Of a stretch of DNA of 64,000 nt, positions 1-64,000 are shown piece by piece. The translations under genes and the position numbers were made by a program. This DNA is from Cystobasidiomycetes sp. EMM_F5 (Eukaryota): NCBI GenBank assembly GCA_051047955.1, contig JBPGPT010000051.1, positions 1-64,000 on the forward strand, read 5' to 3'. Numbering within the stretch: position 1 is the first letter of the stretch; each line of letters starts with the position of its first letter. Under the pieces are notes generated by a model. That model was given only the letters and a program-made list of their open reading frames with translations, ran no database searches and was not told where the DNA came from.

Positions 1-182
1 TATAATGCACACGACGCATATTGTATTTCTATTTTGTCCACTTTCGAGTACCATAGTTTCCTTTGCTATTACTCGGAGCGTCGAATATCTTGATCAGCAG
101 AAAGTGCTGCAGTTTGTTGACTCCAACGCGTCCAAGCAGCTCGCTCAACCTGCTGGCAACTCGCGCAACAAGGATAGTCAAC

Positions 183-769
183 ATGCAACAGAGGAGCAAG
201 AAGTGGAAGCGAAACAAGAGCGGAGGAGTCGACTCGATGGATGCCTGCACAAGTGCAATTCAACCTCTTTCCGGGAGCGTCAAGTCCCCTGAGAGGGATG
301 GCGCAAAACCTGTAGCCCAACGTCAGCATAGCGAGCAGGACTTCGCCGACGAGTCGACTGCACTCGTAGACAGTTCATCTGTTCTGGTCTGGGCGGATGA
401 GCACTACAAGCTGCCAACGATATGGCAGCCCGTGGAGCTGTTTAAGCTGCTGTGGCAGCGGTATGAAGCGACTTTCGCCATCTCTATGCTGGAAACGGTG
501 AGTTGCCATGGTTCATTTACGTCCTCTTGTCATTACTGAGCACCTCCTCGCACAGTGGGAAAGCGTACTCCTACGTCCGTATAGACAGCAGCCTACAAGC
601 GTCTGCTGACAGAGCTAATCCTGTAATGACAGATTGCATCCTGCTATTCCTCGTTTGGCTTCTGTACTGGGCCTGTTGGACGTATCTCCCCAATCACATC
701 CGAGTGGTGTCTGGACGGGTTCTATACTACATTCTCGGTTCCGACTCGTCAGCGACCAAACTGGCGTAG
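183..769 (+). CDS. Serine palmitoyltransferase small-subunit-like protein (SPT_ssu/DUF3317), 3 exons
   Basis: Splicing at GT-AG introns ~498-555 and ~575-632 gives ...WQRYEATFAISMLETWESVLLHCILLFLVWLLYWACWTYLPNHI..., matching the ssSPT pattern (YE.TF...ML..WE, TM helix, YLP.HI). The start ATG at 183 is tentative. Confidence 0.7.
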
Positions 770-960
770 CTGCCATAAGCCTAATGCACCCCATCCGATG
801 GACCCTCGGATTCCACCAGCATTGCCGCGAGCTCGCCTGTACCTCACTCGTAATGTCGCGCTTCTCGTGCGACCCTTGATTCTCGGCTTGGCTAGCCGGA
901 GCCGTACACTACCGATATCATTGCGTTCCGTCCCGCGCTCATTGTTTGACAATACGTTGC

Positions 961-1669
961 TTACGCCGCAAGACCATAAAGTTTGGCGAAGGGATCCATG
1001 CTAGAATCCTTTTGACGAGTGTACTCGCTTCTTGTGGCGACTAAGTCTGCAACCTCGTCGCCGTGCATCTCCGCAATGAAAGCGCACATAAGATCCATGC
1101 CAGCACTCACGCCCGAGCTCGTGTAAATGTTGCCGTCTACCACCCAACGCGCCTCTGGCACCCACTTGACGTTCGGCCCCTGCTGTTCCACCTGCGAATG
1201 AAAGACTTCTCAATATAGGCTTAATTAAGTAGTCGCCGTGATTTAGTACCCAGCGAAAAGCGGCCTTGTTGGATGTAGCCCTTCTGCCGTCAAGCACGCC
1301 AGACCTCGCAACAATGACAGTCCCGGTACAGACAGTCATCAGATACCGCAGTTTGGGATAGATATTTTTGACAAATTCGACCGCAGAAGCGATGATTTGG
1401 TCGGTACGACAACCCATTCCTCCTGGGATGAGGAGGACTTCAATGTCTTGAGGGCATGTCGAAAAAGTATGCGTGGGTACCATCAATTGATTGCACGGCT
1501 TGCCGGGGTTTGTTGGCACAGGTTCCAGCGATTCGGCAAGGATGTACAGTGTGGCTTGATTGTGCAGAGTTGATAGCAGATTTATCATGTCGAGTGGTCC
1601 ACAAACGTCCAAAAGCTGGAAGCCAGAAAATAATGCGACACCATACTTGGTCGGCGGAGGAGGTGACAT
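961..1669 (-). CDS. DJ-1/PfpI (ThiJ) family protein
   Basis: Motifs FSGFQLLDVCGP, LLIPGGMG, TVCTG, GRRATSNKAAF and DGNIYTSSGVSAGMD. One intron at ~1192-1250 joins the two ORFs. Confidence 0.9.
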
Positions 1670-1869
1670 CTGCCCAGATGCAAGTGCCAGCGATACGACA
1701 CGGTCAGATGTTGTTCGAATGGAGTATCGCCTATCCGCGTGAGGGCAAGCTTGACAATGACCGAGCGCGACCGGTCGAAATAATCACCGAATGACTTCCC
1801 GAGTTTTGGGATTCACGATATTACGAGCTGTTGCATCAAGACCACATTGCGTCTAGCCATTCTGTGACC

Positions 1870-3267
1870 ATGACTGTTCAGATTGAGAAAGCTGTAGGGT
1901 TCAAGACGGATCCGCTACCAGTCGCCTGGAATCAGCGCGATCTCCTGCTTTATGCCGTAAGCATCATGATATCGGTGGCAGTCTTGGCCTTAACAATCCA
2001 TTGTGTTTAGACGGGAATAGGGGCTCGAGATGATGACCTGGAGCTTACTTACGAGCTCAATAAAGCTTGGAAGCCGTTCCCAACATATCCACTTGTATTG
2101 GGCCTAAGTGCGTAAGAGCGATTGTCGCGATCCGAGCCGAATCTCTGACAAAATCCGCTATCTCAGAGGGTGATTCTCCTGATGTGACCAACTTTTCTGA
2201 AATGATTAAGGGCAGAGGCGCTAGCCCGCCAGGCATGCCTAAGCTCGATCCGAATAAGTGCGTGAGATGCTAGGTTTGCCGAACTATTGCTAATTTACCC
2301 CAAGAGTCGTCCATGCGGAGCAGACCATTCAAATCTTGAAGCCCTTACCCACGCACGTCGAGCCCAAGGACGGCTTCAAACTCATTCGCAGCATTGGAGG
2401 CGTTCATGACAAGGGTCTGTTTGCCGTCTCCGCATTCGTCCTCAACTAACTTGCCCGCCAGGCAAGGGACTCATCATTGAGAATGTCGCTACACTCGTGT
2501 ATGAATCCGGGATTCCTTTTCGGCTCCTTTGTCATTGATCACGCCTTTCCTCCAGAGACGGACGTGGGGCAGAATACTGCCACATGGTCTCGTCCAGTTA
2601 CAACTTCGGCAAATTCGACCTCGGCGGTTTCTCTAAGTCGGTATCACCAAAGTTGTCTGTCGACACGAAGAAGACTGCACCTAAGAAGAACCCAGATTAC
2701 ACCGTCACTGACAAAACGACAGCGGAACAGGCGCTCATTTATCGTCTTTCTGGGTACATCATACAGTTTATAGATGTCTTGTGCAGTCGACTGATTTCCA
2801 AAATTCACCTAGGGATTACAATCCGCTTCATGTTATTCGACTCCCTGGTCGTAGTTCAGCAGGATAGGCTAATGCTGGCTACCCTCGCAGATCGACCCGG
2901 AGATCGGCAAGAAGCTAGGCTTTGGCGGCTGCATCTTGCATGGCCTCTGCTTCTACGGAATAGTAAGCTGGTTGCGGCTCTATGAAGGTGCCATATTTGT
3001 TAATAAATAAACCTGCTGCAGGCTGCCCGCGCCATTGTCAAACACGTCGCTGATGGGGATGGATCTCGTCTGAAGGAGATGGGCGGTCGCTTTACGTCTC
3101 CAGTGCTCCCTGGGCAGACACTCACGACTCTGATCTGGGTGCAACCAGCCAAGAGTGGTAATGGCATTCGAGTTGATTTTGCTCAGCAAATCAAGGAGAC
3201 CGGGAAATGGAGTCTAGCTGGATGCGCGCTCGTGGAGGGAGACGCGAAGGCAAAGAGCCATCTGTGA
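1870..3267 (+). CDS. Peroxisomal MaoC-like (R)-enoyl-CoA hydratase 2, multi-exon
   Basis: Spliced product contains RDLLLYA.GIG, VVHAEQ, the hydratase-2 motif YRLSGDYNPLHIDP, ILHGLCFYG and RFTSPVLPGQTL. C-terminal SHL is a PTS1-type signal. Confidence 0.88.
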
Positions 3268-3522
3268 TGCATGAATCCAATTGTTGCAGTCGCTGCACGG
3301 TATCAGAGTAACGTACGTTATCGGGTCTTACGCCGAACATGTGGTGACCGACGCCATGAGTAGCTTGTGTTTAGCCAAGATTCTACGGTTTGAAAATCAT
3401 TTTTTTGGAACGGCTGCTCGAGATATACGAGATATGCGCATTGGACACATCGGCAATTGAGTAAAAAGTGAAAGCACGATGGCATCAACAACAAGCACGG
3501 TGCAATCTATACTGCGTTAATT

Positions 3523-4968
3523 CTAATGTACGTAGACTAAGCTGATCAGAGCAAGGGCCGTGAGTATACAAAATGTCCGTGATGTGGGTGATTGCAGGGA
3601 CGTTCCGCCGTTGTTGGCTGCAGTTTGTCCGACCTGCAGAGAGCTGCTCGTAGGCAGGGAACTGTTGGCTATACAATTTGAGGTAATGCACAAAGTGGTC
3701 CGCTCAATGGCTTTACCCGGGTCACCGGGACCGGTAGCTCCATCTGACCATTTGTATTGGCCGAAAATAAACGTTTGTGCCGGGTCACTTTTGAGCAGGG
3801 CTTTGTTTCCCCATTTGCCAACCTGCTGTAGGTAGCCGACTCCAGGCGGACCGGCCGACCATGTTGACGCGTTCCGTCCACCAGCAGTGACAAAACCCGA
3901 TGTCTTGCTATACCAGTAGCCGTCATAGTTCTTTGCCGCGTCCCACCTGGTAGTCGCAGTTGTTGTATCGTATACGAGGCCAATGATGTTTGGCACCAGA
4001 TTGAAGACGCCGGCAACGGGATAGTTTGCGTGACCTCCCTTGGCAACGTATACAATGGGTCTTTGTCCCTCCTTCTGCATGGCGCTGAACTCATACGCGG
4101 CTCCATCATTATGCTGAGATAAGAACATGTAACGAGGCTGCCCATCGTAAAAGCGGATCATAAGGTGTTCGATGTCTGAAAGCTGTAAATTGGGTGAGCG
4201 TTTAGCTAAATTGGACCAATGACAGGCAAAATGGTGCCGGACATACGTGGTTACCGTATGTCTCGCCTCCTACATTGTCGCCTTGGTTGAATGAGTAAAA
4301 TAAGAAATAGAAGACGTCCACCACTCCCGGCGCAACACTGGCTGTTTTGTTGACAGCGATAATGGTAACGTTTCCTCCTGAGTAGCCACTCGAATCCGGC
4401 TTGCCGTAATATCCATGCCACCAGTCAGGATACGGAGTAGCGGTCAGATTATTCTGAGACAGGAAGAGTCCGGTACTGATAGTAAAGTTGAGGTTGGCGA
4501 GTGTTAAGGGTTTCGGATAATTCGTCATCGGGGTATAGTCGCTCCATGGCGTCAAGAAGGCTGCAATGGTAGTACTAAGTCATATAACAGTATGGCGTTA
4601 TGGTAGCACTAACATAAATGATACGCCCACGAACTAGGCCAGTATTCTTCGCCATCCGCAAGATAGAGTACAGGAGCATAGGTGATTGCGTAATCAGGCA
4701 GATAAGGATTCGCTGTTGATAAAGGTGTCGATGGAACGTTTGTCGTGTTTTGAGCGTCTTTCGGGTTTGGTTGGCTATCTGGGAGGAGTATACTTGTCGA
4801 TGACGAACGGGAAGAAGATGTCGCAGGGTTTTGGCGAGCGATAAGCGTGGGTAGCTCGGCTTTCTTCACATTCCGGATGACCTGAGATTGCGCAGTAGGC
4901 TGTAAGGCCGCGTCGACAGAGATGGCGAGCAGACTGATTGACAGAATCGCTTTCGCTCTGACAATCAT
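3523..4968 (-). CDS. Vps62/DUF946-like secreted, probably GPI-anchored protein
   Basis: N-terminal signal peptide. Motifs YAPVLYLADGEEYWPSS, YFLFYSFNQG, GNHV..IEH.MIRF, FLSQHNDG and VYVAKGGHANY. Ser/Thr-rich then hydrophobic C-terminus. Two introns. Confidence 0.75.
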
Positions 4969-5380
4969 GCCGAGCGATTGATGAGGGTGGCGAGCCAAGC
5001 AGGAAGAGGAAGAAGCAGAGCGCCTTGCTTCCGAATGCGTGCTGGCGACGGCGGCGGCCTCAAATGATACAGTGGTAGGAAGATGGTCTACAATCTTCGA
5101 AACCTCTCCCTGTCCCGTTGGCTCTGGCCGCTTTGGGAGAAAAATGACTCACGTGATTTTTAGAGATCTACATTATTCAGATTCAAATGGGAAAATACGA
5201 TAATTCTTCTACGATATCTCTCTGGCAGAGCATTCAATGAACGATTTCAACTGAGTGCAAGAATGCGAGAAGAGGGGAAGATCGCTCAATGCAAAATGCA
5301 ACCGGCTGAAAAGACTGTGTGTCCAATATGAACGCACACATGACCTTGCCGTCATATTGAAAATGCCCGGCTAGCTCAGT

Positions 5381-5439
5381 GTAAGCTTAAAGCATAATGC
5401 CGTCCTGTCTTCGAAAATTCTCACACATATCCTTATCAG
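5381..5439 (+). other. Spliceosomal-type (GT-AG) intron inside the tRNA D-loop, between tRNA positions 16 and 17
   Basis: 59 nt long. 5' GTAAGC, branch-like CTCAC at 5420-5424, pyrimidine-rich CCTTAT, 3' CAG. Size and signals match the mRNA introns elsewhere in the window. Confidence 0.8.
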
Positions 5440-5460
5440 CGGTAGAGCATTAGACTCTTA

Positions 5461-5478
5461 CGTGCACTGCATGGGAAT
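5461..5478 (+). other. Canonical tRNA intron at position 37/38
   Basis: 18 nt (CGTGCACTGCATGGGAAT) starting one base 3' of the CTT anticodon. Its removal restores a 7-nt anticodon loop. Confidence 0.9.
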
Positions 5479-5518
5479 ATCTAATTGTCGCGGGTTCGAG
5501 CCCCGCGTTGGGCTCCTC

Positions 5519-5523
5519 TTTTT
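5519..5523 (+). terminator. RNA polymerase III oligo-T terminator of the tRNA gene
   Basis: TTTTT beginning 5 nt after the discriminator base. Confidence 0.7.
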
Positions 5524-5642
5524 ACCGGTTGGCTTCTACTGGAATGCATGCGAAACATTGTCCCTTTTTGCGCTGAACTTGAGAGTCGCTCGACGCATCT
5601 CCTTGCTCGCGCCTGTCCCCATACTTGCACGATGCCTGAATA

Positions 5643-8600
5643 ATGACAGACTCTGTTAACACTTCCCGCTCAGGCTCGCCCAGCACACCTCACCGAAAGC
5701 CGTCGCAGGATGCGCACCCTTTGGTCGATGACGATGGCAATACCGCTCCAGACAAGACCGCCAGTAAGGCCGCAGCGAGCAATCCCATCCCGTATAAAGC
5801 TAGAACTCGCCAGTCTCCATCATCACGGGCTAGTACGGCCATGTCGGGAGCGCCTGTGTTGACTTCGCCCAAAAATATCATACCAACGGTTGCTGCAACA
5901 TTGTCGAATACCGTCCCATCACCCACCTCTAGCGAACGGTTGAGTGGAAATCCCTCAAAGGTTGCATCCAAGCTCAAATTGCAAAGTCTGTACTCGTCCC
6001 TAGCGGTTGCCGGCTTGCAACCCAATAGCGCAGGTTGGCTGCTTGTGCAGAAGCTTGTCGCGGAACCAGCCTCCGACACTCAGCACTTATTGGGTACGAT
6101 TCTAGGTTCTGGGAAAGTGTGTCTGTTGTTACCGCTCGAGGAGATGAGTGCTTCAGACATCGACATGGATTTCATCAAGCGCCATACAATTCTCAGAGAC
6201 GAGGCTTCCATCATAACGTTGACAGGCTTACGAGGGATAGTATCAGAGTATGTAGCTGCTTTGCGCTGGTCAGTAGTTCTCCCGTACCTGATCTATTGTT
6301 CCGTTAGCAATACTATCAGCCTGCAGAGTGCCGGTGCTGACATAAATACAGACGACATCGCAGCGTTCGAGTCTGTCCTCTCAAACTTGGCGCAGCATAC
6401 GTCTCTGACGACCAAGCCAGGGCCGTCTGCGACTGACATTGTGCTAGGCATGCCAATCGACATCTATCTGTCCACAACTCCATCCGGTGCCGCTGCAGGT
6501 CCAGCTAAACCACCTACCCGTCGCTCATTGGTGAGCCTGTTTGGCGGTCAGCGAGCGCCATCATATGCATCGTCAGACCCGGCAGGTTTGGCGCCAGCTG
6601 CGATTATGGAAGTTTCCTCTACAGCTCAGCAACGCGTGACTGCTTGGCCTGTACAGCGCATCCTACGTCATGAACAATTGTCAGCTGCAATCACATCGCA
6701 TGAAGGTTCGAGAATTCGTACTAGACTTGAAAACCAAGACAGACTGGTAAAGGAGATGACGCTTTCGTCAGTTGCCAGGACCTGTTTTGCTACAAACAGC
6801 ACCATCTGAATGCTTGCTTTCGCAGCCTACTATCTCGTTTTGATCAATCTGCCCACACAAATGTTGAGTATGTATCGTCTCCGGAAGTGGATACCCCGCA
6901 TCAATCTCTAGTTGGAGCACACGTGGATACGCTAACGTCGGTGATTCAAGAATTTTACTTTGATGCTCGATCTCGAATGGAGGATGCAAGAAGCGAACGT
7001 ACGGCGCTGCAGGAAGCGCTTAACGTAAACGATTATACCAGCTTAGCAGAATCTGCGGACAATCAAAGTCTCGACGAAGAGTTGGAAGAGCTCGAGGCAT
7101 TCTTGTGCGAGGAACTGTATGAACAGTACGTTGTCTATGCTGACAACCATCGTACACCGAGCTCCATGGCTGAATGACATGAAGTCTGTTTTCGCCTTCG
7201 GGGTCCAGTGATCGGATAGAGGACGAAGCTCTCTCTTCTCGTATTGCTGCGCTGAATATGCTCGATCTGAGCTTGAAACATTTGGGAGTCTCTTTCGACG
7301 ACGCGTCAGACTGGAGTGAGCATCGCCAGACATTGAGCGAGGGTCTGGAGGCTGTGATTACATCATGCATCTCAGGTAGGTGTCGCACACATAATTTGTT
7401 TTTTATCGTGCCTGATATTGTAATTTACAGAGTTTTCGTCACTCAGCAACAAAGATTGTCGCAGTCCTGCAGCCAAGCTCGATGTACTTATTCGCGTACA
7501 CAAAAGTATCGCAGACTCTCTTGGAACGCTACCACCTATCCGCCTCATATCTGAGGACGAAGACAACGACGTACGCGGACCACCGGCCACTTTAGAGCTG
7601 AAGACCACTCCAGCGTCCCTCCGCGACAATCCGTCCGTCGCAACGGAGGTTAAAAATTCAGAAGCGGCCACCGAGCTACCAGAGGAGAAGACACCCAAAT
7701 TCTTAGCTTCGCAAACGGCTTCGTCGGAAGGCTTACCGATACCATCGATACAATTACCTAAAGCAGCATCAACGATAGAGGGCTATTCCAATTTGGCCAC
7801 ATCAACAATAATCACTCGGAATAGTGATACATTGGAAACACCCTTCGTGGGTACATCACTTAAGCGGCCAGAGAGCGACCGAACTATTCCGTCATCTAAG
7901 ATCAGTGCAGATGCAATACTTCCTTTACTGATATACGCTGTCGTGCAAGCAAATCCTTATAAGCTGGTCTCTAACGTATTATTCGTCCAGCGTTTCCGCA
8001 GCGACCATCTGATGCGGGGCGAAGGAGAATATTGCCTTACAAACATGGACGCCGTTCGTGCCTTTCTCACGAATTGCGATATTGCTTCGCTAGGCTTGAC
8101 GACCGATAAATTGGCGCTGTAGGTAATACTCTCACATCCGCTGAAGCACGCACTCACGCTGTCGTGTACGCCGCAGTCCGACTTCGCCAGTCCACCGGTC
8201 AAGGATGAGAGATCACGCAGCGCAGAGTCTAGATCATATGGTCGGTTCTGCAGGTAAAGTACTGGGACTAGCCGGAGATATCGGACTCGGCGGAGTGCGA
8301 ATTATGGGCGGGCTTCTGACGCGGACTGGCGCTACATTTGACGCTCGACAGCCACGAACGGTTGAAGATGTACAAAGTGTTCTCTCCGGAGGCGATAACA
8401 ACAAGCAGAGGAGTCTACGCGATGCCCTATTCCGGCGTGGGACTGTCGCCTCTGTCAAGCCTAGAATTGAGACGGAAATGGCGAATGTCATTCCCGCTTC
8501 CCCGCCGACTGGAGAGACTGGAGCGACAGCAGATAATGGAGAACCACAGAAGGCTGCTGAGCCCGTCAGCACAAACAACACGCTCGCTTCACGACTCGCC

Positions 8601-9323
8601 GGCTTGCCAGGACTCGGACGTCTTGGTGCTGCTAGTCCTGGACCTTCTACCGCCAGCAATGCAGGCAGTCATTCCACGTCACCAGCGAAGGTACGTCCAA
8701 TGCTGTTTGATCTGAACATTTTCTGATGACATCTGTTATAGGGCGGAATCTTCGCTGCGCTGACAGGGCCGTTGACTTTTCCCGCTAGTCAGCCAGCACG
8801 GCCAACGTCGATTCACAGCATATCGGCGAATAGTCAGATAGACCGCATAGCACCTGCCACCGGTACTCCCGACAGTCGTCCACTCTCGCCAACTTTGTCG
8901 ACCCTTGACGGCAGAGACCGCTCTGCTAGCTTCATGTCTCATGCCTCCCATCACGATTACCTCAATAGTCAGGTTCAAGCTGGTCGCACCAGGTCCGACA
9001 GTAACGCATCGTACACTTCGGACAGGCTTGTCGCTGCAGCCAATCGCCAAGATCTTGCTAGTCGACTAGCAAACATCGCTGCTTCGAAGCACGCACATAC
9101 GACCTCAGCTTCCTCTATCAGTAGCGGTAAATCTGGTCATCGATCTCGGCCTGTAGCCAACGAAGCCATCGCTCTAGGCGATAAAATCATGGTCAATCTC
9201 GACCCTCCGATCCAGAAATTCATGGAAAGCACAGCGGAGGATCTTAGAATGGGCGACATCGAGCTTCTGTTAGCAGATTACAAACGCCTGGCTATTGCGT
9301 TACAACAAGCCAATGCTTCATAG
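5643..9323 (+). CDS. VPS9-domain Rab5-family GEF, multi-exon
   Basis: Motifs RSPAAKLDVLIRVHK and ISADAILPLLIYAVVQANPYKLVSNVLFVQRFR...GEGEYCLTN (VPS9 core). C-terminal DLRMGDIELLLADYKRLA motif. Confidence 0.85.
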
Positions 9324-9463
9324 CAATGATCAGGTCAAGTCAAGGGTAACTCTCATACTTGCGAATCCATCAAACATGTTGCAAACGGTAGAATGCATCC
9401 AAGTAAAATGGTCTTTCTGCAGCATGCTTTCTATGCCAATCTGCGGTTGATCTGGCAACGGCT

Positions 9464-11339
9464 TCATGCCTTAGAATCGTTTTTCGAAACGGCTGCTGGA
9501 GGTACGCTCTGCCCAGCGGCAGAGCTGGCAAGATCCTTAGTGCTGTCTTCGGGACTAGAGAATTTTTCCCAGATAGTTTTATTAGGAGCATCGGCCTTGA
9601 GTACTGGAAGAGGAGGAACGGGCGGAGTATCGGCTGCCTGCTGCTGAGTCTTACTGTCTTTGACATTGCGGTGTGCAGGTGTGGAGCCAGGACTCGCCGC
9701 AGATACAAGCAATGGCGCAGTAGACGATAAACTAGACATTGACGGTGTAGATCCTGAGCGATGTCTGCTCGGCCGAACTTTCGTAGCAGATGAGCCGGAC
9801 GCAGCGGGATTAGAGGTATTTGCCCTTTGCATATAACTACCTCCAGGGTGGGCACGTTTTCCGTCGGCATCCTTCAAGGGACGCTGATAGTAGCTGTAGC
9901 GAGGGGCATTTGCGAGATCTCCACCAGGATTCGTGTTTGTCTCGAGCGGAGCGCGGGGCGCAAAACTGGACAGCGGCTTTGCATTCGGTACGTGAGCAGA
10001 GCGAGGTGCTTTGTATAGAGGAATTTCTGCCATCGCAAGCAACATTTGCTCAGCGGCAGCACGGTCCGCGATAGCAGCTTCCTTTGCACGCTCCTCGGCC
10101 AGCAGACGAGCTCGTGCACCGGTGGGGCGAGGGGGTCCACCAGAGTTTCCGCCGGTGGTAGCACGACGAGATAGACGGCGTGCTAAACCGGCAAAGCCAC
10201 CTGCGTAAACGCCGCCATCGCTCGATCGAATAATGTCGTCCTCGTCGAATTGCACCGTGCCCACGTTACCCAACGCGCTGCCTCCAGCATAGCCTTTCGC
10301 TGATGAGCGGGATCGGGTGAGGTCTGGTCGCTTGGGCGCTCCGGCTGTCGTTGCACTCTTCTTCAAGGCCGTAGAGCCGGTTAAGCCGGGAGTGTTTGGG
10401 GTTCCAGGTGTGACAGCAGCGGATGTTGCATCAATCTTCTTTACGGAAAGATAGTCTTGAGCAGCGCCAGCATCTGGATTCTTGTTTTCATCATTCTCGT
10501 CGCCCTTCTCATCGACTTGGGTGATGACTCTGCCTGACGGGGAGGGAAGCGGGGGACGATTGGGCGAAGCGGTCCGGTTTCTAGAGGAACCTACGCGCGC
10601 TACAAGGCTGCCCAGCTTCTGCTTTAGTGATGTCCTGGGCTTCAGACCCGACGAAGGTAGGTCATGCTGGATGACACGGTCCAGGTCTTCTTCGTCTTCT
10701 GAAGAGGGTGGCAGTTCTGTTGACGGGGCGAAAGCAGGCCGGTACATTGGCTCTAAAGACACAGATAATAGATCGTTAGTATCGCACGTACTTTGTACGA
10801 AGCTGTGCTATTGACGTACTACCGGACTTTGTAGAAGTGTCGCTTTGATGGCTTCGAAGGGCGGGCCTCGTACCGTTTGCACCGGTTGTTGTATCGCCAG
10901 GGGACGCCGTTTCGGCATTGCTGTCGGATTTGAGCAAGTGGTTCGCCAATACGAGCCTTCCCGAGCTGGATACTCGAATCTTGGGGGCGGCAGCCTCATT
11001 GCCGATACCGCCTTTACTGCCAGACCAGCCGTACATGCGCTCGGTATCCGACCTGACAATGGCAAGCACATAACATCAGTCCTGATGGCCTGCAAATCGC
11101 TGCAGCCTTGAAGCGCTAGTGCATTCGAGTTGTCGCCACTTTCAACGGGAAACAACCTACATGATTGAGGAGGATGAGTTGCGTCGCTGAATGGTACGGT
11201 TGGGCTGCGAGATTGCTGCTGCAGGCTGCAGAACGATATTGACAGGCTGGCCAGCTTGCATAGCGTAGAATTCCTGCATGGACATGTTTTCCGGGGCTAT
11301 CAACGATGGCAGGCGCGACGACCGTGAGTTGATGGACAT
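9464..11339 (-). CDS. Hypothetical low-complexity (Ser/Pro/Ala-rich) protein, ~3 exons
   Basis: 432-aa open terminal exon plus upstream in-register exons separated by GT-AG introns near 11159 and 10815. No recognisable domain. Confidence 0.6.
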
Positions 11340-11895
11340 TGCGTCCGCCTCTGCGTCAAACTGAGATGGGGAATGCAGTTCAGTGCATTGACAGTAACAC
11401 GGCCGCATTTGCTCTGCTCACCATGTCTGCCGTCTACTTGTGTTGTGTTTGCAAGTTGGGTCGCGCAGATGGGGTTTCAGCTCAGGCTTGGAATGAAGGC
11501 AAGAGCCGCGAGATTCAGCAGGAGGCAGAAGTGAAGGTTGCAGTCTGGTTGAGGTGAAGCCAACCTTGGTCGTTGTAAAAGCCAGTCCAAGCTGCGTCTG
11601 CGCAGTCGCAAAGCTCTGCAGCTTGTGCCCATTTGCGGCCTTTTGTTTTCTACACACCGCCACAAACCAGCAGGCGGTGAGACACTCGACTGCGACAAAG
11701 TCCGGGCAAATTGAGAGCTACGTAGTCGAATGCAAGCAAACTTCGTCATCACGTCCTGAAAGTAACTTCAAGTGTCCGCCTCCGCTAACAACGCCTTTTG
11801 ATCTCGCCATGCTGTTTCTTCAGTACCTAGCTTATACGATACGATGGAGCCCCTGAAGCGTGTCAAACATTTGCTTCCGATATATCGTAATCTCG

Positions 11896-13790
11896 TCACA
11901 GATGCTGATACTTGTACTGCTTGCGGCTTGTGACTGTCGTCCAAGAAGCGTCGTCGTCTTGCAGACCATTCTGACCGTCGTATCGATACCGTGGAGAGAG
12001 GTGGGTACTCGCTTGCTGGGCAAGAATACTCGCAAAGCCTGTGCCACTTATCTCGTCCTTGGCCGGACTGGAGTCTACGTCCATAATGTCGTGGCGTTGA
12101 TGGCTTGTGTCAGCAGCTGTTTGAGAAATATCGAGTGCAGCTAAACGCTCCTGCACATCCTCGACTGCCTGATCCGAGCCGGGTCTGGGTCCGGACGCCG
12201 GATCCTGCTCCTCTTTCGTTTCCACCTTGATGTCCTTCGTCTCGTCGCCTACATCGCTGAAGATACTGTCAGTCGGTCCTGTTGGCCACCTGTTTTGCTG
12301 ATCTGTCGCTTTGTTCGAAGATGCAGCAGCCAGAATACCAGCCGCTATAAGTTCAAAGCTGGGCGGGACATTGTTTGAAGGGGTAGGCGTCATGATGGGC
12401 GAGTCCTGCTCTGATGAGGCGGAAGTGTTTGCTAGGCGATGTAGAATTAGCGACGCAGGCGGAGAGCGAGAGCGAGAGCGAGAGCGAGAGCGAGAGCGAG
12501 ACGGAGATGATACCGTATCAAGCGTGTCAGTCGGCACAGCATTCAGCTTGTACCTGACAGATGCTACAGTCGTGGGTATCGTGCTTTGATCGGGGATGTC
12601 TGGCGATGATGCTCCGGCTACGACTGCCACGCTTGGTTTGGGCTGAACTCTATGCACAGCAAGAGGTAATCTCGGTGAAGGTGATTGAGCGGTCGAAGAA
12701 GACGCTTGTGCGGAACTGTGCGGAGCCGGATGAGATTGATCCGTTTGGCTTGAGCTTTGCGCCGATCGCGCCAATATCCCCTCAAGCCATCGCTGCAGCT
12801 CTGCTTGCTGTGACGCGCTGAAGCTTTTTGAGGAAGTATTGGCTTCTTGTCTCTTACTGAGAGTAGCAATACCCAACTTTTCGATATTGTCCACAGCCTC
12901 AAGTGCTCGGACGCGTAAATGCATCATATCCTGCTTTTGCGTAAGGGCTTGCATTCCGCCTAGAATACTGGCTTCTTGCTGGCTTATATAGATGTCGTTG
13001 CTGTAACCCGGGAGAAGTGCAACTATCGATGCTGCTGCTATGGTCGCCGCCCAGCGATAAGTAGAAAGTGTGTCTGCTACCTGCGATATTTTTCAGAAGC
13101 TATATTTTTGCAGTACTTGCTTAGACTTACAGACGCAGGCATACCGTCGCTACGAGTACGTATGTCTGTTATCGCCAATTGCGCGACTTCGGCCACAAAG
13201 CCAGAACTCGCGGCACTCGTGATCCACCATTTCCACCGAGGATTGGCGAGGGACAGAATGATGGCCAGTAGCAGATAAGTTTTCGCAAGACGTACAGCAT
13301 GGAACATAAGATGGTCGCTCGCACTGTCCGGCCGACATAGTCCATGACAGTTGAGGAATGTATCGTGACCGAAATGAGCGTAAATGAGTCGGCTGTCCAT
13401 TGAGCTCAACAGTGCCAGAAGGGTGTCATAGTTTTTTGGAAGGCGATATGATTTGATCAAAGACTGAATGAACGGTGCAGGAGATGCCAGAGGTATGGGA
13501 TGCATCGACGTAAAGATATTGAAAGGTCGGCGTACGGTAAGCTTGACAAGGGCGAACACGGAGACGGATGTGCATGGTAAGAGCTTCCGCGTCGAGAAAC
13601 TGAAGTAGCGACTACTTCCTTCTACATGTCCCACATCGTGGTTGCCTGGCACTAACCGAACTTTTGTGCCATGACCGGCTCGCTTTTGGCCAACACTCCA
13701 TTGCAGCACATAATTGATGACTCTGGGAACCACAAAGGGTGCAACAATGAGAAAGAGAGGATAGTAGCCTGCCAGCGAGTGAAAGCTCAT
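11896..13790 (-). CDS. Fungal multi-TM hypothetical protein with a long disordered C-terminal tail
   Basis: N-terminal TM segments and a DSRLIYAHFGHDTFLNC..C motif. Intron 13081-13130 (GTAAGT..CAG) joins it in frame to the 11896-12954 ORF. Confidence 0.65.
12462..12501. repeat. Coding hexanucleotide microsatellite (GAGAGC)6, encoding an RS dipeptide run
   Basis: Six perfect GAGAGC copies that translate to SRSRSRSRSRSRSP on the minus strand. Confidence 0.95.
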
Positions 13791-14411
13791 ATTCGCATTG
13801 TTGGGAGATTTGCTGGTAAGACGTCAACCGCTGCAACATGTACCTATCTCTAAGAGCGGAGCCTGAAGCTCGCGCAGACAACGATGTCCCGATGCATTCA
13901 TCGCTGATACGGCTTACAGGTCCTTCGGCATGAGAAGCGCGTGGTTGATTCAGTCGTGATTTGCTGAAGATGTGCAAGCCGTGGTACTGAATCTCAGACT
14001 ACCTCAGCGCGCACCCTAACTAGCAATGGCTTCATCCTCAATGCCAGCACATCCAGCAACTCAGACTAACACCCGTTATTTGCAGCCGAATCGTACGCAT
14101 GGTGCAAACAAAGCCGAGTTCTGTCCAAGATCATCGAATAAGACTGAGCGCATTCCACTGAAGTATGATGAGGGCATTACAGGAAGAACATCCGCATGCC
14201 AAAAAGAGTCGACTTCTTCATTATCAGGAAACCTATTATTGCCGGCACTCCAGAAGTATCAAAAGATGCAGAATCTAAGGTCAAGTAGCTAGCGCTTCAG
14301 TATCTGTAGTATCTCAAACACAAACAAGGTGAGGAACGCCGCCGAGAACCGTACTGCCAGTGCCCTTTCCGCATCATTACTCATTCCGTTCGTGCGACTC
14401 GTATCAGCCTT

Positions 14412-17400
14412 TCACTTCTGCTTCAAGGTCACATTGACACGTTGAGCTTTCGAAGCCGGATGTCAGCATATATAGATCGACTAGTGTTAACAACTGCAAG
14501 CTTACAGGATGCCAAGTCAATGAAGATATCGTCCGGTGCGCCTCTGTAGAGAGGTTGCTTCAGACGCTTCTGATCCAAGTAGTGACCAATGAAGCCGATG
14601 GATCGTCCGAGCACAAAGAGGGCATTGAGTGTACCGATGGAAAGGTACTCGGATGCCTCTTCAGCGGTGAAGGCGCCAGATGTCTTCAAAAGATCGCAGA
14701 AGCAGGCAGCGACTGCACCGTCGACATTGAGGATGAGAGTATCCTTCTTTGCTGTTGTCACCTTTTCAGTGGCAATGGCGTAGTCGAGTGTGGTCGTCGA
14801 GGGGAATTCCTTTTTGGCGAACGCCTTTACCAGCTCAACTCGGAGATCTGGATTGTTGACGCTCTTAATCTTGTGCCCGATACCAGGAATGAGCTTGTTA
14901 GCCTTGCGCATGGAGTCGACGAATTCTCTTGGGGTCAAACCCATGTCCTGTGCACGAGTGAACTCCTTGGCAGCATTGTCCAAAGCACCACCGAATCGGT
15001 CACCAATGGTCAAGAGACCAGATACGACGGACGAGATGAGATCCTTGCCAGCACGGGTGGTAATGATGGTATTCATGGCACCAGAGACGGCTGGACCGTG
15101 GTCGGCGGTCAGCTGAATGACCATCTCGAGGAACTTGCACGCGTAGGCGGGCAGGCGACGCTTGAACCAAAGCAAGCTGATGACACCACCAATGCCAATC
15201 TCTTCCTTGAAAACGTCCGAGATTGGCATTCCAGAGTAGAGGAGTTCTTGGCCGCGCTCGTCCGAGATGGTCGAGATGAAGCTGGCAGATTTTCGGACCA
15301 TACCAAGCTCTTGAGCCCACTTGTAATCGACGGGGATAGACGGAGGAATACGTTCTGCCTGAGGAACGATAAGACCCTGTTGAACGAGCTGCTGATAGGC
15401 GGATCTGAGGACGTCTGGCAGCTCTTCAAAGGTGTCTGGAACAATGAAGCCCGCAGCCCTCATTTCCCTGTTCTTGGCTTCTGCAGTCTCCATGTCTGAG
15501 TTTGCCATGGAACCAGCGTGTCCGAATTGAACTTCGCTCGTAAACATCTTTGCGCAGGTACCGATAGCCCAAGCGACAATTGGCTTCTTGATTGTGCCAT
15601 TCATGACGGCCTCGATGACCTTGTACTCTTCGATACCACCCACCTCACCGAGGAGGACGAGCATCTTTACATTGTCATCATTCTCGTATCGGAGCATGTG
15701 GTCGATAAAGGTGGTTCCAGGGTACCGATCGCCTCCAATAGCAATACCTTCGTACGTGCCATTGGTGGTGAAGGAGAGGATATTGTTGAGCTCGTTGGAC
15801 ATACCACCAGACTTGGAGACGTATGCAACAGAACCTGGTCTGTACAGCTTGGACGAGATGATGTTGTCCATCATGCCACCAGTGTTGCCGATACGGAAGC
15901 AGCCTGGTTTAATACCACCGACAGTAGCAGGACCAATGATCAAGACCTTCTTTGCCTTTGCAGCATGGAGAATCTCGCGAGCATGCCTCTCCGGAACACC
16001 TTCAGCAATCAGAGCAATGGAGCGGATCTGAGGGAAGCGCAGAGCGTCGAGTGTGGAGGAATAGACGGAACGGCATGAAGCAAAGTTGACGAGGACATCT
16101 GCATCTGGGCACTTTTTGACGGCCTCCTCTACGGAAGTGTAGACAGGAAGGAGGGTCTCCTTCGTTCCCCAGTAAAACTTTTGAACGTGGTGACCGCCAA
16201 ATTGATAAATCATGGCAGCAACACTGGGAGTAGATCGACCGCAGGCGTAGTCAAAGTCGAGCATACCCTGGATAGCACGCGGTTGCAGACCAAACACGAG
16301 CGACCGAGTCTTTTCGTCGTAGGGTCTGTACCACGGTCGTTGAGCTGGTGCGTCCTTGCCATCGAAGGTAATGACATCGCTTCGCTTGTCTGGGAGGGTA
16401 TTTGAGCTTTGACCTTGAGTCGGGCTTCCGGCACGAGATGGCACAACAGAGGCGACTGGGCTCTTGTTTGCACCATTGACAGCGAGGGAACCGTTCACTC
16501 TTGGCTTTGGAGCGGCGATGCCTGCAGTAATCGAAGCAGCAGCTTTAGGCTTGCCAACACCGAGAGCAAGAGGAACAATCTCTGTAATATGGGTTTCTGG
16601 TCCAAAGACCTGAATCTCCACGCCAAGAGTCTCGCCGAGCAGTCTCATATTCTTGAGACCCTCCTGGTAGTTTGGTCCACCACGTCGGACAAAGATGCGG
16701 ACCTTGTGCGTTTGCAGATTGGTCTGGTACTGCTTGAGAGCGCGGATGATACCCTTGAAAGTCGACGCGACATTTGTAAAATTGGCAATACCACCACCGA
16801 TAATGAGAATCTTGCCTTCAGGATTCGGGGTTCCTCGGGTCATCAGGTCGACTAAATAATTACGAACAGTGATACTTCAGGTTGTGATGGTTGACAAAGG
16901 GTGACGAGCAACTTACGAATGGTCTTTGCGTACTCATACGTTTGGCCCTCAGTTGGAGCACCAGAGTACTCGCCGTAGTTTGCCAATTCGCTCGCGAAGC
17001 CGTACGCGGCGATAGCATCGGAGTAGACGACTGAAGCACCACCACCGGCGACCATTGTCCACACTCTGCCCTCCTGGTTGAGGACTGTCAATTTGAGAGA
17101 AGCGCCTGTCGAAGCATCCAATTTCTGAATGTAGGCTTCCTCCTTTGTCAGATCACGACCGAAAGGTGCTGGCCAGACCATGGGTGGACCTCTATCTGCT
17201 GAAATCTTACTGGACGACGAAGCATCGCCGATGGACGTATCCCTTGCAATTGCCCATTTGGGACCGCAGATGAAGTCGGCCGTCTGATCTAGCTTTGCAG
17301 CCATGTCGAGGTAATGAATCTGGGGAGGGGAGGTTGGGGTAGCATCGAGGCAGATGAGTGGATTGATTTCGAGGTATGCAAAGTGAAGATCGACGTAGAC

Positions 17401-18305
17401 AGAGTACATGCGGATAAGGAAGTCTGTCAGAACCTCTTGCTTCTCGGCGCCGACGTGCTTGAGGAGGGCAGACTGAATCTCCTTTCGCGGCGGGAGATCC
17501 GCACCGACGGGGATGAGGAGCTTGAGCGCTTTTGCGTCGACATCACCGACATCTACACCGCCTTCGTGGGTGAAGAGGATGTAGTCTCCTTCACGAACCG
17601 AGTTGATGCAGACGTAGTATTCGGTATGGCTTGGGTGGGGTAGGAAAGGCTCGACAATGAATTTGGACAGACGACCGATGGTACCCTCGACGTTGACTGG
17701 CTTTCCAGCTCGTTCGACGATCCACTGCTTGGCAGACTCCCAGTCGGCATTGAGCTTGAGGAGACCTGCCTTGCCGCGACGCTTGATGAGCTGATCTGGC
17801 TTTGCGACTAGCTTTTCGGTAAAGACCCAGGGTGGGAGTTGCGAGTCTGGAGTGATGGTGTTTGTTGCTGCGTCCCAGGAGATCTGTGGGGGAGAAGAGT
17901 GTGCAGGTTAGTTGACGGGAAATGCGGATCTGCGAGTGACTGGCCTCCGTGATGGACTGCCGGCACTCACCTGGGCGACCTTTACGCTCGGCTGGACGTA
18001 GCTGGATCCGGCTCTAGCAGTCTGACCGAATGCAGGACTTCTCTGTAGATTGTGACAACGTCAGTCCAAGTTTTGCGGGGTGTCGCATTCTGCCGCCGCC
18101 TCGACTCACCTCGAGCCAGTAGCTGAGGAGGAGTTTCGCGTCGTACTCTAGAGTAGCACATCAGAAATGCACACAAAACGTCATTCACTGCACGTCGTGA
18201 AGTGTGCATGGCCGCTCTCTGTCCCATCCAGGCACAAGTATGGCTGCGACCTGCTCCTCTCTAAATTTCGGTCGCCTACTCACCGTGACAGGGCTTGACC
18301 GACAT
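14412..18305 (-). CDS. ACL1: ATP-citrate lyase, single fused polypeptide
   Basis: Starts [15 protein letters not shown] after splicing. Contains [38 protein letters not shown] (phospho-His) and the citrate-synthase-like ADHGPAVSG / [10 protein letters not shown]. Last exon ends VTLKQK*. Confidence 0.97.
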
Positions 18306-19202
18306 GATGGCGAGTGCCGATTAGGTGGTGTGTGTGTGCAGAGTGCGTGTGTAGACGTGGGCGGGTGCTTGCAAACAACGGAGGCAGCGTCGATAGAACT
18401 CAACTGTGCTCTTTCGGAGATTTGAGGGTGAGCCCTGCAAGTGTTGAAGCTGAGAATAGGGGAGATGGTTTGCGAAAGTTGTAACTTATTAGCAGATGTC
18501 GATGTGCAGACTACAGACGCTGCAGTTGCTCAATCACCACTCTGGCCGTCTTCTTCAATCTTTCGTTCGACTCTAGTCGCGTCGCGCTCCCCATCCCCCA
18601 ACCTCGGTCGCAGCGAATTGCCTGTTGTCCTCGTGACCACGGAGCTCTCATCCGATCATCCGGGGAGGTCTGAGAGCACTCAAGCAAGTTAACTTCTGCG
18701 AGCACTGCATATTCCATCAGTCGCAGCTTATCATAGAGGCGACAGACAGTCCAGCTAGACAACAAAAGCGTCTTTGTGGAGGACGACAACAGCGGACACG
18801 CTCCTTTCGACAGAATCTATATACACGAACCAACATCTGAGATTTTGGCATGAAGAATAAAAATAAAGAGCTACAGGAGCAAGAGGTCAGGAGGAGGCAT
18901 CTCCTCATAAGAAGACCAGAAAACACGTATTCATCGTACAATTCGAGGAACAGAGCCAGATGGCCATCCTGAACCAAAGAGTTTTCAGCAGCCAGATAGA
19001 TCGCGTTGCGCGTATTGGCTCAAACGCCTCGCCGCTCTTATGCCGCAGCAGTGCATGTTGTGCGCTCTGGCACTGACTTCACTCCCTAGCAGTTGGAGAA
19101 ATCTAGGTTAAACACCTGGTCAGTCTTGAGTTACTACTGTGTGACAGAGTCTCGCCTACCTTAGATACAGCTTGTCGAGCAGAAGAGGCCCAACTTGTCC
19201 GC

Positions 19203-20792
19203 CTACAAAGGCTCAGCGAGTTGGCGCAGGATGAGCTCTATGACGAGTTTGTTGGCCGGCCCGGCTGGGTGTACGGTATCGACGGTGAAATTGGAGCCCT
19301 GGCCCATCATTCTCAGCGCGAAGGGGTTTGTATCGAGATGTAGCCTCTGCGCTGTTGCGATTTGAGCGTTGCGAATCTGAACGAGGCGCAAGGGCTTGAA
19401 GGTCGGGATACTCTGTATATCATTCATATTGTCTGCATCAGCGGGCGAAGCATGCATCTCGGATGTGATTTCGTGTATCAATCTAAGTGAGAGATGGGCG
19501 CCGGGAAACAGGGATTTCAGGCGCTTGGCTTGGTAATTCAAGCCATCGGCATAGCGTGCCAGATAATCAGGTTTGATTCCCTTGTACGGATCTGCACGAA
19601 GCGCCTGGAGAGATGAGCGCTGTATGGCAGCGAGATCCCACAGCGCAAAATTGAGGGAGACGTAATCGTACGACTCGGGACCGCTCGTCCCAAGAAGCTT
19701 CATCATCCGGCTGATTCGCTCATCTGGATTGAACGGACCGAAATCAAAGGGCTTATCGCTCATCGAGCCAATCAGGAATGTAAAGTCTAAGCGGAAGTGG
19801 TGCGTGGGCTGCGTGGCAGTGTATGCGACTTCGAAAGCCCTCTGTAGTGTTTTGTTGGACTCGACTTCTGAGACGTCGGCAGCTATGGGTATGATGAGTG
19901 AAGCCACTTCCATTCTTTGCCAGCCTTCGTGATGAGCTTCCTCATCATGTATCAGGAATTGTTGCAGGTATGTCGATTCCGGACACAAGTTGGACCATGC
20001 AAGAACCATATCCCGATCGATGCTGTCACCCAGTATGAGCGCGCGGCGACCACGTAGGAAGTCTAGAGATTGTGCCGTGTCCTTCAACGTCCTCAGAGCA
20101 TGTGCTGTCGGTGCTTGCAGCATGTCTTGCTGAGCCAACAGATTGTTCTGCAGTGTCTGCAGAAGCCGCATCTTCGAGACGCATACCTCATGCCCGTCGG
20201 TCGTTTGGGATGTTTCATCGCAATGGAAGGCGCGTGAAAATGTCGCGTTAGTTGGAACGATGGTGTTCCAAGAGGTGTTCCAGCCCGTTTGTAGATCAAA
20301 GTCTAAGTAGCCATTATCGTTGAACCAGTTGGAGCGCTGCACTAGAGGCCGAAAAGCGCCGAAACGGGAGAGTAACGAGTCTTCCAGCAACGAGAAGGAT
20401 TCGAGGGTATGCAAAGACAGGGCGGTCATGAACATGAACACGAGAATGGTGGCACATGGCAATGCAGCCCGCTGTAAGAGCGACTGTTGCTCATCCCGCG
20501 GATCGTTCCTTAGCATGATACGCTTGCCCGTTATCCGTCTTGATATCCAGCTGCTGAGCTGATGCGACGTCGCACCGTGCGCTTCGATATCAGACGATAC
20601 GGTATATCCAGGCTTTCCTGCAACGAGTGGTGATATCTCGTCCATATCGAGGGAGTCTTGAGAGAGTTCTGATATGTTCGACTCCTCTCCTGCAGCCATA
20701 AACTCCTGCACGCATGGCTTCTCCAGTATGGGCGTGGGCGATGAGCTCGAATACGGCGAGGACGCTGAGGCTGACGAGGGAAGGGGTGCCAT
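19203..20792 (-). CDS. Type II membrane SGNH/GDS-DxxH hydrolase-like protein (CAP64/PC-esterase-like), intronless
   Basis: 529-aa ORF with one TM helix near residues 110-130, LILGDSIDR, ALWDLA and a C-terminal DTVHPAG. Confidence 0.6.
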   Translation of the reverse strand: MAPLPSSASASSPYSSSSPTPILEKPCVQEFMAAGEESNISELSQDSLDMDEISPLVAGKPGYTVSSDIEAHGATSHQLSSWISRRITGKRIMLRNDPRDEQQSLLQRAALPCATILVFMFMTALSLHTLESFSLLEDSLLSRFGAFRPLVQRSNWFNDNGYLDFDLQTGWNTSWNTIVPTNATFSRAFHCDETSQTTDGHEVCVSKMRLLQTLQNNLLAQQDMLQAPTAHALRTLKDTAQSLDFLRGRRALILGDSIDRDMVLAWSNLCPESTYLQQFLIHDEEAHHEGWQRMEVASLIIPIAADVSEVESNKTLQRAFEVAYTATQPTHHFRLDFTFLIGSMSDKPFDFGPFNPDERISRMMKLLGTSGPESYDYVSLNFALWDLAAIQRSSLQALRADPYKGIKPDYLARYADGLNYQAKRLKSLFPGAHLSLRLIHEITSEMHASPADADNMNDIQSIPTFKPLRLVQIRNAQIATAQRLHLDTNPFALRMMGQGSNFTVDTVHPAGPANKLVIELILRQLAEPL

Positions 20793-22634
20793 TGTGGAGA
20801 TGGAAAGGAATGTGATGGAGTACTGAGCGGAAAGAGGCAGACTGGAAGTAAAGAAGATGGCAAGAATTCGTTAATGCAGCCATCACGCTAGTAAACGTCA
20901 TAAACAGGTAAACATGTCAACAAACAGACACTTCGAGCAAGTCAAGTGTAAGTCAAGTGCAGCCGGCACGTAGGCTTCTTCTAGATTGGCAGTGCTAGAT
21001 CACACGTCAGACTAAGTTAAGTTGGCAGGATGTGGCGGTATGCCGCGCGTAAATACCAGGTTTAAACCAGAATGTGACCAGCGTCAATGTCAACACCGCG
21101 CGCGAGGGAAATGACATTAGTGTGACAGCAGGAAGAGCGTTAATCAATGTCATTGTCCATTAGGAGCGTGAGACGATGTCAAAAGACAGATAGGCTAATA
21201 TCGATATGTATCGATCAGATTGTCGAAGTCGTAACCCTACATCGCGCGATACTCAGCATGGACGCGTCCGCTTCATTCGTCAGCTCTCACTGAAAGCTGC
21301 TTGGTGCGTGCTCTGCGGGATCGTACGACGAGGTGCAAAAATTCAGCTTGGTTAGGTTAAGCTCAACCTGAAGGTAATGCATTCCAGTGGCACTAAGTTA
21401 GTAGCCTGACGTGAAGACCTGCGAGTCCGCTGCTGACGGAACGACGACATACTTAACTCAAACTAAGCACAATGCAACTTACCTCCCCGCGATTGCTCTT
21501 CTCGACTCGAATCAGCGGGTCACCTCCAATTTTCCAAGCCGCTATATATATTACAGAACATATTGCAGTAGTTGGAGCAAACAAATGCTTCAAGATAGAT
21601 ACATAGAACGGCTGCTTAGATAAATTACGCTGGCATCATCTTGCTGACTACGTCGTCCGCATACCCTTGCGCTCATGACTCGGCGTCAAGCGACTCTCAA
21701 CGTCTCTTCAAATCATATCGCAGCCGGCAAAGACGCGGGACGTAGTCTATCAGGCTGACACGCACACGAGCTTCAATATCTCATCTCCTCACAATAAACT
21801 TTGCTCCGATGCAGTAGAAGTCTGCAGGCCCACTGACTTCGATGGCCTCCCCAATATGGCCGCATAGTCGGGGTGCGGATTTGTGCGCTGCCCCGCATGG
21901 CCATGGCGCTGCAGGTGGTGTCTTGAAAATAGGCATACCCGCCTCGCTTATCCGATTTCGTAGACGCACGTCTGACTTGCCAGAAGCATTGAAGCACCAT
22001 GATCATCGAATGGCTGTCGAGATACATATCCACAAGTCGACGTCAATACAGATCGAGAGGATCGCGATCATCTCTCCCTACACCTCGATGCAAGCGTCGA
22101 CTTTGCCGACAATCTCCCGGCAGCACTGGCTTATGTGCTCAACATCAGTGTCGTGGCTGGAGGCTGTCGGGCTACAGTGCATCTCGTTGTGGTCGCGAAG
22201 CCGGCTCACGAGAGTATTATTGCGGGCATTGCAGATTATCTCAAAAGTACGTTTTGCAGCATATTGAGCCGAAAAGTGCTTGCTGACTGTATTGCTCGAC
22301 CTTCGTTGATGATAGCCGAATCTACATATGAGCGAGGCCTAAGCGCCTATCTACGTATTGGAAGCTATGACGCATGCCTAGTTGTACCCGCGAACTTTGC
22401 AACATTACGATCGGCAGTACGTTCTAGACTTCGGTAGATTTTGCACGAGAAAGCCTGGGTTGCTCACATTGCCAGCACTATCTGCGGAAGCAACCCGAGC
22501 ACAGGAGATGAAACAAAGCAGTTCCGGCTTGGTGATTGCACACCTGATTCGTGATTACAACTGAATCAACAGAATCAACAAGGTACAAAAGGAGGTGTGT
22601 TTCGCGTATGATCAATTCGAATATACACGCTGCT

Positions 22635-23280
22635 TTATTGACACCACGTTCCCATGTAATTGGCTGGGCAGCTTCCTGTCCAATGCACGGAACAAAGACT
22701 GATGTCGACCTGAGCGTAAGATCCAGCTACGGGCCCTCCCATTCCCTTGCCGTCGGCTGTGGCAATCGGAGCTCCGCTTGGGCCAAGAGTACTGCCCGTG
22801 ATGAGATTGTATGCATCTGCAGAAATGTCGAGACCTGGATCACCCTTCTGATCGATGACGAGCAGATATACAGAACCGATTGCTATTGGAAGGCAGAGGT
22901 GTGTGATCAGCTGAGGGATCACAGAAGTCAGTAGAACTGAACTGCTCACGGCCATCGACTTTGATGCAGCTGTTACAGCCCGTATGCCCATCGTGGTTGT
23001 GAGCGGCAGCTACGCGCGTAAGGTCCATCGTGGCTCCGTTGACAAGAGAAGAGCCAAAGTAGCCACATGTGCCGGTCACAGTCTGTGCAGTAAAAGTCTG
23101 ATACTCATGAGGCGTGATGCGGTCGGTGGATGCGGAGGCTATAGTGCCGACCAGCGGCGTACCAGAAATTGCTCGGATATTGACCTTTCCAATCGCTGCG
23201 GCCTGTGAGACTTTGACCATGCTCAAGATAGCAGCAGCTGCAATGACGAGCGGCGATTGTGCAAGTTGGAAAGAGAGCAT
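22635..23280 (-). CDS. Secreted expansin/loosenin-like RlpA double-psi beta-barrel protein
   Basis: Signal peptide, GTCG, GCNSCIKVDG, then after one intron VIDQKG..GLDISADAY. Cys-containing C-terminus. Confidence 0.7.
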
Positions 23281-24010
23281 AACGAAAAAAATAGGTAATT
23301 TGACGCGAACGAAAGTGGGGTGTTTGAGTGTGTGATAATGAGCTGCGCTGGGTGTGAGTCGAATATTTCAAGAGGCAACCACGATGTCATCAATACTGCA
23401 AGATTAGCTGTCGGCATCGCCTACAAAACTGCAAATGGCTTTCGTCCGAATAGTGCGTCAGCTGGGCCTTCGGAAACTAACTCTTGCCCATGCAATGGGT
23501 GAAGACCGAAGTCTACGTCAGCTGAGGCTCTGGAGCTACTTTACTGCGTGAGGAGCAGATGTGTCAGCGGGGTGAAGTAGGGGATCCGAAGAAAGGGTAT
23601 GAGAACAGGGAAGCGCGATAATGTGGGTTTCGTAGCGCAGGAAATCAGCTTGCTAAACTACATCAGATAGCATCAGCATCAACTGCGCTGCTGGAAACGC
23701 AGAGCAAGCTCAGAGTGATGTGTCTTTCGAGTGCAAATGCAGAAGTCATTTGCCACTTTCTGCTGCCGAACTGATACGTAACGCAGCAAATCCGACATCC
23801 TTTTGTGTCCATGTAAAGAGCCTGAAATCGCGTGATTCGTACCGATTCAACCTCTCCAGCGTGGCCATCCTACGTCTTCGTCTAACTTGCTTTTCGCTCG
23901 TTCCCATCGTTATCTCCGTCGCGCTGGCTCTGCTCTTCGGGTCGACTTCCAACAGTTTGCGAGCGGGTCTGCGTCAGATCAGCAAAGCTGGTCATTACAG
24001 GACGGTCGTA

Positions 24011-25571
24011 ATGTCAGCTGCTACGTCCAATACCGCTGGTCTTCAGTCGTCGCAGTTGACTCCAGCAGAAGGCGATCCATTGACGGAATCCAAGTTGCTG
24101 CCGGATATTGTCCCTTTCCCAGCAACGTGGAAGGCAAGTGTTTAGACTTGAGTGCAGACATGGACTATGTCTAACCTGTGAAATTCTCGCAGGCTAGCTT
24201 ACATCACTGGTGGTCATCCTCAACCCTCAGTGGCGTAACTGCGCAGAACGACCTTGTGCGCAGAGGATTCGAAGGCACAAACATTCATTTCGACGAGAGC
24301 TCGTCCGAGGCAATTTCTACACCTCAATCTTTAACAACAGACCCCTCCGCAGGCCACGGGAGCTCTGGAAGCGAGGGAAAGATCGCTAGGATACGAAAGA
24401 TACAGCTAGAGGGCGGCAAAGATCACTATCTGAATGTGCTCGAAGTAGGAACGCCAGTGAGGAAAGCCGGAGAGCACACTTTTGTCGTCCTACACGGCTA
24501 TGGGGGCGCATTCGGTTTCTATTGGCAGAATCTGGCTGCTATGTGTTCTTTTCCAAACACACGCATCTATCTAATGGACATGCTCGGAATGGGGCTCAGC
24601 GGTCGACCTAAATTCCCATCAATCAAAGTCAAGGGAGATGCCTCCTCCACAGCAAACGGCCAAGCGCGAGCTTCTCAGGCGGAGCAGTTCTTTCTCGACT
24701 CTTTCGAAGACTTTGCTCAGAAGGAAAAGTTGAATAAGTTCACGATAATTGGACACAGCCTTGGTGGATATCTCAGTACCTCGTATGCGCTGGCGAAGCC
24801 CGAGAGGATAAACAAGCTCATCCTGTTCAGTCCTGTAGGGATACCTACGAGTCCATACCATTCCGATGAAGAAGCGGAATTGGGCGAGGCTCAGAAGGCC
24901 CAAAAGAACGAAGGTGTCGCTCGAGAATTCTCCGAAAGCCAGAAGAGTACCACCGATAATGCGACTGTGCCCAGCGCCAGCGCGTCAACAAGAGCCAAAG
25001 CTCCAAATTCGTGGTGGACAAAGTTATGGGAAGCCAATATTTCGCCTTTCAGCATCGTGCGCTTTTCGTCCTTTCTCGGACCGAAGTTGGTATCGAGATA
25101 TGCTGCTCGTAGATTCGCGCTGTTTGAAGCGCCGGTGCAGGCGGATCTATTCGCATACCTCTACTCCGTGTACGGACAGCGGGGTTCTGGGGAGTATTGT
25201 TTGGCGCATATCCTCATGCCAGGAGCATATGCCAGATGGCCACTGATCAATCGGATCGGCGCGCTCGATGGCAGGATACCAGTCTCATTCGTGTATGGCG
25301 ATTCCGACTGGATGGACAAGAAAGCGGGACAGCGTGCGCTCGACCTCATCAAGAACAAGCCCGATGCGAGCGAGCTGCAGAGAAAGCAGAGCAAGATGTA
25401 CATCAATGATCATGCGGGCCATTGGGTTTTCTTAGAGTGCGTTGATTCGACGACAGTTAGGCGAATTATGCTAACTGAGCACGTCCCTTTTGTCACAGCA
25501 ACCCGGTCGGGATGGACAAGATACTAAAGCAAGAAATGCAGAATGCCATCCGTGACCATCCGCAAGCATAA
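24011..25571 (+). CDS. CLD1: Alpha/beta hydrolase, cardiolipin deacylase Cld1/ABHD4-5-like
   Basis: VLHGYGG..GF, nucleophile motif GHSLGGYL, EYCLAHILMPGAYARWPL, YGDSDWMD and AGHWVFLDNP after the last intron. Confidence 0.75.
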
Positions 25572-25947
25572 GCTATAGACACAGCACACACGCTGCATTC
25601 TAGATACTCTTCTCATGTCGTTGTAACTGCACTTCTTGGAATACATGAATTGGGACCGACTGATGGCGCGGGCAGGTTAGGTACACACCATCAACACATT
25701 GAGACGCAGTCCGACACCCTCAGAGACCACACATGACATGCTGCTATCATGTCTGACTGCATCTGAAGCGGCCTGAGCGCCATCTCGCGTCCTACGCCCG
25801 GGTCTGCCTCAGGGAAACAGGCATTATTGGCAGCATAAACCACCGGTTGCAGCATCGAGGGACTCAGCAGTCAGCAAGCAACGATTAGACTGCTTGGTGC
25901 TGCGATAAGCTAGCCAGCTGGCACCCACCCTACGCCTACTGCGGGTC

Positions 25948-28900
25948 ATGGGGCCGCGCAAAGACAGTATCAACAACGGACGTCCACTCATCAAACACTT
26001 ACACGAAGAGAATTTTACAGGTGGGCGGCCCTTCCTACTCTTAATTACGACGAGTGCTGACTGACAGACTATAATACTCCCTTCCCGCAATGAATGCTGC
26101 GTGAACAATGCCAAATATGTAGGCGCTACACCCGTGACGAAACGGCTATCGGGCCAGTATCACCAGTATAACTCCAGTGCCGCGCCTAGTAGTCTACCAT
26201 ATTCATACTCTTCAGGCTCGCTGTACCAGTCAACACCGACGTCAAGTTCCGATGCCGGCAACCTCACGCAAACGCCAATTGCTGCTGCCTTTGCAAGGAG
26301 GCCGTCCGAGCCGTCTGGTCTGTCTGGTATGATGGTTCCCAACGCAGGCGAGAGTGCTATTGTCCCAAAGCGCGCTGCTCCCCTCCCTCCGTTGCATACT
26401 CACACAGCATACTCATCAGTCCCGCAAGGAGAGTCGATGGAATCACCGACTGCTGGAGGCAGTGGAGCTCTCCGGTCGTCCTATGTCGTTAGCAGTCGAC
26501 ACCCTCTCAATTCGCAGCACCACTTTCCGCAGCCATCCTCCCTGAAAAGCAGTACAAGCGGTCCCCCAAGCAACGGAAATGCATTCGATCCCTCTATGTC
26601 ATCAAGCCTACTTCAAGCACATCCAGGACTGATTTCGACGCAGAGCTCGCCGTCCGTCTTACCGTATAGTGCTTACAATATATCTGGTCCAATGTCACCA
26701 GCAGCTGCAGCTACGACTCGATTTAGAAACGCTACTGCACCTGCGGTGGGGTCGTCAGATGCTATCGATGGGCATGGTCTGGCGTCCAGAAATATACCGA
26801 CAACACTCGGGGGCGGTGCTTGGGAATTGCTCGAAGAGCCGATTGACTTACAGGAAGGCTCTGCATTTAGCTCAAATCGTAAAATGCCCCTTACATCTCG
26901 TCAGGCGACACAACCGTACTATCAGACGACAAACGGTGGCTTTTCTGGCTATGGCCGCAGGTCAACCGGTTCGGGAGGCTCGGCTGGATCTAGGCCTTCG
27001 TCACTGTTGGCAGCGACACAAGCCGCTGGTTCGGCAGCTGCATATAGTGCGATGGGTAGTAACAATCTCCTCACGGATCCTGCTACAGAAGCCGCTGCAC
27101 AACTGGCTACAGCAACCTTGACCTCATACAGCAACTATTCGCCTACAAATGGTGTTCCGCCCTCACCAACGAGACGCTCCCCCGTTCAAAGATATTCTGG
27201 CAATTACTCGCCAGGAGGCTCGCATCTCTTCATGACGAGCGTATATCCACACAATGCGGAACTGCCGGCGACAAATGCATACGCTTCGACATCGAGTCTT
27301 ACCAATGTCGGCTCGACTTCTTCGATGGCACCCTCAAATACATCGGCTACGACCGTTGCAGAAGTCACGCGCGTGCCGAACAAGCTCATATCGTCAAGAG
27401 CCAGGCGGAGCATGTCTTTAGAAAAGGATGCTGCAATGGCAGCTCAGGTGTCGCACACTCAGCAATTTCAGCAAGCCCCTTCAGGCCTCGCCCCAACGAG
27501 CGATACGTCGCTGGCTCCATCTCTGACATCTAGCACTCACTTCCAACCTGGAGCAATGTCGCGGGATGCCCCGCGACCAATGGGAGTGCGGAAGAAGAGT
27601 TTGGGAGCTGCATCTCCGTTGCTCGGAGACGACGACGTCAGTAGAGGAAGCGGGATCAAAAGCATGTTTGGTTTACTGGGCAAGCAAAGTAAGTTCGGGC
27701 ATCGTAGTGCGCAAGCGTCTTTCAGCTAACAAGCGCTTCATAGACACTGGATCCAAAGAGAAGAAGTTTGAGATTTCTACACCCTACGATCCAGTTCATC
27801 TTACACACGTCGGATTCAACTCTGATACGGGAGAGTTTACGGGCATGCCGAAAGAATGGGACAAGCTATTGCAGGACAGTGGCATATCCCGACAGGAACA
27901 AATGGCACATCCACAGACAGTCGTTGATATTGTAGCCTTCTACCAGGATGCAACAAAGAAGGAGGCCACAAGGCCTGGCGGCGAGGACGATGATGTCTGG
28001 CAAAAGTTTGGCGGAGCTCACGTTCGTCAGCTACCCCAGCCTGGTGCAGGAAGCTCGATGCCTACTCCACCCCAACAAGATCACTTCGAGCATTTGATGC
28101 CGACTCGCGCTGCTCCAAGTCCACCGACAACATATGCACCTTACTCTGCTGCTCCGCCAGTTTATCGAAAGCCTCTTGGACCGCCTCCAGCACAGTCACA
28201 CTCAGCTAGTCTACAACAGGAAGGAGCAGCCACCTCAGCTCCGCCAGAGCCTCCAAGCAAGCTTGACAGATCTATGTCGGTGCGACATGCCCCGAGGGAA
28301 CCTAGTCGCTATCAAGGTCAACACGCCTTGGATCGATCAGCATCTCAAAGGAGGGTGCCGTCAACGGGCGGCAACACATACGAGCCAAGCTTGACCTCAC
28401 CACCGCCTCCGCTGCCTTCTTCTGGCAATGTTCATCCTCTGCCTGAATCCGCACATGCCAATTTCCAGCCGAGTCGCCCAGCTCCACCGATGCCAATGCC
28501 AGGGCTACCGGTTCCAGCGTACCTGGGTGGGCCGAGCAATATCGGCAGTAGTCCCACGGTCGATCAGGCCGCAGCTATGCAAAGCGCCACAGCTTTGACA
28601 TCGGCACCACCGTCAATGAAAGCTCCGAAAGCGGAAAACGGAGAAACTGGAGACGTCCCTGTCGCAGTACCTCGCCGCAGGAAAGTGGACACCCAAGCCG
28701 AGCACGAAGCAGTCGTTGCGAGGTTACGGGAGATATGCACTGATGCAAATCCTACCAAGTTGTATCGCTCGCTTGTCAAGATTGGTCAGGGTGCATCAGG
28801 CGGCGTCTTTACAGCCTATCAGGTTGGGACAAACATGTCAGTTGCCATAAAGCAGATGAATCTCGAACAACAACCAAAGAAGGACGCCATCATTAACGAA

Positions 28901-29587
28901 ATCGTGGTCATGCGAGAGTCGCGGCATCGCAACATCGTTAACTTTATCGATTCATTTCTGTACAAGGGCGATCTCTGGGTAGTCATGGAGTACATGGAGG
29001 GCGGCTCGCTTACCGATGTTTGCACGACCAACATCATGACTGAAGGGCAGATTGCGGCTGTGAGTCGGGAAACGTTGGAAGGGATCAAGCACCTGCATGC
29101 CAACGGCATTATCCACCGCGACATCAAGAGCGACAATGTCTTGCTTAGCATGGATGGCGAGATCAAGCTTACAGACTTTGGCTTTTGCGCTCAGATTAGT
29201 GATGCGAATGCCAAACGGACGACAATGGTGGGCACGCCTTACTGGATGGCGCCAGAGGTAGTAAAGCGAGAGCGATATGGCTCGAAAATTGACATTTGGT
29301 CCTGCGGAATTATGGCCCTCGAAATGGTCGACGGCGAACCACCCTACCTTCACGAGAATCCGCTTAGAGCCATCTACCTGATCGCCACTACTGGCACGCC
29401 GAAGATCAAGGATCCCGAGCGGTTCTCTTCGGCCTTCAGAGATTATCTGAGTCGCGCCCTAAATGTGGTACCGGAAATGCGCCCTTCAGCCAATGAGATT
29501 CTCCAGCATCCCTTCTTTGCGACGGCGGAGCCACTCAAGAATCTCTATCCACTCATTAAAGCTGCAATTCAGGCCAAGAAGAAGTGA
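25948..29587 (+). CDS. STE20: PAK kinase Ste20 (CRIB plus kinase domain, no PH domain seen)
   Basis: CRIB motif EISTPYDPVHLTHVGF, GQGASGGV, HRDIKSDN, DFGFCAQI, TMVGTPYWMAPE and a C-terminal G-beta-binding-like LYPLIKAA. Two introns. Confidence 0.92.
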
Positions 29588-29796
29588 TTCGACGGCCAAG
29601 ATATGATTGTTCTTCTTGCTTGCTAATAGTAAATGCATAGCTGTAAGAGCGACAAGATAAGCTTTGCCAAAGCAGTTTGAGAGCAGCATATTTATGTAGC
29701 AATAGCATAGTTCATGACGTCTTTGTCCGCGTCCTCCAGGCCGGCTGCAGTAGTCTTTTGGATTTGAGGTCCCTTCTGCCTGTTTTCGCCACATGC

Positions 29797-29814
29797 ACGC
29801 GACGGGCTACGCGT
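29797..29814. promoter_or_regulatory. MCB-like cell-cycle boxes upstream of POL2
   Basis: ACGCGA (29797-29802) and ACGCGT (29809-29814) lie ~140 nt upstream of the POL2 ATG. Confidence 0.5.
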
Positions 29815-29952
29815 AAATTTAGGCGTCCCTCTGCCATCCATCTGCAGCAAAACAAAGGCTGAATGCTGGCAATCCTCTCACAAACCCTGCACCCTGATAT
29901 TCTGCTGCAACAGCTGGACAGCCTGTCCAAGTGACTGCTGACCTGCGCCAGA

Positions 29953-32900
29953 ATGGCCGTCGGCGGTCCTTACCGAGGCAAGCAGGGCAATACCAACTTT
30001 CGCGGCAGAGGCAGAGGAGGATGGAAGCCTCGTGGTGGTGGAAGGGGCGGCAGTAGTAGTCATAGCGGGTCTGCTAATGGTAATGGGAGGGGTCACAATG
30101 CTGGTCCTGCAGCTCTCAAGACCGAAGACGGCGGTACTGCGCGTAAGTGGCGACATGGATTGGACGTTGCAGAATGACTGGCTGCGAATGCTCACAATTA
30201 TTGGTACAACAGAGGACGATGCGCTTGAAGACTCCAAAGTACGGGATGAGATTGACGAACGACTCGGTTTCAAGCGATGGGAGCATGGGCCAGCTCGGAC
30301 AGGATGGCTCGTCAATATGCATGCTGTGCGGCACTTGCTGCTTGTCGAACTGGCAAATCGCGAACGCTGACTCCTACGTCTAGACACTGATAAAGGATGA
30401 GCAAGTTGCAGGGGGAAAGGCTGCAGTCGACTTTTACTTTCTCGAGGAAGATGGCGGCGCTTTGTACGAGCGGCAGCAATTCCCCACAGATGAAAAGCTG
30501 ACCTGTTGCAACTGTTTACAGCAAGAGCACAGTGGTGTATGAGCCGTACTTTATGATTGCGTGCAAGGTGAGTGAGCAATGTCTGCCCGTTCTTATTAGG
30601 ACTCTGCTCTAAACCAGGTAATTATACTTAGAATGGCATGGAGGGCCAGGTCGAAGAATGGTTGCTCAAGAAATACGAAGAGACAATCATCCGTTTACAA
30701 AGAGTCCGCAAAGAGGACTTGAAGTTGGTACGTCTTCCCCGCATGTACCGCCGCCTTGTGAAGACTGAAATAAACCCTTGAATAATTTCGACAGCCAAAT
30801 CACCTGCTGGGCTATCGAAGAACATTTATACAGCTATACTTTGCAAATATGAACGATATGTATACGGTGCGGCGCGACCTTCTCCCCATCGTAAACAAAA
30901 ATATGGCAGCAATGGACGCAGTCGACACTTATGCGGAAGTTGTCAGCGGGCTACAAGGTGCAGGCGGAGGAGACGCGCGGATGGAATTTACGGATGGTTT
31001 CGGCGCCGACGATATCGAAGGTGGTTACGTCCCAAAGGCTTCTCGCGTGATAGGGGGCAGCTCGCCCTCCGATGCCATTATCGACATACGGGAATACGAT
31101 ATACCCTACTATCTACGGGTAGCCATCGATAAAGGTCTGCTAGTGGACGATATTATCGGCAAAACGGGCGATACTGATATGTATTTTCCTAAGAAATTCG
31201 GGTTGGACTTTGGTACTCTGTCTCTGCCGAGAATGGCGAGATCCGTCTCGACTGCATCAAAGACCGTGTGGAGCGAGCGGAACCTGTCGTCATGGCATTC
31301 GACATTGAAGTGACAAAACCACCGCTGAAATTCCCAGATGCTGAAAATGATCAGATTATGATGATTTCGTACATGATTGACGGTCAGGGATTCCTCATCA
31401 CAAACCGCGAGATTGTGAGCGAAGACATTGAAGATTTCGAGTACACGCCAAAAGCGGAGTACGAGGGTCCATTTACGATATTCAACGAAGAGAACGAAGC
31501 CGCTGTCATCCGAAGATGGTTTGAACATGTGCAGGAAGCGAAACCGACAGTAATCGCAACGTATAACGGAGACAGCTTCGATTTCCCTTTTGTCGAAGCT
31601 CGAGCGAATCTGCATGGTATAGACATGCTGCAGGAGATCGGATTCGCAAAGGATAACGAGGGCGAATTCAAAAGCAGGCAATGTGTCCACATGGATTGCT
31701 TCCGATGGGTGAAGCGCGACTCTTACCTCCCGCAGGGTAGCCAAGGTCTGAAAGCCGTCACTGTGGCCAAGTTGGGCTACAATCCCATTGAACTCGATCC
31801 CGAGCTAATGACTCCGTAAGCTTCATCCTTCCAATATTACCACAATCAACGTTAATGTACTGGGCTGCTATCAGGTACGCACAAGAGCAGCCTCACATAC
31901 TATCGCAATACTCCGTGTCCGATGCCGTTGCAACGTACTATCTCTACATGAAGTATGTTCATCCATTCGTATTCTCCTTGTGCAACATTATTCCCCTCAA
32001 CCCAGATGAAGTGCTGAGGAAAGGGTCCGGTACACTATGCGAAACCTTACTAATGGTCGAAGCGTATCGAGGAGAGATTATCATGCCGAACCGGCATGTT
32101 GAGAGCTCTTCGGCAATGTACGAGGGTCATCTGCTCGAATCTGAAACCTATGTCGGAGGACATGTTGAGGCCCTCGAGGCAGGCGTATTCAGAAGTGATA
32201 TTTCTACCGATTTCCGCATGGTTCCTGAAGCGTGTCAAAAGGTATGCAAGGGTGATCCTCGTCAGACCCAGACTCTCCTGACATAGACTTTTCCCAGCTC
32301 ATTGATGATCTGGACCACGCTTTGAAGTTTAGTCTGGCAGAAGAAGGTAAAATCTCGCTGGATGATGTCGAAAACTACGACGAAGTTCGGCAATCAATTC
32401 AGAGCACCCTCGAAGAGCTGCGAGATAACCCACTTCGGAGCGACACACCGCTTATCTACCATTTGGACGTTGCAGCCATGTATCCGAACATCATGTTGTC
32501 AAACCGATTGCAACCAGATTCTGTGGTGTCTGAAGCAGCGTGTGCAGCCTGCGATTACAACAGGCCAGGCAAGCAATGCGATCGCCGAATGACTTGGGCG
32601 TGGCGCGGCGAGTACTTTCCTGCCAAATTGGACGAGTTCCGAATGATTAGAAACGCACTGGAGCAAGAGTCTTTCCCACCACTATGGCCAGATGGGCCGC
32701 CCCAGAAATTTAGCGATCTGAAGCCATCCGAACAGACGACCTTGATACACAAGCGACTGGGGGATTATTCGCGTACTGTCTACAAAAGAACACACGAGAC
32801 TAAGATCGTGAAGAAGGAGGCTATAATCTGCCAACGCGAGAATCCATTCTATATCGACACGGTCCGGGAATTTAGAGACCGCCGCTACGTGTACAAAGGC

Positions 32901-35900
32901 TTACACAAAACGTGGAAGAAGAATCTAGATTCTGCAAGTGAAGGGGGATCCCTCTCAGATATCGTGGAAGCCAAAAAGATGATTGTCCTGTACGACTCGC
33001 TACAACTGGCTCATAAATGTATTCTAAATTCGTTTTACGGCTACGTCATGCGGAAAGGTGCTCGATGGCACTCCATGGAGATGGCTGGTATAACCTGCTT
33101 GACTGGTGCAAGTATTATCCAAATGGCACGAAAGCTGGTTGAGCAGATTGGTCGTCCACTAGAGCTTGATACGGATGGTATTTGGTGTATGCTGCCCTCA
33201 AGCTTCCCAGACAATTATTCATTCAGACTCAGGAGCGGCAAGAAGTTTGGCATCAATTACCCGTGCACGATGCTCAATCATCTAGTACATGCGGACTTTA
33301 CGAACGAGCAATATCACGAGCTTGTTGACAAGGATCGTGGGGTATACAGGGTCAAAAGCGAGAATAGCATCTTCTTCGAGCTTGATGGACCCTACCGCGC
33401 CATGATCCTGCCATCCTCAAAGGAGGAGGACAAGCTGCTGAAAAAACGATACGCAGTCTTCAATGAGGATGGCAGTCTAGCGGAGTTGAAAGGTTTCGAA
33501 GTCAAGCGGCGCGGAGAATTGCAGCTCATCAAGATATTCCAGTCGCAAATTTTCGAACAATTCCTCAACGGGAATAATCTCGTCGAATGCTATGCATCCG
33601 TAGCTACAGTTGCTAATCAATGGCTCGACATTCTGTCGACACATGGCGCGAGTTTGACGGATGAGGAGCTTGTCGATTTGATCGCCGAAAACCGCAGTAT
33701 GTCGAGAACACTTTCGGAGTATGCTGGGCAAAAATCGACATCGATCAGCACGGCCCGGCGATTAGCTGAGTTCCTCGGAGAGAACATGGTGAAGGACAAG
33801 GGCCTCTCTTGCCGATTCATAGTATCTGCAAAGCCTTCCGGCGCTCCAGTAACCGAAAGAGCAGTGCCAGTAGCTATTTTTTCCGCCGAGCCTGCTATTA
33901 AGAGACACTTCTTGCGGCGATGGCTCAAAGACAATAGTCTTACGGAATTTGATCTGCGATCCGTACTCGACTGGGAATACTACATCGAACGTTTAGGTTC
34001 GGTCGTTCAGAAGCTCATAACCATTCCTGCGGCAATGCAAAAGGTGTCTAACCCCGTTCCGAGGATCAGACATCCAGATTGGCTACTCAGGCGAGTTGCC
34101 GGTCTAGAAGATCGATTTAAACAGCATAAGCTTGAAGACTTATTTGCGAAAATGCGGAGTACAGCAAACAAAGTCAGACACAATGGACCGGGGGATGAGA
34201 TCTCTGCTACACCAGAGAGCGTCCCTTCGGCCACTACCGAAGAAGGCCAAAATGCAAAGCTCGTAACGCAAGTGCCAGAAGCCGAGGTTGCTCCGCCTGA
34301 TTTCCGTCTCGATTATCCAGCTTGGATTGCATACCAGAAGGTTATTTGGCGCAGACGACGACAGGAACGAAAGGCAGCAAGGACAGCGGGAATCAGTTCC
34401 AAGAACGGTGCTATCGGAGCTATGTTCGGCAGACAGCATTTCAGCCTATCCTCGCACACTTGGGAAATCATACAAATCACTCAGCCTTTAGACGCGCGTC
34501 CTGGAGAATACAAGATGTGGCTACTGATAAACGGTACTCTACAGCCGCTGAAGCTGCGCATCCCTCGCGTGTTCTATCTGAATTTTAAGAAGCTGGATGA
34601 TGTAGAGCGAAGCTTTCCTGCCTTCTGTGACTAGTATGTACTTTCGAGCCTTGTCATCACATCCTTCGCAATACTAATTCGCCTGCCAGCCAATTCGTCA
34701 CGCGCACATTACCTAGGGGTCAAGCATGTCATCACTTGGTTGCTTGCACTACAGATGAGACCTCCTACCGCAAGAACGAGGCAGCGATGTCTATGCTGAT
34801 GAGCCATCCGGACGTGGATGGGGTGTACGAAACAAACGTGCCTCACTTGGTCCGTGCTCTCGTTAAACTGGGCAATAAATGTAATCCAAGTGCAAAATCG
34901 GGTGTCAGTCTCAGTCGCGGTTTAGATCAAGGTTTCCGCCTACAAGACCTGATGTCGCCAATGTCGTCATTGAGCCGTCGAAGATACCTTGACGGAGGTA
35001 GGGCGTTACAGTACGGTTATCTGTACCACAGTAATCAAGACAGTCGACATCTTATCTGCCTGATATTGCCGCAAGAGAAGCCGCGGCTCTACGTGGTCGA
35101 CAGAGGCCGTAACAGAGAACTCCCCAATATGGATAAATACTACTTGGAAGCCAAAGCTGCTTTCGAATCTAAATTTGGAATCGGTCGAGCTGCCTCGCAG
35201 TCGCGAGTATTCGACTATCCTGCTTCGGTAACAATTGAAGTGTCGTACCACGCTGAGCCCGATGTAGTGTACCGCAATATCTCGAAAGAAATGGCAAACT
35301 ATCAGTCGAAGAAGCAGGGAGCAACCGTCATTGCGATATGCTCTGCTGTTAGCAGGTCCTTCTATGAGCAGAAGGTACCTTCTTTACAGCATTTCCCTAC
35401 CGTGATGATACCATCAAGCCGTATGGACAATACGTACCCGACTCGTCTGCTGTGGCAGGCTCCAGCTGCCAAGCGGATGATTCAGCATTACCTGCGATTG
35501 GCATCCTGGTTACAGGACAGACTGGAATATGCGCACAAGGGCAATATACCACTGTAAGACAAGTTGCCTCGCATATATCACATGAAACGAAGCTGACCCA
35601 CTCGACTAGTTCCAATCTTGGAGACGACGCCTCTCTGGCCTTGACGGACATCGAGTACGCTAGACGACTGGTCAAGGCCGATGTGCTGTTGTGGTGGTCA
35701 GCTGGCACAAAACCTGATCTGGGTGGACGTCAGCACGACGCCAATCCACAGAATAGTGCAGACATGTCAGCCAACCCGGAAATTGTCAAGGCTGGCGCAT
35801 ATACAAACGCCTCTGTTGAGATAGCGCTCAAGGACCTCGCCATTGATGCTATATTGCAATCAGCCCTTGTTTATGAGCTCGAAGGGGCGGAAGGGGCTGT

Positions 35901-37428
35901 GTCGATTGGCTTTACTGAAGCTTCGCACAATCTTGACGAATACGCCAAAGGCACTGCTCATGCTGCTGTGGTCCTCGGCGATTCGATCCTTCCTACACAA
36001 ATTTTCAGCATTGTCAAGAGCATGATCAAGACATGGTGGACAGAGGGTAGCAAAAACGACGGACATCATGCTCGACGTATGTTGGACAGCTTTTGGAGGT
36101 GGGCCACATCTCCGTCGTCATCCCTTCACGATCCGGCCTTGCAGAGATTCGTGCTTGGTCTTATGCGAAAGACATTCTCCCAACTCTTGGCAGAATTGCG
36201 CAGACTAGGCTCTGAGATAGCGTATGCCAACTACAATCGCATTATACTTGTGACGAATAAGCCTAACTCGGCGGCGGCATACGCTTATGCCAATTACGTC
36301 GTCTCGTCCATCAATTCTCGCGAGCTGTTCAAGTTCGTCGACCTTAAGATCCTCAATTTCTGGGATCTATACATTCAGATGGACGCGTCGAATTTTGCTG
36401 GGATCATATGTCAGAACCCGCTGGTAGAACCAGACCTTTTGGGCAAACCTCCGCAAATTGAAATGACATGGCTCATACAGGCGCTGCTACCGCCAGCCGT
36501 ACGACCTGTCTTTGCGTCCGTAGTAGCCGCATTCGTTCAAGGCCTCCGGACAAACAAGATCAATACGAGCGATCATCGGACTCCTTTGCGTGCATTACAG
36601 AATCCGTCCCAAACGCAACCCGATCCCCACAAGAAGGCGGAGCATGAAGCGGCGAAGTCCTTCATCACTACCAAGATGACGCGCATTGTCCTTCGAGCGG
36701 TTGAGGAGGTCCGCAAAGAGTACGCTAATTCTATGACCAGCACGAATGAACATTTAAAGAACTCCATGCTGTTTCCGCGATATCCTGGTTCAAAACTCGC
36801 TACTGAAAAGCACGTCCTTGAGTTTGTGAAGGCCGTATGCGCCGTGCTCTCACTCGCGCGCGATATGCAGCTTGAAGTGGGGGCATTGCGCAAGAATGTC
36901 TTGGATATGATAGGCGTTAGAGAAGTACGTGCAGCCGTTTTCACTCTGCCTGATGACGCAGCTTAGATATCGCGTTCTTAACAGTTCGCCACGGAAGCAG
37001 CCTTTAGGCAGCCCAGCGTGTCCTTCAAGGTTCCAATTGCCTGCCAGCACTGCCAGATGTGGCGTGATCTCGATTTATGCAAAGATCCTGATCTACTATT
37101 ACCGAGCGCGAGCGATCCGGAAGCAGTGTGGTCATGTCCGGCGTGCAAGCATTCGATTGACAAAACAATTGTTGAATGCAAACTCATCGATATCTTGCAA
37201 AGTCAAATGGCGAGTGCTACTCTGCAAGACCTACGCTGTCAAAGGTGCAACCAAGTCAAAGCCAGCAACATGGCTATCTTGTGCGAATGCTCTGGAGCCT
37301 ACAAGCTGGAAGCAGCATCGGTCGACTTTTCCAGGAAATTACATGTCATTCGGGAGCTGTCCGAGTACTACCGTCTGGATTTGGTCAAGGGATTTGCCGA
37401 TGACCTAGTACAATTGATGCCTTTGTGA
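29953..37428 (+). CDS. POL2: DNA polymerase epsilon catalytic subunit
   Basis: Exonuclease motifs MAFDIEVTK and [11 protein letters not shown]. Polymerase motifs [22 protein letters not shown] and ELDTDGIW. C-terminal CysA/CysB motifs. Confidence 0.98.
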
Positions 37429-37605
37429 TTCGGTAGGAGGTAACATCAGATGTGAGGACGCTAGGAGTTCGTTACAGCAGTGCACCGCGTTTACCATAGT
37501 CACCACCAGCCTCACAGACGTAGTTGGACGCTTCAGCACAATCAGTCAAGCTAAGTACTCGTAAACTGTCGTTGTACTAGTCTGAAACTACAACGAGTCC
37601 TCCTG

Positions 37606-39869
37606 TCAAAGTATAATAAGATCATCATCTTCGTCGTCGAGTGTGATGGCCCCTTCAGACTGAATCCGGACCTTTTTGAAATCTGGAACGCTAAGATCGG
37701 CTGTCGAGGCCGACCGCTTCCGCGAAGGTGGAGCAGATGGTTCATCCACGGTCGATGATTGTGGCGAAGCAGGTGGCTCTGGCTTCTCGGGAATGGATGG
37801 TTTCGATATCGAAATATCGAATCCTTTGCCAGACTTGATATTGCTGCGGGATGACGACATCAGTAATTATTACGCCTTCAAAAAGCCCATACTTACTTAG
37901 AGATGATGAAAATGACCGGCATTCGATTGCCCTCGTCGTCGTTGACCTGAAGGTGGCATCCTGCTCGAATATCGAGCTCCTCGAAAGTTTTGGATACATT
38001 ATCGTCGAAATCTGCATCATAAACGATACGACTGCCTTCAAGAAGGCTGGTATCCCATTCAATGCCAGCCCATTCTTTCACTACATCATTGAGGAAAGTG
38101 CCCAAGGTCATGGTGGCTGTATCGAGTTTGACCGGAATGTAGGGGGTACGACAGGTAGAGCATGCTGGATTGGGCAGACTCAGCTTCGAGCTATTTAGTG
38201 CTCGAGCTTGAGTACGTGTATACCAAACAGCACGAGCGGACGTCCACTCTTTCTTGAGTACTGCAATGGCTTGAAGTATGAGTGCTCCTGCTATGATAGC
38301 ATTTGTGGTTGCTATTGCTGGTATAATGTTGCCCGCCATCTGTTTGACATCGAAGCGGCTTTTGAGGGGTATATTGAAAATGGTTGCGCGCAGGTTGGCA
38401 GCAGAGGTTGCGAAATCTAGTGCGTCGTCGTCGTCCTTGTCCCAGTCTATAGGTTCAGATTGCTGCGCCATTTGACGCTTAGCCAAGCGAGACAGGCTAA
38501 ACCGAGCAGGCTACGTCAGTGCGCATTCGTAGGGGTTGAGCGTATCCTGCACGTACCTGTCGAGGAATAGGTCGAAACAATCCTTCACACTCGGTAAGCG
38601 CTGATCACGGATACCGCCCACACTGGACAGCGGTTCTGATGTTGTGGGCATATTCTCCATCTCGTCAAAGTTTAGTGGCGTTGGTTTATTGCGATGTTTC
38701 CACATCTCCTCCATCGATAACAGCCGCTGAATGTCTTCTGTAAACACCTAGGAGGCTTTGTTTAGCCGTAATGTCTCGCAGATTAGCGGATGAGCTGACT
38801 TTTTCGACAATACGTTTTTGGAACCCGGTCGTGCCTATTGACTGGCGGAGAGCTTTCATTTGGAGCGCTTCCTTTCGCAAGTTCTCGATTTCGGCGGCTG
38901 CGGGGGATTATCAGTATTTCACCGCCAAAATGCAGGCAAACTCACGATTCTCGCCAGACTGTGCAGCTTTGTCTAGATCCAGCGAGTCCTGCTCATCGTC
39001 GACACCGAACAGAGCGCTGCGCCGTACAGAGGCTTTCGTAAATCATGCGGTACGCTCGCTCAGGGCTACTCTAACTTACGGAAACAAGTAGCTCTTTGCC
39101 CATACTATGCAATGAATAGGAGTGCTGGGAGTACTTCGGATTGTGCAGATTGGAAAGCCTTTTGGAGTTTCCTTTGGCTGGCAGTCGTAGCATTCTGTCA
39201 GATCCTGCGTAAGATGTGCGGCCAGTGTCAGAAGCGACGCATCTGAATGCGCCAACCAAACATACCTTCTTGATGGGTTGAACCTGGCCGATAAAGCCAG
39301 CAGTGCCGCTTTCTATCAATGGCACATCGGCTGCCAAGCACATTTTGTTCACATGCCGCCGCGCATCTAGGAGGGACGATAAATCAGTATGCTCCGGGTA
39401 AGAGAGTATCGTCATGACACACCCAGGTTGTCCAGCGCATTCATCACAATATCGAACCCGGCAAACCAGTCGACATCATACTGAGGTTCTTTTATGTTTC
39501 CATGAATGGCATTGACATTCGCGTCGGGGTTGAATTTGTTGGCTGTCTCCTTTGCTACGAGCGCCTTCGGTCGCTTGACGTGTTGTTTCTGGAACAGAAA
39601 CTGGCGGTTCAGGTTCGATAGATCGATAGTATCGAGGTCAATCTATAAAAGGCCGTGAGTATGGTAATGGCCCCAGCGAGCGACTGCATTGCAGACGCAA
39701 GGCGTACAATGGTGATGTTGCCAAATCCAACTTCAACCACATTCTTGAGGACCTCGCAGCCTATACCGCCAGCGCCGACACAAAGAATGTTTGCCGATTG
39801 CACACGCGTAAAGAGGTCTGATCCGAGCAGCGCTCTCGCGTAAGAGTAGCGCGCCTTGGACGCAGACAT
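37606..39869 (-). CDS. UBA2: SUMO-activating enzyme E1 subunit Uba2
   Basis: [23 protein letters not shown], catalytic [36 protein letters not shown] and an acidic SIM-like C-terminus DDDLIIL. Confidence 0.95.
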
Positions 39870-40018
39870 TATGGCAGACTTGGTATAGAGCAGTGCAAAG
39901 GCAATTTGGGAGTGAAGCCATTGTGCACGAAGACTGATCAAAGAGGGCGAGCTTGGATTCCTACCAGCTCACGCTCAACAACATCAGCAAGACATGCACC
40001 GTATGAGAAGATGACACC

Positions 40019-41074
40019 ATGGTCAAGAGCCCTTATCTCGAATCCCTGATACTGCAGCTGGATCAGGCGGTCCTGGCCGGGGCCGTCGTACTGTATGTTC
40101 TCGATGGCAACCTGTTAGGGCTGGCAGTTCGCTACGTCGGTCAGTGATACTTGCAGGACATCTTTGCTGATTGGCGGTCTCTAATGCCGTCTGCATGGTT
40201 CTCGCCGCCAGCGCAATTGCAGTTCAAAGCACCAAAAACGCATCATCCATCTAGAGCTTTAGGCTTTCATATGGCAGCGTGTGGTCTACTCAATGGTCTG
40301 ACACTGCTGTTCCACCTGGTCGTACCACTGCAATCCAACCCACGTGGCATTATTATTGATTTCGTCGGTCAAAGTAAGACACTTAATCGTCCAGCTGTGC
40401 GTATCCTTCGTACGGCTAACCATCGCCCGTGTGGGCTACTACAGCGTATATACCCAACAAACTATATCTCTCAATCGTTGATATCGCTCTTGGCTTGCTG
40501 CAAGCTTTATGTTTACTACTGGCTTACGAATGTGCACACTACGGGGAGGAGGCCGATCTCAATGACGGAGTCGAAATGACAGAAGCAGATTGCAATACCG
40601 GGTCGAATGGGAACGCCATACATGACGCAGAAGCGCAGGCTGCCAACCTTTCTTCGGACCATATAAATGGGAGTACTGATACATGTGTGTGCAGTTCGCT
40701 GCGTGACTATCGCTTTTGTCTATAACTACTGAGATACCACGCTAGACCCAGCTGATCTACCGGAGGAGAAGTATAACGCCTACAAGGAGCACCTGGTTAT
40801 CGATTTGCGATGGCGACAGACTTTGTACCGAATTACCAGCAACAAGCCGATCTCAACAGCCAGCGATGCGGCAGAGGAGGATGCATCTGCAAATAACACG
40901 GGCACCAACAGTCTCGCCGCAACACGTATGAGAAGGATCAGAGCTCGCATCCAACGACGACGGCGGGAGATGGGCCGAAGTCCTGACGCGGGTACAGTGC
41001 AAGCGGAGCAACGGTTAGATCACGAATCGGATGAGGAGAGAGAGATTGGCCGAGATGTCCATGTCCGAGTCTAG
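40019..41074 (+). CDS. DUF1746 / Dsc4-like membrane protein, multi-exon
   Basis: LDQAV...LYVLDGNLLGL..R, hydrophobic helices and the family-type RGIIIDFVGQ motif. Confidence 0.65.
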
Positions 41075-41208
41075 TATGATGCCGTACGTAGTATTCAGGT
41101 CTGTCGTTATCAGTGTCGTCTCCAAAAACAGCTTGGTGTCCACGAGCTAGGAAGACATCGATGCGGCCTTGCCGAGTACGCAGGCGTAGCGCCTTTTTGC
41201 CTCAAGTT

Positions 41209-41535
41209 CTACCACTTCTTCCCTACCTAGATTAATATGTTGGCTTTTCTTCCTTGTCGCCGTTTCAGTGCACAACCACTTACTGCCTTCATGACGCAGT
41301 CCTTGAACGCTTGAAACTCAACTTTACACATGTCGCGCTCAACCTCCAAATATTTTGCATTGACGCAAGCTCCATATATTGCAGCCTGTCGATAGCGTAG
41401 CAGGCGCCATCCTTGCCTCAGCCTTGCGGGCTGATCATGGAGTTCGATCCAGCCTTGTCCGAAACTCACCTCTTTGGAGCAGCTCGCACTGGCTTTCGCA
41501 AACTTCTGTAGAGGGGCCAAATCCCTCGGTTTCAT
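41209..41535 (-). CDS. Small twin-CX9C mitochondrial protein, NDUFAF8-like
   Basis: Spliced: MKPRDLAPLQKFAKASASCSKEAAIYGACVNAKYLEVERDMCKVEFQAFKDCVMKAVGKKW*. Two CX9C motifs. Confidence 0.8.
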
Positions 41536-42198
41536 GCTGGGCAGGTCACCTGCCTACTGTCTACTGGATGACGACGGGCAGACAGATTGGTTGCACAAAA
41601 CGATGGAGGTGTGATTTCGTCCAAATCAGATTTTTGAGAACGGATCAGGATGGATACCGAGCGCATTGAGTTCGCACTACTGCAAGAGCTGGCACAATGA
41701 TTCCAACTATGGCTATTGCTTAGCTATCTCAGAACTGAAGGCGGAGGCTATAACTACCGGGCTGCGCAAATTCTCCAATGCACACCTGGCTTTAAGTGTC
41801 TCCAAGATCCCTTCTGCAAGTCGTTGGTTGTATTACGTAGAATCAAAGCAGATGACTATCCGAAATTCAATGCATTCTTCCAATTAGACCTACGCATTCT
41901 CGGAAAATTGCGAAGTAGACTTTCTAGCAGGCCTCCTAGGAGACCAGAAGAGCAGGCATCGTCAAAGGTCGCGCGGTTATATCCATTATACGCGATTCAA
42001 TGTGGCTTGCCGACGGCGCGCATTGGAGCAAACGTAGATCCACGCAACGCTTTGCTTCCCAAGGAGATGCGAAGCATGAGCTACGGAGGGAGTGTTTTTT
42101 TTTCCGGTGGCTGTCAGTCAATTCCTAGTTTGCACAAGAGCCGTATGATGACCCCACAAAGCGTATCGAGATCTTGCAGACACAGACCAAGCCAAGTA

Positions 42199-44829
42199 TC
42201 AGGAATCCAAATTTGCCGCCTTCTGCTTGCCCTTGTCGACCTTGATGAAGGAATTGTGGAAATCCCGCTGCGTTGTAAAGTCTCCACTCTGGGATCGAGT
42301 GTGCACAGCCGCTGACAAGTCGCGCGTTTCTTCCTGCCACGCCTCGTCAAAGCCTAGAACCGATCTATCCCACTGTCCGATTCGCTGGCCTTCGTGGACC
42401 CATCCGAGGCTATGCATCAATATGCCTGCAAGCTGTGAAACACCCATCAACGGTCTGTGCCAACGTACAACTTGATTCCGGACGACCTACCCGAACGAAA
42501 ATGCTGCCGTCCATGATTTCCGTACCAGGTAGGGAGCTCCTGAAAACGCCTGGCGGTGACATGCCGAAATGCTGTGCAGCAAAAGCCAGCGACCGAATCA
42601 TCCTGTGGTCAAACAAATGGATCAATCTTGTGGTCAATGGTCGCATTGTGTCAAAGACTGACTTTGTGACATGTTCGTCCGAATGATCAACCGCGGAAGC
42701 GATAATACTCGCCCATACGGAGGAGCTGCTGGGTTGCGCTTTGGAGGACTGAGACCGTCGCAGAAATTCAGATTGCAAGACACCATGACCATTAGCCATC
42801 GTTGGCGTTCTTGCGCCGTCGAGGCGCGATTCATCCCCGATTGACGTATGCGTGACATCCCCTAAATCATCTTCGGGTGCTTCGGTAGTCGACATTTGAA
42901 ATGCTCTCTCCTCATCTGCCGGAGAATCAAGTGGTACATCGACTTCGCTGTCAGACCTATCTCGACCTGTCCTCGTGGTCGATAGCTGGGGAGTGGGACC
43001 CTGTTCAAAGGTAGCTGACGAAGGAGGAATGGGTGAAGCATGCCCGTTCGTTCGACGTTTCTTTCTGTCCTCCTCCTCTTCCTTTTGACGAATCTCAGCC
43101 TCTTTTGTGCCGCCCTGCTTGTAAGTTCGTATCACATCGCTTTGCTGATAAGGCACGGATCCAGGAGCTGAGGGCTGCTCTGATGCAGCCATAAGCGTTT
43201 CGACTACGTTGAGATATGGCCTAAGGAGCCGCAACATACTTAGTATATGTTCCACATCCTGGCAACTGCCACTCCCTCACCTGCCTCTAGACACCCAATA
43301 GGCTAGCGTAACCCTGAAGTGCGAATGGAGCAGAGCAATGCGACTGGAGGGGGACAGTACCTCGAGAAGGCTTGGAAGAAAAATAGCAGATGTGAGGGTA
43401 TGCATCAGGAAGAAATCCATACGAGGCTTGTAGCCGACGCGGGACACGGCTCCGACTAGCACCGTAGCGATCCAGAACAGCTCCTCCGTCTTCTCAACGA
43501 TCTCTTTCCATCCTCCAGCTTCGTCTACAATCCACTCCTCGCACCATTCTCGTATGACATCGCCTCGATTCTCCACAGCCTTATCAAATCGCGGAAAGTC
43601 GTCCTTCTTGTTAGCTTGTCCAGCCGCTAACCTCGGATCTGCAAGCATGTGCGCAATCACAGTAAACCCGGACAAGCCTAGTCGAGGATGCCGATCCCGC
43701 CCCGGATCCAGCCTGAAGGCGGTACCAGTAAAAGAGTCACTCGAAGGGGCATATCGGTTTTCTGTCCGCTTGAGCGCCGATGGCAGATGTGATTTCAGTG
43801 TGTTGAGTCTAGAAAAGGCGCCAGAAAGAGCGGAAGCTTGCGCGGCGGTCGCACCGGACCCAGCTGGCCAGGAAGGGGGAAAGAGGCCTTCAGTTCTCGG
43901 AGAATGAACACACGCTTGCGCAAGTCTGCCAGAGAGCGGGTGTTAGTGCATCTGTGAGAGCGGTGCTGTCGATACTACTAACCCTTCCGCTACTAGAGCA
44001 TCCAGTCCGAATTCTACGCCATGCCCAAGCTGTATTAAAGGATGCAGTGCGCCGGAAATGGTCCTGACAGCGGATGCATTTAGTCATCTTACGCCAACCG
44101 AGACGCTATCGAGCAGGAACCAACCGGTGTAGAAGCTTGCCATCGCGAAATTTGAATAAATAGCGTTCTATCGTTGCAGCTGCGCCATACCGTTCAATTT
44201 CTTGGGTGAAAAAGACGAGAAAAGATGAGTAATATCTGGCAGAGTCGACAACTCAGTCTAACGCCTCAGTCACGATTTCCTCGTGCCCCACTCGTCTTTG
44301 CCTAAGAAGCGTGTCCAGTTCTGATATGATATCATTCTGTTGATAATTGGGAGCATTGGGCGCTGAGCGAGGGCATGAAGGCGATAGATGTCCTGAGGAA
44401 GATGGCACACATCAGCACGATCCGGTCGTCCTGCCACAACCCAAGGGTTCTCCGCTAACCTTGATGAATTCGGGACTTGCTCCGAGTGAGTAGCTGGCGA
44501 GAACGGCGTGGGCCAGGTGGTTGTGAAGGCCTTCAGATGAGAATTGCCAGTCGAACTGTGCATTTAGTATCATGTTCAGTTGCCGTTGCAGTTGTATGTG
44601 CATTTGTCGAGTACTGCATTCACAACCGCATCTACCAACCTTGACATGATTATCCTGCAGAGTCTGTCAGCACTACACTGACCACACCAAAGACCCCTCG
44701 ACACACCTGAAGCACTTCCTGCGCAGCCAGGGCACTGCTATACGACGGCCCAGGTAGAGTTAGGCTGCCCTGCGTGGGGACAGCAACGCTGCCCAACAGG
44801 CTTTCATCGGTAGGCGACAGCAGTCCCAT
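42199..44829 (-). CDS. Questin oxidase-like / AflY-MGS207 (DUF4243) oxidoreductase-like protein
   Basis: GLHNHLAHAVLASYSLGAS, HPLIHLG-type segment, DFFLMHTLTSAIFL, DEHVTK..RSLAFAA and GW...WDRS.LGFDEAW. Confidence 0.78.
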
Positions 44830-45110
44830 AGCCAGCTCATTCGCATACGTTTGAGCTGGTTGACAAGTCGGCGTGTTGTAAATTCAGTCGGACCTTTCGA
44901 CGTAAGATATAATGCCGAATTGCCACATGACACCGAAGCCTGTCCGCACGAAATTGTAGGTTGAAGTCGCTACAACCACGATGGACACCTTATTTGAGTC
45001 ATAACCATATCTATGCGCGTTTCCTTAGGACATCTGCCCATCAACTGTCGCGAAGCCTGTTACAACGCGTTTTTTGCTGGCTCTTACGGATTCTGCCGAA
45101 TGCCAACCCT

Positions 45111-45856
45111 CTAGACGGCTTGATTTGCCATACCCTCTCTGAACATGAAAAGGTGTGTTCGTGAGTACAGCAGAATTCAGAGAAGACGGTGTTCCAGACT
45201 CACACAAAGCTCTTGGCGATAGTAACTATCGGATCTACATCATCGCTCTCGGTCAGGATGACGAGAACCAACGTGGCCGACAGCGACGCTACAATAGTCC
45301 CGAGCTGCAGATAAAGACATCAAGATTAGCCATTTCATGCAAGGCATTACGAAGTCAGGACTAAGACATAACACACCGGCCCGTTTGCAACAAGAGCATC
45401 GTCGTCAACGGCCTTGATTTGATACTCCTTCCCTTGTATCTTGATGGGATCTTTTGATGAGCCAGTAGGAAGCGTATTGGACATGATGCGGTCTTGAATT
45501 GCGGTTACCTCTTCTTGCGACAGCTGTACGCGCAAAACAGGTCAGGTTTGACAGAAAGTTCTGTATGAGAGTGTCAGAGCTCACCTCGAAGGAGTCAGAC
45601 GTGGAAGCTACGCGGATTGTGTCGTCACGGTCAAATATCGAAGCTTGTTTGATCTGGTGTTTCACGCCAGCACTCTCGAGTACCCGCGTCTCCAGCAGGT
45701 TTTGAAAGTCAAGTTTAGCAAGCTGTTGCCATAGCGCTTGTCAGTGTGGGTATACATGCGACTAGGTTTTCTTGAGCTCACCTTGCTATCCTGAGCGGCT
45801 CCAGATTGGCGAATGCCTAGCATGTCGGAGGCGGTTCCTTCTTTGACATTGGCCAT
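45111..45856 (-). CDS. Divergent profilin-like protein, 5 exons
   Basis: Spliced: ...LDFQNLLETRVLESAGVKHQIKQASIFDRDDTIRVASTSDSFELSQEEVTAI...PIKIQGKEYQIKAVDDDALVANGPLGTIVASLSATLVLVILTESDDVDPIVTIAKSFVEGMANQAV*. This follows the profilin secondary-structure pattern. Confidence 0.6.
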
Positions 45857-46364
45857 GTTTATGAATTGCAGATGTAACAATTAAGGAGTGGTGGTGTTGA
45901 CAGAAGAAAGCTGTCACAATCTGGGCTACCTGTCTAGGTGCCCGCTATGACGGTGTGGCAAAGATCGCTTCTTCAAGCATCGTGTAACGAGGCATAATGA
46001 GGCTTCTCCACACTCAAAAGCAATTCAGTCACCATCAGGTCAAGGCGAAGATAACGGGTCTTTAGTACACTGGATGCTCGACATCATGGATATAATGCAA
46101 CGACAAGAACGAGAAAGACGATTGCACAACTAGGGTCGTCTAAAGATTGAAAAAGTCTGGAGATCATAAAGTGTCCATGGAGGTCGGGAGTATGCGAAAG
46201 AAAGCAAGTTGACGACAAGACTGTGAGCCTGCTGACGGTATGCGTATGGAATAAGTGCGAGTACTGCTGCATACTGCGAACGATGTTGCACGACTAAGTT
46301 GCCATCTGTGGGAGGTTCGAATGTCTTGCAATGCTTGAAGGTCTTGGTGTCGACGATACTGCCG

Positions 46365-46900
46365 TCACGTAGACTTGGCCAGAACCTTCTCCTCGGTCAG
46401 GGCGAGTTCCGTGTACACTGGCAGGGGATCGCGTCCTGCTGCAAGTCGCCGTCTCAGTTCCCGTTTGCGATTCGACTGTCATGGCACATGAGGGGATAGT
46501 CAGTGTTGAACTATGCTATTCCTAGTTCCCATAATATACACACCCGCTCAACATGCTTCTCCCACCGAAGCAGCGATGATTTGGCCAGTAGACCACAGGC
46601 ATGCAGGTTATGCAAGAGTATGCGATGCTCAACAATCATTGCCTCCCTCTTCTGCTCATCTTGTTCCGAGTAGAGTGCGCCGTAGGAAGTCGTAGGATAT
46701 GCAGGACATTTGGCCTCGAGTGACGCAGACGACGAGGACGAAGCGGACGTGCATGTGGACGTCGACGCCGAGGACGAGGACGCAGACCCAGAGGATGAAG
46801 TAGCAGTCATTTGATGGGACGACAGGGTGTGAGTACTGCGCCGTGTCGAGGATGGCGTCGAGACAAACAGGCCATCCAGCAATTCAGCGATGCTCTTCAT
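46365..46900 (-). CDS. Small hypothetical Ser-rich protein with a C-terminal LPxY motif, 2 exons
   Basis: MKSIAELL... A GT-AG intron after HVER joins in frame to SNRKRELRRRLAAGRDPLPVYTE...KST*. Confidence 0.5.
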
Positions 46901-47246
46901 TGTTGCCGGTGAGACAGGACAGACAGAGGGAGGGAAGCAGAGAGGAGACAGGGAAATAGCTACTCTGCCACATCCATGCTCTAGATATGCTGGGCGCGCT
47001 ACTCTTGCTTCGCGCCCTTTGCACGCCTCTTTCGAACGAGATTTAAAGAGGCGTTCCCTAATTCGGTCGTGACCGCCACGCGATGATTTGGGCACGCGAA
47101 GACCGAACCGGCGCGTAACAGCAAGTCACGTGTTCTAAAGAATTAGGTGGGGTTTGTTATTCACTCTTTGTTTTTGCAAGGTGTCTGCGTATACTGCTGG
47201 TGGATGCGACGAGCCTCGTCAAATCAACCACAGGGCTGACGGCAAC

Positions 47247-50200
47247 ATGGCGCTGTGAGTGGTGTGGCTGATTGATGATGCTGCACAAGCTCAAGCACTG
47301 CTGACAGAGTTCTTGTTGATGTAAACAGGTTTCCCTCCACACCGCGAGCAACAGCTTCAGCCAGGTCGGCGCCGCAATCAGAACCAGGACTGAGAAAGAC
47401 GACATCGTTGGCGGACTTGAAGCGACGCGTAATGATTGCGACAGGCTCGTCGTTGCTGTCCCATCAAACGAATGCCGATCAATCAGCTGCCACAGCCTGC
47501 ACTTCGACATCGACCTGGAACAAGCTCGTAGGGAGCACGCATCTCACCCCATCCATGTTCATTCAGCCAAATCCATCCACGTCTAGCCTGGAAGCGACCT
47601 CGACCTTGTCTCACCTCTCGACGATGCCCGTACAGACTAAAGAGACCCTACCCGTAAAGGCTTTTCTGCGGCTTCGACCGAGACTGGACTTCGATAACGC
47701 TTCTATACCCAACATCGAAGTAGTGAATGACCATGAAGTCGTCATGCTCGCCACTCCAAGCACAGCAGGCGGGGTGGGGCAATTCAACATGCCGAGATCA
47801 TCTTCCATCTCTTCGATGAATCTCATGGCTCTGGCAGCCGGAAGTAGTGCAAATCTGGGGTCTGCAGCATCCTCTGCATCTTCGTCGAGATATACCTTTG
47901 ACAAAGTGTTCGACCAGTGCACCTCTCAGGATGCCTTGTACACAGAGACGGCGCTACCCTTGGTCCGCAATCTGCTCGGTGCGAACGCGTCGAATTGTAT
48001 GGAGAGTGCTCTCATCTTTGCTTATGGCGTGAGCGGTAGTGGGAAGACGCGTGAGTCGGATTGGAGCTGTGCGCGCCACTTGCTGTCTGAAAATAGATCT
48101 CACAGATACTGTCCAAGGAGACATCGGCAACGACCCAGGTCTCATGCCACGCGCACTTGACACTATCCTACGCAGCATCAATGCTCGGCATACGCGCTCG
48201 AATCTACGCCCGTGCCGCTTGTACGGCCTGGAGCTTGAGCCAAAAGCGGAGAGGCTACAGTCCACAGCCCGTATGACAGGTGGGCATGAGAAGAGAGATC
48301 TTGCCGGTGAGCAGCCTTCGCACAAGTCAGATTGCCAGGGTGTGACTAATGTACGATTTTAATTAGCCATCGAGCTGAGTGACGGATTTGAATACTCCGT
48401 ATGGTGTTCGTATGCCGAAATTTACAATGAAAAGATTTACGATCTCTTTGATACGTCTGACAAGAGGAAAGCGCTTTCTCTCAAGGTCGAGAGGTCGGGG
48501 CAAGCAAAGTTTATCGCCGGCTTACGACAGGTTCGCGTTTGGTCGTCTGAGGATGCCCAATCTATGCTCACCCAAGGCCTGGCGAATCGTAAAGTCTTTG
48601 CGACGAAGATGAATGCGGCTTCCTCTCGCTCTCATAGCATCTTCACCGTTGCCGTTTTGCGACTTCCCATAAACACACCGCCGGAAGCTGTTGCAGTTGA
48701 TGCGCACATTGCGAGATTGTCCATTGTCGACCTAGCGGGTAGTGAACGTCAAAAGCATTCAGATGCCACAGGTGACCGCATCAAGGAGGCTGGCAGTATC
48801 AATAAGAGCCTCATGGTACTCAACCAGTGCATGGAGGTTTTGCGAAAGAACCAGGAGGAAATCAAAAGAGGAAGGAAGGTGCGTCTGATCAGCGCGCTAT
48901 TACATCCGCATCGTTTCAGCATGCTGACTCCTGTCTTGCCATCAGCCTGCCATCGTACCGTTCAGGCACTCCAAATTGACAGAATTATTTGCTGCCTTTT
49001 TCAATGGCGACGGACAGGCTGTATTAGTTGCAGCAATCAATCCATATCAAACGATCTTTGATGAAAACCAAAATGTCCTGCGTTTCGCTGGTACAGTCAA
49101 CCAGGTGTCGACTACGCGTGCGTTAACACAGGTGACCGTGTCGGGAACGTTGTCAAACGCCGCAACTTCGCCAAGCTACATGCAACCTTTGCGTCCCGGC
49201 ATAAAACGCGGACCCTCCACAGTGCGACTGAATAACTTGGCATCAATTCAAGAATCGACCATTGCGTATACCCGAGGCGATGCCAGCCTTCGACCGCCCT
49301 CCGCTACAAGCATGAGCAGTGGGTCAAATACGGACGACCGGGCATCGATAACGAAACAAGATTACGAGGAGGACATATCGCAAGATATGGAAACTCACGG
49401 GGACGAGCTGTCCGACGCCGAGGATGCTAGCGATGATTTCATGTACACTTTGGTGGACGAGATCCGCCAGCTGAAGCACGAGGTCAGTGTAGTGCTATGC
49501 GTCTAAGCTGGCAATTCCAGACACTCATTGCCAATTATTTGCAGATCATCCAGTTGAGAGCAGATCACAATGTCGCCATCATGGTCGCGAATCAGGAGAT
49601 TCGAGATGCTGCAGAACAAAAGATGCAGGAGATGGACATCGAATTTAACAGGCGCATCGCCGATGAGGTAGGGTACAAAGGCTATCTGCTTTGAGTCTTT
49701 GCTGAATAACCTTTCTCTTCTAGCGCGATCGACAGGACGACAGGCTGAATCGTAAAATCGAAATCTTGCAGCGTGCTCACGCATACCAGATGGAGGAGAT
49801 GCAGCTGAAGCATCAGACGCAACTTACAGACAGAGATGTCCTGGTTGCCGAGCGTGATGAAGTCATTGCCAATCTACAGCAGCAGCTGTCACAGCAAGGT
49901 AGCTGTACGGAGCCAGAAGTTGTTTCGGAGGACAAAAACGGAACGCCCTTTTCTTCGTCCTTGCGATCCCCTTCGACCATCATCACAATATCGCCATCCT
50001 TGCATAAACGCCATAGTGAAGCGGATGCCGCGGTGGATGAAAATAATCCTTTCACACCGGCTGCGGCTCAGAGTGCTGTACAGGCGAAGAAGATGTAAGC
50101 ATCACGTGTCTAATACGCGTACGAACAGCAATGTTGATTCCAATTTGTGCAAAAACCCTGACAGCAAACTTCGAGTTCAAAGAGGGAAGGATGCAGACGC

Positions 50201-50282
50201 TTTAGCTGCGTTACAAGTGCCGCTCGAGGCTTCGGCAGCAAAGAGTCCTCGCGCTCGCACAGGTCTCAGACGAATGTTATGA
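47247..50282 (+). CDS. Kinesin motor protein, kinesin-6 (Klp9/KIF20/KIF23)-like
   Basis: VKAFLRLRP, YTFDKVF, P-loop AYGVSGSGKTHT, YAEIYNEKIYDL, NAASSRSHSIF, DLAGSER, VPFRHSKLTELF and a coiled-coil tail. Confidence 0.9.
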
Positions 50283-50302
50283 GGCTATTCCCGTTCTCAT
50301 CG

Positions 50303-52715
50303 TCACAGCTTGGCACCCATCTACACAAGATATCGTTGAGCTTGCGACCGTATCCAGTTCACCTGCAACCTACAATTTCCGCAATCTTGATAGACTGCCT
50401 CATACCGAGATCGATCATGATTTCCGCACTTCCTCCAGGGATTGTGTAACTTAATACTGCAGAAGGCGTCGAACAGGCTTAGCCCCATTCTTCGGCTACG
50501 AGCTGGGGCACCTTACCTTCTCGATACAGTCGCTCGACTACATTGAATGTCAGCAGGGCCGATGCAGTCGTTACTACTGCAACTCACTTCGCTCTCCTTG
50601 GCCACCCCTGCCATGCAATGCTGTCAGACTGTATCCCGAACGAGTGCAACGACACCTACTTTGTGTACGCGATTCCACCGAGCACTTGTGCTGCCTCTCT
50701 TGCGCAGTAAGAAAAGACTTCCGAGGCCTGTAATATGGCTGTTATTGTCTGTCAGCGTAGAGGTATTGCGCAGTGCATACCCTAGCCTTAACAAGGGCCA
50801 CGACTCCTCCTGCACTGATTGAGCACATGTCAGCGGTGCCCAACGCTTTCTGTGATGCGGTATCTCACCGCAATGTCAAATCATCAGAGTCAAACTTGGT
50901 CGTTTGGTATAGAATCTGCTCAATCCCTGTATGTCAAAATATATTTCAGTGACACGATATTTCAGCGGTGTACGGCTTCTAACGGACATGAATGAGTACT
51001 CTCGATGGCAATGCTCATGTTCCCCAGTTTTGCCCTGAGAATTTTGCAGTAAGCCAGAGTACGAGCTGTAGCGAGCTACCTTGCTCACCGAATGACACCA
51101 TGATCTCGCAGAAGCGTTCCAAAAGTCTTTCTTTTTGATGCGTACTAGTCGATTGAATGGCTGGTGATAAGCTGTAGCCTCATGTGACTCATAGCAGCTC
51201 TCCTCACCTTCATCGCGTCTTCGTAGCAAATTCGAGCAAAGCGCAAGCTCTGGATAGCGATGCCAATGCGTTCGTTGTTCTGCAAAATGGTTGCACCAGA
51301 TTTCACGCATCAGCGAGTGAGCGGACTCTATCGACTTATACTTACAAAGTTCGACATCTGTTATATTCGAGAAGTCTGTGTGAGGGCGCTGGGAAAACGT
51401 ATGCAGAGCTGCTACATACAATCAGCTGAAAGCTATGCAATTCTCGAGTCAGTTATATACGACAGTACCTAAAAAAAAACATTGGCAAGGATGACGTACC
51501 CTTTATTTTCCCGTCCAATGAGATTTTCTACTGGGACCTTGACTTCGTCAAACTCGATGTATGTGGTACCGCTTGAGAGTACGCCCATGCAATCCATCTT
51601 CCTGGTTGTTACACCAGGGGAAGTTCTCTCGATCAAAAGCAGCGAGATGCCGCCCATGCCTTTTCCGCCTGTCCGGACTGCGACGGTGAAAAAGTCTGCA
51701 TACACGCCGTTCGTGCTAGAATAGCAACTTTGAGCAATCCTTCGTCCATAATTCAAAATAACCTACATCCATTTCTAATTACCGGAAGACTGTCAGCAGC
51801 GACAGCTCAAGTTTTCGAGCGCGACTTACCTTTTCTCCATTGACGATGTAATGCTTCCCATCTTCAGATTTGACAGCGGAGCATGTCAGATTTGCTACGT
51901 CCGATCCTGAGCAACGTGAGGCTTAGCATGAGCCATTTGCCAATCAGCTCATGAGGCGTACCAACAGATGGTTCTGTTATAGCCAAACATATTCTCTTTT
52001 CACCTCTTCCTCAAGATAGTACAATCAGGTAACACAATAGGGACAGCGTACAGAACACACCTGAGGCACGCGGGAACAATCCTTTGCTGTAGTTCTGGAC
52101 TTCCGAAATGCATGACTGGAGGCAGGCCAATTCCGAGACCGCCAGCAATAGCCCAAACCAGGCCGCCCGACGCGCATCGACACTGCAGGGTGTACAATAT
52201 CAATGTTACAGGCACGTCGATGGGCGAGGCGATTGTAGTACCATTTCATCCAGCACCACGAAGAAATGAAATGCATTCCAAGCACTTGGATCAACGCCTC
52301 CAGGAACGGGCAAACCTTTCGCATGTTCGGCAGGCCACGAGTTGCTGACCAGACTGGCTAGAATGCCCAATTCTGCAAAACGTTTGAAGACGTGTTTGGG
52401 TACTTCTCTTGCGGCTTCCCATTCTGCAACATTCGGTGTGATTTCCTGATGGCGCGAGATGTTGTTTCCAGTCAGCGCAAGTGAGGGGTTGTGGTAGAGT
52501 ATAGTCAGTCTGCCTCACTTCATCAATGAACTTGCGCATACAAGCGCGCAGTTTTCGATGGCTCGCGTCATAGTATGGGCTTGACCACGACTGGTAAGGC
52601 CGGAATTAGGATACAAAGGCCGAGATACGAGATCTCAGTTTTACCTGGTACCAGTAGGGATCTCCAAAAGGGACCAAGTCTCCAAAGGAAGCGTCGTCGT
52701 AGTCGTCGACATCAT
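50303..52715 (-). CDS. Acyl-CoA dehydrogenase with C-terminal PTS1 (AKL), ~20 exons
   Basis: PFGDPYW, CLAITEPSVGSDVA, VNGEKKWITNG, NFNNERIGIA, RKTFG, REAAQVLGG, IPGGSAEIM. Last exon is MGAKL*. Confidence 0.9.
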
Positions 52716-53403
52716 CGCCAGTATCAGCTTGATTGTCAGGTGCCCCTGCGGCAGACGTTCTTTCACGTGGAACCTTGGGAGTTCAGGCATCAGAACGGCA
52801 GTCACTACGGAGCGAGCATGAGCAGTAAACGGACTTGGACCATCGTGACTGTTAGCGAACTGTTAGTGCGGCTGTGCGTTGTGGGCAGAGATCATCCCCT
52901 CAGGCGCCACCAGCATCATGATCAGCCCGACCGGCTGCATCAAAGACCGACCAACGTAGTGAGGTTGTAAAGATGGGCAAGTCTCACGCAGTCTGACAAT
53001 GTCGCATGTCATGATGTCCTGTTGCAACATTCTGAACGCCCGACTTCAGCTCCGACGTTCGCTTTCCGGGACTCTTCTGACTCTCGACCTAATAACAACG
53101 CCATGAACATTTCACAAGCATCCACCGCTGGTATCAAGACGGACTACACGTCAGCAATAGCGGAGTGTCCTCGCATCGAAGCAGCGGGCGTCGCCTGCCG
53201 TATTCGGTCTCGGGCTATTCTGCCTAATCCGGTCATCCAAAGATTTAGACTGACGATAATACGTTGCGTAGCAAATTGTCCATCTTGCTATACCCGAAGC
53301 TAATTACAGGTGGTGAGCACCCTATTTGTTCGAACGACTTCGCGCAGCATCCAGTTCACAGGATTTGACCACGCACATAAACTCGCTGCCATTTGGTAAC
53401 GGC

Positions 53404-53974
53404 ATGCGGACTAATCGCGCCCACCACGTCGGGACTCTGCTGGCCATGATCATGTTGGTAGCAGCTTCAGCCTCGGCGAGCGCCGTCAGCGGCGCCGCTG
53501 TAGACGCTGGAAATGTCGAATTATCTTCCAGCAGTCCGCGGCTGCCTTTGTAGGTGGAGCAATGACCATAGACCCATAACGCAGCTCATTCCTATTCTGC
53601 TGAGCAGCTGGGGTCCGACGTGGGGCTTGAATCCTTCTCAAAGCGGCGCAAATCTCATGGACGAAATTATGGGGACCGTAGCAACTAAAGTGAAGGATGA
53701 CATCCCCGTAAACACCGTCCCAGATAAATTGCGAGCTTCTCCCTCTGCGTTGCCGGTATCTTCAACAAAGGTCGAAGTCATCCCCAGCAGTTCTGCAATA
53801 CCGGCTGTAGGCGATACTCTGCTTGTGCCCGATACGACCATCGTAGATAGCCACGACGAAGAGAATGTAGTCATCGTCTATGTGGATGTCAACCCAGATG
53901 ACGGAACACATTCCTCGCGACGAAGCAGGACGCGGCGCCTTCACAGCAATGTTCGCCGAGGAAGGGAACAGTGA
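53404..53974 (+). CDS. Small hypothetical secreted protein, 2 exons
   Basis: Hydrophobic signal-like LLAMIMLVAASASA. A GTAGGT..CAG intron (~53550-53607) keeps the frame into WGPTWGLNP. Confidence 0.45.
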
Positions 53975-54622
53975 GTTGATGAAGTCACAATCTTCGAACC
54001 GTGCCAGTGCCAGCTGAGTCAGAGATGCCAGCAGATCTGCGAAAACTTAGACTAGCCCCGGTGGCATGCTACATCTATGGGTGATGCTGTCTTACCGGCC
54101 ACACCTGCACTGCTTCTTGCCAAATGTCTTCTCTGAGCAACAGCCATCCTGCTGGTCAGGGTACATGCAGTTTCAGCCATCTCCCAACGGCATTTCTTCC
54201 AGCCATCCCAGCAGTCTTGTACGGTCAGCATCAGGTTTAGCACATCCTTTATCAAACAGTTAATTGCATCGGCCAGCCTGCAATGTCTAGATCTGATACT
54301 AACGTATATACCTTGCAAGCCACCCTGACCAACTTCCATCTCCCAACTTCCATCTTTTCGGCCGGCAGCGGCGGGACAGATTTATGCAAGGTAACGGATC
54401 ATGCATCTGACATCACTCACTCCATTTGTATTTCGTCCTCTTGGCTTGATTCTTTCTCTACACTGCTCACCTACACCACTCGTTCTCAGCTCAGCCCTCT
54501 CATTTCCTGTGCAATCGATTATTACACTTTGAATTAGGATTATACGAAAGTGGTGAGTCCAGTTGTTAGCGTTCCCGTCGAGACGTTCAGCCGGCTCATG
54601 TCACTACCAGCCCCCTCCCGGT

Positions 54623-55150
54623 ATGCTCAACAGCTCAATGAAGACCTGTCGCAAAATAACCTCCATACTGGAAGGTGGCACGACTAAGTCGACGAATGTT
54701 CCAGACGCAGATCTCATATCGACTGTGGGTCGTACAGAGACGGACACACACGCTACAACATGCAAAGATCTAGCCTCAAAGGCCACGCCAAAGAAAGCAA
54801 TCTCGGCAGATACAGGTGAACAGCAGCCTCGCCGGCCTTCGCTGCAGATTCTATCCATGCCATATCATGGAAGCTGTTCGAGCGAGGAAATTCTCACCCC
54901 AGACTCCGCCAAAGCGCTATCCGATGCCTCCCCAGTCACGACTGCCATGCAGGGTATTCGGTTCGATTTGCCTTCCGTAGACGAGGAAGTTTCGCCGTCC
55001 TCGGCAGACTTGGGCAATTCAGTTGCGGCAATGCGGCTCTCTCGTGGTCAACGCAAGGCTACCCCGTATCATTTCGTATCAAAAGGTGGCTATTTCTCGA
55101 GCGACGACGAACTCGACGAGAAACGAACGCACACTATTGAAGACAAGTGA
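54623..55150 (+). CDS. Hypothetical disordered protein (start uncertain)
   Basis: Open frame of ~175 aa ending RKATPYHF...FSSDDELDEKRTHTIEDK, followed by an AT-rich 3' region. No domain recognised. Confidence 0.4.
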   Translation: MLNSSMKTCRKITSILEGGTTKSTNVPDADLISTVGRTETDTHATTCKDLASKATPKKAISADTGEQQPRRPSLQILSMPYHGSCSSEEILTPDSAKALSDASPVTTAMQGIRFDLPSVDEEVSPSSADLGNSVAAMRLSRGQRKATPYHFVSKGGYFSSDDELDEKRTHTIEDK

Positions 55151-55441
55151 ACTATGTCCTATCTCCCCCCGCACAAGCTGTGAGCGGACAGCCAGCAACA
55201 AAGACAATTCGACATCTGAGCATCTGAGCATCTGAGCATTTTAGCATTTTTATATATACTTGTAATCGATCGTTGATTTTTTGCACTAGCTATACAATTG
55301 CTGATCTACTTCTACATACATTGTTGTGCTGCGCATGCGAGAACCGTAAACATGTTGCCGATGGAATTTGCGAGACGAAGATTCGTCGCGCTACGCGAAC
55401 ACCTAGTGGGAGGATACTCTTCCGTTGCCACGATTCGCGGA

Positions 55442-57057
55442 CTAGGCATTCGAGATATGTTGCTTGTACGAGTGACGCAACTGCTCTTCCGCTGTTAACA
55501 AATTTGGCGAAGGTACGAAAGATGAGGATGGAGAGGCACTGGTATACATCAATGAAGCGGTCGAGCTGATTTCGGAAGAGGTACTGCGAGCGCGTCCTGA
55601 CTGCTTGACTGTAATGGTGCCCGACTTGCTCGCGTTTGGCAATGCTAGCTCAACCGCAACAAGCAGCGATCTGTCTAGAGTCGTCGTCGGCGAGAGAGGG
55701 GGCTGTGGCGGTTGCTGCAGTACGATGGGCGGAGTCTTGCGATCGATGGAAAGTAGGAGACGGTGAACCTCGCTGGGTGTGCTCCCTATGACTGATGCGA
55801 GGGCTACATGATTCGCAATATACATCATCAGCAACACCCTGTTTGCTGATGGAGTCTGTTTGATGACTAACATGGTAGTACCGGTCCTGGAGACCGCTGT
55901 CTGGAGGAGGAAGTCGAGGACTTTGAACTTGACCGCGAAGGTTGGACTCGGGCAGCTGATGTGGGTGACCACGTCCCCCGAAAGCTACTCCCGCCGCCCG
56001 ATCTAGCGGGCGACGGGTGTAAGGTCTGACGGGGATAATCGGAGGGGTAAGAAGCGGGGTAGGCTGGATCTGGCTGTGATGACCGAAAAGGATGCGTAGC
56101 AGAAGTGGTTGGTGGCTGATAGCGCAAGTGGTCTGGAGTTGGAAGCAGCTGCGACGTAGGATGAGCGGGTTGTGTGTACGGTTGGGCAACAGAATAATAT
56201 TGCTGCGCATGATGTTCTGGTGCCGGCGGCATGTGTGGGTAGTACGAGCTTGGCGGCGGCGGATACACAGCATGGGCAACGCGAGGAACTTGCCCTGCAA
56301 AACCGCTCATCTGAGGTGGGGGTAGTTCCTGTAACACAGACGGCGGGGATATTCTAGCAGGGGACCGAGGACGGCGGACTGGAGCCGCTGCTCGTCGGGC
56401 TGCTCGAGCTCCTGATCTGGGCATATTTGCAGCCAGCCTCGCGAAGAGCTCTTCGTTGGCTTCTGGCTCATCTGCGTGAATGGTGGATGCGTGCTGTCGA
56501 AGATTGTCCAGCCGAGTAAAGTTCTTTCCGCAGCGACATGCAAAAGGCTTCTCGCCTAGACCGACAAAACGTAAAACACTCAGCAGCAGTTCGACAAGCA
56601 TTCCAACATATATTTATTTACCGGTATGCTTTCTGACATGTCGAGCCAAGTGTTCACTTCTCGAAAAGGACATAGTGCATCCCTCGAACCCGGTACAAGT
56701 GAAGACTTTACCAGAACTCGGGGCTTTCGACGATGTCCCGACTGCAGCAGGGGGAACATCTTGATCCTGGCTATAGTTGAGAGACGCGTTCAGACTGGAG
56801 CTCATCTCTGGCCTTCCAGAGTAGGAAGGCGTCTGTCGAGGACTTTCGTTCCCATACGACAGCCGTATCGGAGGAAGCTGTGGCAGCTGCGCTATTGGGT
56901 AAGATGGCTGTCCTTCGTGATACATATTTTGTGCCGGTGGCAGCAATGGGCGTGTCGCATAGTTTGGTTGTAAATGAGTATGCGTTACTGAGGAAGGCGA
57001 ATACCTCGCTCGACTGTCAGGCCGAGTACCAGACGCTGCGGCACCTTGATGATCCAT
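55442..57057 (-). CDS. C2H2 zinc-finger transcription factor, Usv1/Rgm1/NsdC-like
   Basis: [54 protein letters not shown] across an intron, with Pro/Gln-rich flanks. Confidence 0.88.
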
Positions 57058-57855
57058 GAAGAACACCGGACTTCCTCGCCGAAGCGTGCGAGAGCACTGG
57101 TTGGTGTGTACCTACCTCTCCTGAGCTCACGAGGTAATCTTCGGTCGTTGCAACGGCTTCGCAGGTAGCGATGTGGTGCGAATCAGGGCCCCACCCCCTA
57201 TGACTGTGACTGCAAGCAGGTGCACCGAGTATCGTCCCGTGCTGAACCAGCTGGATCCTGCTGAATGTGTGCGATTCCTTGTTCTAGAAGCGCGGATGCT
57301 GGTGGATTCCGGAAGCGCTTTGTATCCTGGTGAGCTCCCGGGCACAGACACGCCAATTTGAAGACGCACAAGCCTTGACAGTATGTTCAACCGTAGAACG
57401 TGCAGCGGCTTGAATGTTGTGACTTTTACGTCGCCAAAAGGAGCAGTACGCTTGAAAGGTCCGCTGGCAGTTTGACCTGAAAGCGCGATACGTGGGCGAA
57501 CGCCTGGCCCTTAATTCACGACGCTATGAGCTCGCTGACCTTGCAGCCTTCGTGCTTCCATGCCCGGATGCGGCAGTCGTCGGAACCGGGAAGTGAAAGT
57601 CAGAGGCTCGATTTGTCAACTTGTTTTGCCACCGAAAACATCAAATATCTGGGACTTCATGAAAACAACAAACGCCGAAAGTGCAATGTGCGGATTATTC
57701 CTTGCATACGTTGACAGCTTTGAAGAATGAAGATCAAACTGAGATTACAACGTCTAACAAGCCAGTCTAGCCAGACATGGTGATTCTACCCTTATACTGT
57801 ACTGTAGGTTTGTACTGCACTGCTGCAATACTGAATGCAGAGGACGACCGGAAAG

Positions 57856-58976
57856 CTAGGCGAATCCCATTGGCGGCGGCGGTTGTAGCCCGAAAGAACC
57901 AGGCGGCGCCATTTGAGCTGGATACTGGCCAGGATACTGCCCATAACCCGGTGCAAATCCAGGTCCTGGTATTGGAGGGTATTGGGCTACGGCCGCAAAG
58001 CCCGGAGGCGGTGGAGGCATAGCTGAGGCATTGGCACCTGCAAACGCTGACAGGTCAGTCGATTTCGGAATTGTGGTTTGTAGGCACCTTCACATAGACT
58101 TGCCTGTAAGAAAGGACGGAGGAGGAGGGGCTTGCATTCCGTTCAAAGCGCCATGCTTCCGCGCCTGGGCTGCAAGTGTCCTTTCCGCTTCTGTGCCGTG
58201 CCGCTCGCCTGCCGCATCCTTCTTGAAAGCGTATTGCACGTTTACTGCCTTATTCATCAAGAACTGTCCATTCATGCTCTCAATCGCGGAGTCGGATGCT
58301 TCAAAAGAATCATATGATACGAAGCCGAATCCCTTGCTGTTGCCCTGCTCGTCGCGTTGTACCTTGGCAGGCTGCACCAGTATGCCGAATCTGCTGAACG
58401 CAGTATGCAGTATAGTCTCGTCCACGTTGATGTCAAGATTGCCAACGAAGAGGTTGGCCCCAATGTCGACCTGCCGTCTATCAGAGCTGGCCTAAACATG
58501 AGATAATCACAATAGTATTGCTCATCTCAGTGTTTTGGTGTGAGGTGCTGCGGCACTTTGCGCTTAGAACTCACCTTGTTCACGCGAATAGGTTTGCCAA
58601 AGAGCTTGATACCATTCATTATTCGACAAGCGTACTCTGCATCTTCCTCAGTATAGAATTCGCAGAAACCGAAGCCCTGGTGCGACATCGAGACTCGGTC
58701 CTTCGGTAAATGCAAATTAGCTGCACAGTGTTCGTATCACGGAAGAGATGTGGATATCGTCAGGCAGCTACCCTTTCCCAGAAAGTCCGCACCAACTCAC
58801 ATATTGGACCAGCTTGCAGCATAAGCTCCCAGATGAGTGGATCGGTGCATCGCTCGTCGAGGTTACCCTGCTCCAACACCCGCGGCTGTTAGTGGAGGGC
58901 ACACGGATAAAGCGTCATCAGCACTGACCAAGTATACTGTGGCCTCTTGATTCCGCTCTGCTTCCCGAGTTGTCAT
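57856..58976 (-). CDS. HSH49: Splicing factor 3B subunit 4 (two RRMs, Pro-rich tail)
   Basis: [56 protein letters not shown] and [16 protein letters not shown]. Confidence 0.95.
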
Positions 58977-59116
58977 GGTTTCTGAATGAAATCGGATATG
59001 AGGCAACCACTGCAGCTATAGCTTCTGCGTATACATCACAAACGTAACATCGAAGCGGAAGCCCAGATTTAGCGAACATTATGACTACAACGACACCTTC
59101 TCTGACGTAGTGTAAA

Positions 59117-60167
59117 CTATTCTACCATGTCATTATCGGCCGAGTCTAGCTTTGGCGCGGGATGAGCAGTTTGAGATAACAGCTCTAGCAAATCCTCGTC
59201 CATCCCATCATCGAGGTAGTCTTCTACGTCTTGATGGTCTGTCAAACTACGGCTGATTATCGGTGACGGATCTTCCTGGCCGTGCGGAAAGCAGTATTGC
59301 CTTTCCCCTTTGGATACGGCAATTTCGTACATGGCGGAAAGCTGTCCCTCGTCCTCCTCCACGAGATCTGTCAGACAATCAGGATCCGGTTGATCTGTAT
59401 CACGAGTGATTAGCGTTTGCAGCGAGCTTACAGGACGTCAATCATGTACCTTGTTCATACGCATCAAAGCGCTCTTGCTTGCTGTCACTAGACTTCAAGT
59501 TCTGCATCATTGACTCGTTATAATTTGATTCATCATCATCGTAGTTATCACCCATGTTTCTCTCGAATTCATGCTCGACCTCCTCAGTGCGCCGTCTTTG
59601 ATCTCGTAAGTGCTCTTTACGCAAGATGGCCAGCTCCTCTTGCGTTTCGACCCCTTGACGAACAATGTCTCCGTATAGGCCGTTGCGAGAACTTCGCATA
59701 CTGTCTTTCCGGTGTTGATGAGCTCGTTGATTGCATTCTAGGACGAAACGCCCATGCCAACTCGATCCGCGCGACATTGGCGAAAAGTTACCATGAGCAT
59801 TGGCCTGTCGTGGCCTGCTGGAGGTACCTGCACGCGGGGTGGGTGACGATACGCAAATTTGGTCGTAATCTGTATAGTCCCGGGCGAGTGCTTTGCGGAC
59901 CGACGTTCTAGATTTATACAAATCGCGTCTATGTGGTTGTCTAACCCCAGCTTCCGGCGAGGTTCTCGTCGGAGAGGAGGAGGAAGACAGATGCGGCCAT
60001 GTTGAAGGACTTTCCCCTATTGCCAACGTCGCGCTTGATGAACTCAGAGGTGACGACCGCGTAGGCAGGTATCTGCTTGCACCTATCTTGACAAGAGAGT
60101 CGCGTAACAGCGGCTCGCAGAAATCTCTGGCAGAGTACAGGCTGGTGTGCTCGGCGTCTGTCAGCAT
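59117..60167 (-). CDS. Hypothetical protein with an acidic C-terminus, 2 exons
   Basis: 241-aa ORF joined by a GTACAT..CAG intron to DLVEEDEG...DNDMVE*. Confidence 0.55.
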
Positions 60168-60419
60168 TGTTGGCGTTGTGTGTGCTCAATGCGCGGTCGT
60201 GTGTAGATCATAGCTGGGCTCGTGTGGTAGCGGCAGCAGCATACGTCACTGCAGGCAAGGCATCTGTGCGGTATCTGAGTATGCTGGCGTCTCATGTACA
60301 GTCGTGTAAGGTAGGGGCGGAAGAGACCTGTCCATAGATTTCTGATTCTCTGCAATAGGCCTGAGATCAACAACGTGCTGAGGCTAACACTGAGCGCGTC
60401 TCCCCCGGGACAACGAGGC

Positions 60420-63146
60420 CTACATCACAACTACTGTAAGAGGATCTCTGGAATTCGAGATTGCGTTGACATACGATCCTTCAGCCGTAAGTTGCCTGCA
60501 GGATCTGAGAACGCACCTGAAAATGTGCGTGAACCCCGTGTCCGTGTCGACTACCTGCATGCTAGGCAGTGTATAGATGCCAAGAGATATCGGTGTGTAT
60601 CGGACAAGAAGACTCTGTGCAGCTTGTGGTTGCAAGGCGCTGTGTAATTCGAGTCGGTCAAGAGCTCAGCATGCCACGGTATACAGACACAATAATGAAG
60701 ATGCGTACATGACGTGCATATGAGTGTCCAAAGGCAGTAAGCCCAGTGTGCGATTCAGTGTGCCATCAATTTCCCTATTGAAGGTGCTGATGTCAAGTGA
60801 CAAAGGTCTTACAGCCTCGTTGCTGATATAAAGCTCGACGGTAACAGTCTCGTACAGACCCACGCACCGCGATGTCGGACCTTGTCGTCTACTTGATACA
60901 CGGGGCTGCGATCTGAGGTCATCCCGACAACCTGTTGTTCCATCTTCCTGTCTTTGCGCAATACGCACAGCAATGGTGAACCCGCCTCGGAGAATTGTGT
61001 TTTCTGCGAGTAAAGGCATCGCTGCCTCGTCATCGTTTGCGAGGGAGATCTGACGGTCAGGCGTACTCGACGAGGCTGAGTCGGCTGAACCCTTGGCTAC
61101 CGCAGTTGAAAGCGGAGTGACCGGTCTGATCAAATCCGATCTTAAATCTAGATCTTGCCTCGACGTAGCAGCAGGGGAGTGGACTGTAGGCATGGTGAAA
61201 GATCGCTTTGGCGGACCCGGCCTACCTTCCGCGGACAGATGTCGCGGCAGGACGGTCTTTCCCGTATCGAGTTTTGGAATCGATGCCGCTTGTGACATTG
61301 TTCTTTCTTGAGCTACGTTTTTGCCGCTCGTAGATATATGCCTTTGTATTTTGGGCATCTGATCGATATTCGATAAAGAAAACCGTTTCCTGCCCGCTGT
61401 TGCCTGGACAAACGTTTGGCTAAGATTGACGGAAGGATACGGAAGTACGTTAGTCCAACGTTGTGCACGCAATTTGTTTGACGACAGACCTTTCTGGAGC
61501 TTGAGTCCGGAAATGCCCAGCAGTCGCCAAAATACTCACTTTGCTGGGCTGATCCCCAATCGCATCAAAAGATCGTTCCGACCGGCGTAGCACGGACACG
61601 GCGCGAGCAGAAGTGACTTCAGAAAGCGAAATTGAATAATTGGAGGTGAATGTGGATGAGATCCACGCTGGTTGAGATCGCGATTTGACGTTTTGGTCGA
61701 TGATCCTCATTTGGATTGCGCATTCAATTAGCACACCAGGACTCTTATTCGCTGTCGATAATTGGTGAGTGGCACTGCTCATGCCCAAGCTTCTATTGAC
61801 AATGGCGCGAGTGCTCGCGGAGCTAGGCAGGACGAGCTTGTAGACGAAATTGTGTTGATCGTTATGAGCCAGAATCAGCGGGGGATGAATTTCACCACCG
61901 ACGTCTTTACATGGCAGATCAAGCTGTGATCGTTTCTCTCCGACAGTATGAACGCGAAGTGCTTCAAGGTTCACGGACATCGCTGATCCAAAACCTGCTG
62001 GGATACCTAAGTTATGTGTTAATTCGACGACCAGTATGATCTCGCGGCGGTCCAAGGCCCATCTGTGCGCCTTATTTGGGGGCCCAATCGCGAAGGATTT
62101 GAGGCGTACCTGCACGGCATCGATAGCATGTACGACTCTACGAAAGCTTTTACGCAGGCTGGCTACCTGATGATGTTGGATGGGCTGCCCACTAAGTGAC
62201 TCGTCTGACGACGCTGGCACATTTGATCGCAATATTGCAGGATCGATGTCGGTCACCCGAGACAGATGGTCGATACCGCTGAGAACTGACGAGGCGGCTG
62301 ATGCGACGGGCAAGTACGCCGAGGATTTACCTCGGATCGGAGGTTCCCGAAATGACACGTCGTTGCTTGCTAATTCATCTCGCCCTGCTGCGCGCAGCGT
62401 TACATCCGACCGCTCTGATGTCTCACTGGCAGCATAGTGTGTCAGGGTACAAGTGATCGCAAGCGGCATAGAGACAAAAATTGATTGACGCCAACCTGTA
62501 AGTTCGGTTCAGATTGAGGATGCACAGCTCTCGATATAAGCAACGTACCCAGCGCTTTTATTCTCAAAGAGTATACGCAATGCACGAGATTGTCTGTTCC
62601 TGCCTGAGCTTGCATCCAGCGCCGGTCGTCTCCATGACTGCCGAAAGTTACATCTGCCAAGATTGTACTTGGAACCAGATTTACATAAGGGTCTACTGTT
62701 TCTTCGGATGGACGTGACGGTAGGGGCGTGGGTGTGTGAGGGAATCCGGGCGTCTGTGCCCCTGGACCGTCACGATTCGCAAGTATCGGCGAAGCTGTTC
62801 CACTCTCCCTTGTCGAGATAGCAAGGTATGGTTTGCGGTATGCCAGCGGTATGTCAGCAACGTTTGAGTTGTCGCTTTCAAGACAGCGCAATTCTGCTGT
62901 AACAGAAGTCGTTCCTTGGTCGAATAAGCGGACGGCTTCATTCAGAGTCACCTCAGATGTAAGAGAAATAGACACTTGAACGTATATTTCCACATCTTCG
63001 TCGAAGACAAGCGTTTGCCGCTGTTCGCCATGCAGTCGTGCCAGCAGAGCCTTTATATCTAGACTTCTTCGCTCAACATCGGTCAGTCGGTGCAAGGGGA
63101 GCAGTATGTCTATGCGGCATGATTTGAAGGCCTGCTCCAGCGTCAT
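60420..63146 (-). CDS. TRAPP II subunit Trs65-domain-like protein
   Basis: Multi-exon beta-rich protein. The C-terminal GLLPLDTHMHV..PLQPQAAQSLLVRYTPISLGIYTLPSMQVVD resembles the fungal Trs65 domain. Confidence 0.55.
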
Positions 63147-63326
63147 ACATTCATGCACAGCGTGGTGAATGAGACAAGGTGGACTGAGACAAAGGTCTTC
63201 AACCAGGACGAGCGATGGCCACACGAGTGATCAAATGACAGCAGCAACGACTGCTAGTTCACATTTACTCGGCCCTTAGTCTGCTTTGATACAACAACAT
63301 GTCAACAGCTTTTGTGAGACAAGCTG

Positions 63327-63933
63327 TCAGTAGCTCATGTGATCACTACTGCCTTCGCCGTGAAACATATAGTCGTATTTGTGGGAGTAGATTACGACAG
63401 CCTCAACCATAGCGAAATCTGCACAGGATCGCTGACGTGAGATCCAGTCCAGCGTGATAGTTTAGGAAATCCACCGACCAATATTATCTCCCAAATTGTG
63501 GCTCGTGAGCTCGGCCATTGTGGTGTCGCCCGTGACGCGTCCGATAACCTACAGACCAGCCAAGTCAGTCATCATTTGACGCGACGATCTAAGAGAAAAC
63601 ATTAAAAACAGACCTCAACGTATGCGTCCGAGAAATTGGAGTCCTGGAGAAACGCAAATCAGACAGGATGTCTGTGCCCATTACATGAGAAGTATGCTAG
63701 ACGGACGCGGTTCAGCTTGACAATAACCTTTGTGGAAGGACAAGTCAGCTCCTGCCATTTGAACCTCTCAGTTTGCGTTGTCCCACCTGTCCGGCGTCAG
63801 ATGTTTCAACAATTGCAGATTCGCCTTCGAGCTGAGGACAGCAGCGTAGCCATGCATCAATTCGTGGCAGATCAGCCACTGAAGTTGAGGCTCACTTTGA
63901 GGACTTTCCCTATCAGTCGGACTGTTCTGCCAT
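63327..63933 (-). CDS. RFA3: Replication protein A 14-kDa subunit (5' exon(s) at or beyond the window edge)
   Basis: Six short exons splice to (D)GRTVRLIGKVLK-LEGESAIVETSDAGQ-VIVKLNR-DSNFSDAYVE-VIGRVTGDTTMAELTSHNLGDNI-DFAMVEAVVIYSHKYDYMF...SY*, an RPA3-type OB fold. Confidence 0.85.
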
Positions 63934-64000
63934 CTGTGGGGTGATTGTGAATACAATCAGCTGAATATCAACGAGACCGTCAGAGAACAGTCTGTGCGAA

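Follow-up and report, generated by a model that had tools for sequence, protein, structure and literature searches.

Can a nuclear tRNA gene carry an intron of the mRNA type, and would a precursor interrupted in this way still be matured into a tRNA? The question is raised by a tRNA-Lys(CTT) gene that reads as three pieces with two inserts between them, on the plus strand at 5365-5514 of a 64-kb stretch of DNA (64,000 nucleotides), to which we will refer as the window. Eukaryotic tRNA introns are situated between N37 and N38 and their removal is purely protein-catalysed, according to the part of PMC10275265 that deals with them. The shorter insert (18 nt) belongs to this canonical class, whereas the longer one (59 nt), which runs from GT to AG within the D-loop, does not (Table 1). 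An earlier note on this DNA had described a tRNA-Lys(CTT) with a 59-nt D-loop insert, and this is borne out by the sequence and by the ARAGORN call obtained after removal; the same note had missed the 18-nt intron at position 37/38. As the gene also bears this canonical intron, two splicing machineries would be needed for its maturation.

Table 1. Features of the interrupted tRNA gene and of its surroundings, in coordinates of the window.
Feature	Position	Strand	Description	Basis
Vps62-like gene	3523-4269	-		Pfam match
tRNA-Lys(CTT) exon 1	5365-5380	+	GCCCGGCTAGCTCAGT; tRNA positions 1-16	Sequence and ARAGORN cloverleaf after removing both inserts in silico
A-box-like text	5372-5382	+	TAGCTCAGTGT; straddles the junction of exon 1 and insert	
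mRNA-type (GT-AG) insert, 59 nt	5381-5439	+	D-loop, between tRNA positions 16 and 17	
Putative 5' splice site GTAAGC	5381-5386	+	First bases of the insert; fits GTRNGY	
Putative branch motif CTCAC	5420-5424	+	A at 5423, 16 nt before the 3' end of the insert	
Putative 3' splice site CAG	5437-5439	+	After pyrimidine-rich ATATCCTTAT	
Exon 2	5440-5460	+	tRNA positions 17-37; begins CGGTAGAGC	Sequence and ARAGORN cloverleaf
Anticodon CTT	5457-5459	+	Within exon 2	
Canonical tRNA intron, 18 nt	5461-5478	+	Position 37/38	Lys(ctt) obtained on removal of 18 nt after CTCTTA
Exon 3	5479-5514	+	tRNA positions 38-73	Sequence and ARAGORN cloverleaf
B box	5493-5503	+	GGTTCGAGCCC; sole GGTTCRANNCC match in the 64-kb window	
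T5 run, Pol III terminator-like	5519-5523	+	4 nt past the discriminator base	
Downstream gene	ATG 5643	+	129 nt past the tRNA end	
ATP-citrate lyase, single fused gene	14429-16843			
PAK kinase	27566-29587			Identity search

A lysine tRNA gene in three pieces

The gene is invisible to standard tools as long as its inserts are in place. ARAGORN called 0 tRNA genes on the unedited 64-kb window, and Rfam returned no match at gathering scores and none at E<=1 across its whole length, and the earlier note had expected that standard tRNA finders would likely miss such a gene or call it pseudo. When only 5340-5540 was searched, Rfam gave a partial tRNA match of 18.4 bits, under the gathering score of 29. 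Once 5381-5439 was removed alone, ARAGORN saw a tRNA and misread it as Val with a long extra arm; the removal of both inserts yielded a 73-nt tRNA-Lys(ctt) with all four stems present. Second-removal lengths of 15-21 nt were tried after CTCTTA, and Lys(ctt) was obtained from 18 nt only. As ARAGORN and Rfam both miss the gene, others built in this way would be missing from annotated tRNA sets. A SNORD25-like match on the minus strand (5370-5446; 12.1 bits vs a gathering score of 39; E of 7.6 in the 201-nt search) was rejected as due to chance; the insert and the complement of the D stem of the tRNA make up the matched text.

Exon 1 supplies the 5' strands of the acceptor stem and of the D stem, along with AGT of the D-loop. 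Exon 2 continues with the D-loop bases CGGTA, the D-stem 3' strand and the anticodon stem 5' strand, up to A37, and exon 3 runs from the 3' strand of the anticodon stem through the variable loop and the T arm to the 3' strand of the acceptor and the discriminator T. The anticodon stem (TTAGA/TCTAA) and the variable loop (TTGTC) are this gene copy's own marks. After removal of the introns, the cloverleaf expected of a nuclear tRNA gene is obtained together with its conserved bases (T8, A14, G18G19, G46, C48 and a TTCGA T-loop). The restored D-loop, AGTCGGTA, is that of 7/8 environmental eukaryote-type Lys(CTT) genes, which were hand-picked among metagenome loci with the GGTA of the D-loop preset by the search pattern; the eighth has AATCGGTA. 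The claim that excision from GT to AG rebuilds the usual D-loop of tRNA-Lys(CTT) agrees with this comparison.

An arrangement of internal A and B boxes with a downstream T run, as found here, is that of a Pol III type 2 tRNA gene. The A-box consensus is TRGCNNAGTGG, and TAGCTCAGTGT fits 10/11 of its positions, with the first G of the insert preserving the match. The distance from A box to B box, 110 nt, is unusually long. TTTT is absent from both the 59-nt and the 18-nt intron, and T4-free introns are needed for Pol III read-through. A T4 run occurs in 7/12 probable mRNA introns of the window; since the other 5/12 are also without it, its absence here is weak evidence. As for folding, the whole precursor folds no better than shuffled versions of itself (z -0.39), and its predicted fold contains the acceptor, T and anticodon arms, with the D arm not formed. 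No decay is seen at the 73 exon positions, in the B box or in the terminator; the stems, B box and T5 run had already been described as intact. We take the locus to be a true nuclear gene for tRNA-Lys(CUU), in a basidiomycete-like fungus, with two introns of different kinds.

Intron signals of the D-loop insert

The 59-nt insert has the putative donor, CTNAY branch and YAG acceptor of a U2-type GT-AG intron, the branch falling in the expected range of about 10-30 nt from the 3' splice site, and its length and composition are like those of the mRNA introns inferred for this organism. Its 3' end is pyrimidine-rich (ATATCCTTATCAG, ending at 5439), and no AG occurs in the insert between the CTCAC branch and the acceptor. 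The donor, the branch motif with its spacing and the acceptor are found as first reported. The exon bases ahead of the donor are AGT, vs the usual AG, which we count against the gene being live.

Some measure of what an mRNA intron looks like in this genome can be taken from the window itself. Twelve probable introns were obtained there by bridging ORFs with GT..AG segments, a heuristic that works from sequence alone; they are 51-67 nt long with a GC content of 0.35-0.54, and the insert, at 59 nt and GC 0.39, has a similar T content. Their donors are GTNNGY, the form demanded by the filter, and their branch motifs are YTNAY, mostly CTRAY, 12-31 nt from the end. A looser second pass gave 20 intron candidates of 44-87 nt, again with GTNNGY donors as its filter demanded. 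CTCAC is a minority branch motif locally, present in 1/12 of the introns and in 2/20 of the looser candidates. The likeness to mRNA introns of the window that the earlier note had put forward thus holds for length, and the introns that it named were rechecked in part only: of the GTAAGC donors ascribed to named genes, one is found at 2963, at the end of ORF 2539-2985, a region that the earlier note calls MaoC, and CTCAC branch sites, also claimed for introns of the window, do occur among the heuristic candidates as the minority just mentioned.

Signals of this kind are rare by chance. The combination of GTAAG, YAG and a CTNAY branch 8-35 nt from the end is present in 1/127,882 of the 59-mers of the 64-kb window (both strands), and a looser version with GTRNG in 8/127,882; the loose version was reached by 5/200,000 shuffles of the insert. 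The chance rises several-fold if alternative boundary pairs with an acceptable D-loop are allowed, and remains below about 1 in 1,000. The architecture GCTCAGTGTRNG..(30-60)..YAGCGGTAGAGC had 0 matches in 596 Gb of prokaryotic genomes, in a scan with the pattern GCTCAGTGTRNGN{30,60}YAGCGGTAGAGC that serves as a chance control only.

Other classes of intron were also considered. The insert is essentially unstructured (MFE -1.1 kcal/mol, z +1.2), and a group I or group II ribozyme is ruled out, since 59 nt is too short and structure is lacking. A BHB motif with a 4/4 central helix is absent at the insert boundaries and within 3 nt of them in either orientation, and a BHB intron is ruled out for the insert on this ground; at its exact boundaries, fewer than 3/4 central-helix positions pair in either orientation. 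The same helix test applied to the 18-nt intron gave 3/4 central, 3/3 outer and 3/3 inner pairs. Without a BHB, and at position 16/17 rather than 37/38, the 59-nt insert lacks the marks of an endonuclease-type intron. No similar copy of it was found within the 64-kb window, where the best other match is 10 nt long, so that the window gives no sign of an introner-like multi-copy element.

On the grounds of its GT-AG and branch signals, its intron-like length, its lack of structure and of a BHB, and the rarity of such signals by chance, we read the insert with high confidence as an mRNA-type intron by sequence, inside an intact tRNA gene. The same reading in the earlier note is upheld at this level, with the composition and the D-loop-restoring boundaries adding to the intron anatomy.

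Maturation of the transcript and competing explanations

The reading that we favor, with a probability of roughly one half, is that the gene is live and that its precursor would be matured in two ways, the D-loop intron being spliced by the spliceosome and the 37/38 intron by endonuclease and ligase. Transcription would start from the internal A and B boxes and run through to the T5 run. In the resulting precursor, the D-loop intron would block formation of the D arm and of the elbow. GTAAGC, CTCAC and CAG would be recognised by the spliceosome through intron definition, as may be compared with the Pol III-made U6 precursor of fission yeast, and exactly 5381-5439 would be released as a lariat. 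After splicing, the RNA would fold, its ends would be processed and the anticodon intron would be lost, its 18 nt being taken out by the tRNA splicing endonuclease together with the ligase. We infer transcription, spliceosomal removal, the order of the steps and the use of the product alike. The intron probably arrived by insertion of a pre-existing intron, which may have been reverse-spliced into a nuclear pre-tRNA that was then reverse-transcribed and recombined into the genome, or else inserted at the DNA level.

The main rival to a live gene is a disabled copy, which we regard as a possible, if doubtful, explanation. An mRNA-type intron, or a fragment of one, would recently have hit one of several Lys(CTT) genes; the copy would be silent, or its transcript would be degraded rather than matured, and its exons would be intact only as the event is young. 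In the part of PMC4090602 that treats them, short insertions in the D or T arm of eukaryotic tRNA genes are said mostly to affect a single copy among many synonymous ones, and such copies are taken for pseudogenes. The split D arm and the long distance between the A and B boxes fit such a fate, as do the weak branch motif and the lack of a second example in a metagenome scan, whose collection holds few fungi. A dead gene sits less well with exons, B box and terminator that show no decay, with splice signals that fall exactly on the boundaries restoring a consensus D-loop, and with an insert free of T4 runs. Furthermore, if the gene were transcribed at all, splicing by intron definition would be expected on such signals.

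A stronger claim than that of a live gene would be that the gene works despite its interruption and is no isolated case, a Lys tRNA being made via the spliceosome and then the endonuclease in this fungus and perhaps throughout its lineage. We consider this improbable. Were it true, other tRNAs would possibly be made likewise, Pol III pre-tRNAs would be substrates of the spliceosome, and standard finders would leave gaps in the tRNA sets of such genomes.

The spliceosome is recruited most efficiently to transcripts made by Pol II, and the tRNA lies on the same strand as the ATG at 5643 and just upstream of it. The tRNA might on these grounds be hosted by a Pol II transcript, its intron being spliced co-transcriptionally like one of a 5' leader before RNase P and RNase Z free the tRNA. 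However, the gene contains a B box of its own and a T5 run comes immediately behind the tRNA, and tRNA excision would sever the mRNA leader; we hold such hosting to be quite unlikely.

Removal of the insert by the tRNA endonuclease at a relaxed BHB, as in archaea, Cyanidioschyzon merolae or nucleomorphs, seems to us highly improbable: non-canonical D-arm tRNA introns do exist in those lineages (PMC4090602 and PMC3978253, in their pertinent parts) and 11 archaeal-type Lys(CTT) genes with D-loop inserts appeared in the metagenome scan, but the present insert is unstructured and has no 4-pair central helix at its boundaries or within 3 nt of them, and the 11 archaeal-type inserts neither start with GT nor end with AG. 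That GTAAGC, CTCAC and CAG coincide in a random 59-nt insertion with no relation to introns is a very slight possibility, which gains from there being a single locus known and several acceptable boundary pairs to choose from, with several-fold higher odds, and which loses to the counts in window 59-mers, shuffles and prokaryotic DNA given above and to a length and composition that match those of local introns.

Known hosts of mRNA-type introns and the wider setting

Structured RNA genes are already known to carry mRNA-type introns; what appears to be new here is the tRNA as host and the D-loop position. The likeness to U6 snRNA is that a small, highly structured RNA gene of Pol III type is interrupted by a short GT-AG intron whose donor, branch and acceptor are canonical; the differences are that the host here is a tRNA and that the gene also carries an endonuclease-type intron. 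To our knowledge, a tRNA is not a component of the spliceosome and has no known contact with its active site. The U6 intron is reportedly shown by experiment to be spliced, in the work of Tani and Ohshima, and the tRNA-Lys insert is known from sequence alone.

Introns of mRNA type in the U6 snRNA of fission yeast and other fungi are covered by the relevant section of PMC5855946 (citing Tani and Ohshima, 1989, 1991; Canzler et al., 2016). Beyond these signals the U6 intron shows no sequence conservation, as would hold for the present one too, and reverse splicing has been proposed as its way of insertion (PMC5855946, same section). In 2018, the U6, U2, U5 and U1 snRNA genes and rRNA genes were given there as hosts of spliceosomal introns (PMC5855946). 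Others are the fungal U3 snoRNA, U1, U2 and U5 of Rhodotorula hasegawae, and ascomycete rRNA, as described in parts of PMC5832005, PMC5855946 and PMC2586383. As of 2017, frequent interruption was known among small structured RNAs for U3 and U6 only, U3 introns being broadly present in Basidiomycota (PMC5832005, in the part on such introns). All these non-coding RNA genes carry spliceosomal introns of the normal kind, which are common in Basidiomycota and are called from sequence signals, with few experimentally tested, and in this the tRNA-Lys insert resembles them; the difference is that the hosts named in the corresponding sections of PMC5832005 and PMC5855946 include no tRNA. Searches of open-access PMC and bioRxiv turned up no tRNA gene reported to contain a spliceosomal intron.

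Interruption of the D arm is known from another setting. Archaea and C. merolae have non-canonical D-arm tRNA introns with BHB motifs, and nucleomorphs have non-canonical D-arm introns that are removed in a way not yet understood, according to the sections of PMC4090602 and PMC3978253 devoted to them. Such genes resemble the present one in having more than one intron per tRNA gene, one of them in the D arm, and in being missed by standard finders (see also PMC9602550). They differ in that their introns are flanked by a BHB and cut by the endonuclease, whereas the 59-nt insert is unstructured, GT-AG bounded and without a BHB.

If the tRNA needs the spliceosome, it would represent a new host class for mRNA-type introns. 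Pol III pre-tRNAs could then enter the spliceosome, tRNA supply would be coupled to splicing capacity, and the case would bear on how introns spread, e.g., by reverse splicing into abundant nuclear RNAs. If the gene is dead, it would still be a clean natural case of an intron landing in a non-mRNA target.

The tRNA gene sits in a divergent intergenic region, between the minus-strand Vps62-like gene and a plus-strand gene that the earlier note calls VPS9, for whose 388-aa first ORF Pfam gave no family. The T5 run ends only about 120 nt ahead of the same-strand ATG of the latter, and with so short a distance the transcription units of the tRNA and of the downstream gene would overlap or leave very little room between them. 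Other genes of the window are those for a fused ATP-citrate lyase, DNA polymerase epsilon and a PAK kinase. The best named relatives of the PAK kinase come from basidiomycetes (Tilletia, Rhodotorula, Ustilago and others), with an identity that reaches 75% and applies to the kinase domain alone; among near-full-length matches the next best is 63% identical, and no close named relative came up in the search. The host is a fungus, probably a basidiomycete, and seems to belong to a lineage that has been poorly sampled.

A metagenome scan with the pattern TAGCTCAGN{42,72}GGTAGAGCNNNNNNCTCTTA gave 114 matches at 113 loci. A spliceosomal-type insert was present in 0/114 of them, which says little about relatives of this fungus, as the collection holds few fungi. 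In 97 of the matches an intact gene is preceded by a duplicated tRNA 5' fragment, 11 are archaeal-type genes interrupted in the D-loop, and 6 are neither. A loose GT..AG text filter was passed by 22/114; these were rejected as spliceosomal inserts, since all of them begin with D-loop text such as GGTAGA and are hence tRNA fragments. The D-loop inserts of the 11 archaeal-looking tRNA-Lys(CTT) loci (L022, L034, L042, L044, L067, L070, L080, L081, L097, L099 and L112) are 43-71 nt long, with neither a GT start nor an AG end, and in several of these genes a far-downstream acceptor 3' strand implies a further intron after the anticodon. In the 97 matches with duplicated fragments (e.g., L008, L013, L014, L012, L016 and L019), the partial tRNA 5' copy lies 40-70 nt upstream of an intact tRNA-Lys; a GC-rich, hairpin-like stretch often comes after it, and the arrangement is recurrent on many unrelated contigs.

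Follow-up and report, generated by a model that had tools for sequence, protein, structure and literature searches.

Can a single nuclear tRNA gene be interrupted both by a spliceosomal intron and by an ordinary tRNA intron and, if so, would its transcript have to pass through two splicing machineries? This question is raised by a locus on the plus strand of a 64-kb stretch of fungal DNA (the whole stretch analysed, hereafter the window), where a tRNA-Lys(CUU) gene in three exons occupies 150 nucleotides, from 5365 to 5514. All parts of the gene lie on the plus strand. Exon 1 (5365..5380) covers tRNA positions 1-16, i.e. the 5' strand of the acceptor stem, U8 and A9, the 5' strand of the D stem, and A14, G15 and U16. 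It is followed by insert 1 (5381..5439), a 59-nt GT...AG sequence located in the D-loop. Exon 2 (5440..5460) covers positions 17-37 and is made of C17, G18 and G19 (the latter two at 5441-5442), the 3' strand of the D stem, the 5' strand of the anticodon stem, the anticodon CTT (5457-5459) and A37. Insert 2 (5461..5478) follows at the 37/38 site, and exon 3 (5479..5514) provides positions 38-73, with the 3' strand of the anticodon stem, the variable loop, the T arm, the 3' strand of the acceptor stem and the discriminator T. The first-pass annotation had described a 59-nt insert just ahead of G18/G19, a classical 18-nt intron at 37/38 and, between them, a 21-nt exon carrying the anticodon. Its coordinates for both inserts proved exact: the first insert falls between U16 and C17, the second occupies the canonical tRNA intron site between A37 and A38, and the middle exon has the length and the anticodon ascribed to it.

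The gene escapes standard detection in its native form. ARAGORN, run with anticodon-loop introns allowed, reported no tRNA in the native window, and Rfam missed the locus at the gathering threshold, returning at a permissive threshold no more than a match to part of a tRNA (18.4 bits, 5434-5506). When both inserts were deleted in silico, ARAGORN returned a clean tRNA-Lys(ctt) cloverleaf; deletion of insert 1 only resulted in a mis-called Val tRNA, and deletion of insert 2 only in nothing. After intron removal, all stems are intact and each of the 17 conserved tRNA positions checked (U8, A14, G15, G18, G19, A21, A26, U33, A37, C48, G53, T54, T55, C56, G57, A58 and C61) is as expected. Because the bases flanking each junction differ, the insert boundaries are fixed for the same mature product and cannot slide. 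Judged on the sequence, the anatomy of the gene is very probably real and far beyond chance. It is also the one tRNA gene detected in the 64-kb window, where neither ARAGORN nor Rfam (at gathering or E-value threshold) found any other and where a B-box scan gave four matches, one of them that of the tRNA.

What kind of interruption is insert 1? It starts with a 5' splice site, GTAAGC (5381..5386, plus strand), that fits GTRNGY, contains a candidate branch site, CTCAC (5420..5424, plus strand), whose A, at 5423, lies 16 nt from the end of the insert, and finishes with a 3' splice site, CAG (5437..5439, plus strand), which holds the first AG downstream of the candidate branch A. The boundaries imposed by the tRNA fall exactly on the GT and the AG, and the sole competing GT near the start of the insert, at 5379, reads GTGTAA. 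We counted the 59-mers that, like insert 1, begin with GTRNGY, end with YAG and have CTVAY 8-30 nt upstream, on both strands of the window, and obtained 5 out of 127,882 (3.9e-5); multiplying the three marginal signal frequencies gave 1.3e-5. Such frequencies place the signals of insert 1 far outside what chance would give a random insertion. A bulge-helix-bulge, defined as two 3-nt cut-site bulges with a 4-bp helix between them and a flanking outer helix, is absent at insert 1: in the three registers, 0, 1 or 2 of the 4 central pairs and 0 of the 3 outer-helix pairs are present. No second copy of the insert was found in the 64-kb window, the best other match being 10 nt long. A 4-nt TCAG repeat near both insert ends was considered as a target-site duplication and rejected, since it is within chance and since the standard D-loop is restored without TCAG.

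The UBA2 gene of the window (SUMO-activating enzyme subunit; 37621-39857, minus strand) provides a standard for introns of this genome. It was modelled by spliced alignment to its closest homologue, P0001, and its eight introns, of 48-65 nt, are thus homology-supported; the spliced ORF of 593 aa is stop-free and shares 420 identical residues with P0001 over 592 aligned positions (71%). GTRNGY starts are found in seven of the eight introns and YAG ends in all eight. At 59 nt, insert 1 falls inside their length range, and the UBA2 intron at 39707-39643 shares both of its less common features, having a GTACGC start (C at +6) and CTCAC 13 nt from its end. Since insert 1 matches the features of the UBA2 introns, it is, by its sequence, an ordinary intron of the genome in an extraordinary host. 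By every available sequence criterion, insert 1 is a spliceosomal-type intron.

The best named homologues of UBA2 come from basidiomycetes of the Pucciniomycotina (43-50% identity), the subphylum to which the yeast Rhodotorula hasegawae belongs, with ascomycetes close behind; one further UBA2 protein match has 65% identity over the query exon. With only 43-50% identity of UBA2 to named fungal homologues, the organism has therefore no close sequenced relative in the collection. The GC content of the window is 51.5%, and introns are short and frequent. A single 804-aa ORF at 14429-16843 (minus strand) encodes a fused ATP-citrate lyase with Citrate_bind, CoA_binding, Ligase_CoA and Citrate_synt domains; the fused gene is the basidiomycete arrangement, filamentous ascomycetes having two genes. 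Taken together, these features point to a dikaryan fungus, probably a basidiomycete. Also present are a PAK-type kinase gene with PBD and Pkinase domains (27566-29587, plus strand) and part of the gene for the catalytic subunit of DNA polymerase epsilon (POL2_thumb; 32322-34634, plus strand); both are ordinary eukaryotic housekeeping genes, and they confirm a nuclear fungal context. Two weak box C/D snoRNA-like Rfam matches, SNORD105 (23.5 bits, 22075-22157, minus strand) and sR55 (19.9 bits, 16796-16838, plus strand), are both well below gathering score and probably due to chance.

Insert 2 is not a GT-AG sequence. In the predicted pre-tRNA (ViennaRNA) it contains a 5-bp hairpin, and a bulge-helix-bulge geometry can be drawn with 3 of 4 central pairs in each register and 3 of 3 outer-helix pairs. 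In the strict register, C32 is opposite an A at the anticodon-intron pair; the register shifted by one has a C-G pair with a 4-nt bulge. By position, insert 2 is a canonical tRNA intron. It resembles the canonical 37/38 intron cut by TSEN, as outlined in the excerpts of PMC10485636 on which we draw, in its position, its shortness, the predicted pairing of anticodon loop and intron and the outer helix, but differs by the C-A mismatch of its anticodon-intron pair in the strict register. The earlier proposal that this pre-tRNA apparently needs two different splicing machineries is thus upheld as far as the types of interruption are concerned, one with spliceosomal signals and no bulge-helix-bulge, the other at the canonical 37/38 site; the use of two machineries belongs to the conditional reading given below.

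The signals around and within the gene are those of an RNA polymerase III unit. The A-box region, TAGCTCAGTGT (5372..5382, plus strand), agrees with the A-box consensus, TRGCNNAGTGG, at 10 of 11 positions; its last two bases are the GT of the intron, and the first G of insert 1 helps to keep the genomic A box at this score. The B box, GGTTCGAGCCC (5493..5503, plus strand), is perfect, and a run of five T's (5519..5523, plus strand), a candidate RNA polymerase III terminator, starts 5 nt past the tRNA end. Inside the gene, no T run exceeds 2; the lack of internal runs of at least 4 is weak evidence, because five of the eight UBA2 introns are also without them. The A box and the B box are 110 nt apart, which exceeds the usual spacing in tRNA genes and was counted against use of the gene. 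These signals suggest that RNA polymerase III could transcribe the gene. Its neighbours, a Vps62-like gene on the minus strand and a VPS9-domain gene on the plus strand, are divergently oriented and leave 644 nt between them; the ATG of the VPS9-domain gene, at 5643, is on the same strand as the tRNA and 128 nt from its 3' end. Five upstream ATGs (5397, 5471, 5544, 5548 and 5632) are found between the tRNA start and 5643, suggesting therefore, weakly, that the VPS9-domain mRNA starts downstream of the tRNA. Three of them (5544, 5548 and 5632) are located between the terminator and 5643, and that at 5632 opens a three-codon frame.

The best single reading of the sequence is that the gene is used and would need the spliceosome and then the endonuclease, and we give this reading a probability of about 0.5. 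According to it, a U2-type GT-AG spliceosomal intron would have been inserted into the D-loop of an intact nuclear fungal tRNA-Lys(CUU) gene that has an ordinary 37/38 intron. RNA polymerase III, directed by the B box and by an A box that is mostly preserved, would read through both inserts and stop at the T5 run. The nuclear spliceosome would then free a 59-nt lariat (GTAAGC, branch A at 5423, CAG), joining U16 to C17. The D stem and the G18/G19 elbow would form only after removal of insert 1, so that the precursor would from then on be handled normally in end processing, in export and by TSEN, and TSEN together with tRNA ligase would take out the 18-nt intron.

That the spliceosome would act before TSEN is inferred from structure prediction and by analogy with other systems. 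In ViennaRNA ensembles, the four-pair D stem has a probability of 0.12 in the primary transcript versus 0.97 without insert 1, and a GCCG of insert 1 is predicted to pair with C17-U20, which includes G18 and G19. Enforcing the D stem with insert 1 present costs only 1.4 kcal/mol, and so the structural block on TSEN would be weak. In Cyanidioschyzon merolae, where tRNAs can contain multiple endonuclease-type introns, the 37/38 intron is always the last to be removed (PMC3978253). [quoted passage not shown] With a nuclear spliceosome and a mitochondrial TSEN, compartments alone would therefore dictate the order in this fungus, provided that it resembles the two yeasts. Retrograde import of tRNA into the nucleus exists, and the opposite order is thus not impossible. 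Three further points were counted against a functional gene, namely that C32 is opposite an A at insert 2 in the strict register, that the 5' exon consists of just 16 nt plus leader, and that Pol III transcripts have neither a cap nor polymerase coupling, both of which aid splicing.

In a serious rival reading, one tRNA-Lys(CUU) gene out of several would recently have been hit by an intron, through reverse splicing and retro-insertion or through intron transposition, leaving a disabled or barely used copy whose transcript is poorly spliced or unspliced and degraded, with no regulated two-machine pathway. It has to be taken seriously because deleting an inserted intron on paper will always give back its host. 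The clean tRNA obtained by in-silico removal does not discriminate between the two readings, since precise restoration is expected of any intron insertion and is no proof of ongoing splicing, and intact exons are as compatible with a recent insertion as with a functional gene. Fungal genomes usually carry several copies per tRNA gene, which was counted for a disabled copy, as were the predicted disruption of the D stem in the primary transcript and the long distance between A and B boxes. A review of U6 introns, too, wants expression and splicing of intron-bearing U6 paralogs to be validated (PMC5855946). However, the stems, all 17 checked positions, the terminator and the B box have remained intact, the first intron base holds the A box at 10/11, and the insert occurs only once in the 64-kb window, where further copies would have pointed to a multiplying element. 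We regard a disabled copy as a real possibility, though not a probable one.

The remaining rivals concern how the RNA would be made or cut, or whether the insert is there at all. If the tRNA were made from, or just inside, a Pol II transcript such as the 5' leader of the VPS9-domain gene, a leader intron would be spliced co-transcriptionally, and RNase P and RNase Z would then free the tRNA, if it were freed at all. Spliceosomal splicing normally goes hand in hand with Pol II transcription, the same-strand ATG at 5643 is close by in the 644-nt intergenic region, and the choice of a tRNA gene as target would be accounted for if the intron had been gained as part of an mRNA leader; yet the gene comes with a B box, a nearly complete A box and a T5 terminator of its own, and the five upstream ATGs would sit in the leader, making this route improbable. 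Removal of both inserts by the tRNA splicing endonuclease, the GT-AG look of insert 1 being a coincidence, has precedents in the D-loop introns cut by the endonuclease in C. merolae and in the many ectopic introns of the Guillardia nucleomorph without a defined bulge-helix-bulge (PMC3978253). Set against the missing bulge-helix-bulge of insert 1 and against three spliceosomal signals at exact boundaries, with a chance of about 1e-5 to 4e-5, it appears highly unlikely. An assembly or sequencing artefact would have placed a foreign 59-nt piece in a normal tRNA gene. The search for sequencing runs containing the stretch turned up none of RNA. From three sequencing runs, a single 169-nt contig was obtained, which maps to 6454-6622, outside the tRNA gene, and the DNA run behind it contained 0.10 of the sampled window words, a result counted in favour of an artefact. 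But a random join would not give exact GT...AG boundaries and a branch site, and the window is free of N and has continuous genes on both flanks, so that an artefact is barely credible.

Similar interrupted tRNA genes were sought in collections that contain few or no fungi. In a metagenome scan of such a collection, the D-loop GT...AG pattern gave 0 matches, and the exon-2 pattern gave 1 match (L001), an unrelated tRNA-Lys with no insert at that place. A relaxed pattern matched 21 loci in prokaryote genomes, again a collection with few or no fungi, none of which is a tRNA split in the D-loop: 17 of the 21 are without a tRNA according to ARAGORN, and the matches at the other 4 end in an ordinary complete tRNA. 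Viral contigs, likewise with few or no fungi among them, gave 0 matches. On a Saccharibacteria contig (L007, 289-373, plus strand), a complete tRNA-Val(gac) has, about 50 nt upstream of it, a repeat of a 5' tRNA fragment; the fragment, made of the acceptor strand and the start of the D-arm, has the appearance of a truncated duplicate and no bearing on the tRNA-Lys finding.

Returning to the reading in which the gene is used, a bolder version holds that the tRNA is expressed and matured by the spliceosome and then by endonuclease and ligase, which would make it the first nuclear tRNA with a spliceosome-dependent supply and maybe the tip of a hidden class; this we advance tentatively, as something that may well not hold. 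If it were true, the non-coding hosts of spliceosomal introns (U6, U2, U5, U1 and rRNA) would be extended to tRNA, and intron gain could strike an RNA with no role in the spliceosome. The locus would then also offer a natural substrate for studying the action of the spliceosome on a Pol III transcript that is capless and tightly folded, and a direct test of whether the endonuclease requires D-arm and elbow to be folded. A dead copy would still be a dated snapshot of a fresh intron insertion in a non-coding gene. In either case, a blind spot of tRNA annotation tools is exposed, ARAGORN and Rfam having both missed the native gene. Since standard tRNA finders are blind to D-loop inserts, intron-rich fungi may hide more tRNA genes with spliceosomal introns.

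Spliceosomal introns in non-coding RNA genes are known; what is new is the tRNA host and the presence of a classical tRNA intron in the same gene. In the full-text literature searched, with subscription journals outside its scope, no report of a spliceosomal intron within a tRNA gene was found, and the exact phrases 'spliceosomal intron(s) in tRNA' occurred in 0 papers. In textbooks and in recent papers, spliceosomal and tRNA introns are treated as unrelated classes (10.1101/2025.06.17.660180; PMC10946435, in the parts on which we draw). The closest precedents come from the fungal small nuclear RNAs. The U6 RNA of S. pombe is a Pol III transcript that is spliced by the spliceosome, spliceosomal introns are present in fungal U6, U2, U5, U1 and rRNA genes, and Rhodotorula hasegawae has them in its U2, U5 and U1 genes (PMC5855946). 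The introns of these small nuclear RNA genes are often species-specific insertions thought to come from reverse splicing, and the review asks what determines the landing sites of such insertions; tRNA is missing from the non-coding hosts that it names (PMC5855946). The tRNA-Lys gene is like the U6, U2, U5 and U1 genes in that a short intron with canonical 5', branch and 3' sites interrupts a structured non-coding RNA gene, but it differs from them by an additional endonuclease-type intron, so that two unrelated machineries would be needed. Moreover, tRNA is not part of the spliceosome, which rules out closeness to the catalytic centre as the cause of the insertion.

Two further systems each share part of this architecture. 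The spliceosomal introns in rRNA genes of lichen-forming ascomycetes (Bhattacharya et al. 2000, via PMC5855946; PMC8527467) are alike in having a fungal host not transcribed by Pol II, but in the passages on which we draw that host is a Pol I rRNA gene without a second class of intron, whereas here it is a Pol III tRNA gene. C. merolae, the nucleomorph of Guillardia theta and Archaea have several introns per tRNA gene, including at D-loop positions, as does the gene described here; those introns are defined by a bulge-helix-bulge and cut by the endonuclease (PMC3978253), while insert 1 has GT, branch and AG signals instead. In C. merolae, their removal is ordered, with the 37/38 intron coming last (PMC3978253), and it is this same order that we propose for the tRNA-Lys precursor.
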